Shown: piece by piece, positions 1-64,000 of the stretch
Position numbering within the stretch: the stretch's first letter is position 1
How the letters are laid out: each line of letters starts with the position of its first letter
Assembly: GCF_011386835.1 (NCBI RefSeq)
Contig: NC_088803.1
Span: 11,284,001 to 11,348,000, forward strand
Source of the DNA: Chrysemys picta bellii
Lineage: Eukaryota
Reading direction: 5' to 3'
DNA length: 64,000 nt
Program-made: the position numbers and the translations under genes
Notes under the pieces: generated by a model
What the model was told of the DNA's origin: nothing
Seen by the model: the letters and a program-made list of their open reading frames with translations, nothing else
Database searches by the model: none

Positions 1-44
1 GGGTGGAGCTATTATTGTCAAGTCATGCATGAGGAGTTACCCTA

Positions 45-182
45 TGGCAGTATGGTCTAGTGGGTAGAGTGCCGGAAGGGGACTCAGGAGACCTGGGTTC
101 TATTCACAGGCTTGCTGGATGACCTTGGACAAGTCACTGTCCCACTTTGTGCCTCAGTTTCCCCATCTGTAGAATGGAGATT
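45..182 (+). mobile_element. MIR/CORE-SINE-like element
   Basis: tRNA-like head (TGGTCTAGTGGGTAGAG ... GGGTTCTATT) followed by the CORE-type TGTGCCTCAGTTTCCCCATCTGTAGAATGG. Confidence 0.6.
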
Positions 183-189
183 TGTACAT

Positions 190-520
190 TCCAAGGCCAC
201 AAGGCACCACTGTGGTCATCTAGTCCAAACTCCTTCTCTTGGTTAAGCTAAACAGATTGAGCTCCTTGAGTCACTCACTCTAAGGCAGATTTTCCAATCC
301 TTTAATCATTCTTGTGGCTCTTCTCTGACCCTTTCCCCATGCGTCAACATCTTTCCTGAATTGTGGGGTGCCAGAACTGGACACAGGATCCCAGCAGTGG
401 TTGCACCAGGGCCAAATCCAGGGATAAAATAACCCCTCTACTCCTACTCGAAATTCCCCTTTTTATACATCCCCAGGATAATGATCCCAACCCCTTTTGT
501 CAAGTGTTTTGAGATCTCCA
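190..520 (-). mobile_element. CR1 LINE 3' fragment (degenerate)
   Basis: Reverse strand resembles the CR1 ORF2 3' end and tail (GGACTAGATGACC-like; CCAGAACTGGACACAG on + strand). Boundaries approximate. Confidence 0.55.
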
Positions 521-1178
521 GATGAGAAGAGCTAGATATTATAATTAACCTCACATGGGCTGAGATTTGCAAAGCTGTCAAGGGATTTTAGGCCCCCCAT
601 TTAATTTTAATGGGGATTGGCTGTGCACATCTCTTAGGCACCTTTGAAAATCTCATCTTATCTCTTTGAAAAGCAAAATTCATGCAATTCCTGCAAATCA
701 GGAAACAACAGGATCAAGCAAACTGTGCCATTTATAAAAAAAACTTAATCATCTAGCCCCAGCAGCTGCAAAGATATCCTTAAGTCCCCCACTTTATTAA
801 CACTTCCTGGTCCTCCCTAGGACTGGGAGGACAAAGAACTCTGTGGCTGAGATTTGGACCCTTCTGGTTTGGTGTAATGGGAATGAGTTGTCCAGCTCCC
901 CTAGGTGGCTTAAAAACGCCTGCCCATGAGCTTGACTTACGCCCACAGAGACAGCCTGGAATGATAGCCTTGCCTCCATTCATCTCAGCCAGGCCGTTAA
1001 CTCTGAACCCTACTGGTGACAAATTAAATATCAGCACTTAATTCCACTTTAGTGGCCACCAAGGCAGTGTAAACATTCCCACCTACCCCCACGGGCAGTA
1101 AGCCACAGCTTACCCCTCTTTGGGAATTCCCCAGGAGGCAACAACTTTGAAATTGAGGGTCAAGAAGCAGGCACTTAC

Positions 1179-1697
1179 CCTAGGTCACAGTGCGCAGCCG
1201 TCAGCACAAAGTCCTTTTGGATCAGGAATCCTCCACACCTTTTGTGCCCATGCTTCATGCTGATGTTGAGGAAAGCCATGTAGGGTTTGGAGTGAGACCG
1301 GGCTTCCTTTCCCCCAGTGATCCACCCTGGCGGAGATATCCTCACATCAGGATAGGTTTAAGGTCAGCCTCTGGGCAGGTTAGCTTGACTCACGAACAAC
1401 GCACACCTCTGTGTCCATGTGGACACAGGCCCTGCATCTCCCCCTGTGGCTAAGCAACTTTAGCAATGGCACCAACTTGGGCCCAGCCTTCTCCAATCCA
1501 TGGCATCCCACCTGAGTCCTAGGGTGAGCACAACGCCCAAGGCGGAAGTGTCTGACTCTGGGGAGGAGCCAGGATGTGCTAACAGCCACAACAGCACTGA
1601 ACGGGTCCCGATTCCCCCCGTACTCACCAGCCAGAGCCCCACGAGGCAGGAAAAAAGCCATGGGGAGCAGGAGAAGAAACTGCATTATCAGAGCCAT
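1179..1697 (-). CDS. Granzyme / mast-cell-protease / cathepsin G-like serine protease (S1A), exons 1-2 only; remainder not in window
   Basis: Exon 1 1697(or 1685)-1628 encodes signal peptide [23 protein letters not shown]+G with a phase-1 GTGAGT donor. Intron 1627-1327. Exon 2 1326-1179 (148 nt, CCAG acceptor, GTAAGT donor) encodes [50 protein letters not shown], containing the IIGG-like N-terminus, the PHSRPYMA-like motif and catalytic His in LTAAHC. No stops. Confidence 0.87.
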
Positions 1698-1737
1698 CTG
1701 GGGAAGGGGATGGTGCATCTGCCTCAGCCCTAGGTGA

Positions 1738-1743
1738 TTTATA
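1738..1743 (-). promoter_or_regulatory. TATA box of the protease gene
   Basis: TATAAA on the - strand about 40 nt upstream of ATG 1697. Confidence 0.6.
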
Positions 1744-2289
1744 GACCCAGCAGGAAACCTGCAGGTCACGTATACGCACTCATCTGAGTGGCAGGTTCAG
1801 ACTCTGTTCAACCACAGCTGACCTCACAGGCTGCGGGGAAAGACAGGCCGTGCATCAGCCCAGCAACTGGGTGCCTGCACAGCTGGATGGATGATGGACA
1901 GAGAAGACCCCGGTGGGGGGATGTGTCCTGCAGGATCCAGGGTTGCTCCGGGTGCTGGCTCACAGCTGGGCACATCTGGGGCTCTTACTCATCTGGGCCC
2001 ATCATCGCTCAGCTCCCTGCCCGTGTCTCTGTGCTGGGGGCCGTGTGTGACAGCAACTGCTCTGGGTGGTGGGTGGGAACATGGTCTTTTGATCTTTCTC
2101 AGGGTGGCCCAGCTGTGAGCAGGGTGGGAAGACAAACCATGGGCCTCGATCACAGCAACTGCGGCAGGAGGGTTTCTGAGAAGCCCACCGGTGAATCTGT
2201 GACCACACGAAGGGGATGTGGCAGCCTCTGTGACACCCTATAGCTGGGAGCTATGACTATGCAGCAACAGAGGAGAAATGACACAGCAG

Positions 2290-2460
2290 AGCCAGGCACA
2301 GAACCCAGGAGTCCTGGCTCCCAGATCTCCCCCTTCCCCCCCCCCCCCCCGCTCTAACCACTAGATGCTACTCCCATCCCAGAGCCAGGAGAGAACCCAG
2401 GAGTCCTGACTCCCAGGCGTCCCTGCTCCAACCACTAGACCCCACCCCCCTCCCAGTGCT
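2290..2460 (-). mobile_element. tRNA-derived SINE-like repeat (two units) of a family abundant in this window
   Basis: Reverse strand reads ...GGTCTAGTGGTTAGAGC...GGGAGCCAGGACTCCTGGGTTCT (A-box/B-box-like). The same unit recurs near 9.3, 9.9, 15.4, 19.0, 19.5, 20.9, 21.8, 61.1 and 62.2 kb. Confidence 0.55.
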
Positions 2461-2779
2461 CCCTGCTGTTGGGACGGGATGCCTGGTGTTATGTGGAGCT
2501 GGACCAGGGGGCACAGATGCACCCATCCCCCGATCCCTTCCCTTTGCCTCCCCTTGTGCAGGGGATCATGGTGGTGTCTCTGCTCTGAAAGGTTCATATT
2601 GTCATGGGTGGGGTTGGGTGGGAGAATTATAGACACTACATGGACAGCCTCATGCCCCCGTCCCCCATACACACAGCCCGAGAACCTGCCCAGGCCGCCA
2701 GATGTCTTCTAACAACCCTGTGTTAGTGGCCCTCACACCCCATTAATGCCCTCACCATCCCGCCCTCCTCTGTGACTCT

Positions 2780-3020
2780 TCCCGCACGCCCCTTTAACTC
2801 CTGCCAGCCTCCCCGTCAACCCCCTCACATTCCCACCCAATGCCCTGAAAATCCTCCATACTCCCCTTTAATCCCCCAACCTCCCCTTTAATTCTCTGAG
2901 CATTCCCCTTTAATTCCCACACTACTCCCCTTTAACACCAACCTCCCCTTTAATTCCCCCAGTACTCCCCTTTATTCCCCCCCAGAATTCCTCTTTAGCT
3001 CCCCCAACCTCCCCTTTAAG
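2780..3020. repeat. Degenerate ~22-nt C/T-rich tandem repeat (CTCCCCTTTAA core)
   Basis: About 9-10 recurrences of CCCCTTTA(A) spaced 20-25 nt apart. Confidence 0.75.
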
Positions 3021-3059
3021 GCCCGCGGGCTGGGGCCGGAGCGGTTCTAAGTTCCCCAG

Positions 3060-3201
3060 CCTCACTCTGGCCAGGCAGCCCCACCCCTGGGGGAGGAGGA
3101 GCGGCCTCTGCCCCGGCGACAGGAAGTGACGTACAGTACAGAGGCGGAAGTCGCTTTCTGTGATCGGAAATTAGCTGTTTCCAAGGGGGGCGTCGGGTTG
3201 G
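3060..3201 (+). promoter_or_regulatory. EMC4: EMC4 CpG promoter and probable non-coding first exon
   Basis: CAGGAAGTGACGT (overlapping ETS/CRE-like) at ~3120, GCGGAAGT at ~3144, donor TGG|GTGAGA at 3202, and CTGCAG acceptor at 3636 just before ATG 3643. Confidence 0.55.
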
Positions 3202-3214
3202 GTGAGAGTGTCCA

Positions 3215-3600
3215 GGGGTCAGGACGCCTGGGTCCCCTGCTCGGGGGGAGGGGTCAGGACGCCTGGGTTCCCTGCTCGGGGGGAGGGGTCAGGACGCCTG
3301 GGTCCCCTGCTCGGGAGGAGGGGGCTAGGCTACCTTGGTTTTCGGGGGGGTCAGGACGCCTGGGTTCCCGGGGGTCTGGGCTCCGGGGGGGGGGGGGGGG
3401 CGGGGGCGGGCAGAACGCCTGAGTTCCCGGGGGGAGGATGTCTGGGCTCCGGGGGAGGGAGGGGGCGGGCAGGGCGCCTGGGTTCCCGGGGGTCTGGGCT
3501 CCGGGGGAGGGAGGGGGCGAGCAGGACGCCTGGGTTCCCGGGGGGAGGATGTCTGGGCTCCGGGGGAGGGAGGGAGGGGGCGGGCAGGATGCCTGGGTTC
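3215..3600. repeat. G-rich tandem repeat in the EMC4 5' intron
   Basis: Repeated CAGGACGCCTGGGTTCCC(G)n / TCTGGGCTCCGGGGG units. Confidence 0.7.
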
Positions 3601-3642
3601 CCTGCGACTCGGTCTCTGTCTCTCCCCTGGCTGCAGGCGGAG

Positions 3643-5198
<1,556 letters not shown>

Positions 5199-5342
5199 CC
5201 AACGCCCCTTGCCCCTGGAGTGATTGCAGGTTTTCCAGGAGGACCTGGAGTCTCTACAGCTCCTGTTGGGCTTTGAGCCCCACCACCCTCTTCTAGCCTT
5301 CCCCCTCCTCGGGCGGGGCGGGAGGAAGGGAAGAGGTGGATA

Positions 5343-5348
5343 AATAAA
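5343..5348 (+). terminator. EMC4 polyadenylation signal (proximal); second AATAAA at 5565-5570
   Basis: AATAAA 145 nt after the stop, followed by GT-rich sequence. Confidence 0.7.
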
Positions 5349-5479
5349 GCTGCTGTGCAGAGGTGCCTCCACTGCCTGCTGTGGGGGGTGGGAGGCAGAG
5401 TACACGCAAAAAGCACAATCTGAATCTTCCCTTCCATGTGCAAGTTCCAGCCCCCACAGCTACACTTAATGTATAAAAT

Positions 5480-5485
5480 TTTATT
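5480..5485 (-). terminator. SLC12A6 polyadenylation signal
   Basis: TTTATT on + (AATAAA on -), about 880 nt after the stop at 6365. Confidence 0.7.
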
Positions 5486-6364
5486 CTTTACACATTTCTG
5501 GTACAGAGCAAAAAAAAAATCCCTTCTTCCCCCCCCCAATACTGTAAACTGGGGCTTGACCCCCAATAAATTAAAAGCCCCCCTCTCCCCAAAGATCAAG
5601 TAGTAGGTGCCAGGCCCTGCCTTCCAATTGAAGCTATAGGGGGAGAGGAGATTGGATTTGCCTGTTTCAAGACTGCCCTGGGGGTCAGTGGCTCCAGAAA
5701 CCGCTTGTCCAGCCTGCCATGATTAGTGCTGAGACAACAGCAGCCAGGGGGAGGGAAGGGGGAAACTTATGTCCCTACCCTCTCATGATCCAGCAACCCC
5801 ACCCCCCAAGCAGCCCTATGGCTATGGGGCAGGAGTGAATGTGAAATAAAAAGTTAAGCCACAAGTGTGATGAGTTGGTGGTTTCTTCTGGTTCTCAACC
5901 CCACTCTGGCCCCTGCAAGGGGCATCCCAGCCATTAGGCCTAGGAAGTTGGATCAGTGACTGGCACTGGCCTGCCCTGCCCCGAACAGGCCCCATTACAG
6001 CAACCATGCTGATTGCACCCAAAAGGGGGGGAGAAGGGAGGAGGCCCACAACCCCCCTGCACCCTTCCACAGCAGCTGAAAAGGGAAAGGAAGCAAAGCA
6101 GCTTTGGCACTGCGTGGTGACGGGCATCATGGGAAATCTCTCCCATCCCTGCTTTGTGAGGGTTGCCCCATGGTGACCCGGCCCTGTTGGGTCTAATACC
6201 ACAGTCCCTTTGGTGCCACCCCCTTTCTTGCCCTGTAGGAGTAGAGAGGTGGGGTAACTGCTGCATGGAGGTGTGCCCTTGGTGAATTTTGGCATGCCTC
6301 TTCCCCCCAGCCTGTCTAGAGGGCAGCAGTGGAATGAAGTGGCAGAGGCCAGTGGAGGGGCACT

Positions 6365-26650
<20,286 letters not shown>

Positions 26651-26999
26651 GCGTGCGTGGAGAAATGTAAACTTCCTGGAAGCTTTAAATTCTAATAATC
26701 CAGAAACAATAACAAATAGAAGGGAAACGATAATTTAGGAGGGTAACGGAATGAGTGGGGTAACAGCAGGCTCCACCACCAAGTGGATTCATGTCTAGGG
26801 TGGAGTCTCAGCGGTCTGGTGCGATGTGGTGCCCAGACATCCAGTGGTTATCAAGTGAGTTTTCCACAGGTGTGGCTAAAGGTGGAGCACGGGAGGTGAC
26901 CCATGGTTTAACGTGCAAATATTTCACAGCTGCCTGATTTAGTCAACAATTTGTTTGTCGGAGGCCCTAGCCCGAGGCTTTGGCATGCAGACAATCCTT

Positions 27000-28550
27000 G
27001 GAGAAGTGCACTGCAGGGCCAGTATGTGCAAGGAGAATGTCTCACAAGTCCTGGGGCAAGCACTTGTTTGCCAATATCCTGCAGGGAAGGTGGTTCGAGG
27101 AAGGGGTCTGTTGGTTATGGAAATGAGACAGTGCAAGGAGGCAAAAGAATTTTACAAGGTCCTAGTGCAACGATGGGGGCAGAAGAGAACACGAGATCCA
27201 GGTGCGAGGAGGAGAATTACCCACCGGTTTCTGGTGTAATGTGCAAGGAAAGCAAGTATCCTAAAGAGTTCTGCTGCAAATATCCCACGTGATCCTGGTG
27301 CAACAAGAAGGTGAAATAGCTCAAGGGTCCTGGTGCAGGATGGCAGCTATTCTACACGGTTCTGGTACAAGAAGGTGGAGTATCTTAGTCCAAAGAGATG
27401 ATTATTGCACAGAGTCCTGGTGCAAGGACATATGAAACTATTCCTTGAGGTCCTGGTAGGGTTATGGTGCAAAAACGTACAACTTTTCAACAGGGTCCTG
27501 GGGTGAGAAGACAACTATTAAATGTCAGCCTAGTGCAAGGACACACAATAGCACAAGGCAATATGGCTATTCCAGAGGACCCTAGGGCAAGGGCCCACAA
27601 ACTCCCTAGAGGATCCTGATGAAACTCACATGAAGGCATGCAGTCATGCAAGGGTGAGAAAATCCCACATGTGAACATGTGAAGCCCCCATGTAGTCCAC
27701 ATACAGGGGATATAATTATGCAAGGGCATACATATCACCAATGTGTCAATGAGGCAAGGGCATGCAAACCCACTGCAGGACAGGGATGATGGTGCAAAAC
27801 CTCCAGTATGCTGGGGCAGCAATAGAGTGAGGGATATACAAAATCCTAGTGAGTGGGATTATTGTGCTCAATCCCCAAAAAGGAGGAATGATGGTGCAAG
27901 GAATGTTTAAAACCCTTATGAATAAATCACTGGTGAAAGGTCATTCTTGAGTTCTGTGAAGAAAACAATGGTGCAAGGGATGTGGGTCTCTCAAGTCACT
28001 ATTGGAAGGGTTGTGTGAACCCCATAAGTGGAATCAATGGGTGCAGAAATCAGGCAAGCTCCCTATGAATTGGTGCCAGGGCGTGCAAAAGTCTCACGGG
28101 GGGGAAAGAGGAACCAGTGGTGCAAAGGCACGAGACCCCTATGAACAGGTCCATAGTGTGAGGGTGTGCAAAAGCCCTGTGAGGGAGCAATGGTGCAAGG
28201 GACACACAAGCCACATGTAGGGGAACCAGTGGTGCAAGGGGTATGCAAGAGCCCCCTGTGCAGATCATTGATGCGAAGGCTGCACAAGAGCCCTGTGAGG
28301 GGGGAGATGGTGCAAGTGACATACAAGCCACATATGGGGAAGTGATTGTGCAAGGGGTGTGCAAGAGCTTCACACACAGGTCATCGGTGCAAGGAGCATG
28401 CAAGAGCCTTGTGAGGGAGCAATGGTGTAATGGGTGTGCAAATCACATATGGGGACCGGATGGTGCAAGGGATGTGTGAGAGCCCCATGATGGTGCAATA
28501 AGGGGAGGGACCTGCAAGAGTCAGTGGTGCAAGGGGTTGTACAAGACCTC
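27000..28550. repeat. Highly degenerate satellite-like tract with TGGTGCAAGG core
   Basis: More than 25 recurrences of GGTGCAA(G)G at 35-45 nt spacing, clearest at 28000-28550. Confidence 0.55.
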
Positions 28551-28559
28551 CCCCGAGGG

Positions 28560-29000
28560 CGGGGCGATGGTGTGAGGAGTCCCACACTGCCCACTTATTT
28601 ATGGGGGGCTCACACTGCGCGTGCGCAGCAGCCCCCCGCCCCGCGGCGCCCCCTCGCCCGAAAGCGCGGGAAAAGCCCCGGGCAGCCGTTGTTTACCTCT
28701 AGTGCGCGCCGGCCTCAGCTCCACAGCGTTCCACAGGCTCCCCGCGCGCCGGGGCTGCAGCTCCTGCTGCCGCTCGCGCTGTCAGCTGCCGGCTTCACTA
28801 GAGGAGGGGATGGTTCGGAGGAAGCGCGCTTCCCCCACCCCTTTTTCGGCACATGCGCAGACCCGGAGAGTTAAGGCTATTGCCGGGCTTCAGTCTAGTT
28901 CTTTATGGGCGGGGGAGGAGCGGGGTCAGAGGTCATGAGTGGAGGGGGAATACCGTAGCCCGAGGACTGCTGGGAGTCGTAGTTTTCTGAAGGGAGGGGG
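28560..29000 (-). promoter_or_regulatory. SLC12A6: SLC12A6 CpG-island promoter with probable non-coding first exon (~28870-28697)
   Basis: CpG-dense; donor GAG|GTAAAC at 28696 on -; candidate acceptor TTATTAG at 26692 upstream of ATG 26650; ZNF143-like AACTACGACTCCCAGCA at ~28985-28968. Confidence 0.55.
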
Positions 29001-30109
29001 CGGGCTAGGGGCAATGACAAATGTGGAAGGGGCATTAAGGGTCAGGATTAATGGGGGGCAAATGTGGGGGGCATTTGGAGGCACAGCAGAGGGGCAAATA
29101 TGGGGAGGGGCAAATTCAGGGGGTGGGCATTACAAGGGCAAATGTGGGGGGAAGGGGTATTTGAGGCATTAGGGGCTGAGGCAAATTAGAGGAGGGGGCA
29201 TTTGAGGGATAAGGAAAGGCAAATACAGGAGGGGAGTGAGGGGCAGTGGGAGAGTTGGGGTAACTGTGCAGAAGGAGCGATTTGGGGGACAGAGGAGGGG
29301 AAGGGCAAACGTGGGGGGCTTTAGGGAGCTGGCAGTCTCTGGGGAGAGATGGGGGAGAAGGGTGTGGGGGGAGGGGTAGTTGGGGGTCACCCCAACTTCC
29401 TGCCTCCAGCCTGACAGGGTTTTGATGCCCCCCAACCCCCAGAGGAGGGTGGGAGTGGTGCCCCCACCCCCGTGATCTCTCCAGAGATCAGGCTGCCGTT
29501 GATGTGAGCTGTCCCATGAGGGGCCCCAGGCTGAGCCCCTTCCTGCTCATGCCAAGGATGGATGCCACCCTCACTCCTCTTCCGGCAGGAGCCGGACTGG
29601 CACAGCTCACAGGGCCCCTGCCACGCCACCTCCACTGCTGGCGCTTGCCGAGGGGCCCGAGGCAGCGAACCCGCCGCCAACAGCTCCAGCTGGCCATCAA
29701 AGGGTGTCCTGGGGCCCTGTGCAAGGCACTGCAAGGAGCACAGCTCCTGCCAGCCCCGATCCCCCCCACCCCACACAGCTCTGCCGTGCCCCACTCCTGA
29801 CCCACAGATCCCTGGGATTTCCCCACCTCAGCTCTGCTGGTGCTACTCACTCCCAACCTGCAGCCCCTTACTATCCCAGCCCTGGGCTTTCCCCCACAGC
29901 TCCGCAGCCTTCTGGTGCCAGGTATGGCGCCGGGACCGAGGTGCTGCCCCTTTATTCTCTGCCAAGCCCTGGGCCCGTCGACGCTGCCTCTGAAATGGGC
30001 AGAGCTGGCCCAGGGCCAGAGGGAGCAGACGAAGCATGTGGGACATGTCCAGTTGCGTTCCCTGCACTGGGAAGAGGAGCGGGGTCTCCTGGCCAGCTCA
30101 GGGGGCTGG

Positions 30110-30575
30110 GAACCAGGCTCCTAGGTTCTCTCTCCATTCGGGCAGCAGATCAAGCAGCGCTTTCCATGCTCGCTCCTACTCCATCCTATGCCCTGCCATA
30201 CATTAATCTGCCGTGTCACCAGCAACCAGGACTTGTTTTTAAACCCTCCTACTGCCGGATTTGTGCTCTGCCCGAAATGCCCATCTCCATTTATGCCAGG
30301 CAGATGCTGTCCCCTGCAGGAGGCCATCATTCCCCAAAAGATGTGGGACATGGAGATGAATTTACTTCTCTCTCCACAATTTAAATAAGCCGAGCCAGAA
30401 AGCCTATCCAAATCCCCCCTCAGCCTCCCCTTCCAGCAAGCCTGTAGCGTTCCCCATAGATCCCCCCGGTAGTGGTCCCACAGTCCAGCCACCTTGCCCC
30501 AAACCAGCCCCTCACCCTGCCAGTCCCTCTCCTGTTTCAAATTTGCTTGCACACGCTGCCAGTCTCTATAATCCT
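30110..30575 (-). mobile_element. CR1 LINE reverse-transcriptase fragment, interrupted by a solo LTR
   Basis: - strand translation ...RLRGDLDRLSGSAYLN...GFKNKSWLLVTRQINV resembles the CR1 RT C-terminal region (LQxDLDxL...); continues briefly after 31403. Confidence 0.65.
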
Positions 30576-31398
30576 TGTCATAACTATAAAGGGAAGGGCT
30601 ATAGCCCTCCTGTGTACAATACTATAAAATCCCTCCTGGCCAAAGACTCCAAAATCCTTTTACCTGTAAAGGGTTAAGAAGCTCAGGTAACCTGGCTGAC
30701 ACCTGACCCAGAGGGCCAATAAGGGGACAAGATACTTTCAAATCTTGGTGGGGGGAAGGCTTTTGTTTGTGTTGTTTTGGGGGTTGTTCGCTCTTGGAAC
30801 TAAGAGGGACCAGACATCAATCCATGCTCTCCAAATCTTTCTGAACAAGTCTCTCATATTTCAAACTTGTAAGTACAGCCAGGCAAGGCGTGCTAGTTTT
30901 ATCTTTGTTTTCTCAACTTGAAAAATGTATCTTTTGCTAGGGTGTTTACTTCTGTTTGCTGTAACTTTGAACCTAAGGCGGGGGGGGGGGGGGGGTTCCT
31001 CTGGGCTCTTTAAGTTTGATTACCCTGTAAAGTTATTTTCCATCCTGATTTCACAGAGATGATTTTTACCTTTTTCTTTAATGAAAAGCCTTCTTTTTAA
31101 GAACCTGATTGATTTTCCCTGTTTTTTAGATCCAAGGAGGTTGGATCTTGATCCACCAGGAGTTGGTGGGAGAGAGATGGGGGGATGGTTAATTTCTCCT
31201 TGTTTTAAGATCCAAGGGGTTTGGATCTGTATTCACCAGGGAATGAGTGAAGAGTCTCTCAAGGCTACCCAGGGAAGGGAATTAGCATCGAGAGTGGTGG
31301 CAGCAGACCAAATCTAAGCTGGTAGTTAAGCTTAGAAGTTTTCATGCAGGCCCCCACATCTGTACCTTAAAGTTCAGAGTGGGGAAGGAGCCTTGACA
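30576..31398. mobile_element. Solo LTR (823 bp, Gypsy-like)
   Basis: Termini TGTCA...TGACA; perfect 5-bp TSD ATCCT at 30571-30575 and 31399-31403. Confidence 0.85.
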
Positions 31399-31447
31399 AT
31401 CCTTAAGGCCAAGATCAGCGCTTCCTACAGAGGGTGATTGTCTAGTA

Positions 31448-31838
31448 CAGTGGTTCTCAACCAGGGGTACACAAAGGTCTTCCAGGGGGTACATCAACTC
31501 ATCTAGATATTTGCCTCATTGTACAACAGGCTACATAAAAAGCACTAGCGAAGTCAGTACAAACTAAAATTTCATACAGATAATGACTTGTTCATACTGC
31601 TCTATATACTATACACTGAAACGTAAGTACAATATTTATATTCCAAATGATCTATATTATAATGATATGGTAAAAATGAGGAAGTAAGCAATTAGTCAGT
31701 ACTAGTGTGCTAGGACACTCTTGTATTTTTATGTATGATTTTATAAGTAAGTAGGTTTCAAGTGAGGTGTAACTTGGGGGGTACGCAAGACAAATCAGAC
31801 TACTTTCCAAAGTAGTCTGGAAAGGTTGAGAACCACTG
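31448..31838. mobile_element. hAT (Charlie-like) MITE
   Basis: TIR CAGTGGTTCTCAACC / GGTTGAGAACCACTG; 8-bp TSD GTCTAGTA / GTCTAGTC. Confidence 0.85.
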
Positions 31839-32182
31839 GTCTAGTCCAACTGGTGACACAGGCAGAATTAATTCCTGCTTGACCTAGAGCATATCTGCTG
31901 TGAAAAACAACCCTCTCTCCCTATAAAGTTCGCCAGAGTCGGAAAGTCAACCCCCTCTGCCCCACACCTTCCCCTACAGGCCCACCCATGGCTAAACACA
32001 GCAGAAATCCCCTAGCATGAAACTGAGCAGCCCAGCATCACCACTAGGCAGGTTTTTTAGGAATTATTTTGGGAGCGTTCCCCAGCCTGTGTTACCCGGA
32101 AGGCCAGAATAGACGATCTCTTCTGGCCTTGAAATCTAGGGTCTCTGATCAAAACCTGACAGATGATGTGGGATCAAGACAA

Positions 32183-32188
32183 TTTATT
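32183..32188 (-). terminator. NOP10 polyadenylation signal
   Basis: AATAAA on -, about 160 nt after the stop. Confidence 0.7.
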
Positions 32189-32348
32189 TGCACCCCAGAG
32201 GAACAGCATATCCAGTTGGAGCTCGATATGAGCAATCTAACCCGGGTTTTCGCAGAGCACGGGGTCTGTGGGAGCCAGGGGCTGGATTCAGGGAGCAGCT
32301 AGACCCCATCTCAGTTCAGCCGCAGATCCAGTAAGCTGGGCGCTCGGC

Positions 32349-33082
32349 TCACAGGATGGCCTGCGGCTGCTGGGTCATCAGGACGCCGAAGCGTTTCTTG
32401 ATGGTGATGCGGTGGCGGGAGTACTTGTCATCCGGGGAGAAGCGGGCAGGGTGTGCGGAGCAGGTCAGCTGGCCAGAGGGATCCACTTTCTGCCAAGGAC
32501 AAGACACAGGAAGACATGTTAGAGCACCCTGGGCCTGACCGATAGCCCCCTGCTATCCCAGCCCTGTGCTCCCCTGACCCACGTCTGCCCACCCCTTCTG
32601 ACCTGCAGCCTCCTGCTAGTCCAGCCTTGCCGGAGCCCCTCACTCCTCACCTGCAACCCTCTGCTAACCCAGCCAGTGCCCCTCACTCCCAACTCACAGC
32701 CCCTGCTAGCCCAGCCTTGCACCCCTCAACTCTGCCAGAACCCCTCACTCTTGACCAGCAGCCCCCTGCTAGCCCAGCCCTGCGGGTGCCCCTCCCTCCC
32801 AACTCACAACCCCTGCTAGCTCAGCCCGGACCCCGCGCCCCTTTCCCAGCACTGCCGGTGCCCCTCACTCCTGACCCGCAGCCCCTCCTAGCCCAGCCCT
32901 GGAGCCAGGCAGCGGGTAGGATGGGGCAGGGCCGGGAGTAGGGACAGTAGGAAAGGTTCGGAAGGATCCGGATTGGGACAGAAGTCGCCAACCCTGCATC
33001 CGGATTGCACCCCGGGGGAAGTGCTCACCTTGAGGGTGTAGACCCTGTCACCCTGCGCGTTGAGATAATACTGCAGGAACAT
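32349..33082 (-). CDS. NOP10: H/ACA ribonucleoprotein complex subunit 3 (64 aa)
   Basis: Exons 33082-33029 ([18 protein letters not shown]) and 32489-32349 ([46 protein letters not shown]), GT-AG. Confidence 0.98.
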
Positions 33083-33164
33083 GCTGCACAGCCGGACCGC
33101 CTTGCAACGCACGTGCTGCTGATCCCGGAACCCTGCACCAGAAAGAGGCCAGCCCCAGCGCACG

Positions 33165-33620
33165 CTGGGAACTGTAGTGCGCTCTAACTCCAATGTACGC
33201 TAGGAGAGGGACCGCCCATTGCCCGCAGTGCACTCTGGGAGTTGTAGTTCAGTCTAGCCCCAATGCCCAAGGAGAGTTGCAGGGTCTCTACCCCAGGGCA
33301 CTCTGGGAATTGTGCCTTAATGCACTATAGGAGAGGGACCTCAAGCCCCAGTGACCTAGGAGGGATGGAGGGTGTATACTCCAATGCACTCTGGGAGTTA
33401 TAGTGCACTCTGCCCCCAATGCCCTAGGAGAGCGGCAGGGTCTCTACTAGAGCTGTAGTGTGTTCCAGCCCCAATGAACTCTGGGAGCCATTCTCTTTCT
33501 GCCCTCAAAACCTTCAGAGAGTTGTAGTTGTTTGGCTAGCCAGGTGCATTATGGGAGTTGTAGTTTCTTAGCCCTCCGGTACTCCAAATTTCTGCACCCC
33601 AGTGCATTTTGGGATATGTC
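33165..33620 (-). promoter_or_regulatory. NOP10 promoter: array of ZNF143/THAP11-type ACTACAnnTCCCA motifs
   Basis: + strand CTGGGAACTGTAGT 33165, CTGGGAGTTGTAGT 33235, CTGGGAGTTATAGT 33391, CAGAGAGTTGTAGTT 33515, TGCATTATGGGAGTTGTAGTT 33545-33565, plus partial copies at 33303, 33449, 33481 and 33603. Confidence 0.7.
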
Positions 33621-34214
33621 CTTTCTGAGCTTCTAACCTCCCTGCTCCCAGTACAGCTCGTGTCCCACCCCCATGACCTAAACCAGGGTGGGCAAACTTT
33701 TTGGCCGAGGGCCACATCGGGGAATAGAAATAGATTTGTGGGCCATGAATGCTCTCAAAATTGGGGTTGGGATGCGGGCACTGGGGTGAGGCTGGGGCTG
33801 AGGAATTTGGGGTGTAGGAGGGTGCTCTGGGCTGGGACTGAGGGGTTTGGAGGGTGGGAGGGGGATCAGAGCTGGGGAAAGGGTGCAGGTTCCGGATGGG
33901 GGTGTGGGCTCTGGGGTGGGGCTGGGGATCAGTGGTTTGAGGTGCTCCGGGCTGGGATCGAGGGGTTTGGAGAGTGGGAGGGGGATCAGGGCTGGGACAG
34001 GGGGTTGAGGCATGGGGAGAGGCTCAAGGGTGCAGGCTCAGAGGGGCACTTACCTCAAGCGGCTCCCGGAAGCAGTGGCATGTCCCTTCCCCAGCTCCTA
34101 CATGGAGACATGGCCAGGCAGCTATGCATGCTGCCCCCTCTGCAGGTGCCGCCCCTGCAGCTTCCATTGGAGCACGTAGGAGCCAGAACGGGACCATGCC
34201 ATGGCTTCTGGGAG

Positions 34215-35544
34215 TAGAGTGACCAGATCACCCAGGTGAAATATCGGGACGGGGGGGGCGCAAAAAAAAAAAAAGCCGCCAGAGCTCCACGCCCCGCCCC
34301 CCAGCTTGCCTCTGCTCCGTCTTGGCCGCCGTGGGCCCGTGCCCGCCCGGCTTGCCCCCCCAAACACATACACACACACCCCCCTGCACAGACACCGGTC
34401 ACCCCTGCCCACGCACACACACAGAGCCCTGCACAGCTCCACTAGTCACTAGACCAGCCCCTTTCTCAGCTAGCAGCTCTGGTGTCCCCAGACCAAAGCT
34501 CCCCAACCCCCGACCCCTGTGCACCCCGTGAGGAAAGCCAGTCCTCCTTTCCGGCTCCCCGGGGCCACTGGACTGTCCGGGACTTGACCCCAGGCCAGAT
34601 TTCAGTCCAACACACCCAGGAAGCAGTGCTCCGGGCCAACTTCCAGCGGTGGCTAGGCCCGCAGAGCCGGAGGGAGGCGCAGCCCAGCGTGGAAGGTGTC
34701 TCGGGCTGGGCGGCCCGCGGGGGCAGGTTTGAGAAACCCCTTCCTGGGCTGGGGGCTGCTCTGACTGCTGGCGTGCAGGGCCAGGCTGGAGGGGATCGGG
34801 CAGTGCTGGGCGCGGAGAGTGGCGCTACGACGCGGCGTTTGCGGGCCTGGGCTGGGCTGGGCTCGGCTGCCGGCGGACGGGCCCCGGGGCGGCTTGAGAG
34901 GCAGGCGAGGTCCGGGAAGACGTGTGGCCGCAGAGGGGCTGAGCTCCTGCCTCGCCTCGGGAACCCCCAGCGGGGCAGCTGCAAACGCGTCTCGCTCTCC
35001 CCAGCCCAGGCCGGGCCCCTCCCGCCGCCGCTCACTACCTATCCCTGCGGCGGGACGGGCAGGGGACCGGCTCCCCCACCCCCTGAGGAAGAGGCTCTGT
35101 GCGCCAGCGGCCAAGCTCCGGCTTCCAGTCCCTCCTCAGTCACCCGCCCCACACGCTGAGCCAGCTGCGGCCAGGGGAGCAGACTGGGCTGGCTGCAGCG
35201 TGCCCAGATAGTGCTTGGGGAAGAGGCGGGCTCAGGGCAGGGATTTGGGGAGGGATCCAATGGGGGAAGAAGGGGGCGGGGGGGCGCAAGCGCCGGAGCA
35301 GAGGGCAAAATTGTTTGTTTGTCCTAGGGTGACCAGACAGCAAGTGTGAAAAATCAGGACGGGGGTGGGGGGTAATAGGAGCCTATATAAGAAAAAGACC
35401 CCAAAATCGGGACTGTCCCTATAAAATCGGGACATCTGGTCACCCTAGTTTGTCCAGTGTCCCGGCCGAACATCAGTCGGGACGCGGGACAAACAAGCAG
35501 ATATCGGGACAGTCCCGATAAAATCGGGACGTCTGGTCACCCTA
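34215..35544. mobile_element. hAT non-autonomous element (1330 bp) with CpG-rich interior, middle element
   Basis: TIR TAGAGTGACCAGA / TCTGGTCACCCTA; subterminal ATCGGGAC repeats; perfect TSD TCTGGGAG at 34207-34214 and 35545-35552. Confidence 0.85.
35325..35447. mobile_element. 123-bp hAT MITE of the same TIR family, innermost element
   Basis: TIR TAGGGTGACCAGA / TCTGGTCACCCTA; perfect TSD GTTTGTCC at 35317-35324 and 35448-35455. Confidence 0.9.
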
Positions 35545-35737
35545 TCTGGGAGCCACGTGGTGCAGCCCTCAACCCTGTGCCCCAGTTGGAGCACCAAGGG
35601 GGGCCGAGCCTCATGGTGCGGCCCCCAATCCAGCGTCCCGGCAGGAGTGGGGCCGAGCTGCGTGGTGAGGGTCACTGGACCGGCTTAAAATGGCTCGTGG
35701 GCCATAGTTTGCCCACCTCTGACCTAAACCATTCGCT

Positions 35738-36145
35738 CATAGGCGCCGACTCCGGGGCTGGAGCATCCACAGGGGAAAATTGGTGGGTGATCTGCACTCA
35801 CCGACAGCTCCCTGCCCTGCCTCCCCGCCCCAGCTCACCTCCGCCTCCTCCCCTGTGCATGCGTTGTGCCTGCTTTCCCCCCCTGTGCCCAGCGCTTGCG
35901 CCACAAAACAACTGTTTTGCATGGCAAGCGCTGGGAGGGAGGGGGGAGTAGGGGGAATGCAGTGTGCTCAGGGGAGGAGGCTGGGGCAGGGATTTGGGGA
36001 AGGGGTCCAATAGGGGCAGGGAGGGGGCGGAGTTAGGGTGGGGGCTTTGGGGAAGGGGTTGGAATGGGGGCAGGGCAGGGAAAGGGTGGAGTCGGAGTGT
36101 GGGGGCGCTAGCACCCACCGGCGCTGGGGAAAGTTGGCGCCTATG
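35738..36145. mobile_element. hAT-like MITE
   Basis: TIR CATAGGCGCCGACT / AGTTGGCGCCTATG; degenerate TSD CATTCGCT / CATTTACC. Confidence 0.7.
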
Positions 36146-36184
36146 CATTTACCCCCTTTTAGCTCCCCAAACAAATGGCTCCCC

Positions 36185-36310
36185 AGTGCACCCTGGGACG
36201 TGTAGTCTAGTAGCTCCCACTGCTCCATGGGGGTTGTAGTCACTAACATCCAGTGCATTCTGGGAATTGTAGTATCTCCCCCTTCCCAATGCCCTGTGAG
36301 AGTTGTCATC
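36185..36310. promoter_or_regulatory. Second cluster of ZNF143-type motifs (candidate NUTM1-side promoter)
   Basis: CTGGGACGTGTAGT 36193, ATGGGGGTTGTAGT 36227 and TGCATTCTGGGAATTGTAGT 36254-36273; same orientation as the NOP10 array. Confidence 0.55.
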
Positions 36311-36369
36311 CCCTAATCCTGTTTTAATTAGCCTTATACTGTAAATAGGGAATAGTCACTGAGCAGGTA

Positions 36370-37600
36370 TGTGAATGATTGAAGGATTAGAAACATGCCT
36401 TAGAATGAAAGACTCAGTGAGCTCAAGCTATTTAGCTCAACAAGAGAAGGTAAAGGGGGGACTCGATTACATTGTACCTATAAGGGGAACAAATATTTAA
36501 TGGTGATCTCAAAGGTCTAACAGGATCCAATGGCTGGAAGTTGGAACTAGACAAATTCAGACTGGAAAGAAGGCGTAAATTAACAGTGAGAGTAATTAAC
36601 CACCGGAATGACTACCACGGGTCATGGTGGAATCTCCATCGCTGGCGACTTTTAATTCAAGTTGGGATGTTTTTCTAAAAGATCCGCTCTAGGAATTATT
36701 TGGGGGACGTTCTCTGGCCCATGCTATACAAGGGGTGTTCAGAAAGTTTCTGGCCTTACAAATCAAAAACAATCCAATTTGCATTCTGTTGTTTATTTAT
36801 TTTTATTATAATTCCCCTTGACACCAATGCACGGGCCCATCTTGGAGAAGTACTTGCCATGCATGGCCGAAATGCCTCCACTGCTGCAACCACCTCTTTA
36901 TTGCATTTGAAACTCAACCCGCAAAGGTCCTCCTTCAATCTGGGGAACAGGTGGACATCTAAGGGAGCCAGATCTGCTGGAGAGGCTGGACGGGAAGCAG
37001 TTGAAAGCCACATTAGCTAGCTGTGGCCACTGGGACGTCTAAGGTGACACATTGTCTTGGAGAACCAAAAAGCTCCAGAGTATTCCTGGAAACGCCACAT
37101 CGTGCTCTCACGTTCGGGGCACCTGCCTTGTTGACCCTTTTCTTGTGCCCGAGTCTTCAGTTAACTATGCACCTGACTGTTGATCTTCTTTCCTTCTGGT
37201 ATAGTGGCATCTCTGGGACGTCCTGACCTTGGCTCATCCTCTGTGCTGATCCGCCCTTGCTTAAATTCAGCAGCCCCATTGTTTACAGTGGCACCATCTC
37301 CCAGCATCCCCCCCACCCCCACCCCATTCTCATGGATGTCCTGTGCATTCAAGCCGTTCTTATGCAGGTACTAGCTCCCTACTAAACTTTCAGTCTTCTC
37401 CATTTTTAGATCTTTGGTGACTGACTCCCTGAATGTTCTGCACAGGCAAAAAACTGCCTTCTAGCAAAGAGATGCATCAAAGTGTCAGCACCTTGGTCTG
37501 TGAAATCTGTTGGGCCCCAGCGTGTCCTTAAATAGGTCCGACTGGACCTTTTCTGAGTTACCCTAATACAGATCATCACAATGGTTCCTTATGGCCTGGG
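36370..37600 (+). mobile_element. CR1 LINE 3' end, split by a mariner insertion
   Basis: CR1-like ...GACAAATTCAGACTGGAA...AGGAATTATTTGGGG...GGCCCATGCTA[insert]TACAGATCATCACAATGGTTCCTTATGGCC. Confidence 0.7.
36729..37566 (-). mobile_element. Decayed, internally deleted Tc1/mariner (mariner-type) transposon
   Basis: - strand MEKTE...YLHKNGLNAQDIHE from ATG 37403, ISTEDEPRSGRP, and DLAPLDVHLFPRLKEDLCG (SPDLAPSD-like); TA dinucleotides at 36727-36728 and 37567-37568; degenerate TIRs. Confidence 0.8.
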
Positions 37601-37942
37601 TATGAGCAAAAGTCATGTCCATGCGGCTCCTTTCCTTAGTATCAGGGGCCACACTGAAAGCCTGGCAGCTGGGTACAGTTTTTTGCGGGGTGTCCTGGTT
37701 TCTCTAATGTTTACCCCAAAGCCACAGGAGCAAACCAGGGGACGATGAGTCGGGATTGAGGGGCACCGGAACAGCTGGGGGATGGGGAACCCAGGTCTGG
37801 TAGGAGGGGGCTGCGGGTCAGGATTGAGGGGCAGTGGCAGAGCTGGGGAAAGAGAACCTTAGGATCAGGCTCTGAATGTCCCCCCCCCATCAGAACTCCC
37901 GACGTCTCCAGGTTCCAGATTTGTTTTGATTCAACCTGGCAG

Positions 37943-40900
37943 CTGGGGGGCGAGGGTGGGGGGTGGTGCCAGGGCCAGATTGGGGCGTGAGTTTCCCAGC
38001 AGCCCTTGTTCTTCGGCGGGTGCTGCCGATACCCTCTGCAGAGAACGGCCTCCCCTTTCCCTCCCCGCTCATGCTCTCCAACCTTCTCACCCCTCCTTGC
38101 CATGACCTCCCAGCCCCGCCAGGGCCCCCTGCTGCCTCCTCTCCTGCTGCCTACCTTCCCTGGTGCTGCCCTGCTCCTGACCTCACCCGACGTCCCCGGG
38201 GGCAAGCTCATTGTCAAGCTGAAGCCGGAGGGGGCCCAGGAGCCGCCCCGGGCACAGACCATCATCCTAACGGGGGCGCCGGCGGGCTGGCCCCCCACGC
38301 GGCGGGACGGGGCCCCTGTCCGGCTCCAGCTGGCCGCCGGGATAAGGACCGTCCTGCTGAGCAAAGCCAGTGAGGAACCAGGGCCCAGGGAAACCCCTCC
38401 AGCCCGGGCACCCCCCACCAGCGACCCCTCCGCCTCCTGCACCTCCAAGGGTGTCTACGAAAACTATCGGCGCTGGCAGTGCTACAAAGCCCTGGCTAGG
38501 CAGCACTTCCCGGGCACGCCCGACGCCGAGGCGCTGGCCTGCTTCTTCATGTGAGAGCCTGGAGAGACTCCGGCTGGGACAGCAGGGGGCTGCAGTTGGG
38601 AGTGAGGGGCACTGGCACAGCTGGAGTGGGGGGGAATCCCAGGGCTGGGCTAGTAGGGGACTGCAGGTCGGGAGTGAGGGGCATCGGAAGAGCTGCAGGG
38701 GAAGCCCAGGGCGGGGCTAGCAGGGGGCTGCGGGTTGGGAGTGTGGAGCTCCCTCCGGCGCTGACCCAGGCTCCCCCACAGCCCCGTCTTGCGGTCGCTG
38801 ACCCGCCTGCGCCCCGAGCTGGCTCTGGAGGAGGGGGTGCCACGTGCCGTGCAGGAATGGGAGCGCAGCAGCAACTTCGAGCGCATGATCTTCTACGAGA
38901 TGGCTGAGAAGTGAGTGTTGCCCCGTGGGGCTGGCCCTGGGCATCCTGCCGCCCAAGTACTGCGCTGGAGATCCTGGGGATGTCGCCCCCGCTCTAAGCC
39001 CAACCCTCCTCCTCTTCCTCAGGTTCATGGAGTTCGAGGCTGAAGAGGAGCTGCAGATCCAGAAAATGAAGCTCCTGAGTAGCTCCCAATTCCAGCCCCC
39101 ACCCACCGACCCTCCCAAGCTTTCCGGCCCGCCAGCCCTCGATGTTGGCCAGCAGCAAGGTACCTTCCTCCTAAACCCCCACAATACCCTGGGGTGGAGG
39201 GAAACCCCTTCACAGGTGACAGGAGATAGTCACTGACTGACTGCAGGGTTCCCCCCACATACCCTGATTATTATTATTTTTTGCACAAGCCTTTCACTTT
39301 GGCATGGTTTTTGCACACACCCAGCACCTTTGGCTTTTGCACATACCTAGAATGTTTGCACGTGCAGAGCACCTGTGCACAGTTTTTTGCATGTACCTAG
39401 CAACTTGGCCTGGGTTATTTTGTGCATACCCAGCACTTTTGCATGATTTTTGCACGTGCCTAGAACTTCCTCTCTTTTTTGCACATACCCAGCATTTTTG
39501 CAGTTTTTGTATGTAACTAGACTTTTGCACACTCCCAGCAGTTTTGTACTTTTCCAATACCTAGAACCTTTGCACATACCCAGCACTTATGCATCTAAAA
39601 TCTTTGCATGTTTTGCACATACCCTTTTGCCCAGTTTTTGCACATACCTAGAACCTTTGCACCTTTTACAGTACCTAGAACCTTTGCACTTTTCACATCT
39701 ACCTAGAATAGGGGTGGGCAAACTTTTTGGCCTGAGGGCCACATTGGGGTTCTGAAACTGTACGGAGGGCTGGGTAGGGAAGGCTGTGCCTCCCCAAACA
39801 GCCTGGCCCCTGCCCCCTATCTGCCCCCTCCCACTTCCTACCCCCTGATTGCCCCCCTCAGAACCCCTGAACGATCCAGTCCCCTCGCTCCTTGTCCCCT
39901 GACTGCCCCCTCCCGGGAACCCCCGCCCCTAACCACCCTCCCCCTGGGATCCCATTTCCTATCCAACCCCACCTGCTTCCTGTCTCCTTACTCCCCCGAT
40001 CCCTAGCCACACCCTCGCCCCCTGACAGGCCCCCCAGGACTCCCACGCCTATCCATCTGTCCCCTGCTCCCTGTCCCCTGACGACCCCTCGAACCTCCGC
40101 CCCATCCAACCACCCCTTGCTACCTGTCCCCTGACTGCCCCCCGGGACCTCCTGCTCCTTATCCAACCACCCCGCTCCCCGCCCCCTTACCATGCCGCTC
40201 AGAGCACCAGGACTGGCAGCTGCGCCGCCCAGCTGCAGCCAGCCACGCCGCCGCGCTGCCTGACAGGAGCTCGTAGCCCCGCCACCCAGAGCGCTGGCGG
40301 CACGGGGAGCTGAGGCTGCAGGGGTGGAGGGACAGCAGGGGAGGGACCAGGGACTAGTCTCCCTGTCTGGGAGCTCAAGGGCCGGGCAGGATGGGCCCGC
40401 GGGCCGTAGTTTCCCCACCTCTGACCTAGAAGCTTTGCAGTTTTTGCACATACCCAGCGTGTTTGCCCAGTTTTTACACATACTTAGAACCTTTCTACAT
40501 TTTTGCATGTACCTAGAACTTTACACAGTTCTTGCACATACCCAGCACTTTTGCATGGGTTTTTTTTTTTTTGCATGGACCTAGAACCTTTGCATGGTTT
40601 TTTTTTTGTTCATACCCAGCACTTTTGCAGTTTTGCACATACTTAGAACATTTGCATATATCCAGCACTTTCGCACAGGATATTTTTGCACAGACCCAGA
40701 ACCTTTGTACATTTTTTCCCTACTAACCTGGTGCCATTGAGTGTTCTTTTTGGCTGGGTGGAGGTCACTGGCAACGTTACATCCCTCCACCAGGGGGCAT
40801 TGGGTGCTGAGTGGAGGATCCCAAGGACTCTGGGTGCTGGGTGGGTGGTCCATGGTGGTGCTGGGTGGGGGCATCCCTGGGGATACAGGGTGCTCGGTCA

Positions 40901-43775
40901 CTGGGTGGGGTTCCTGAGTGGACATCCCCACAGTCCCTGCATGGCGCTCTCCCTTTCCCTGGCAGTATACATCCCCAAAAAGGCGGCATCCAAGGGGCGC
41001 CAGCCCAGGCGCCGTCAGCGCCACCTGCCTGGCCCGGTGGCCCCAGGGGAGCCACGGGAGATCCCGCCTGAGGCCGTGCGGCAGTACACTGAGATCATGG
41101 AGGGGCTGCGGCCCAGCTCGGAGGAGGAGGCTGGCGGGTGCGGCGAGCCCCAGAGCCAGGCACAGGGGACACTCCCAGACCCCGCACTACTGCAGTACGT
41201 TGAGCAGCTCTGTGAGGATGAGAGCTTCGTCTGCAAGGTGAGTGTCTCCCGCGGGGGGGTGCCACATCCCACCCATGGGGCCCTCAGCTCCCAGCATCCA
41301 GGGGGCAAAGACTGGGACGGGGATGGGACCCAAGTGTCCAGGATGGCAGGGCAGGGCCGCATAGCTCCCAGCCCCTGTGGGTAGAGAGCAGGATAGGGAT
41401 GGGACCCAGGTGTCCAGGATGGTAGTGCCAGGTGCTCACCCTCAAGGTGCCCCATATTCCCCAGCCCACATGGGGAAAGACCAGGAGAGGAGATGGAACC
41501 CAGGTGTCCAGGTCGGCAGTGTAAGGTGCTCATCCCAAGGAGGACCCATAGCTCCCAACCCGCGGGGGAGGGGGAGACCAGGACAGGAGATGGGACCCAG
41601 GCATCCAGGTTGGCAGCACCGCACCAGGGCCTCGCTCTCACCCCGCTTCCCCCGCCCCTTGGCCCGGCAGGTGGAAGCCGTGATCCACCCCCAGTTCCTG
41701 GCCCAGCTGCTCTCTCCAGAGAAGAGATGCGACCCCCTGGATCTCAGCGAGGAGCTGGAGCAAGAGCTGGGACTCACCCCAAGCCAGGTACCACCCCACA
41801 CGGCCACTGAGGGGGAGCTAGACCCAAGGAGAGTAGTTGTCTCTCTGCCCCCTTTACACAGAAACCACCCCCCACAGTGACCGCCTTTCCTCTCTCCCCA
41901 CAGCTGGTTGAGAAACGTCTCCTAGCCCTCTCGGAGGACGAGCTCAGCCCCCTGGCGTGCCCAGCCCCCCATTCGGACTCCACCCCCTCCCAGTCCGAAG
42001 AGGAGGATGAAGGCAGCAGCCAAAAGGGACCGGCCAGCCGTCAGCAGGCCATGAGCGGAGCCTCACCCCCCAGGGGCAGCGGGGCCAAGGGCAGGGCTCT
42101 GGGGGCAGAGCAACCAGAGGTGCCAACCCCCACACCTGTGCGGCCATCGCAGCCACGCCAATGGCAGCCAGGAGATGCAGCAGCTCCAAGATGTCTGTCC
42201 CCTCGCAAATGTGGCAGTGAAGGGAGACTATTAGCCTCACTGAGGAGTCGAGTTGAGAGGGTGTCCCAGCAGCCTCAGGGGCAGGGCCAGGATGGAGGCC
42301 GAAGGGAAGGATCAGCAGTTACCCTGGGCACAATACAACCTGGCAGCCAGGCCTGGAGTGTCAGATCACAAGGGGACAATTTGGTAGGACCGGCAAACCA
42401 TGCGTCAACTCCCAGCGGGTACAGAAAACAAGATGGTGGCCAAGAAGGGAAGGTCAAAAGTCAATCTGAAGCCAATGCTGATGGGGAAGGACTAAGAGAT
42501 GCCCCAATGGGAACAAAGTGTTGTTGCCAAGGAGACAACCTGGTGGAAGCTGGAGCTCTAGAGTCAGGTCTCAATGGACATGGACAACAAGATGGCTGCC
42601 AAGGAGAGACGGTCAAAGGCCAACCCCAGGCTGGATGGGAACCACTGGGAGACATCCCAAGTGCCACAGGCCAAGCCAATATCGTGAGGTCACACAGGGA
42701 CAACCTGGTGGAACAAAGAGCTCTAGAGTCAACTTTCAATGGACATGGAAAACAAGAAGGTGGCCTAGAAGGGAAGGTTAGAGGTCAAAACAAGGAGGAG
42801 GCTGATTGGAGTGAAGCCACCCTGAGAGAGCATGATCTCCAGCCTGGGAGCATGAAGTTGAGTGGGAACAACCTGAAAAGAGAAGGAAGCCCAGCGTCAA
42901 CTCCCACTAGGCCTGGAGAACAAGATGGCAGTCAAGCAGATCAACCAACCAAACTGGAGTCTAGGGTGGGTGGTGGCCACCCTACAGTGTTACTACTCAG
43001 CAGGGCCAATGGGCAGCCCTTAAGCCTCTTTGCTCGCCCTCTGGGTGCTGACGGGCGAGGGGAGGGTGAATTGCCACCAGTGTCCAACGTTCAAGGCCAA
43101 CGTCCTGACCCACCTCCCCTTGGCCTGAGTGGCCTGAAGGGACCTACTCAGGCCCGGGCAGCTTTAGAGGCTGACTCCAGTTGCCGAGCAGAGCCAGAAT
43201 GGAGATTTGCAATAGAGATGGGGTCAAGACAGCCCCACTTCCTAGATGGTGGCAACAGTGAAGGCAATGGAGTCAGAACCATGGCCGGACCTGGAGATCC
43301 AGAACAATGTGAGGCAGGAGCTACCAGGGGCTGTGGCAATGGGACCAGTTCAAGGGATGATGGAAAGGAGGCGGGAGAGGCCAGTTCAGCCATGGGTGAT
43401 GGCCCTTCCAAGATGGCCACAATTGCCAGCTCAGAATTTCCCCCGGAGGGCATGGAGGATGCTGGGAAACATGATGATGATGAGGAAGATGATGAAGAAC
43501 TGTCCATTTTTTCCTCTCTGCTGGCATCAAAACTCCATCTCTCCAGTCCCGAGGGACCTGTTGGCTCTGTCCCTGCCCTGAGGGACCAAGTGGGGCCCCA
43601 CAGCAGAGCCCTCTCCCCGACTTGGGAGACAGTGAGATGGGATCCCATGAGGAGACGCTCCACACGGCTGTGCCCAGATGGGTCACATGCCATGGACACT
43701 GGCGTTCGGCTCAGCCATAAGAGGAGGAGCAACAATATGGCCGCCAGGAGGAGCAAGCGCCTGCGCAGCCAATGA
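37943..43775 (+). CDS. NUTM1: NUT family member 1 (NUT midline carcinoma protein homolog); 5' start uncertain, >=991 aa from ATG 38102
   Basis: Exons 37943(or 38042/38102)-38550, 38782-38910, 39023-39159, 40966-41237, 41671-41787, 41904-43775, all GT-AG and in frame from 38102. Motifs [35 protein letters not shown]...[88 protein letters not shown] and terminal RRSKRLRSQ match recalled NUT. See the finding on the frame break at 37987-38130. Confidence 0.9.
39278..40715. repeat. Intronic satellite, ~20-nt alternating subunits (CATACCTAGAA / CATACCCAGCA + TTTTGCA), split by a MITE
   Basis: Tracts at 39278-39708 and 40432-40715. Confidence 0.85.
39709..40423. mobile_element. hAT MITE (same family as 33684-35721)
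   Basis: TIR TAGGGGTGGGCAAAC / GTTTCCCCACCTCTG; perfect TSD ACCTAGAA at 39701-39708 and 40424-40431. Confidence 0.9.
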
Positions 43776-44821
43776 GAGAGGGCAGCCATGATGAGGGTTG
43801 ACTGCAAGTGGCTGAAAGGCTTCAGCTAGGGATATTTGTGGGTGCCTTAAATTCCTTCTTCAGCCAATTGCTGGGCCCTCTCTCCCCCAAAGCCCCACCC
43901 CTTTGAGATGAAACAAAGAGCACTCTGGCAGAGCCCCTGCCCCTTGGAACGTTGAGGATGAAATGGAGAGTCCTCATTGGCTGGAAGACTGCTTCGTCCC
44001 CAGGCATGCTGAGGATGGAAGTGAGGGCCCTCATTGGCCGACTCCTACCTACTCTCAAAGTCCCGCCTCCTGGAACATAGAAGGTGAAGCGGAGGACACT
44101 GATTGGCTTCCTGTTGAATGGGTGGCACCATTAGGAAACATGGTGGCAGGGGCAGAGCAACCTTGTCATTTACTGAGTCAATTAAAGGGATTTGGATCAA
44201 TGTTTTGGCCCCAATCATGATGGCATGGATCCGGCTCCATCTAGGGCAGAGCTGAGAGTGGGGTCTTGCTGAGGGGGCTCCCCAGGGCTTTGTCCCTTTC
44301 CCGCCTCCCTGAGCCAGCCAGCCCCCTGCGCTGGGGCTGGATCGGGGTAATTACCTTAGATTTGGAAATTCCTCAGTATTGTTCCAAGGGGCCCCCTTGA
44401 AACCGCCACTGAAGTTTCACGATGTGGCATGAAGGTGACCTTGAAACCACTGTATTAAATGTGAAGGCCCAGCTGCAGGGCCCTCCAACACACTCTTTTC
44501 CAATGAACACCGCTCAAAACCACCTTTGCTTTAAAAGTTAGTGTGTATATATATATATATAATATTTTCATAGAGATATAGATATTTGATATATAAAATA
44601 GCATTTGTTTACATTTTACAAAACAGAAGAAGAAACGCAACCCACCCGCCTCACTCCAAAAAATAAAATAAATTCCAAAATAATTAAAATAAAATAAATC
44701 CTCCTCCCCCAAAATTGGCTGTTTCCTCCCCATTTCCTGTAGCCCTGAGTTGCTGGGTGTGTCCCGGGTAGCGAGTGTGCTGGGGAAGGGGTGTCACTGT
44801 ATGGTGGGGGAGGGGCGTGGT

Positions 44822-47800
44822 TCAGTCTGCCTTGCTCTTGGTGTGGGGGAGGCCATTGGCGTAGGGGGTGGGGGCCCGGTGGGTGGGCACCGGGAGGCAC
44901 AAGTAGGTGCTGAAGAGCGGAGCATAGTCGGGGTGGCGCAGGGCGAAATCCTGGAACTGACCTGGCAGGGAGAGAACGAAGGAGAGCGTGAAATAGCCAC
45001 TGGGCTGGCTCAGCCACCCGTTGGTCCGTCCGTCTGTCTGCCCCTCCCCCCCGTCCGTCTGTCTGCCCATTCGCCCTTCTGTCTGTCTGCCCTCTCTTGC
45101 ATCCATCTGTCTGACCGTCCATCTGTCTGCCCTCTCATCTGTCTCTCCCTCCATCTATCTGCCCTATCCTCTCATCTGTCTGTCTGTCTGCCTTGCATGT
45201 GTAGCCTCCCTCTCTTTCTCTCTCTTCTTCCCCACGTGTCAGTTTCTCTGTCTACCCATCTGTCTGTCTGTCTTCTGGGTCCCCCCCATCTGTCTGTCTG
45301 CCAGAACTCCTCCTGTCTGTCTATCTGCCGGGTTCCCCCCTCCCTCCCCGGTCTGTCTGTGTGTGTCTATCTGTCGGGTCCCCCCATCTGTCTGGGGGCG
45401 CTCACCGATGCTCAGCCCGTGGTGGGGCTCAGCCCCGCCCAGTGCAGCATAGAGCTCGGCTCCGTCGGCCCAGGGCGTCCCCAGCAGCAGGCGCAGGATG
45501 GCACAGAAACCCTCCTGGGGCAGGCGTGGGGTCCCCCGCCTGGCCCCCGCTTCGCAGAACAGCTGTGGGGAAGGGGAAAGACGGTGTGAGTGGGAGAGAG
45601 ACCCCACACAATCCCCATGCCACCAGTCCCCCATACACCCCAGTCCCCTTATACTCCCCCCGCCCGTGGCCCCACCCAAAACCCCTATATCTCCCCACAG
45701 CCCCATTATCTTCCCACATCTCCCAAATACCCTCACCCACAGCTCCCATATCTCCCTGCAGCCCCTAGAACCCCCTGACTCCCAGATACCCTTCATATTC
45801 GCCCCACATACTCCCCCATTCCACATCCTCCAACCAAGTCTCCTCCCCCCACCCTCTATATCCCCACACATACCCTCCTAGACCCAGACCCCTCTCCCCA
45901 CATACTCCCAACCCAGCCCCGCATATCCCCATCCCTGCCCTATTCCTGCCAGAGCTCCTCCCCCTGCACCTCACACTCCCTGCCCCCCCCACCTCGAAGG
46001 CCAGGCGCGTGAGCTCCTCAGGGCTGCGTCCCCCCTCCAGCGCCTGCAGGGCCAGCCGCACCGCCCGGGTGTCCACGGCGCCCCCCATGTCCTGGTGGAC
46101 AGACACACGAATGTGGGTTACCTCTCGACACAGAGCCCCCCACAAACCCCTCCCCTGCCCAGGGGTGCACTCCTATGCACCCTGGGGCAATCCCCCTCCC
46201 CCAGCCATGGGGCAATTCCCTACCCCCAGGGGCAATTCCCCTCTCTGATCCCTGGGGCAATTCACCTCCCCTCCTCCAACCCTGGGGAAATTCCCCACCC
46301 CCAATCCTCCCCGGTCAGTCCCGCTCCCCCACCCCTGGAGCAATTCCCCACCCCCTGGGCAATTCCCCTCCTCTCTCCACCAAGGGGCAATTCCCCCCCA
46401 GCCCCGGGGCAATCCCCTTCCACTCCCCGCTCCTGGGGCGTTCTCCTCCCCAGCCCTCTCCCACTCCCTTCCTGCCCCCCGGTACCTGCTGGAAGTAGGC
46501 ACAGAGCTCCTCAGGTGCCTCAGGGTGGGGCAGCCCCAGCCAGCGGGCAAGTTCCTGGCACCCCAGAGTCCCTGCTCCACCATCAGGCAGGGGGCCCCCC
46601 ACGACCCACCTGCAGGGGGATCCCCATGGGGGAGGAGAGAGGTCAGAGACACGGGCAGTACAGCCCCCAACACAGCACTGTCCGGTCTGTCCCTCCCCTA
46701 CTGCTCATCCATCCTCCCCTGCCCCTTTTGCCATCCCTCCCCTCCCCCCACCTCCTCCTCCCTCCCTGTCTCCCAGCCCCTCACCTGGCCCTCCGCAGCG
46801 CCCTTTCCAGCTCCCAGAGCCGGGGCTCCAGCGCCACCCGCAGGCGCCCAACTGCCCGCACCGGCAGGGTTCCCACCAACTCGCACTCGGTGGCCGGGAC
46901 GCCCAGCGCCCTGCGGGGAGACAAGGGCAGGGAGTGGTCAGACTGAGGGGCCCCCCCCATGCCGAGCCCCCCATTGTGACCCCCCCAAGTGCCCCTGATC
47001 TCACTGTACCTGCTACAGTGCCACGACTCCCCCATACCCTCAACAACCCATGTACTTCCCTCCAACCCCCCATACGTACCCCCCACATACCCTCAGAGCA
47101 CTGACCCCCCATAACCTTCCCAAAAACTCTCCATGGGGCCATTATTCCCCTGCCAACCCCCCCCAGAACCCCCACACCACCTCATCTGAGTACCTGTACA
47201 TGGCCCCAACCCCCATATCCCCTGCTTCAACCCCATCTGAGTACCCTGATAACCCACCGTCCCCCACACTGTGGCCATGCCAATCCCCTGAGGCCCCAAA
47301 TACCAACCCCCCATGCCCTCCCACGCCAGCCCCCTCTGTGCTCCCTTCACCTGCCTCCAGGGATCCTGTGACAACCACTGCCCAGGGCCCTCCCACACCA
47401 ACTCCCTGGTACCATGTGCTCCTCCCGTGCCCCAGACACCCCAGGCCCACCCCCCGGCGCCTCACGCCAACCTCCGCACCACCACCTTACCCCAATATCC
47501 CTTGCAAAACCCCCATGGGTGCCCCCCATCCTAACCCCCTGTAGCGACTCCGAAGGGGAGCCAAGTCGGCCCCCCACCAGGGCCACTCACCGGGCCATGG
47601 CTCTCTGCACGTTGCTGGCGTAAAGGGTGGGGTTGACACTCTCCTCAGCGCTGGGCTGATAGACGGGGAGGAACTGGAAGAGATAAGGGGGTTAGGGGGC
47701 AGCAGGGAGTGTGAGGGGAGCTCAGCCGGGAGGTGTTGGCCTATTGCCCTGGCACGGCAGTAGGGGGCGCTGTGCAATCTCACCTCCACTTCCACAGTGG

Positions 47801-50800
47801 TGCAGAGTTGCGATGCCGTCAACCAGATGACTTTGAGCCTGCGTGGGGCGAGAGAGACATGACACCCCAAGTTAGTCATTCAAGAATACAGCAGGGAGAC
47901 AAACAGACACACAACAAAGCTTGTCCCCTCCAGCAGGGGGCAGCAGACAGACACCAGCACTCATCCTCTCCAGCAGGGGGCAGCAGACAGAGACAGATAC
48001 ACAGCAGGGCTCATTCCCTCCAGCAGGGGGCAGCAGACAGACAGACAGATACACAGCAGGGCTCATTCCCTCCAGCAAGGGGCAGCAGACAGACAGATAG
48101 ATCCCTCCCCCATGCATAACTCACACTCCGGGGCCTTGCCACGCCCAGGTTGTCGAGTCCTGCCAAGAGAAGAACAGAGGCATTGGTTGTGCGGCCCGAC
48201 CACGCCATCCACCCGGCCCATTATCCCTGCCAGACACTCACCAGGCTGTTGGGGTACCGGACGAGGATGGGCTGGATAGGAACCCCGGCAATGAAGGCAC
48301 CTGGGAGAGAGAGTCACAACCGGTTTACACCAAGGCTTTCACTCTGGATTTACACGGGGGTGCAGAGAGGGGTGTAGGCTGTAACAGTGTCACCTGCATA
48401 CATGCAAGGAGTTATGCCAGGCACACAGAGAGGTTAACAGCCTTTCCGCTGAGGATCACCCTGTGGGTTACTGTCGTTTGCTCTGGGTTTACACTTTGGT
48501 AAGTCTAAGTTTACACAGTGTTTACTCGGATGGTTACTCCAGAGTTACACTGACTCTAGCTTTACAGTGGATTTTTGCAGTGTTTACTTGGAGGGTTACT
48601 CTAGATTGACAATGAGGTTACTCTCTGCTTCTTCTAGGTTCACATATTGGGGGTTAGCCAGCGTTTACACTAAGGGTACATTTACATTGAGGTTCACATT
48701 TCAGTTTACATAGATTGGTTCTCTAGGATTGCCCTGAGACTGGCCACATTTACACTGATGATTGCTCTGGGTTTACTCTGTGCTTCAAACAGAGCTGCTG
48801 CTCTTGATCCACACAGCATGTTACTCAACATTCACTCCAGGTTTACTCTGTGCTTCACACAGAGCAGCTGCTCTCAATACACACAATGTGTTACTCCAGG
48901 TTTATTCTGTGCTTCAAATTGTGTCGCTACTCTCAATCCACGCTGCAGATTACTCCAGGTTTACCCTTACCATATACAGGGGATTACATCATGTTCCACA
49001 ACAACGTTTCCTCCTGCTTCACACCCAGCGCACCTGCGCTGCTCACACTGGAGTTTCCTGCAGCTCCGCCTGAGCATCTCACCCCCCCAGTCCCAACCCT
49101 GCAGGGAGGAGTCTCTGGGCTCGAGAGTCATTACACCCAGGCCCTGCTTGACCAGCGGGAAAGGGGTCCCAGGGTGGGGGTCGCCCTACTCCCCCCACCC
49201 CTGTGTGAGCCAGGCTGTGCTTCCGGGCCTCATACCTGGCTTAAACTTCAGTAAGGCTTTCTTGTTAGAGCAGGTCCCCTCGGGAAAGAAGAGCACCTCG
49301 GGGAGAGCAAAGAGGAGAGTGTCAGATACACTGGGAGGGGGAGGCGGGGGGGGTGATCCAGGGGAGGGGTGGGAATTGGGGGAGGGGGGAACCAGTCTCA
49401 CCTGTGGCCATTTTCCCTGGGATGTGGCCCGTCTCTTCACCTCCTCTACCACCTTCTTGCGGGAGGCTGGGTCGTGGCGGGACACCAAGATGGCTTGGTT
49501 GAACCGGAGCAAGGCTGGGGAGTGGAGGGGGCAGAGAAATGGGTGAGGGGGGAAAGTCCCACCACCACCTGCTGCCACTCAACCCCAATGGAGCCACCAC
49601 AGGTCCTCACCCTGGGGCCGCCTCCTCCACCTCCCCTCACTCCCCATCCCCTCTCCCACCTCCTCTCCTCTGCTCCGCTGCTATCCACAAGCCCTTCTTT
49701 TCCCCACCCCCCATCTCCTCCTCCTTCCTCCTCCTGCCCCAAACCCATGGCGCTGTCTCCATCAGTGGAGAGACCCACCAAAATGGGGAGGATGGGACAT
49801 CGCCGGATCCGGCTCTATACCCCACTGTTACCTATCAGCTCTGTGTTCTTGGGGAACCAGGGTGCAGTACCCAGCCTGTCTGACCTCCCCCCCCCCCCCC
49901 CATCCCCCAGCCTCTGCTTGAACCAAAACAAAAAGCAATGAAAAGGCCGTGGGAGACACAGCTAAACCCCTGGGATAAGGGTGACAGGACTAAGGAAACT
50001 CCCCTGGCCCCTGCCTCGGAGATGGGACAAGGAGGCATCTCCATTAGCTACAGAATGGAGAACAGAGATTCCAAGGCAAGAACCGCACGGAACTCTGGGA
50101 CCAGCAAAGCAGGGAAGCACTGCATGATGGGGGATCTCTGCTCCAGATCTTAATGAACCCACGCCTGCACACACCCAGCTCAGTAGTTATCAGACCAATT
50201 CTAGTAATGAATCCTTTATTGGTAGCCAAAATGGTGAAGCTCCCTAATTGCATTGTGAGCTCCGTCCAAGGAACACCGCCCAAAGCCAGGAATGATCAGC
50301 TCCCATTGTCTAACCCAGGGGTAGGCAACCTATGGCATGTGTGCCAAAGGCGGCACGCGAGCTGATTTTCAGTGGCACTCACACTGCCTGGGTCCTGGCC
50401 ACCGCTCCGGGGGGCTCTGCATTTTAATTTAATTTTAAATGAAGCTTCTTAAACAGTTTAAAAACCTTATTTACTTTACATACAACAATAGTTTAGTTAT
50501 ATAGTATAGACTTATAGAAAGAGAACTAAAATATTAAACTGTATTACTGGCATGCAAAACCTTAAATTAGAGTGAATAAATGAAGACTCGGCACAGCACT
50601 TCTGAAAGGTTGCCAACCCCTGGTCTAGCCTGAACAAAACAACTGTGGTATTCTCCCTTGAGCCATCAGTTTACACATAAACAAATCTAGTGTTCTCCCT
50701 TGAACCATTGTTGTTTCTCTACAAAACCCCCTATCCACGCTCAAGTAAGTGTTCTGATGCCTGGATCCAAAATCTGCATCAGTTCCATTGGGACTTCATC

Positions 50801-50895
50801 TTCTCCTGAGTGATCATGCTGGGGGCTCTGCCTGTCTCCAGCACTCTGGACCTTCAGCTGCCACCGATTCAAGCTTCATGGAGTGGTGAGAACCC

Positions 50896-50945
<50 letters not shown>

Positions 50946-51488
50946 ATAGCCTTCTGACCCTGACTTGTGTGATCAGTTATCGTTTTCTAAACCTGACTTT
51001 TATAATCAAAATTAAGTTAGATTTAATATTATAACTGTTTTGTTTGTTTGGCTCCCCTGTTGTTATTACCTGGCAATAAATAACTTTCATGGTTAAGCTG
51101 GTTGCTTCTCTCTCCCCCCACCGCCCCCGGGGTGTTTTTTTGGTTTCCTCATTTGCTCTGCAGCAATGCTCCTCGTACCTAAGCTAAAAGATCCCTGCAG
51201 TGCCCAAAAAGCCTGTGGGGTTTGCTCATCAAGTGGGTTACTACCAGAACAACTGTAACGTGAAAGTGGGGATAGGGACGTGCTGAACCTGGGACATAGG
51301 AGGGTGTCAGATTGAAAATGCTGCTCAACCCAGCCTGCTCAGGTGGGCTCTAGTCCGGTGCGGTGCCTGTGACATATGAGGGGGACAGCTTGGAGGTGCT
51401 GCTCGACCCAGTCTGCTAAGTCCAGGGGCATATAAGGGGTCAGTTTGGGAGTGCTGATTAAACCAGTACTCTCAGAAATGCTCTGTTA

Positions 51489-51545
<57 letters not shown>

Positions 51546-54500
51546 CGTCTGATTCTGGGGCTGGGAGAACCCGGCCCTGGGGAACCTAGGTCCTGCAGGA
51601 CAACTCCATTGGGAGGGAACTTGCAGCAGGGAGAAGTAGAGCTCCGCATGGGAACACAAGTGACACAAGCAGTACATTGATAGAAATACAACCCCCCCCC
51701 GCAGAAGAGTAACCCTAATAAATGAGCGTACCCCAAAGTAATGGGCAAAGCTGGTAACACCCACTTCCTGCCTCATCCCCTGTAGCTGGAGCCCCATGGA
51801 CCCTGCTCCCCATTCCCCCCCCATGACTGGGATGCCCCTTCTGGAAGGGTCCCAGGGGGGGAACCATCCAATGGGGAGACAATCCAATGGAAGGGCCCAT
51901 ATCCCACTCCACTCTAGCATGGGCCCTTCCAGCTGATGACCCCAAGGTCCCTCAATGGCATCATCCAACTGGCAGACCATGCAATGGAATGGCCCATCTT
52001 CCCAGCCCCTTACCTCCAATGACAGGCACGTGGAGGTTCTCCGTGCGGGAGACCACCATGGGAATGTCACATGGCAGCAAGATGATGGGGTCGAAGAAGG
52101 TGGAGTGGGGGGCGGCCACCAGGATCGGGGCCTCCAAGCGTGATGCCCGCTGCCCCCGCACCCGGATCCGCATGAAGCCGAGGAGGAAGAACATCAGGCG
52201 GCTCAGGAGGTAAACGGAGCTGTGGGAGACGGAGCTGAAACGGGATAGATGGAGACGGTGGACGTGGGAGGAGCCCAGGGCTGGGATAGCAGGGCCTGTG
52301 GGTCGGGACTGAGGGGCATTGGCAAAGCTGGGGAGGGGGAGCCCAAGGCTGGGCTAGCAGGGGGCTGCAGGTCAGGATAGAGGGGCACCAGCGAGCTATA
52401 GGGGGTGGGGAGGTCTCTTACCTCCTCCAGTCCGTGAGCGGCTCTTTCAGCTCTTCCTCAGACCGGTGCAGCACCTGGAGCAGCGCGAAGGGCCAGATGA
52501 GGAAGAGGACAATGAAGGCCAGGGCAACACGGAGCGGGGCCAACACCATCCCCAGTAGGTAGAACTGTGAAGCAACGGGAGAGACGTCAACCCCCCAACG
52601 CTGACTGCCCGGGCCCCTCCGGGCAGCGTGGGTCACAGGATCCCCTCAGGTCAGCATTGTAGGACTTATCTCCACCAGCAGGGGGCAGCAGGGTCCCACA
52701 CTCACACACATACACACAGAGTTCACCCAGCCTGGCAGGTTTTCCTGGGCCTGGCCTCATTGAAAGGATCACAGCCCAAGGACTCCCCATAACACAACAC
52801 ACAGAGCATCGTCTCCTTAGTGGGTACTGTCCTGGGGCTGACGCCCACAGGGCAGAGAAGGGGAGCCCCAGGGAGGTGTTACAGGCCCAGGATGGCTGCA
52901 TATAAATATGCAAGCAAGAGTGAGTCAGGCTAGAGATAACAATGTTAGTTCAATCAGGGAGGTGTGAACACCAAGGGAGGAGAAACTGCTTCTGTAGTTG
53001 GATAGCCATTCACAGTCTTTGTTTAATCCTGAGCTGATGATGTCAAATTTGCAGATGAACTAAAGCTCAGCAGTTTCTCTTCAAAGTCTGGTCCTGAAGT
53101 TTTTTTTCTGCAGGATGGCTACCTTTAAATCTGCTATAGTGTGTCCAGGAAGGTTGAAGTGTTCTCCTACAGGTTTTTGTATATTGCCATTCCTAATATC
53201 TGATTTGTGTCCATTTATCCTTTTACATAGGGACTGTTCAGTTTGGCCAATGTACATAGCAGAGGGGCATTGCTGGCATATGATGGTGTATATTACATTG
53301 GTGGACATGCAGGTGAATGAACCGGTGATGGTGTGGCTGATCTGGTTAGATCCTGTGATGGTGTCGCTGGTGTAGATATGTGGGCAGAGTTGGCATCGAG
53401 GTTTGTTGCATGGATTGGTTCCTGAGTTAGAGTTTTCAGAATGCTTGTTGAAGATTTTGTAAATGAATGCTTCACCAAGCATTCTCAAAACTACGATACC
53501 CGCATGAGGAAATAAGGAAACAGATCAACAGAGCCAGACATGTACCCAGAAGCCTCCTACTGCAAGACAAGCCCAAGAAAAAAACCAACAGAACTCCACT
53601 GGCCATCACATACAGTCCTCAGCTAAAACCTCTCCAACGCATCATCAGAGATCTACAACCCATCCTGGACAATGATCCCTCACTTTCACAGACCTTGGGT
53701 GGCAGGCCAGTCCTCACCCACAGACAACCCGCCAACCTGAAGCATATTCTCACAATAACTACACACCGCACCATAGTAACTCTAGCCATCCTGCAGCAAA
53801 AAAACTTCAAAGAGAAACTGCGGAGCTTCAGTTCATCTGCAATTTTGACACCATCAGCTCAGGATTAAACGAAGACTGTGAATGGCTAGCCAACTACAAA
53901 AGCAGTTTCTCCTCCCTTGGTGTTCACACCTCAACTGCTAGAAGAGGGCCTCATCCTCCCTGATTGAACTAACCTTGTTATCTTTAGCCGGACTCACTCT
54001 TGCTTGCATATTTATACCTGCCTCTGGAAATTTCTACTACATGCATCCGACGAAGTGGGTATTCACCCACGAAAGCTTATGCTCCAATACATCTGTTAGT
54101 CTATAAGATGCCACAGGACTCTTTGCTGCTTTTACAGATCCAGACTAATACGGCTACCCCTCTGATACTTGATTAATAATTCAAGAAGCTTACATCAGTA
54201 CTTTGCTAATTCAGGGCCTGTACTAATCATCATCATAAATATTATAAATATAGAAATTCTCGGCTATCATTAGATCAACCTCCAATTCACACAAAACTTT
54301 ATTAGCATTAATAATCATAAAACAATAGATGTTGTCAATACAACCTACTCTGGGGTACTTGCTGTGTATTTTATGTTGTTATAACTTTTCATTTTTTATA
54401 GTCAGAACTGCCTTAAACTACCTTAAATGATGGCACAGAGGGAAACTGAGGCACCAAAGGATACATTTTTAAGGGCTCCGAAATCTCATCCTTGTTCCTA

Positions 54501-57500
54501 ACTTTATATACTTTGACTACATCTTTGCAGCACTGAGCTTTCATAATTAATAATAATAGTCCATTTCTATAGAGAAACTTCATAATTTGATCTAGACAAC
54601 CCTAGCGGTTGTTGAATTAAATGATTAATAATAATAATTACAACTGGAAGAATTAGGGATTTGGGCGTCTGTTTGGGAAAAGTAATATATGGAGATATAC
54701 CTATCTCCTAGAACTGGAAGGGACCCTGAAAGGTCATTAAGTCCAGCCCCCTGCCTTCACTAGCAGGACTAAGTACCGATTTTGCCCCAGATCCCTAAGT
54801 GGGCCCCCTCAAGGATTGAACTCACAACGCTTGGTTTAGCAGGCCAATGCTCAAACCACTAAGCTATCCCCTCCAATCTGTAACATGTTTCGGTTGGACC
54901 AAAAATGACAATTTTTTTTTTTGAGGGTTGAACGACCCATTTTGTTTATATTTTGACCATGGTTAAACACTTTTGGCTCTTTTCTAAAATAAAAATAAAA
55001 TCAAAACAAGAAACTAAAATGAAAGGACTTTTTGAAGCGAGACCCAGAAAATCAAAACATTGTGTTTCAAAAATGTCAGCATGAACCAACTTGATTTTTA
55101 TTTGTTTGGTTTGTGTGTTGCTGTAACAAACAATTCAGTCAAATTGACATGAATCCACTAAATATTTCAGTGTTATTTTTCACTGGAACAAAGAGTCAGC
55201 TGAAAACCCAACTCTAATACTAATTAATAAACTCAGCATCATTGTGGCCAGTCCCATCTGACACAACATGAAGTACTAATGTTCGTAATAAAGATAAATA
55301 TTATGAGTTCAATTTCATCAGAATAGGAAATAGTTAATGTACTTTGACTCCAAAAGGAAATATTTGTTTTTAAGGATAATTGTCCTTAATACACAAACTC
55401 CAGGATATGACCCATTTGATTCCTGAAGATGCATGACTAATTAGCACCAAGAATAATTAGTATGATTAACTTTAAGGTTGATTCTCCGCCCTTGATCTAA
55501 ACCAAAACAAAATGAAATAAGATTCATAATCAAGCTATTGATTAGTAACACTCCAAGGTGTGGGCTGTTCAGTTTGTCTGTCTGCAAAACTAACAAATTA
55601 ATACGCTAATAGCTAATAATAATAATAATAATATGCAAAGTTAAACAGTTATTAATACTAGAGGATTCTCAGAATAGGAGACAGTCTATGCCAGCTAATG
55701 GCAAATGGAAATTATATTAATATCAAGGCCAATAATTATGACTAGAGACACTCCAGGATTTGCCGTATTCCAACTCAGTGGACGCAAAAGTAAATGCTTA
55801 ATTCTGCCCGCACCAACGCACGAGCTGAACGTTACTAGCAGCCATAAAGGTGAGCCTGTGGCCAAGCGTTTGCAGCCTGGCAGTGGAAATGAACACTGGT
55901 AATAGTAACGATAAATCATTGTATTCCAGAAAGTGGGCAGCCCATGCCCATCAACAGGACGAGTCATCCTAGCACGGGGTTGGGAGATGGGTTAGGGAGA
56001 GGTTAATAACTCTGGGGCGATTTTACCCGGTCAACTCCCAAAGATGCCACGCAAATGAATAAGACTCAGTAATGCCCCAACCCTCCCTCTCTGTCATTAA
56101 TAGCAGCCCGGTGAGACATGCCAGACCAGCTGAAGCCCAATGGCAATAATAAGAATATTAAGGTTAATAATGATTAGTGCAGAAACCCGAGTCATTAGAT
56201 AAGAACCATTGACTCTGAGCTCATTGGGACAGAGATCGTCCACGACCAGGGCTATTAGGTGCTACCGTAATGCGCCTAATAAATAATGTACCGTGCCTGG
56301 TGTCCTGGGCCACAACTGGGGTTTCTAGATGCTACCATGATACACCTAATAAATAACATACAGTGTCTGGTGTCCTGGGCTACAAATGGCGTTCTTAGAT
56401 GCTACCGTGATACACCTAATAAATAATGTATAGTGCCTGGTGTCCTGGACCATGACTGGGGTTCCTAGGTGCTACTGTGATATCCCTAATAAATAACATA
56501 CAGTGCGTGACGTCCTGGGCCACAGCTGGGGTTCCTAGGTGCTACCATGATACACCTAATAAATAACATACAGTGCCTGGCATCCTGGGCCACGACTGGG
56601 GTTCCTAGGTTCTACCATAAAACACCTAATAAATAACATACAGTGCCTGGCATCCTGGGCCACGACTGGGGTTCCTAGGTGCTACCATTATGCACCTAAT
56701 AAATAATGTACGGTACCTGGCGTCCTGGGCCATGACTGGGGTTCTTAGATGCTACTGTAATCCACCTAATAAAAAATGTACAGCACCTGGTATCCTGGGC
56801 CACGACTGGGGTTCCTAGGTGTTACAGTAATGCACCTAATAAATAACGTACGGTGCCTGGCGTCTTGGGACACAATTGGAGTTCCTAGGTGCTACCGTGA
56901 TACACCTAATAAATAACGTACAGTGCGTGGCATCCTGGGCCACGACTGGAGTGCCTAGCTACTACCGTAAAACACCTAATAAATAACAGACGGCATCTAA
57001 CACAATGAGGTACTGGGCCATGAATGGGGTGCCTAGTCGCTACCATAATACACCTAATAAAAAATGTACAGCACCTAGTGTAATGAGGTCTTGATCCATG
57101 ACTGGGGTTCCTAGGCGCTACCGTAATACACCTAATAAACAATGTACAGAGTCGGACACAATAGAGTCCTGGGCCATGACTGAGTCTGACAGTGCTACCA
57201 TAATACACCTAATAAATAATAATAATTCATGTCACCCCAAGAGACGCAAACCAAATGAATAAGTATCAATATTACCAGGGCAGAATCTTTAGCATCAATG
57301 TCAGATGATGTAAAATGAAACAGCAATACGAATAAGAGAAATAATGACTATTAACAGGGATTTTACACAGTGGGATCCTAGATGACCCCAAATGGAAATA
57401 ATTGGTGTATTAAGGCTAATTCACCATTAATAGGGGATCTCTAGGATTTGACTTAGCCCCTGTGGGTACTAAATCAAGGATTAGCCCTCAATATTATGTG

Positions 57501-59848
57501 AGCAGAGTTTTGCTACCCAAGTCTGCAAAAAATGAACTAATAGTATGAATACTAACCCTATTTATTAATAATGGGAATTTCCCAGCTAATGGCAAATGGA
57601 AATAATCTGTTTATTAGGGCTAAGAATAGGGAAACTCCATAATTTCTTAATATGGAAACTCTAGGATTTGACTTGCTCCCAATGGCTGCAAATTAAAGCA
57701 ATGATACAATTAATGACTGTATTAATCTCTACGATTAATAGAGATTTTTGGCTGTCAGTCGCAGCTAGCACCCTGGGAATCCTGGAAAGATTGAAGCGGT
57801 TTGCTTCAAAACTGTCAAAATTAGTACATTTGATTTTTTTATTTATTTCTAAAATATTTTTTCTGGAATAATATTAATATGTTGCTCATAATAATCTATA
57901 AAAAGAACAGGAGTACTTGTGGCACTTTAGAGACTAACAAATTTATTAGAGCATAAGCTTTCGTGGACTACAGCCCACTTCTGCATCCGATGAAGTGGGT
58001 TTTAGCCCCCGAAAGCTTATGCTCTAATAAATTTGTTAGTCTCTAAGGTGCCACAAGTACTCCTGTTCTTTTTGCGGATACAGGCTAACACGGCTGCTAC
58101 TCTGAAACCTGTCATAATAATCTATGGTTATTGCTAATAGGGATTCTCTGGAATGGGAGCCAGCTACTCCCAGCAGATATAATCCAGGCTCCCATAGCAC
58201 CTAAACCACTTAGGCCCCATAGCAACACTCCCAGACCTATATATTACGGCTACTAATTAGGAATGCAGCATCCCTGGCATGTGCTTCTCCACATCCCCCC
58301 TGAAGGACCCCCCTCAAGTTCTGACCTGTAGTAACCCTGGAGCAGAGGACCTGTTAGGGCAGAGCAAGCCCTCTCCAGCAGGGGAAGGGAGGGTACTACA
58401 AGGAGGGTTGTGAGGGGGGACAGAGGGAGGATATGGGGAGTTAGGAGGCGGAAATGGAGAGTCTGAGCATGGAGCTAGATTGATAAANNNNNNNNNNNNN
58501 NNNNNNNNNNNNNNNNNNNNNNNNNNNNNNNNNNNNNNNNNNNNNNNNNNNNNNNNNNNNNNNNNNNNNNNNNNNNNNNNNNNNNNNNNNNNNNNNNNNN
58601 NNNNNNNNNNNNNNNNNNNNNNNNNNNNNNNNNNNNNNNNNNNNNNNNNNNNNNNNNNNNNNNNNGATGGCTGGATTAATATGAAATAATACAATACTAG
58701 TGACAGTAAAATAATGAAGCAAACCAGACAGCTGCTCAGCTGGTCCAGACTGGTCCCTGGACCCAGGTGCAGGGAGGGCCCATTGACACACACACACACA
58801 GACACACACACAGAGATAGACACACACACACACACACCGCGGGGATCTGGCCCTCAGCGCACTGGCTGGAGACACTAGGCCCCTAAGCCAAAGATGCCAA
58901 ACCCTCCAGCAGAACTGATACATACAGATACTAATGCCATATAAGGGACCATTGTACAGCCTGTGGGAACATACTCCCAGCGCTGGGGCTGTGTGCGGGG
59001 GGGAACCCAGGGCTGGGATCCCAGGGAGCTGTGGGTCAGGAGTGAGGGGCACGGGCAGGGCTAGGGGGGAGTTTGCCCTGGGTAGAGTCTCTAGAGAAAC
59101 AGGATGTAAGTAAATAAGGGGAAAACGAAACAGAAAGGGAAATGGAAGCAGATGCCCGGCTCCTCCCGCGCTGCGCTGGGCCCGGCTGGGGCTAAAAACC
59201 AGCCAGGGAGGCTGCCGCATCCGCACCCCCGAGAATGGGGAGGGGAGACCCCAGCGCATTGCAGGGGAGGGGGCTCCCAGCACCCGGTGCCCACCAGACA
59301 CCGCAACACTCTCCCCCCCCCCCGACACTGGGATGCCCCCAATACACCTCCATCGCCTCCCATCCCCCCCAGACACTGGGATGCCCCCAATACACCTCCA
59401 TCGCCTCCCATCCCCCCCAGACACTGGGATGCCCCCAATACACCTCCATCGCCTCCCATCCCCCCCAGACACTGGGATGCCCCCAATACACCTCCATCGC
59501 CTCCCATCCCCCCCAGACACTGGGATGCCCCCAATACACCTCCATCGCCTCCCATCCCCCCCAGACACTGGGATGCCCCCAATACACCTCCATCGCCTCC
59601 CATCCCCCCCCCCAGACACTGGGATGCCCCCAATACACCTCCATCCCCTCCCATCCCCCCACGGAGCCTGGGAGCCCCCCAATACACCCCCATCCCCAAA
59701 CCCCACCCCCAACACAGACACCCCCCAAACACCCCAGCCCCACCTCCCTCCCCCTCACCTTGGCTCTCTGCGCCCCCGTCAGCCGCAGCTCGTGGACGAA
59801 GGGGTTGGGGGCGCCCCCCCCGTCCCGGCCCCGGCTGCCCCCCTCCAT
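44822..59848 (-). CDS. LPCAT4: Lysophosphatidylcholine acyltransferase 4 / LPEAT2 (501 aa)
   Basis: 14 exons: 59848-59759, 52564-52422, 52234-52014, 49514-49402, 49296-49236, 48300-48242, 48159-48125, 47838-47784, 47673-47591, 46910-46785, 46609-46486, 46091-45993, 45562-45406, 44961-44822 (1506 nt, frame intact). Contains NPFVHEL, catalytic HxxxxD (HSTFFD), [18 protein letters not shown] and a C-terminal KxKxx (KSKAD). Confidence 0.96.
46184..46417. repeat. Nine copies of the near-palindrome GGGGCAATTCCCC in LPCAT4 intron 11
   Basis: Copies at about 46184, 46209, 46229, 46254, 46284, 46337, 46357, 46384 and 46406. Confidence 0.75.
47930..48085 (+). repeat. Tandem repeat (40-52 nt) carrying the CTCF-consensus motif CCAGCAGGGGGCAG
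   Basis: Exact motif at 47930, 47970 and 48020; a one-mismatch copy at 48072. Confidence 0.75.
50316..50622. mobile_element. hAT MITE
   Basis: TIR CAGGGGTAGGCAACC / GGTTGCCAACCCCTG; TSD GTCTAACC / GTCTAGCC. Confidence 0.85.
50898..50942. repeat. (CT)n microsatellite
   Basis: About 22 CT units. Confidence 0.95.
51490..51544. repeat. (TG)n microsatellite
   Basis: About 27 TG units. Confidence 0.95.
52901..54170. mobile_element. Penelope-like element remnant with inverted arms (GIY-YIG endonuclease and RT thumb)
   Basis: - arm ~53434-52901 encodes [12 protein letters not shown]...[20 protein letters not shown]...[24 protein letters not shown] (GIY-YIG). + arm ~53465-54170 encodes [26 protein letters not shown]...HRQPANLK, then the 3' end and pseudo-LTR tail. 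Confidence 0.9.
54043..54082 (+). ncRNA. Minimal type I hammerhead-ribozyme-like motif (variant core) in the Penelope tail
   Basis: GCAT-CCGACGA-A-GTGGGT(ATTC)ACCCAC-GAAA-GC-TT-ATGC: stem I GCAT/ATGC, 6-bp stem II, GAAA, palindromic AAGCTT stem III. Activity not shown. Confidence 0.55.
54685..54874 (-). mobile_element. Tortoise polIII-type SINE
   Basis: - strand head GGAGGGGATAGCTTAGTGGTTTGAGCATTGGCCTGCTAAACC; body shared with the 15418-15608 copy. Confidence 0.8.
56250..57220. repeat. Minisatellite: 11 copies of an exact 70-nt period, then 3 copies of ~78 nt
   Basis: CCTAATAAA at 56275, 56345, 56415 ... 56975 (step 70), then 57053, 57131 and 57208. Confidence 0.95.
57900..58110. mobile_element. 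Palindromic Penelope-end element (82-bp inverted arms, 10-nt loop) plus tail
   Basis: Arms 57900-57981 and 57992-58073 with ~5 mismatches; same GAAGTGGG...GAAAGCTTATGCTC...GTTAGTCT..AAG.TGCCAC core as 54052-54115. Confidence 0.85.
58488..58665. other. Assembly gap (178 N)
   Basis: Run of N inside LPCAT4 intron 1. Confidence 1.
59324..59660. repeat. 48-nt minisatellite, 7 copies, start of LPCAT4 intron 1
   Basis: GACACTGGGATG at 59324, 59372, 59420, 59468, 59516, 59564 and 59615. Confidence 0.95.
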
Positions 59849-60029
59849 CGCCGCCCCCCCACGCCCCCTCCGGGCTGGGAGCTGTGACTGCCGCCGGAGC
59901 CAGGGCCTAAGTGATGGGGGGGACGGACAGACGGACAAGGGGAGGCGGGACCAGGGCGTGGTGTCCCCGGCACAAGGGGCTGGGCTACGGGCTGGGTTGG
60001 GCAGCATCTCACTCCTACACCGCTCCGTC

Positions 60030-60820
60030 CAGCCCCCTGTCTGTCTGTCCATCCATCCCCGTGTGTGTCTACCTGTCCGTCCATCCATCCGTGCCTCTGC
60101 CCCTCCAGCCCCCCTGTCTGTCCCTCCAGCCTCCAGTCTGTCCATCCAGTCCCCTGGCAGCCTTTCCGTCCATCCATCCCCCTGTTTGTCCCTCCAGACC
60201 CCCGTCTGTTCCTCCAGCCCCCCTGTCTGCCTGTCCGTCCCTCCAGCCCCCAGTCTGTCCCTCCAGCCCCCCTGTCTGCCTGTCTGTCCATCCATCCCTG
60301 TGTGTGTTCCTGTGTCTGTCCATCCATCCCTGTGTGTGTCTGCCTGTCTGTCCGTCCATCCATCCCTGCCTCTGCCCCCCAGCGCCCCGTCTTTCCATCC
60401 ATCCCCCTGTCTGTCCCTCCAGCCCCCTGTCTGCCTGTCCGTCCATCCAGCCCTGTGTGTGTCCCTGTGTGTGTTCATCCAGCCCCCTATCTGCCTGTCT
60501 GTCCATGACCGTCCATCCATCCCTGCCTCTGCCTCTCCACCCCCCCCCCCCCGCATGTGTCCATCCATCCCTGTGTGTCCCTCCAGCCCCCTGTCTGTCC
60601 ATCCGTTCCTATGTGTGTCCCTGTGTCTGTCCATCCAGCCTCCAGTCTGTCCATCCAGCCCCCTGTCTGCCTGTCTGTCCGTCCATCCCTGTGTCTTTCC
60701 CTGTATCTGTTCCTCCAGACCCACCATCTGTCTGCCTGTTTGTCCGTCCATCCACCCGCCCATCTGTCTGTTCGTCCCTGTGTCTGTCCATCCAGTCCCC
60801 AGTCTGTCTGTCCATCTGGA
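60030..60820. repeat. Degenerate tetranucleotide low-complexity tract (TCTG/TCCA/TGTG) upstream of LPCAT4
   Basis: Mosaic of CTGTCTGTCCATCCATCC and CCTCCAGCCCCC units. Confidence 0.85.
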
Positions 60821-61074
60821 GCAAGGGGCGAGACCCGGAGAGTCTATTTTTATCCCTCCCCTCCTCCCGCACTCGCTCTTCCCCTCCCTGCCTCTCTCCT
60901 TCTCCTGCCTCCAGCCCCCCCCATCCCTGCGGGTGCCCCTCACTCCCCACCCCCAGCCTCCTGCTAGCCCAGCCCTGGGCCCCAAACTCTGCCGGTGCCC
61001 CTGACTCCCGACCCGCAGCCCCCTGCTATCCCAGCCCTGCCCCCACCTTCCACAGCTCTGCGGATGCCCCTCCC

Positions 61075-62470
61075 AGAGCTGGGGATAGAACCCAGGAGAC
61101 CTCCCCCACCCCCACCCCTGCTCTAACCACTAGCCCCCCACTTTCCTTCCAGAGCTAGGGATGGGACCCAGGAGTCCTGAGTGGGGTTTAGTGAAGGGGG
61201 CTGAGGGTCAGGACTCCGGGGTTCTCCCTTGGGCCCTGGGAGTGGAGTGTGGTCTAGTGATCAGATCACAGTGCTTCCCCCCCAGCTTCCCCAGTGGCAT
61301 CCAGTGGTGCTTGGAGAGCATCTGTTGCCCCAGGGGCCTGTGATGTCACAAACTCTGTCTTGATCCCAAACTGGTTTATCTGGTTGATCTGGTCTGCTCA
61401 GAATAAACACCCCTCCAACCCCCCCTCCCCCGTGGGTCTCTCCATGCAGCCCCAACCTTCCAGCCAGCCCTAAAGAGAGAGCACCCCTCTGTGAGTGGGT
61501 AGATTTTCTCCCCTATTACATGTGGGGAAACTGAGGCACAGAGTGGGCTGGACCAGGGTGACCCCGTGAGTCAGGGTCAGAGTTAAGAGTAGAACCCAGG
61601 AGTCCCGGCTCCCAGCCCACCCTGCACTAACCACTAGACCCCACCCCCTCCAGGAAGCAGGTTTGGATGGTTACAATTCTAACAAGCACCCACCAGCTGA
61701 TTGACCCCAGCTGGGTGTTTGCTGGTGTCCCTAGCTGTGCTCTTCACCCCCCCAACCCCCATGTGCAGGGTGAGAGGCGGGTGGTATCTGAGCAGAGGCC
61801 CCATGCTGGGACGTCCTTGGTTCCTGGCTGGGCTGGATTCTGGGGCCAGGCACACTCTGCTCTGTCTTTATCTTGGCCTGATTATATTTAGCTGGAAGCT
61901 GTGCTGGGAACAGGTGCATGGCACTGAGGCTAGGGGAGGTTTACACGGCGGGCAGGGAGGGGGAATTATTATGCAGCCGTCGCCAGCCTGGGGTGAAAAC
62001 CAGATCTTGGAAAGTCCTGGGAACGTGCACCCTGCACACGGCCCAGGCTGGAGTCATTCAGTATCCTCTGTAGGACCTGGAACCTGGCTCCCCACCCCCC
62101 GCTCTAACCCTTCAGACCCCATTGCCTTCCCAGAGTTGGGATAGAACCCAGGAGTCCTGACTCCTAGTGCCCCTGCTCTAACCCACCAGGCCCCATTGCC
62201 CTTCCAGAGTTGGGATAGAATCCAGGAGTCCTGCCTCCCAGCACCCCTGCTCTAACCACTAGACCCCACTCCCCTCACAGAGCTGGGATAGAACCCCGGA
62301 GTTCTGGATCCCAGTCCCGTCCCTGCTGCTCTAACCACTAGACCCCACACCTCCCCCAGAGCTGGGAACAGAACCCAGGAGTTCTGACCCCAGCAGCCCC
62401 TTCTGTAACCCACCAGACCCAGCTGCCCTCCCAGTCCTGTGGATAGAGCCCAGGCGTCCTGGTTCAAATC
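61075..62470. mobile_element. Clusters of tRNA-derived SINE-like units
   Basis: Repeated GATAGAACCCAGGAGTCCTG...CTCTAACCACTAGACCCCAC at ~61080-61260, ~61590-61650 and ~62090-62470. Confidence 0.55.
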
Positions 62471-63350
62471 CAGCCCCAGGATAGAGGGACTGGCTGGCTC
62501 CAGGGGGCAGGGAATAGACTACAGGAGAGCCAGCTCCAATCCAGCCCCAGGCGGGGGGACGGGCTGGAGAATGGGATATGGGGTAGGATGGATGGACGGA
62601 CGGCGCTGAGCTAGGCACAGCTCGGATGGACAGATGGATGGAGCTCAGACAGATGGATACGCAGCGTCTAGCCAGACAGAGCTGGGAGATATGGCGCTGG
62701 AATGAGGGACAGATCGATAGATAGAGGTCGGATGCAGCGGTTAGCTGGACAGATGAACGCTGTATGGACTGAGGGGTCAGGCAGGCCCAGCCAGGAGAAT
62801 GAAGGGCGGTTACATTAGTGGCAGCTGTTGCGCTGTGCAGAGGCACCTGGCCCGACTTGTTCCCAGGGAGCTGGGCAGGCCCTCCCTGCTATGCTGTCAG
62901 ACCGGCCTCTCGCCGGTGCCAGCCCTCAGCCCCAGAGGCGCCAGCCAGGGCCCCCAGCCAGTACCACGCCCCGATGGGGCCCAAGCCAGGGAGCTAATTC
63001 TGGCAGGTAATTAACAGATGGGGTGGCAAAGTGATGGGCAGGGGGAGGGCAGCATGGGAGTCAGAGAGGTGGGAACTCCCGTGGGCAGTTTGTGGTGGGA
63101 CGGGAACGAGAATAGGGCTGGCAGAAGGAGAGCAGGGACTGGCCCCAACAGGGCCAACGGGTCTGAGGGCATCTCCCTAGGGAAGGATGGACTTGCCCGT
63201 TGGGGCTGGTCTTGCCCTAGGGGATGGGGCTACGCAGGGCAGGGGTGTGTGTGTGTGTGTGTGTCATGGCACTGCCTGGGGGAAGGGCCCATCCTGACCT
63301 AGGCAAGGGAGGTTTGAGGGTGGATGAGAGCATACAGGGTTATTTTAAAG

Positions 63351-63571
63351 CAGGGGTTCTCAAATTGGGGGTCAGGACCCCTCAGGGGGTCATGAGGTTA
63401 TTACATGGGGAGTCGCGAGCTGTCAGCTTCCACCCCAAACCCCGCTTTGCCTCCAGCATTTATAATGGTGTTAAATATATAAACAAGTGTTTTTAATTTA
63501 TAAGGGGGGGGTCACACTCAGAGGCTTGCTGTGTGAAAGGGGTCACCAGTACAAAAGTTTGAGAACTCCTC
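63351..63571. mobile_element. hAT MITE
   Basis: TIR CAGGGGTTCTCAAA / TTTGAGAACTCCTC; TSD TTTTAAAG / CTTTAAAG. Confidence 0.8.
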
Positions 63572-63710
63572 CTTTAAAGGGTCTGGACAAGGGGTGGCAG
63601 CTATTTAGTTGAATATTGCCCTGTTCACTGCTGCCCTCTAGTGCCCATTATACAGTATAGCCGCCCCTTCCCCACCCCCACCCTCTGCTGGCCCTAGTGA
63701 CATTATACAG

Positions 63711-64000
63711 CAGGGGTCTCAAACTCAAATGACCATGAGGGCCACACGAGGACTAGTATATTGGCCCGAGGGCCGCATTACTGACACCTCCCCCCCCCGC
63801 CGCCCTCGGCCCCATCCCCACTCCACCCCTTCCATGAGGCCCCGCTCCTGCCCCCAGGGCCGGCTTTAGGCCGATTCAGCCGATTCGGCTGAATTGGGCC
63901 CCGCGCTAAGAGGGCCCCGCTCCGCAGCTCTCCACCCCGCCCTCAGCTCACTTCCCCCTCGTCCCCTCCCCTGAACGCTCCGCCCCCTGCTCCTCCCCCT
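63711..64000. mobile_element. 5' end of a hAT MITE with a second hAT-like element nested at 63855; runs off the window
   Basis: CAGGGGTCTCAAACTC at 63711; CAGGGCCGGC at 63855. Confidence 0.6.

Follow-up and report, generated by a model that had tools for sequence, protein, structure and literature searches.

Two protease exons beside EMC4 in Chrysemys picta bellii very probably belong to a complete five-exon gene of the chymase locus

Two short exons of a serine protease, preceded by a TATA box, lie on the minus strand near the left edge of a 64,000-nucleotide stretch of Chrysemys picta bellii DNA (the whole of this stretch is referred to here as the window), in the immediate neighbourhood of EMC4. 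The locus raises two questions, namely whether these exons are the remnant of a gene that has lost its other exons or the visible part of a complete one, and how old the linkage between such a protease and EMC4 may be. In human, CMA1, CTSG, GZMH and GZMB are located on 14q and EMC4 at 15q14. The results obtained here indicate that positions 1179-1743 very probably comprise the promoter and the first two exons of a complete minus-strand gene with five exons, the EMC4-proximal member of the chymase locus, and there is hardly any doubt about the identity and completeness of the gene itself.

Reading of the minus strand of 1100-1800 confirmed to the base the TATA box, the signal-peptide exon ending in phase 1 and the 148-nt exon with LTAAHC, all as described in the initial annotation (Table 1). 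The coding part of exon 1 that spans 1697-1628 encodes a hydrophobic signal peptide of 23 residues and is followed by the donor GTGAGT from 1627. Exon 2, whose donor is GTAAGT, reads W-ITGG...SHSKPYMA...CGGFLI...LTAAHC-DL and holds the end of a Gly-Trp pro-dipeptide, the mature N-terminus ITGG, Cys42, His57 (in LTAAHC) and Cys58. In-frame ATGs are present at both 1718 and 1697, and the RefSeq protein XP_008174861.2 includes the extension MHHPLPQ that begins at the former. An alignment of five promoters (Chrysemys, Caretta, Emydura, Pelodiscus and one Chrysemys paralogue) showed that Emydura, Pelodiscus and the Chrysemys paralogue lack ATG 1718, situated just 25 nt from the TATA box, whereas ATG 1697 is kept in four of the five; because of this pattern of conservation and spacing, the true start is more likely to be ATG 1697 than the one chosen in RefSeq. 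The TATA box, an upstream TTCCT motif and the exon 1 donor are invariant across these five orthologue and paralogue promoters. The region further upstream shows 90% identity to Caretta and 72% to Emydura, and its part from ~1864 to 2417 also aligns with regions upstream of neighbouring paralogues, the apparent promoter homology being inflated beyond ~2300, since a SINE-like repeat is located there. This dispersed element, with the core ...GAACCCAGGAGTCCTGGCTCCCAG..., occurs at window positions 2280-2460 and 9283-9384 and recurs in the Emydura and Pelodiscus loci.

Table 1. Features of the protease gene and of EMC4 in the window (positions in window coordinates; minus-strand features are read from the higher to the lower number).
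Feature	Position	Strand	Details	Basis
TATA box	1743-1738	-	TATAAA	direct reading; promoter alignment
Exon 1	1628-1718	-	RefSeq CDS from ATG 1718; leader and first base of Gly codon, phase 1	direct reading; splice solution; promoter alignment
Intron 1	1327-1627	-	301 nt, GT...AG	sequence reading and splice solution
Exon 2	1179-1326	-	148 nt, phase 1 in, phase 2 out	reading, Pfam/PDB search, RefSeq match, splice solution
Intron 2 (part)	1-1178	-	first 1178 of 1415 nt	splice solution
Upstream region aligning with orthologue promoters	1744-2417	-		alignment
EMC4 coding span	3643-5198	+	181 aa, Pfam EMC4	gene call, L003 6521-8076

The protease gene and EMC4 are arranged head-to-head on opposite strands. 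The distance from the protease TATA box to the EMC4 start codon at 3643 is ~1.9 kb, which replaces the earlier estimate of ~1.4 kb counted from a presumed start site. Window positions 183-9000 are 100% identical, with 0 mismatches over 8818 bases, to a locus on chromosome CM062330.1 of assembly GCA_011386835.2 (locus L003; window = 11719 - L003), in which the gene order is SLC12A6 (encoding 1149 aa), EMC4 (181 aa) and then the protease. Further into the window, SLC12 exons were found together with the N-terminal motif of NOP10 at 33082 (-), an ORF with a NUT domain at 41811-43772 (+) and an acyltransferase (LPCAT4-like) exon at 49189-49578 (-), so that the block from EMC4 to LPCAT4 proposed initially was recovered. 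Just upstream of the EMC4 start codon, the GC-rich interval 3200-3600 is composed of degenerate tandem units of 40-60 nt (GGTCAGGACGCCTGGGT...CCGGGGGGAGG).

The two exons would be an orphan fragment or a pseudogene if exons 3-5 had been lost, and the window taken by itself is in line with such a loss, as exon 3 was not found in 1-1178 in any of the three minus-strand frames of 183-1178 and 1-138. The initial annotation had placed exons 3-5 either outside the window or among lost sequences and had allowed for an orphan without downstream exons, but reading of the flanking sequence found all three intact. A single combination of AG/GT splice sites in L003 reproduces exactly, in an open frame, the 259-aa protein XP_008174861.2 (P0283) of Chrysemys picta bellii, named "mast cell protease 1A-like", whose residues 1-80 are identical to the product of exons 1 and 2. 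Exon 3 begins at window position -237 and the stop codon is at -2321, which places exons 3-5 at 237-2321 bp past the left edge; since they are present and intact just outside, the edge of the window merely cuts intron 2, and of the two earlier options the location outside was correct and the loss was not. The exon lengths of 91/148/136/261/144 nt, the intron phases 1-2-0-0 and the short signal-peptide exon correspond to the gene structure of the chymase locus, and orthologues are intact in ten other turtles. The fragment or pseudogene reading is thus refuted at the assembly level by the intact exons, and its probability is very small. An even smaller probability attaches to the proposal, also considered at the outset, that the junction between EMC4 and the protease is an artefact of assembly. 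SLC12A6, EMC4 and the protease have the same order and orientation in Chrysemys and in independent chromosome-level assemblies of three further genera, namely Caretta (two assemblies), Carettochelys and Gopherus (G. flavomarginatus), and the Caretta alignment across window positions 3019-275 is nearly unbroken, consisting of two blocks that abut at ~2408-2459. Because four species have the junction, it is not a misassembly. The EMC4-adjacent position of the protease is conserved in four turtle families, and the junction is real and predates the split between Trionychia and Durocryptodira; as it is common to Durocryptodira and Carettochelys, it is old within Cryptodira.

The next protease gene downstream is 8.7 kb away in Caretta and 1.2 kb away in Carettochelys. 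The nearest genes of Emydura and Pelodiscus are embedded in arrays of proteases and have no EMC4 inside a distance of 10 kb, which does not count against the adjacency in these two lineages. In Chrysemys, the upstream region of the protease occurs a second time ~5.6 kb past the stop codon of the gene (L003:19630-20233), and this copy aligns both to the promoter of this gene and to the promoter of the next protease gene of Caretta. No protease exon was detected in the 3.8 kb that follow this copy in Chrysemys, although an intact gene for a 249-aa protein is present at the corresponding site of Caretta, and the neighbouring gene has probably been lost or displaced in Chrysemys. A different Chrysemys protein, named "granzyme H-like" (P0260) and carrying a DGG (tryptase-type) S1 triplet, is encoded on the same chromosome (L004, CM062330.1, ~10,124,918-10,129,547) at ~1.15 Mb from the EMC4-adjacent protease; no further gene was called in the 10 kb around it, and it could belong either to the distant portion of a very long cluster or to a locus of its own.

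The gene is not restricted to Chrysemys. An exhaustive search with exon 2 retrieved a sea-turtle protein (P0009) with 96% identity, and the 90% cluster to which this protein belongs contains RefSeq models from five sea turtles under the names granzyme B and mast cell protease 1A-like. When the complete Caretta protein was used in a word search, orthologues were listed from Dermochelys, Chrysemys, Chelydra, Mauremys, Gopherus, Emydura, Carettochelys, Pelusios and Pelodiscus. The description of the gene as hidden therefore applies only to the prokaryote-style ORF track, as RefSeq models of the orthologue already exist in this species and in at least 10 other turtles. Four sea-turtle models labelled as X1 isoforms (P0009, P0155, P0156 and P0160; 303-320 aa) extend beyond the donor of exon 4 into the following intron 4, where the exon carrying Ser195 is replaced by an unrelated Pro/Ser-rich tail, and these are predicted to lack the catalytic serine; they may be either retained-intron noise or real products. 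A maximum-likelihood tree of 45 proteins placed the gene in a turtle-wide orthogroup with support of 100/98 without Pelodiscus and 92/96 with Pelodiscus, and the branching inside the orthogroup roughly tracks the phylogeny of turtles. This orthogroup, the mammalian clade of granzyme B and duodenase and two other turtle clades join in a polytomy.

The assignment to the chymase-locus family, as initially proposed, is borne out by both the exon 2 peptide and the whole protein. The 48 residues encoded by exon 2 matched the Pfam family Trypsin (PF00089) with an E-value of 3.7e-13 (50.2 bits, cut-off 20.6), and this domain is also carried by the whole protein. Against the PDB, the best match of the same peptide was cathepsin G (E = 1.2e-15), followed by granzyme H, granzyme B, chymase and duodenase, with granzymes A, K and M, factor D and elastases scoring far lower. 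With the complete XP_008174861.2 as query, the top 20 distinct PDB sequences were all chymase-locus enzymes with scores of 208-252 bits (rat and human granzyme B, duodenase, cathepsin G, granzyme H, chymases, RMCP-II and granzyme C); outside this set, the next best was granzyme A with 161 bits, and trypsins reached ~155 bits. The catalytic triad His57/Asp102/Ser195 corresponds to His76, Asp120 and Ser215 of XP_008174861.2 and is conserved in 11 turtle species. Only His57, in exon 2, falls within the window; Asp102 (exon 3) and Ser195 (exon 5) are encoded outside it. The precursor contains six cysteines (61, 77, 154, 186, 199 and 221), corresponding to three disulfides, and as residue 191 is Phe and only these six are present, the Cys191-Cys220 bond is absent. 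Three disulfides without Cys191-Cys220 are a trait of the chymase-locus family, as is a place in the cluster that RIPK3/SDR39U1 border. The predicted zymogen activation site, with ITGG straight after Gly-Trp, fits the pattern Ile16-x-Gly-Gly, Thr17 being unusual. The sequence GW-ITGG (start of exon 2, window 1315-1326) was observed in Chrysemys, Trachemys, Emys, Gopherus, Caretta and Dermochelys, and the other orthologues have GW-IIGG (Chelydra), GR-IIGG (pleurodires), GQ-IIGG (Carettochelys) or GE-IIGG (Pelodiscus). Every aligned turtle paralogue has GE-IIGG, and the mammalian rows have GE- or GK-IIGG.

Among the enzymes of known structure, granzyme B (rat NKP-1, 1fi8; human, 1fq3/1iau) is the closest to the turtle protein, the rat enzyme ranking first among the PDB matches over the whole length (252 bits). 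Arg226 in S1, Phe191, the lack of a Cys191-Cys220 bond and a propeptide of two residues are common to both, and both are encoded by five exons, those numbered 2, 3 and 4 measuring 148, 136 and 261 nt in the turtle, which we take to be the lengths of the human GZMB exons as well. They differ in the propeptide and N-terminus (Gly-Trp and Ile-Thr in the turtle, Gly-Glu and Ile-Ile in granzyme B) and, according to the alignment, in residue 189, which is Ser in the turtle protein and Ala in rat granzyme B. Cathepsin G, granzyme H, mast cell chymase and duodenase scored 237-250 bits and have the same fold and disulfide pattern as the turtle protein; however, residue 226 is Glu, Gly or Ala in these enzymes (PMC8537139, PMC4646688) and Arg in the turtle.

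If processing resembles that of mammalian granzymes, the signal peptide would be removed first, the Gly-Trp dipeptide would then be clipped (by cathepsin C/DPPI in mammals), the freed Ile16 would form the active site, and the enzyme may be stored in the granules of cytotoxic cells or mast cells. Arg226, lining the S1 pocket, would direct cleavage after Asp, as in granzyme B. The S1 triplet is Ser189-Gly216-Arg226 (SGR) in all 11 turtle orthologues, and no gaps occur over 215-229 when the protein is aligned to rat granzyme B, Arg226 being retained; the neighbouring paralogues have AGR, GGR, SGA or DGG. SGR and AGR triplets have been interpreted as indicating an Asp-ase, i.e., a granzyme B-like enzyme (PMC4646688, PMC8537139). 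Because of Arg226 in S1 and the SGR triplet common to the orthologues, the turtle enzyme most likely cleaves after Asp, a prediction that we favour by analogy, though with restrained confidence. The gene could also be real and complete and nevertheless encode a mast-cell chymase-like or a cathepsin G/duodenase-like enzyme with a specificity different from, or broader than, that of a granzyme B-like Asp-ase, a possibility that has an appreciable probability short of even. It would be consistent with the RefSeq name of the Chrysemys protein, a mast cell protease and not a granzyme, and with the varying source names of the orthologues ("mast cell protease 1A-like", "mast cell protease 3-like", "cathepsin G-like" and "granzyme B"), but automatic names in this protease family are misleading (PMC4646688). 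Likewise, the exon 2 peptide taken alone is nearest to cathepsin G, but at full length the best match is rat granzyme B. The tree gives no resolved sister relation to granzyme B, and the mature Ile-Thr with a preceding Trp is unusual, the other aligned family members having GE-IIGG. In addition, a buffalo protein named duodenase-1-like also has SGR in the alignment, so that S1 triplets are imperfect predictors; against this, Arg226 is retained in 11 of 11 turtle orthologues.

Sequencing runs were also considered. Fourteen small runs (62-226 million letters each, guessed to be RNA, under two species labels and from five studies) contain 26-50% of the words sampled from 1100-1800, and four large runs contain 86-94%. 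As the exons make up ~34%, about a third, of this interval, the pattern in the small runs fits spliced transcripts of the gene, although it is not proof of them.

The turtle chymase locus has been described previously in Gopherus (Akula, Fu, Wernersson, Hellman 2021, PMC8537139), where it comprises 20 protease genes, of which five or more are pseudogenes, and where several genes with Arg226 triplets were read as granzyme B homologues. The gene analysed here belongs to the same family and clade, and its G. flavomarginatus orthologue occupies the same position. In that study, RIPK3 was the one border of the Gopherus locus shared with mammals, and the origin of the chymase locus was placed in early tetrapods, with a loss in birds (PMC8537139). 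EMC4 is absent from the text of this article, and the border may still be drawn in its figures; EMC4, TMEM85 and SLC12A6 were likewise absent from the chymase-locus papers among the results listed. A separate locus of reptiles, birds and frogs, bordered by GNA11 and NCLN, encodes related S1A granule proteases, which differ in forming a separate branch with DGG triplets (PMC4646688).

Comparisons outside turtles offered limited guidance on the age of the linkage. In the lizard Podarcis lilfordi (OX395144.1, L007), a 377-aa "mast cell protease 1A-like" model is located between a trypsin-like gene and a gene with a TLE_N domain, and because the TLE_N gene adjoins it, this protein (P0205) was assigned to the GNA11/NCLN-type locus and not to the classical chymase locus. 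The Podarcis homologue is 43% identical to the Caretta orthologue and lies outside the turtle and mammal clades in the tree. No squamate gene of the classical locus was present among the 120 best matches of the Caretta protein search, and no crocodilian protein was among the matches listed. Chicken chromosome 5 combines material of human 14q and 15q, and if this is right, a linkage on the same chromosome would be old in sauropsids, which is to be taken as a lead. A wider reading would make the EMC4-adjacent Arg226 gene the founder member of the chymase locus of turtles, fixed in its position, and a functional homologue of granzyme B held at the locus edge since before the Trionychia/Durocryptodira split. 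Under this reading, the EMC4 junction, at which a human-15q14-like block adjoins a human-14q12-like locus, could be an arrangement ancestral to sauropsids or amniotes that was later broken in mammals, and not a turtle rearrangement; we consider the reading as a whole rather unlikely and put it forward tentatively.

The gene is neither fragmentary nor new, as RefSeq already contains it and the chymase locus of turtles has been published, and to that extent the result matters little beyond bookkeeping. It illustrates that, where two-exon "fragments" appear at the edge of a window, the flanking sequence needs to be checked before exons are called lost. For the family, the edge of the locus opposite RIPK3 can now be named as EMC4, and its stability in four turtle families provides a fixed anchor for comparisons of a fast-evolving cluster. 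The edge gene, which forms a single-copy orthogroup and has a granzyme B-like pocket, would be a sensible first candidate for recombinant work on specificity, which specialists describe as hard in reptiles.

What the first reader, a model, noticed from the sequence alone, without database searches (positions are those of the whole stretch)
33676..35729. Triple-nested hAT stack carrying CpG-island-like cargo (candidate Pack-type gene-fragment capture)
Seen: three elements nested one inside another, each with a perfect 8-bp TSD (ACCTAAAC, TCTGGGAG, GTTTGTCC). The middle element holds about 870 nt (34440-35310) of non-repetitive CpG-dense sequence with a stop-free 226-codon + frame (GTG start) and a donor-like AG|GTAGTGAGC on - near 35040; there is no transposase similarity. 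Known: Pack-MULE/Pack-TYPE elements capture host DNA in plants, and few vertebrate hAT cases are described to my knowledge. Inference: a hAT has mobilised a host promoter or first-exon fragment and dropped a new CpG island into the NOP10/NUTM1 promoter.
Basis: partly seen in the sequence, partly recalled or inferred. Interest (0 to 1): 0.7.

Follow-up and report, generated by a model that had tools for sequence, protein, structure and literature searches.

The report
Nested hAT transposons with CpG-rich interior
Three small cut-and-paste (hAT-type) transposons really are nested just upstream of the painted turtle NOP10 gene, and the middle one carries about 1 kb of non-coding, CpG-island-like DNA. 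I found no sign that this DNA is a stolen gene start, so it is most likely an ordinary transposon copy.

Summary
Three TIR-bounded elements are nested, each with a perfect 8-bp target-site duplication:
- outer, 33684-35721
- middle, 34215-35544
- inner, 35325-35447

They sit 0.6 kb upstream of the NOP10 start codon (minus strand) and 2.6 kb before the first NUT-domain exon of NUTM1. They split an array of ZNF143-type promoter motifs.

The middle and inner elements share ends that resemble the MER81/mir-584 (hAT-Blackjack) MITE. The middle element's ~1.05-kb interior is the most CpG-dense stretch of the 64-kb window and passes Takai-Jones island criteria.

The capture reading is not shown:
- The 225-codon frame is what 71% GC gives by chance.
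- The interior has only two ATGs on both strands.
- There is no Pfam hit in any frame and no relative among 1.84 billion proteins.
- Promoter motifs are not enriched.
- No donor copy lies in the window.

The decisive test is the genome-wide copy number and a search for a TIR-less donor.

This scan has already noted several Pack-type hAT candidates in this genome. One was a 1.3-kb GC-rich element judged multi-copy. My verdict is an ordinary nested hAT stack whose cargo origin stays open. Interest is low to moderate.

The parts
33676..33683 (.). Left TSD of the outer element (ACCTAAAC)
   Evidence: identical to 35722-35729
33684..35721 (.). Outer non-autonomous hAT-type element. It is 2,038 bp with its nested inserts and about 700 bp without them
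   Evidence: TIR CAGGGTGGGCAAACT and an 8-bp TSD. A second family copy lies at 39711-40423
35722..35729 (.). Right TSD of the outer element (ACCTAAAC)
34207..34214 (.). Left TSD of the middle element (TCTGGGAG)
34215..35544 (.). Middle non-autonomous hAT-type element, 1,330 bp including the inner MITE. Its TIR is TAGRGTGACCAGA, with ATCGGGAC subterminal repeats
35545..35552 (.). Right TSD of the middle element (TCTGGGAG)
34260..35316 (.). Interior ('cargo') of the middle element. It is 1,057 bp, GC 0.70, non-coding, and starts with an A14 run and CA-rich low complexity on its left side
34531..35780 (.). Stretch meeting Takai-Jones CpG-island criteria. Its core, 34601-35200, has 51 CpGs
35317..35324 (.). 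Left TSD of the inner MITE (GTTTGTCC)
35325..35447 (.). Inner 123-bp MITE of the same family as the middle element. Its 14-bp TIRs are perfect
   Evidence: weak mir-584 (MER81-derived) match
35448..35455 (.). Right TSD of the inner MITE (GTTTGTCC)
33029..33082 (-). NOP10 exon 1 coding part (18 codons, GTGAGC donor)
32349..32489 (-). NOP10 exon 2 coding part plus the stop codon
   Evidence: 100% identical to the turtle NOP10 cluster P0001
33165..33565 (-). Array of ZNF143/SBS-like motifs upstream of NOP10, part proximal to the gene
36193..36278 (-). Remainder of the same motif array, displaced to the far side of the insertions
38324..38548 (+). First detected NUT-domain coding stretch of NUTM1
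   Evidence: PF12881, E 6.7e-21

Best explanation
Three successive cut-and-paste insertions of non-autonomous hAT-type transposons landed in the NOP10-NUTM1 intergenic region of the painted turtle. The order of events was:
- The outer element inserted into an array of ZNF143-type promoter motifs, 0.6 kb upstream of the NOP10 start codon.
- A 1.2-kb element with MER81/Blackjack-like ends then inserted into the outer element.
- A 123-bp MITE of that same family later inserted into the second element's right subterminal region.

The ~1.05-kb GC- and CpG-rich interior of the middle element is non-coding DNA that travelled between the element's ends. Most likely it is the usual interior of a multi-copy non-autonomous family, whatever its remote origin, and not a fresh capture of a host promoter or first exon.

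Shown: the anatomy, the order of insertion, the lack of coding content and the island-like composition. Inferred: that the interior came in with the element, and that it is multi-copy.
For: - Perfect 8-bp TSDs and TIRs for all three elements, with strict nesting.
- The SBS-like motifs occur only at 33165-33546 and 36193-36260 in the whole window, all in one orientation. The insertions therefore split one array.
- The terminal ~25 nt of the inner and middle elements match the mir-584 consensus, UAGGGUGACCAG..GUCCCG. miR-584 derives from MER81, a hAT-Blackjack element (PMC10671384).
- The 123-bp MITE equals the left ~79 nt plus the right 57 nt of the middle element's ends, with a ~14-nt overlap. 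That is the usual relation between a MITE and a longer family member.
- There is no coding content: no Pfam hit in 12 frames or pieces, none in the word search, none among 1.84 billion representatives, a chance-level frame and only two ATGs.
- Promoter motifs are not enriched over composition.
- No donor copy lies in the window.
Against: - The copy number of the interior was not measured, so the 'multi-copy' part is an inference from base rates and an unverified lead.
- A GC of 0.73 with CpG observed/expected of 0.64 is unusual for a transposon interior and typical of amniote promoter islands. The GC skew flips sign near 34650, as at a divergent promoter.
- Six runs guessed to be RNA hold 7-16% of the interior's sampled words. 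That could reflect a transcribed donor exon or local transcription.
- The two window copies of the outer family share only their ~38-bp ends. Ends with swapped interiors therefore do occur in this genome.
Confidence: 0.5

Rival explanations
1. Pack-type capture. A MER81-like hAT element acquired about 1 kb of a host gene's CpG-island promoter or first exon, by template switching during gap repair or replication. It then carried that DNA by transposition into the NOP10-NUTM1 intergenic region.
For: - The interior is island-like in composition and the most CpG-dense DNA of the window.
- The GC skew switches sign near 34650.
- There is no transposase similarity.
- The whole unit is bounded by one TSD.
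- hAT is the commonest Pack-TIR carrier in animals, with 208 of 370 cases and 38 in alligator (PMC8277862).
- Runs guessed to be RNA hold small shares of the interior's words.
- Other unverified notes of this scan report hAT captures in this genome.
Against: - No exon-like content: the frame is at chance level, there are two ATGs in 1,057 bp, and the stretch upstream of the donor-like string has no ATG.
- No protein relatives.
- No enrichment of ETS, NRF1, CRE, YY1, SBS or TATA motifs.
- No donor was identified.
- At about 1 kb, the cargo is several times the median captured size of 224 bp.
Confidence: 0.27
2. In-situ, transposition-independent gap filling. A short MITE inserted first. Later a break inside it was repaired by copying about 1 kb from another template, so the interior never transposed.
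For: - Most single-copy animal Pack-TIRs form this way (PMC8277862).
- A 12-nt direct repeat, GGGGGGGCGCAA, lies near both edges of the interior at about 34252 and 35277. It could be junction microhomology.
- Unverified note s1-320921 reports such a patch elsewhere in this genome.
Against: - Such fillers usually come from within 15 kb in cis, and no copy exists within about 30 kb on either side.
- By my own estimate, a 12-mer repeat in 1.3 kb of G-rich DNA is expected about 0.5 times by chance.
- 1 kb is large for a patch.
Confidence: 0.1
3. Composite (two-element) transposition. Two half or whole MITEs that flanked a stretch of ordinary genomic DNA were mobilised together, using only their outermost ends.
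For: - The middle element's left end is only 45-67 nt of MITE-like sequence, while the right end carries duplicated right-end modules at 35391-35447 and 35488-35544.
- Unverified note s1-328323 reports a MITE-bounded composite in this genome.
Against: - The extra ends are fully explained by the inner MITE, which has its own perfect TSD.
- There is no internal second left end at the cargo's right border, nor a right end at its left border.
Confidence: 0.06

Closest known systems
MER81 / hAT-Blackjack MITEs (the source of miR-584 in primates)
   Same: - The TIR begins TAGGGTGACCAG and is followed by GTCCCG-type subterminal motifs.
- The short form is about 120 bp and palindromic.
- The TSD is 8 bp.
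   Different: - The Rfam mir-584 score is only 22.8 bits against a gathering score of 80. This is a resemblance of ends, not membership of the miRNA family.
- The turtle element has ATCGGGAC repeats.
- In the middle copy there is a 1-kb unrelated interior.
Animal Pack-TIRs (Tan et al. 2021, PMC8277862) and plant Pack-TYPE / Pack-MULE elements
   Same: - TIR- and TSD-bounded unit with no transposase.
- The interior is unrelated to the autonomous element.
- The superfamily is hAT, the commonest carrier in animals.
   Different: - The defining parental, TIR-less copy was not found and could not be searched for.
- No exon fragment is recognisable.
- The cargo is much longer than the median.
- That study lists 0 Pack-TIRs for the painted turtle, with only 330 annotated TIR TEs.
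Ordinary non-autonomous hAT-N families of reptile genomes
   Same: - Short conserved ends and a non-coding interior of unknown origin.
- Frequent nesting.
- Related MITE-sized deletion derivatives.
   Different: The interior has unusually high GC and CpG content. Family copy number was not measured here.

Membership tests
hAT superfamily, non-autonomous element | 8-bp target-site duplication | tested here: met
   Perfect 8/8 TSDs for all three elements. The second outer-family copy also has one, ACCTAGAA.
hAT superfamily, non-autonomous element | Short TIRs of about 10-25 bp beginning YAG | tested here: met
   TAGRGTGACCAGA matches at 12/13 and 14/14. The outer left TIR is CAGGGTGGGCAAACT, with a complementary right arm.
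hAT superfamily, non-autonomous element | Ends shared with a named hAT family or an autonomous partner | tested here: inconclusive
   The ends resemble the MER81-derived mir-584 consensus, but only at 22.8 bits and local E 0.019. No autonomous partner lies in the window, and the genome was not searchable.
Pack-TIR / Pack-TYPE element | TIRs and a TSD enclosing non-transposon DNA | tested here: inconclusive
   The TIRs and TSD are met. There is no transposase similarity. Whether the interior is 'non-TE' depends on its copy number, which was not measured. A 65-nt piece matches a neighbouring repeat.
Pack-TIR / Pack-TYPE element | A parental copy without TIRs elsewhere in the genome | not testable with these tools
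Pack-TIR / Pack-TYPE element | A recognisable gene or exon fragment in the cargo | tested here: not met
   There is no Pfam hit and no protein relative. The frame is at chance level and the interior has two ATGs.
CpG island (sequence criteria) | At least 500 bp, GC at least 0.55, CpG observed/expected at least 0.65 | tested here: met
   34531-35780 passes. It is one of four such stretches in the window.
CpG island (functional) | Unmethylated in the germline, with promoter activity | not testable with these tools
   No methylation or mapped RNA data were available. Promoter motifs are not enriched.

The most novel reading that the evidence does not exclude
A hAT element delivered a ready-made CpG island, captured from another gene's promoter, next to the NOP10 promoter. 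That island now acts as a new transcription start, for example an alternative NUTM1 or divergent non-coding promoter, in pond turtles.
Probability: 0.06. Interest if true: 0.6.

Novelty: new member of a known kind. Interest (0 to 1): 0.24.

Why it matters
If the interior were a captured promoter that works at its new site, it would be a clean vertebrate example of a DNA transposon moving a CpG island between genes. As the evidence stands, it is a well-preserved nested hAT stack. It shows that hAT elements were repeatedly active in the turtle lineage and that they tolerate, or prefer, open promoter-proximal DNA. It also split a ZNF143-type motif array upstream of a housekeeping gene without destroying the gene.

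Tried and rejected
No depth, joints or RNA coverage were obtained.
3. NOP10 was searched by exon 2 alone, by reference. The joined two-exon protein was not built.
4. The word search and the full representative search with the 225-aa frame gave nothing. The databases evidently hold no calls from this locus at all, so the blank argues against coding but says nothing about DNA copy number.
5. A metagenome scan with a 28-nt CpG-free piece of the interior found 0 matches.
6. The search of earlier findings by sequence, for the interior and for the inner MITE, was blank.
7. I considered that run X1 is very small (10 M letters of contigs) yet holds 58% of the interior's sampled words, which could prove high copy number. 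I rejected this because it could equally be one lucky low-coverage run of the reference animal.
8. I considered the 12-nt direct repeat at the cargo edges as a TSD or microhomology. It is at chance level in G-rich DNA.
9. I considered a retroposed origin because of the A14 run at 34263-34276. The run is on the wrong side and strand for a poly(A) tail.

Full report
**What is there.** Reading 33300-36100 and the repeat scans confirm three elements nested one inside another.
- The outer element spans 33684-35721. Its left end is CAGGGTGGGCAAACT, with a complementary right arm. It is flanked by ACCTAAAC at 33676-33683 and 35722-35729.
- The middle element sits inside it at 34215-35544. Its ends are TAGAGTGACCAGA and TAGGGTGACCAGA, and it is flanked by TCTGGGAG at 34207-34214 and 35545-35552.
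- The 123-bp inner element sits inside the middle one at 35325-35447. Its 14-bp TIRs are perfect, and it is flanked by GTTTGTCC at 35317-35324 and 35448-35455.

A blind scan of 33600-36300 for any TSD plus TIR pair recovers exactly these three 8-bp-TSD structures. It finds nothing convincing inside the interior. The nesting gives the order of insertion: outer, then middle, then inner.

**Genome and gene context.** Earlier notes of the scan name the genome as painted turtle. In agreement, NOP10 exon 2 (32349-32489, minus strand) is 100% identical to a 64-aa turtle NOP10 cluster. I searched it by exon, by reference, and did not build the joined protein.
- The NOP10 start codon is at 33082 on the minus strand, so the stack begins 602 bp upstream of it.
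- NUTM1 lies on the plus strand. NUT-domain (PF12881) stretches start at about 38324 and continue at 40.9-42.2 kb.

Upstream of NOP10 there is an array of diverged units. Each carries GCACTCTGGGAGTTGTAGT-like motifs, whose reverse complement is ACTACAACTCCCAGAGTGC. From my own knowledge this looks like the ZNF143/Staf site; I did not test binding. Such motifs occur at 33165, 33235, 33391 and 33546, again at 36193 and 36260, and nowhere else in the window. The hAT stack, together with a neighbouring 408-bp TIR element at 35738-36145, was therefore inserted into one promoter-proximal motif array and split it.

**What kind of elements.** The 8-bp TSDs and the short TAG/CAG-initiated TIRs are the hAT hallmarks.
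- Rfam gives a weak hit of the inner element to mir-584 (22.8 bits against a gathering score of 80). The alignment shows why: the consensus begins UAGGGUGACCAG..GUCCCG and ends with its complement, like the turtle ends. miR-584 derives from MER81, a hAT-Blackjack MITE (PMC10671384).
- I take this as a resemblance of ends to a known hAT MITE group, not as membership of the miRNA family.
- The 123-bp inner MITE aligns to the left ~67 nt of the middle element and to its right 57 nt, with a ~14-nt overlap. That is the usual picture of a MITE and a longer relative with the same ends.
- A second copy of the outer family lies at 39711-40423, with TSD ACCTAGAA. It shares only the ~38-bp end with the first copy, and the interiors are unrelated.

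**The interior.** The interior, 34260-35316, is 1,057 bp.
- Composition: 34601-35200 has 51 CpGs, GC 0.73 and observed/expected 0.64, the highest CpG count of any 600-bp window in the 64 kb. The stretch 34531-35780 is one of four that pass Takai-Jones criteria. The GC skew changes sign near 34650. 'CpG-island-like' is therefore correct as a statement about sequence.
- Coding: the 225-codon GTG frame (34482-35159) is not evidence of a gene. Four frames on both strands are open for 128-237 codons. A run of at least 237 codons arises in 12-22% of shuffles. The whole interior has two ATGs on both strands.
- Protein searches: twelve frames or pieces have no Pfam match at E up to 1, neither transposase nor NUT. 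The word search and the full search of 1.84 billion representatives found nothing.
- Splice signal: the donor-like AG|GTAGTGAGC string is there (35030-35046, minus strand), but no ATG lies upstream of it.
- Promoter motifs: ETS, NRF1, CRE, YY1, SBS, TATA and CCAAT are not enriched over a composition-matched model. Sp1 boxes number 6 against 3.2 expected.
- Other copies: within the window the interior has no second copy, apart from 35217-35279, which is 80% identical to 35971-36030 in the neighbouring repeat.

**What could not be done.** I could not run it.
- The run search shows that 28-58% of the interior's sampled 31-mers are present in DNA contigs of five coded organisms. It also shows 7-16% in six runs that are only guessed to be RNA.
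- That result fits orthologous presence in related turtles, paralogous copies, or partial transcription. It cannot tell them apart.

**Weighing.** Animal Pack-TIRs are documented: 370 in 100 genomes, most on hAT elements, 38 in alligator, with multi-copy cases rare and fillers mostly from within 15 kb (PMC8277862). That study lists none for the painted turtle, whose TIR elements were barely annotated at 330.

Earlier, unverified notes of this scan describe several Pack-type hAT candidates in this same genome, with mixed outcomes. One of them, s1-325590, was a 1.3-kb GC-rich composite that looked like a captured first exon or promoter and proved multi-copy. I could not test whether it is the same family, so it is a lead only.

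My probabilities follow from three things: no exon was found, no donor was found, and most TSD-flanked non-autonomous elements are family copies.
- About 0.5 that this is an ordinary copy of a multi-copy family with a GC-rich non-coding interior.
- About 0.27 for capture of host promoter DNA.
- About 0.1 for in-situ gap filling.
- About 0.06 for composite transposition.

**Verdict.** This is a new member of a known kind, of low to moderate interest.

Noticed in passing
window 33165-33565 and 36193-36278: There is an array of ACTACAACTCCCAGAGTGC-like motifs (ZNF143/Staf-site-like, from memory) upstream of NOP10, all in one orientation and found nowhere else in the window. The transposon insertions split it into a proximal part with 4 motifs and a distal part with 2.
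   Followed up: partly
window 35738-36145: A 408-bp element with CATAGGCGCCRACT TIRs, C-rich and G-rich arms and a central palindrome lies 8 bp from the outer hAT's right TSD. No clear TSD is visible. Its G-rich arm is 80% identical to 35217-35279 inside the middle element's interior.
   Followed up: partly
window 39711-40423: A second copy of the outer hAT family lies between NUT-domain stretches of NUTM1, with TSD ACCTAGAA. It shares only ~38-bp ends with the first copy and has an unrelated C-rich interior. The two target sites, ACCTAAAC and ACCTAGAA, are alike.
   Followed up: partly
window 35318-35447: The inner MITE gives a weak Rfam match to mir-584 (22.8 bits, gathering score 80) because its ends resemble MER81. 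There is no evidence that it makes a miRNA.
   Followed up: partly
window 32540-32900: NOP10 intron 1 is largely a tandem array of C-rich units of about 60-70 bp (…CTGCTAGCCCAGCC…CCCCTCACTCC…).
   Followed up: no
window 33764-34006: The outer element's left interior is a G-rich array with 40-nt and 120-nt periods, and its CpG observed/expected is only 0.25. This contrasts with the CpG-rich middle element nested in it.
   Followed up: partly

What the first reader, a model, noticed from the sequence alone, without database searches (positions are those of the whole stretch)
37943..38130. NUTM1 N-terminal exon changes frame, and a 55-nt GT-AG mini-intron would repair it exactly
Seen: from the phase-1 acceptor at 37942 one frame reads ...[22 protein letters not shown], which aligns ungapped to recalled human LPGPDMSMKPSAALSPSPALPF. 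All later NUT homology ([23 protein letters not shown]) is in the +1 frame. A strong donor GC|GTGAGT (37987) and acceptor CTCTGCAG (38041) enclose 55 nt whose removal joins the two frames. Alternatives: a 1-nt insertion (removing one T at 38097-38098 gives TPPAMTSQ), or initiation at gccATGa 38102. Inference: either intronization of former coding sequence rescuing a frameshift with an ultra-short intron, a truncated N-terminus, or an assembly error.
Basis: partly seen in the sequence, partly recalled or inferred. Interest (0 to 1): 0.7.

Follow-up and report, generated by a model that had tools for sequence, protein, structure and literature searches.

The report
NUTM1 leader, not a frameshift
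The apparent change of reading frame in the painted turtle's NUTM1 gene lies in non-coding DNA just upstream of the real start codon, a start that turtles share with lizards and snakes. No frameshift, assembly slip or 55-base mini-intron is needed, and the finding is ordinary.

Summary

The interpretation does not hold.
- The window is Chrysemys picta bellii. Its RefSeq NUTM1 isoform X4 starts at ATG 38102 (149/149 identical).
- The same MTSQ start opens the full-length RefSeq/GenBank NUTM1 models of other hard-shelled turtles and most squamate models. It is an old reptile start, not a turtle truncation.
- Across eight turtle genomes, every gap downstream of the ATG is a multiple of 3, and substitutions pile up at third codon positions.
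- In 37943-38101, gaps are 4, 3, 8, 10, 26, 51, 13, 1 and 61 nt, and substitutions show no periodicity. The stretch is not coding.
- The mini-intron's GT is missing in Caretta, Pelodiscus, Emydura and python. In Mauremys the "repair" ends out of frame at a stop.
- Six independent hard-shelled turtle assemblies carry the same TT before the ATG (only the three emydids match in leader length), so it is not an assembly slip.
- The likeness of frame A to the mammalian N-terminus is marginal (p about 0.04-0.1).

The parts
37204..37367 (+). Upstream exon used by annotated turtle NUTM1 models; its 5' limit is unknown. It holds ATG 37336 (MSCAFKPFLC) and the donor TGCAG|GTACTAG after 37367, which is phase 2 relative to that ATG.
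   Evidence: RefSeq Chrysemys isoforms X1-X3, Mauremys P0159 and Platysternon P0153 start MSCAFKPFLC / MSYAFKPFLC joined to exon 3. Gopherus evgoodei P0152 maps to 37204-37320. The donor is conserved in Emydidae, Mauremys and Caretta, lost in Macrochelys, and similar to the python TGCAG|GTAGAAC.
37480..37601 (+). Conserved block homologous to the first exon of the NCBI Emydura model. It holds ATG 37581 (acaATGg) followed by CTGG|GTATGAG, a hypothetical phase-1 donor.
   Evidence: 82% identity to L001:5977-6026. The ATG and GTATGAG are present in Malaclemys, Emys and Macrochelys and absent in Emydura. An old sea-turtle model, P0146, starts MVPSGL here. There is no transcript evidence.
37908..37942 (+).
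   Evidence: The core GTTxT[GC]ATT[CT][AG]ACC occurs once per reptile locus, on the + strand, 106-206 nt upstream of the ATG, and is absent from the bat locus. The AG is present in six durocryptodires and absent in Pelodiscus (CAC) and Emydura (ACG). The Ensembl Gopherus model P0151 begins right after it.
37943..38101 (+). Non-coding leader of NUTM1 (5' UTR and/or the end of intron 1).
   Evidence: Gaps against other turtles are 4; 3; 8, 10; 26, 3, 51; 13, 1, 61 nt. Substitutions are flat over the three positions (30/41/36). There is no Pfam or HMM hit in any frame.
37987..38041 (+). The proposed 55-nt GT-AG piece. It contains the conserved block CNE2 (37987-38012).
   Evidence: The GT..AG signals and the 55-nt length are confirmed. 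The donor is GTGACT in Mauremys, TTTGAGT in Caretta, GGGAGT in Pelodiscus, GCAAGT in Emydura and ATGAAT in python. The CNE2 core is unique in each reptile locus, 52-131 nt upstream of the ATG.
38102..38550 (+). Coding part of exon 2, from the start codon (MTSQPRQ...) to the donor AT|GTGAGA.
   Evidence: 149/149 identical to RefSeq Chrysemys picta bellii NUTM1 X4 residues 1-149. Pfam NUT matches at 6.7e-21. All gaps among 8 turtles are multiples of 3, and substitutions by codon position are 60/33/132.
38782..38912 (+). Exon 3 ([12 protein letters not shown]...FYEMAEK). Its end is approximate.
   Evidence: Pfam NUT matches at 6.3e-22. The acceptor cacag|C joins AT+C = Ile, as in all the models.
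41890..43775 (+). Large last exon of NUTM1, including the stop codon. Its start is approximate.
   Evidence: Identical to P0156 from QLVEKR to the C-terminus.

Best explanation
The window holds the 5' end of painted-turtle NUTM1. Translation starts at ATG 38102 (MTSQPRQ...). The 159 nt between the AG at 37942 and that ATG are non-coding, either 5' leader of exon 2 or the last part of intron 1.

The 'frame change' appears only if the longer mammalian N-terminus is forced onto this leader. Reptile NUTM1 does not have that extension. Its start codon and first four codons (ATG ACC TCC CAG) are shared by turtles and snakes. The GT at 37987 and the AG at 38041 are not a conserved intron pair. The AG at 38041/38043 may be an ordinary acceptor for a far-upstream exon.

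Shown: the annotated start, its conservation, the lack of coding constraint upstream, the loss of the splice signals in relatives, and agreement between independent assemblies.

Inferred: that no 55-nt splice occurs in Chrysemys itself, since no reads could be examined.
For: 1. Exon 2 from 38102 is 149/149 identical to RefSeq Chrysemys picta bellii NUTM1 isoform X4, residue 1 = ATG 38102.

2. The same MTSQ start is used in the full-length RefSeq/GenBank models of many other turtles. These are Malaclemys, Trachemys, Emys, Terrapene, two Mauremys species, Chelonoidis, Chelydra, Macrochelys, Caretta, two Lepidochelys species, Natator and Eretmochelys. A few Ensembl and superseded models read the 5' end differently.

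3. Most squamate models listed begin M(T/A/S)SQ..PGP..SLLLPAFPG. They come from gecko, cordylid, lacertid, agamid, phrynosomatid, python, rattlesnake, cobra and corn snake. Exceptions are Phrynocephalus (MAHTPGP), Pogona (MTST) and Ophiophagus (an upstream extension). Python DNA reads ggatcATGACCTCCCAG and turtle DNA ttgccATGACCTCCCAG. A purine sits at -3 in all of them.

4. Downstream of the ATG, all 8 gaps among 8 turtles are multiples of 3, and substitutions by codon position are 60/33/132. In the leader, 7 of 10 gaps are not multiples of 3, and substitutions are 30/41/36.

5. Entering at the 37943-equivalent in phase 1 and removing the 55 nt leaves Mauremys out of frame with a stop. Caretta keeps the frame but has TTTGAGT in place of GTGAGT. 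Pelodiscus, Emydura and python have no GT there, and Emydura lacks the acceptor region altogether.

6. The only upstream exon backed by several annotations (donor after 37367) is phase 2 relative to its ATG. From that ATG the 55-nt removal would not reach the NUT frame (my frame arithmetic).

7. In snakes the homologues of both conserved blocks lie inside intron 1. The Thamnophis model P0128 and the python DNA show the donor TGCAG|GTAGAAC and the acceptor cctatag|GATCATG four nt before the ATG.

8. The frame-A likeness to mammals is marginal.
Against:
- The signals are good in Emydidae and Macrochelys (GTGAGT ... CTCTGCAG).
- The 55-nt block has no indels in six durocryptodires.
- In Macrochelys an 8-nt and a 10-nt deletion on either side sum to 18, so the spliced frame would be kept there. 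By chance that has odds of about 1 in 3.
- A candidate upstream ATG with a phase-1 GTATGAG donor exists at 37581-37601.
- The Ensembl model of Gopherus evgoodei (P0151) also reads frame A (APGPDWNVSFPAALALWQVLPTPS) before jumping to the NUT frame.
Confidence: 0.82

Rival explanations
1. One reading: a real 55-nt ultra-short intron (37987-38041) is spliced out in emydid turtles. It joins an N-terminal extension started in an upstream exon (for example ATG 37581 with the donor after 37601) to the NUT frame.
For: - GTGAGT and CTCTGCAG are present, and the 55-nt removal restores the frame.
- The spliced frame is also kept in Macrochelys through compensating 8- and 10-nt deletions, and by length in Caretta.
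- A phase-1 ATG exon candidate exists.
- Introns of 37-65 nt do exist in humans (PMC4463651).
Against: - The donor GT is lost in Caretta, absent in Pelodiscus, Emydura and python, and weakened in Mauremys.
- Mauremys ends out of frame at a stop.
- The two flanking pieces take non-3n indels and show no codon periodicity. In Macrochelys most of the supposed extension would be read in another frame, so no amino-acid sequence is conserved.
- No gene model found here, from NCBI or Ensembl pipelines in more than 12 turtle species, contains this intron.
- The annotated upstream exon has the wrong phase.
- Ultra-short introns are very rare: only 22 conserved candidates in the human genome.
- The nearest branch-point-like A is about 12 nt from the AG (sequence inspection).
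Confidence: 0.04
2. The leader is a decayed relic of an ancestral amniote N-terminal coding region (mammalian ..LPGPDMTMKPGAAL..). In the reptile stem lineage a frame change moved initiation to the downstream MTSQ codon. This concerns origin only and is compatible with the best explanation.
For: - The likeness is colinear and in the expected place. The local score is 48, reached by 44/1000 shuffles.
- MAFFT aligns the reptile PGPGPPSCPP with the mammalian PGPPDQPPW, which places the reptile Met downstream of the mammalian one.
- The distance from the AG at 37942 to PLLLPTFPG is about 195 nt, against 163 nt in the bat from the exon 2 acceptor to PLVLSAFP.
- Python has an ATG (ATGAATTTCCCAG) where turtles have GTGAGTTTCCCAG, and CCAGAT precedes it in both.
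- The Pfam NUT profile starts at the bat's MTMK.
Against: - 34/350 GC-rich control pieces score as well.
- The placental N-terminus HMM and Pfam give no hit.
- Turtle-bat and python-bat DNA alignments are at chance level.
- PGPD is deleted in Pelodiscus and is not in a constant frame among turtles.
- An equally good alternative alignment pairs reptile MTSQ..PGP..PP.C with marsupial MTPKPGPVPPC.
- Neutral DNA should not keep protein-level likeness for roughly 300 million years. That divergence age is my own background knowledge, not a tool result.
Confidence: 0.15
3. A 1-nt insertion (for example one T at 38097-38098) or an assembly error broke a once-continuous ORF in this genome.
For: Removing one T gives TPPAMTSQ (sequence).
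Against: - CCTCCTTGCCATGAC is identical in six independent assemblies: Chrysemys, Malaclemys, Emys, Mauremys, Caretta and Macrochelys.
- The three emydids have no length difference anywhere in 37943-38130.
- Squamates share the start codon.
Confidence: 0.01
4. Some turtle NUTM1 transcripts begin translation in the upstream exon (ATG 37336, MSCAFKPFLC) and enter exon 2 through the AG at 38042-38043. That gives [34 protein letters not shown].., an in-frame 31-residue extension. The reader's 'mini-intron acceptor' region would then be an ordinary intron-1 acceptor.
For: - Phase 2 from the donor after 37367, plus exon 2 starting at 38044, is in frame. 38044-38550 is 507 nt, which equals 169 codons (my arithmetic).
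- The Ensembl Chrysemys model P0161 enters exon 2 exactly there (..L|TASPFPP).
- CTCTGCAGAGA is conserved in six durocryptodires.
- In Thamnophis the upstream exon is likewise joined in frame 4 nt before the ATG.
Against: - RefSeq X4 starts at MTSQ, which it would not if its transcript carried an in-frame upstream ATG.
- Macrochelys has a 10-nt deletion in 38042-38101 and has lost the upstream exon and its donor.
- No reads were available.
Confidence: 0.12

Closest known systems
RefSeq NUTM1 isoform X4 of Chrysemys picta bellii (XP_042701776.2, P0156)
   Same: Its exon 2 coding sequence is identical to the window from ATG 38102 (149/149), and its last exon is identical too.
   Different: Nothing differs in the coding part. 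The record seen here is the protein only, so its 5' UTR structure could not be read.
Squamate NUTM1 (for example Liasis olivaceus P0025, Gekko P0021, Podarcis P0024)
   Same: The same start, M(T/A/S)SQ, followed by SLLLPAFPGAALLVTS..KLIIKLK. ATGACCTCCCAG is identical in python and turtles. The two upstream conserved blocks are shared.
   Different: Squamates have about 8 more residues between the Met and LLLPAFPG. In snakes the intron 1 acceptor lies 4 nt before the ATG, so the homologue of the turtle 'leader' is intronic there.
Mammalian NUTM1 N-terminus (placental MASDG|ASPLPGPDMTMKPGAALSPF..; marsupial MTPKPGPVPPC..)
   Same: From PLVLSAFPS / KVIVKVK onward it is clearly orthologous to the turtle frame B.
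   Different: Placentals start in a tiny exon 1 (bat ATG ACT TCA GAT GGA G|GTAAGT, phase 1) and carry about 45-60 extra N-terminal residues. Turtles show only a marginal likeness to these in frame A.
Human ultra-short introns of 65 nt or less (Shimada et al. 2015, PMC4463651; 56-nt HNRNPH1 intron, PMC8363638)
   Same: The length of 55 nt is within the reported 37-65 nt range, with GT-AG ends.
   Different: The reported cases were selected for conserved length and sequence among related species and were backed by transcripts. Here the splice sites and the frame are not conserved and no transcript evidence exists. The piece is not G-rich (A6 C18 G16 T15).
Automatic gene models that bridge a frame problem with a small gap-intron (Ensembl Gopherus evgoodei NUTM1, P0151)
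   Same: That model reads the same frame A (APGPDWNVSFPAALALWQVLPTPS) and then jumps into the NUT frame. An annotation pipeline met the same 'frame change'.
   Different: It is 5'-partial with no start codon.

Membership tests
NUT family (Pfam PF12881) / NUTM1 orthologue | Significant match to the NUT profile, and orthology by synteny. | tested here: met
   Exon 2 frame B matches at 6.7e-21 and exon 3 at 6.3e-22. NOP10 lies upstream and an acyltransferase gene (LPCAT4-like) downstream in every fetched locus. Identical to RefSeq NUTM1 X4.
Spliceosomal ultra-short intron | GT...AG ends with a usable length. | tested here: met
   GTGAGT at 37987 and CAG ending at 38041, 55 nt apart.
Spliceosomal ultra-short intron | Splice sites and length conserved among related species. 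| tested here: not met
   The donor GT is absent in Caretta, Pelodiscus, Emydura and python, and is GTGACT in Mauremys. The acceptor is CAAAG in Pelodiscus and deleted in Emydura.
Spliceosomal ultra-short intron | Its removal keeps an open reading frame across species, and the flanking exon parts evolve as coding sequence. | tested here: not met
   Mauremys ends out of frame with a stop. The flanks take 4-, 8- and 10-nt indels and show no third-position excess.
Spliceosomal ultra-short intron | Spliced form present in transcripts. | not testable with these tools
The short database products found were unspliced genomic calls from squamates and mammals.
Frameshifted coding exon / assembly indel | The two frames both carry significant homology, and the indel is private to one assembly. 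| tested here: not met
   The frame-A homology is marginal. The same sequence and length are found in independent assemblies.
Non-coding 5' leader or intron upstream of a conserved start codon | Indels not restricted to multiples of 3, no codon periodicity, and a start codon conserved in relatives. | tested here: met
   7/10 gaps are not multiples of 3, and substitutions are 30/41/36 by position. ATGACCTCCCAG is shared by turtles and python.

The most novel reading that the evidence does not exclude
The reptile NUTM1 leader may be a fossil of the ancestral amniote N-terminal coding sequence. On this reading a frame change in the reptile stem lineage moved initiation about 40-50 codons downstream to MTSQ. 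Two pieces of the old exon (CNE1 at 37908-37942, CNE2 at 37987-38012) were then kept for about 270 million years for a new, non-coding role, such as splicing or a testis-specific control element. Python still has an ATG at the CNE2 position. The divergence time is my own background knowledge, not a tool result.
Probability: 0.12. Interest if true: 0.35.

Novelty: not a real feature. Interest (0 to 1): 0.1.

Why it matters
If the mini-intron were real, it would be a rare vertebrate case of former coding sequence turning into an ultra-short intron that rescues a frameshift. The evidence says it is not real. The practical value is negative but useful:
- The RefSeq start of turtle NUTM1 is sound.
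- Reptile NUT lacks the N-terminal extension of about 45-60 residues found in mammals.
- Gene models that read frame A (for example Ensembl Gopherus evgoodei) are probably artefacts of projecting mammalian proteins onto GC-rich, proline-coding-looking DNA.

The two upstream blocks conserved between turtles and snakes are a small lead for anyone studying spermatid-specific control of NUTM1.

Tried and rejected
Read laying was never called. After the first one I still translated 38006-38551 for one protein word search and for Pfam. I say so for transparency.

2. Spliced turtle transcripts among short database products. Only unspliced genomic calls from squamates and mammals came back.

3. HMM of 29 placental N-termini against all six frames of the window. 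Frame A was not reported.

4. Pfam on the short frame-A and frame-B pieces gave nothing either way. The NUT profile starts at bat residue 14.

5. DNA alignment of the turtle leader, and of the python upstream region, to the bat exon 2 start was at chance level.

Hemicordylus and Natator products were not on record.

7. My first idea was that frame-A 'PLMLS' matched the mammalian PLMLSAFP. The multi-clade alignment rejects this.

8. A possible uORF reading of the leader: in frame C, substitutions run 20/12/27. These comparisons are not independent, the pattern is not significant, and non-3n indels contradict it.

9. Paper searches found no study of reptile NUTM1 5' structure.

The joined readings were only printed locally, with X for the split first codon.
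Full report
**What is in the sequence.**
- An AG ends at 37942.
- From there one frame (A) reads [56 protein letters not shown].
- The +1 frame (B) reads ..[41 protein letters not shown] up to the donor AT|GTGAGA at 38550/38551.
- Frame B matches Pfam NUT at 6.7e-21. Frame A matches nothing.
- GC|GTGAGT starts at 37987 and CTCTGCAG ends at 38041. The 55 nt between them would join frame A to frame B.

**Whose gene it is.** The window is Chrysemys picta bellii.
- Exon 2 from ATG 38102 is 149/149 identical to residues 1-149 of RefSeq NUTM1 isoform X4.
- The last exon is identical too.
- NOP10 lies upstream and an acyltransferase gene lies downstream, as in every orthologous locus I fetched.

**The start codon is old.** The full-length RefSeq/GenBank NUTM1 models of other hard-shelled turtles begin MTSQP... 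These include Malaclemys, Trachemys, Emys, Terrapene, Mauremys, Chelonoidis, Chelydra, Macrochelys and five sea turtles.

A few models read the 5' end differently:
- Ensembl models for Chrysemys (P0002, P0161), Gopherus (P0011, P0151, P0152) and Pelusios (P0015).
- A superseded RefSeq Chrysemys model (P0160).
- An old sea-turtle model (P0146).
- The exon-2-skipping isoforms.

Most squamate models listed also begin M(T/A/S)SQ, followed by PGP..SLLLPAFPGAALLVTS. Exceptions are Phrynocephalus (MAHTPGP), Pogona (MTST) and Ophiophagus (an upstream extension). At the DNA level python reads ggatcATGACCTCCCAG and turtles ttgccATGACCTCCCAG. So initiation at 38102 is not a turtle truncation. It is the shared start of turtles and lepidosaurs.

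Mammals differ. Placentals start in a tiny exon 1 (bat ATG ACT TCA GAT GGA G|GTAAGT) and carry MASDG-ASPLPGPDMTMKPGAAL... Marsupial models start MTPKPGPVPPC. In a multi-clade alignment the mammalian PLVLSAFPS pairs with the reptile (S/P)LLLP(A/T)FPG of frame B. The frame-A 'PLMLS' is therefore a coincidence.

**Is the stretch upstream of the ATG coding?** I fetched the orthologous DNA of seven more turtles: Malaclemys, Emys, Mauremys, Caretta, Macrochelys, Pelodiscus and Emydura. I aligned it with the window.
- From the ATG to the exon 2 donor, all eight gaps are multiples of 3 (9; 9; 18, 9; 6, 3, 9, 3). Substitutions fall 60/33/132 on codon positions 1/2/3.
- In 37943-38101 the gaps are 4; 3; 8, 10; 26, 3, 51; 13, 1, 61. 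Seven of the ten are not multiples of 3. Substitutions are flat (30/41/36).
- The PGPD piece is deleted in Pelodiscus. It is not in a constant frame relative to the upstream AG in Mauremys or Macrochelys.

This is how non-coding DNA evolves.

**The 55-nt piece.** One search gives the table.
- The donor is GTGAGT in the three emydids and in Macrochelys.
- It is GTGACT in Mauremys, TTTGAGT in Caretta, GGGAGT in Pelodiscus and GCAAGT in Emydura. Python has ATGAAT.
- The acceptor CAG is kept in the six durocryptodires, is CAAAG in Pelodiscus, and is deleted in Emydura.
- Entering in phase 1 and removing the 55 nt gives an open frame into MTSQ in Emydidae, in Caretta (which lacks the GT) and in Macrochelys.
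- Macrochelys keeps the frame only because an 8-nt and a 10-nt deletion add up to 18. Most of the supposed extension is then read in another frame.
- In Mauremys the result is out of frame and hits a stop.

The only upstream exon supported by several annotations has its donor after 37367. It is used by RefSeq X1-X3, Mauremys and Platysternon models that start MSCAFKPFLC, and it is homologous to the exon 1 of Gopherus P0152. A phase-1 candidate exists (ATG 37581, CTGG|GTATGAG) but rests on sequence alone.

Introns of 65 nt or less are very rare in vertebrates. Those accepted in humans were selected for conserved length and sequence among close relatives, and 15 of the 22 candidates gained splicing evidence (PMC4463651). 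This one fails the conservation test.

The three emydid assemblies have no length difference in 37943-38130. All six durocryptodires read CCTCCTTGCCATGAC.

**Is frame A a relic of the mammalian N-terminus?** The evidence is weak.
- The 22-mer scores 33 (9/22 identical) against a placental consensus. It ranks fifth of 66,492 positions in the window.
- The best local score of the leader is 48. Shuffles give 35.1 +/- 6.3, and 44/1000 reach 48. So do 34 of 350 GC-rich control pieces.
- A placental N-terminus HMM, Pfam, and turtle-bat DNA alignment all give nothing.

Some features keep the idea alive:
- The likeness is colinear and in the expected place.
- Spacing to the LLLPxFPG motif is similar in turtle and bat.
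- MAFFT puts the reptile Met downstream of the mammalian one.
- Python has an ATG where turtles have the GTG of GTGAGT.

I give it about 0.12-0.15. It concerns origin only and does not change the present-day reading.

**What the upstream DNA may be.** Two short blocks are conserved between turtles and python.
- CNE1 is 37908-37942 and CNE2 is 37987-38012.
- Each core is unique in every reptile locus, on the + strand. CNE1 lies 106-206 nt and CNE2 52-131 nt before the ATG.
- Neither core occurs in the bat locus.

In snakes both blocks lie inside intron 1. The Thamnophis model, with python DNA, shows the donor TGCAG|GTAGAAC and the acceptor cctatag|GATCATG four nt before the ATG.

In turtles the acceptor used is unknown. 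Annotators have chosen several, mostly in other species:
- the equivalent of 37943 (Gopherus P0151);
- 38043|38044 (Ensembl Chrysemys P0161);
- the equivalent of 38113|38114 (Gopherus P0152);
- ATGAG| in Emydura (NCBI P0009).

So part or all of 37943-38101 may be intron rather than 5' UTR. Either way it is non-coding.

**Limits.** No human sequence was used.

**Verdict.** The frameshifted exon and the mini-intron are not real features. The gene starts where RefSeq says it does. Interest is low.

Noticed in passing
window 37336-37367 joined to 38782: RefSeq Chrysemys isoforms X1-X3, a Mauremys mutica model and a Platysternon model start MSCAFKPFLC (or MSYAFKPFLC) in an upstream exon and join it straight to exon 3. 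They skip exon 2 and so lack the first ~150 residues of NUT. Exon 1 and exon 3 are both phase 2, so the skip is in frame.
   Followed up: partly
window 37336-38105: If the upstream exon (donor after 37367) joins 37943 or 38042, the MSCAFKPFLC reading frame runs in frame C to TGA 38103-38105. That stop overlaps the main start as ATGA, a layout known from termination-reinitiation. The 60 nt before the ATG have no indels in Emydidae, Mauremys and Caretta, but Macrochelys breaks the pattern. This may be coincidence.
   Followed up: partly
window 37908-37942 and 37987-38012; L005:5775-5815 and 5868-5895: Two short non-coding blocks upstream of the NUTM1 start are conserved between turtles and a python. 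They are unique in each locus and colinear, and neither core occurs in the bat locus. Their function is unknown; an intronic splicing signal or a testis-specific control element are possibilities. TTCCCAGAA in python and Macrochelys fits the TTCnnnGAA (GAS) pattern, which I recall from memory.
   Followed up: partly
L003:5960-6010 (Pelodiscus): In the softshell turtle the ancestral start position reads GTG. A 1-nt insertion puts that position out of frame, and a new ATG 21 nt downstream (MSAPPPPLLLP) serves as the annotated start. The first ~7 codons of reptile NUT therefore appear to be dispensable.
   Followed up: partly
L001:6001-6073 and ~7047 (Emydura): The NCBI Emydura model is 5'-partial. 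It joins an upstream exon (homologous to window 37480-37601) to an acceptor ATGAG|C that cuts through the conserved start codon. The open frame begins right after a stop and has no Met. It is either a model artefact or a pleurodire-specific 5' structure.
   Followed up: partly
L006:3540-3612 and 4566-5742 (Macrochelys): The alligator snapping turtle has lost most of the upstream exon (window 37189-37356 is absent), and its donor GT is AT. Its intron upstream of exon 2 holds 17.3 copies of a 68-nt GC-rich unit that is present about 1.5 times in the window (37736-37848).
   Followed up: partly
window 38572-38743: Intron 2 of NUTM1 holds 2.5 copies of a 67-nt GC-rich minisatellite related to the unit in intron 1. 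It is the same kind of repeat that earlier notes of this scan describe in other GC-rich introns of this genome.
   Followed up: partly
window 35613-35855 and 34110-34175: Ensembl Chrysemys models (P0002, P0161) and a superseded RefSeq model (P0160) put further NUTM1 first exons here, inside or next to the region another first-stage note calls a hAT stack with CpG-island-like cargo. The 5' end of this gene has been modelled in at least five different ways.
   Followed up: no
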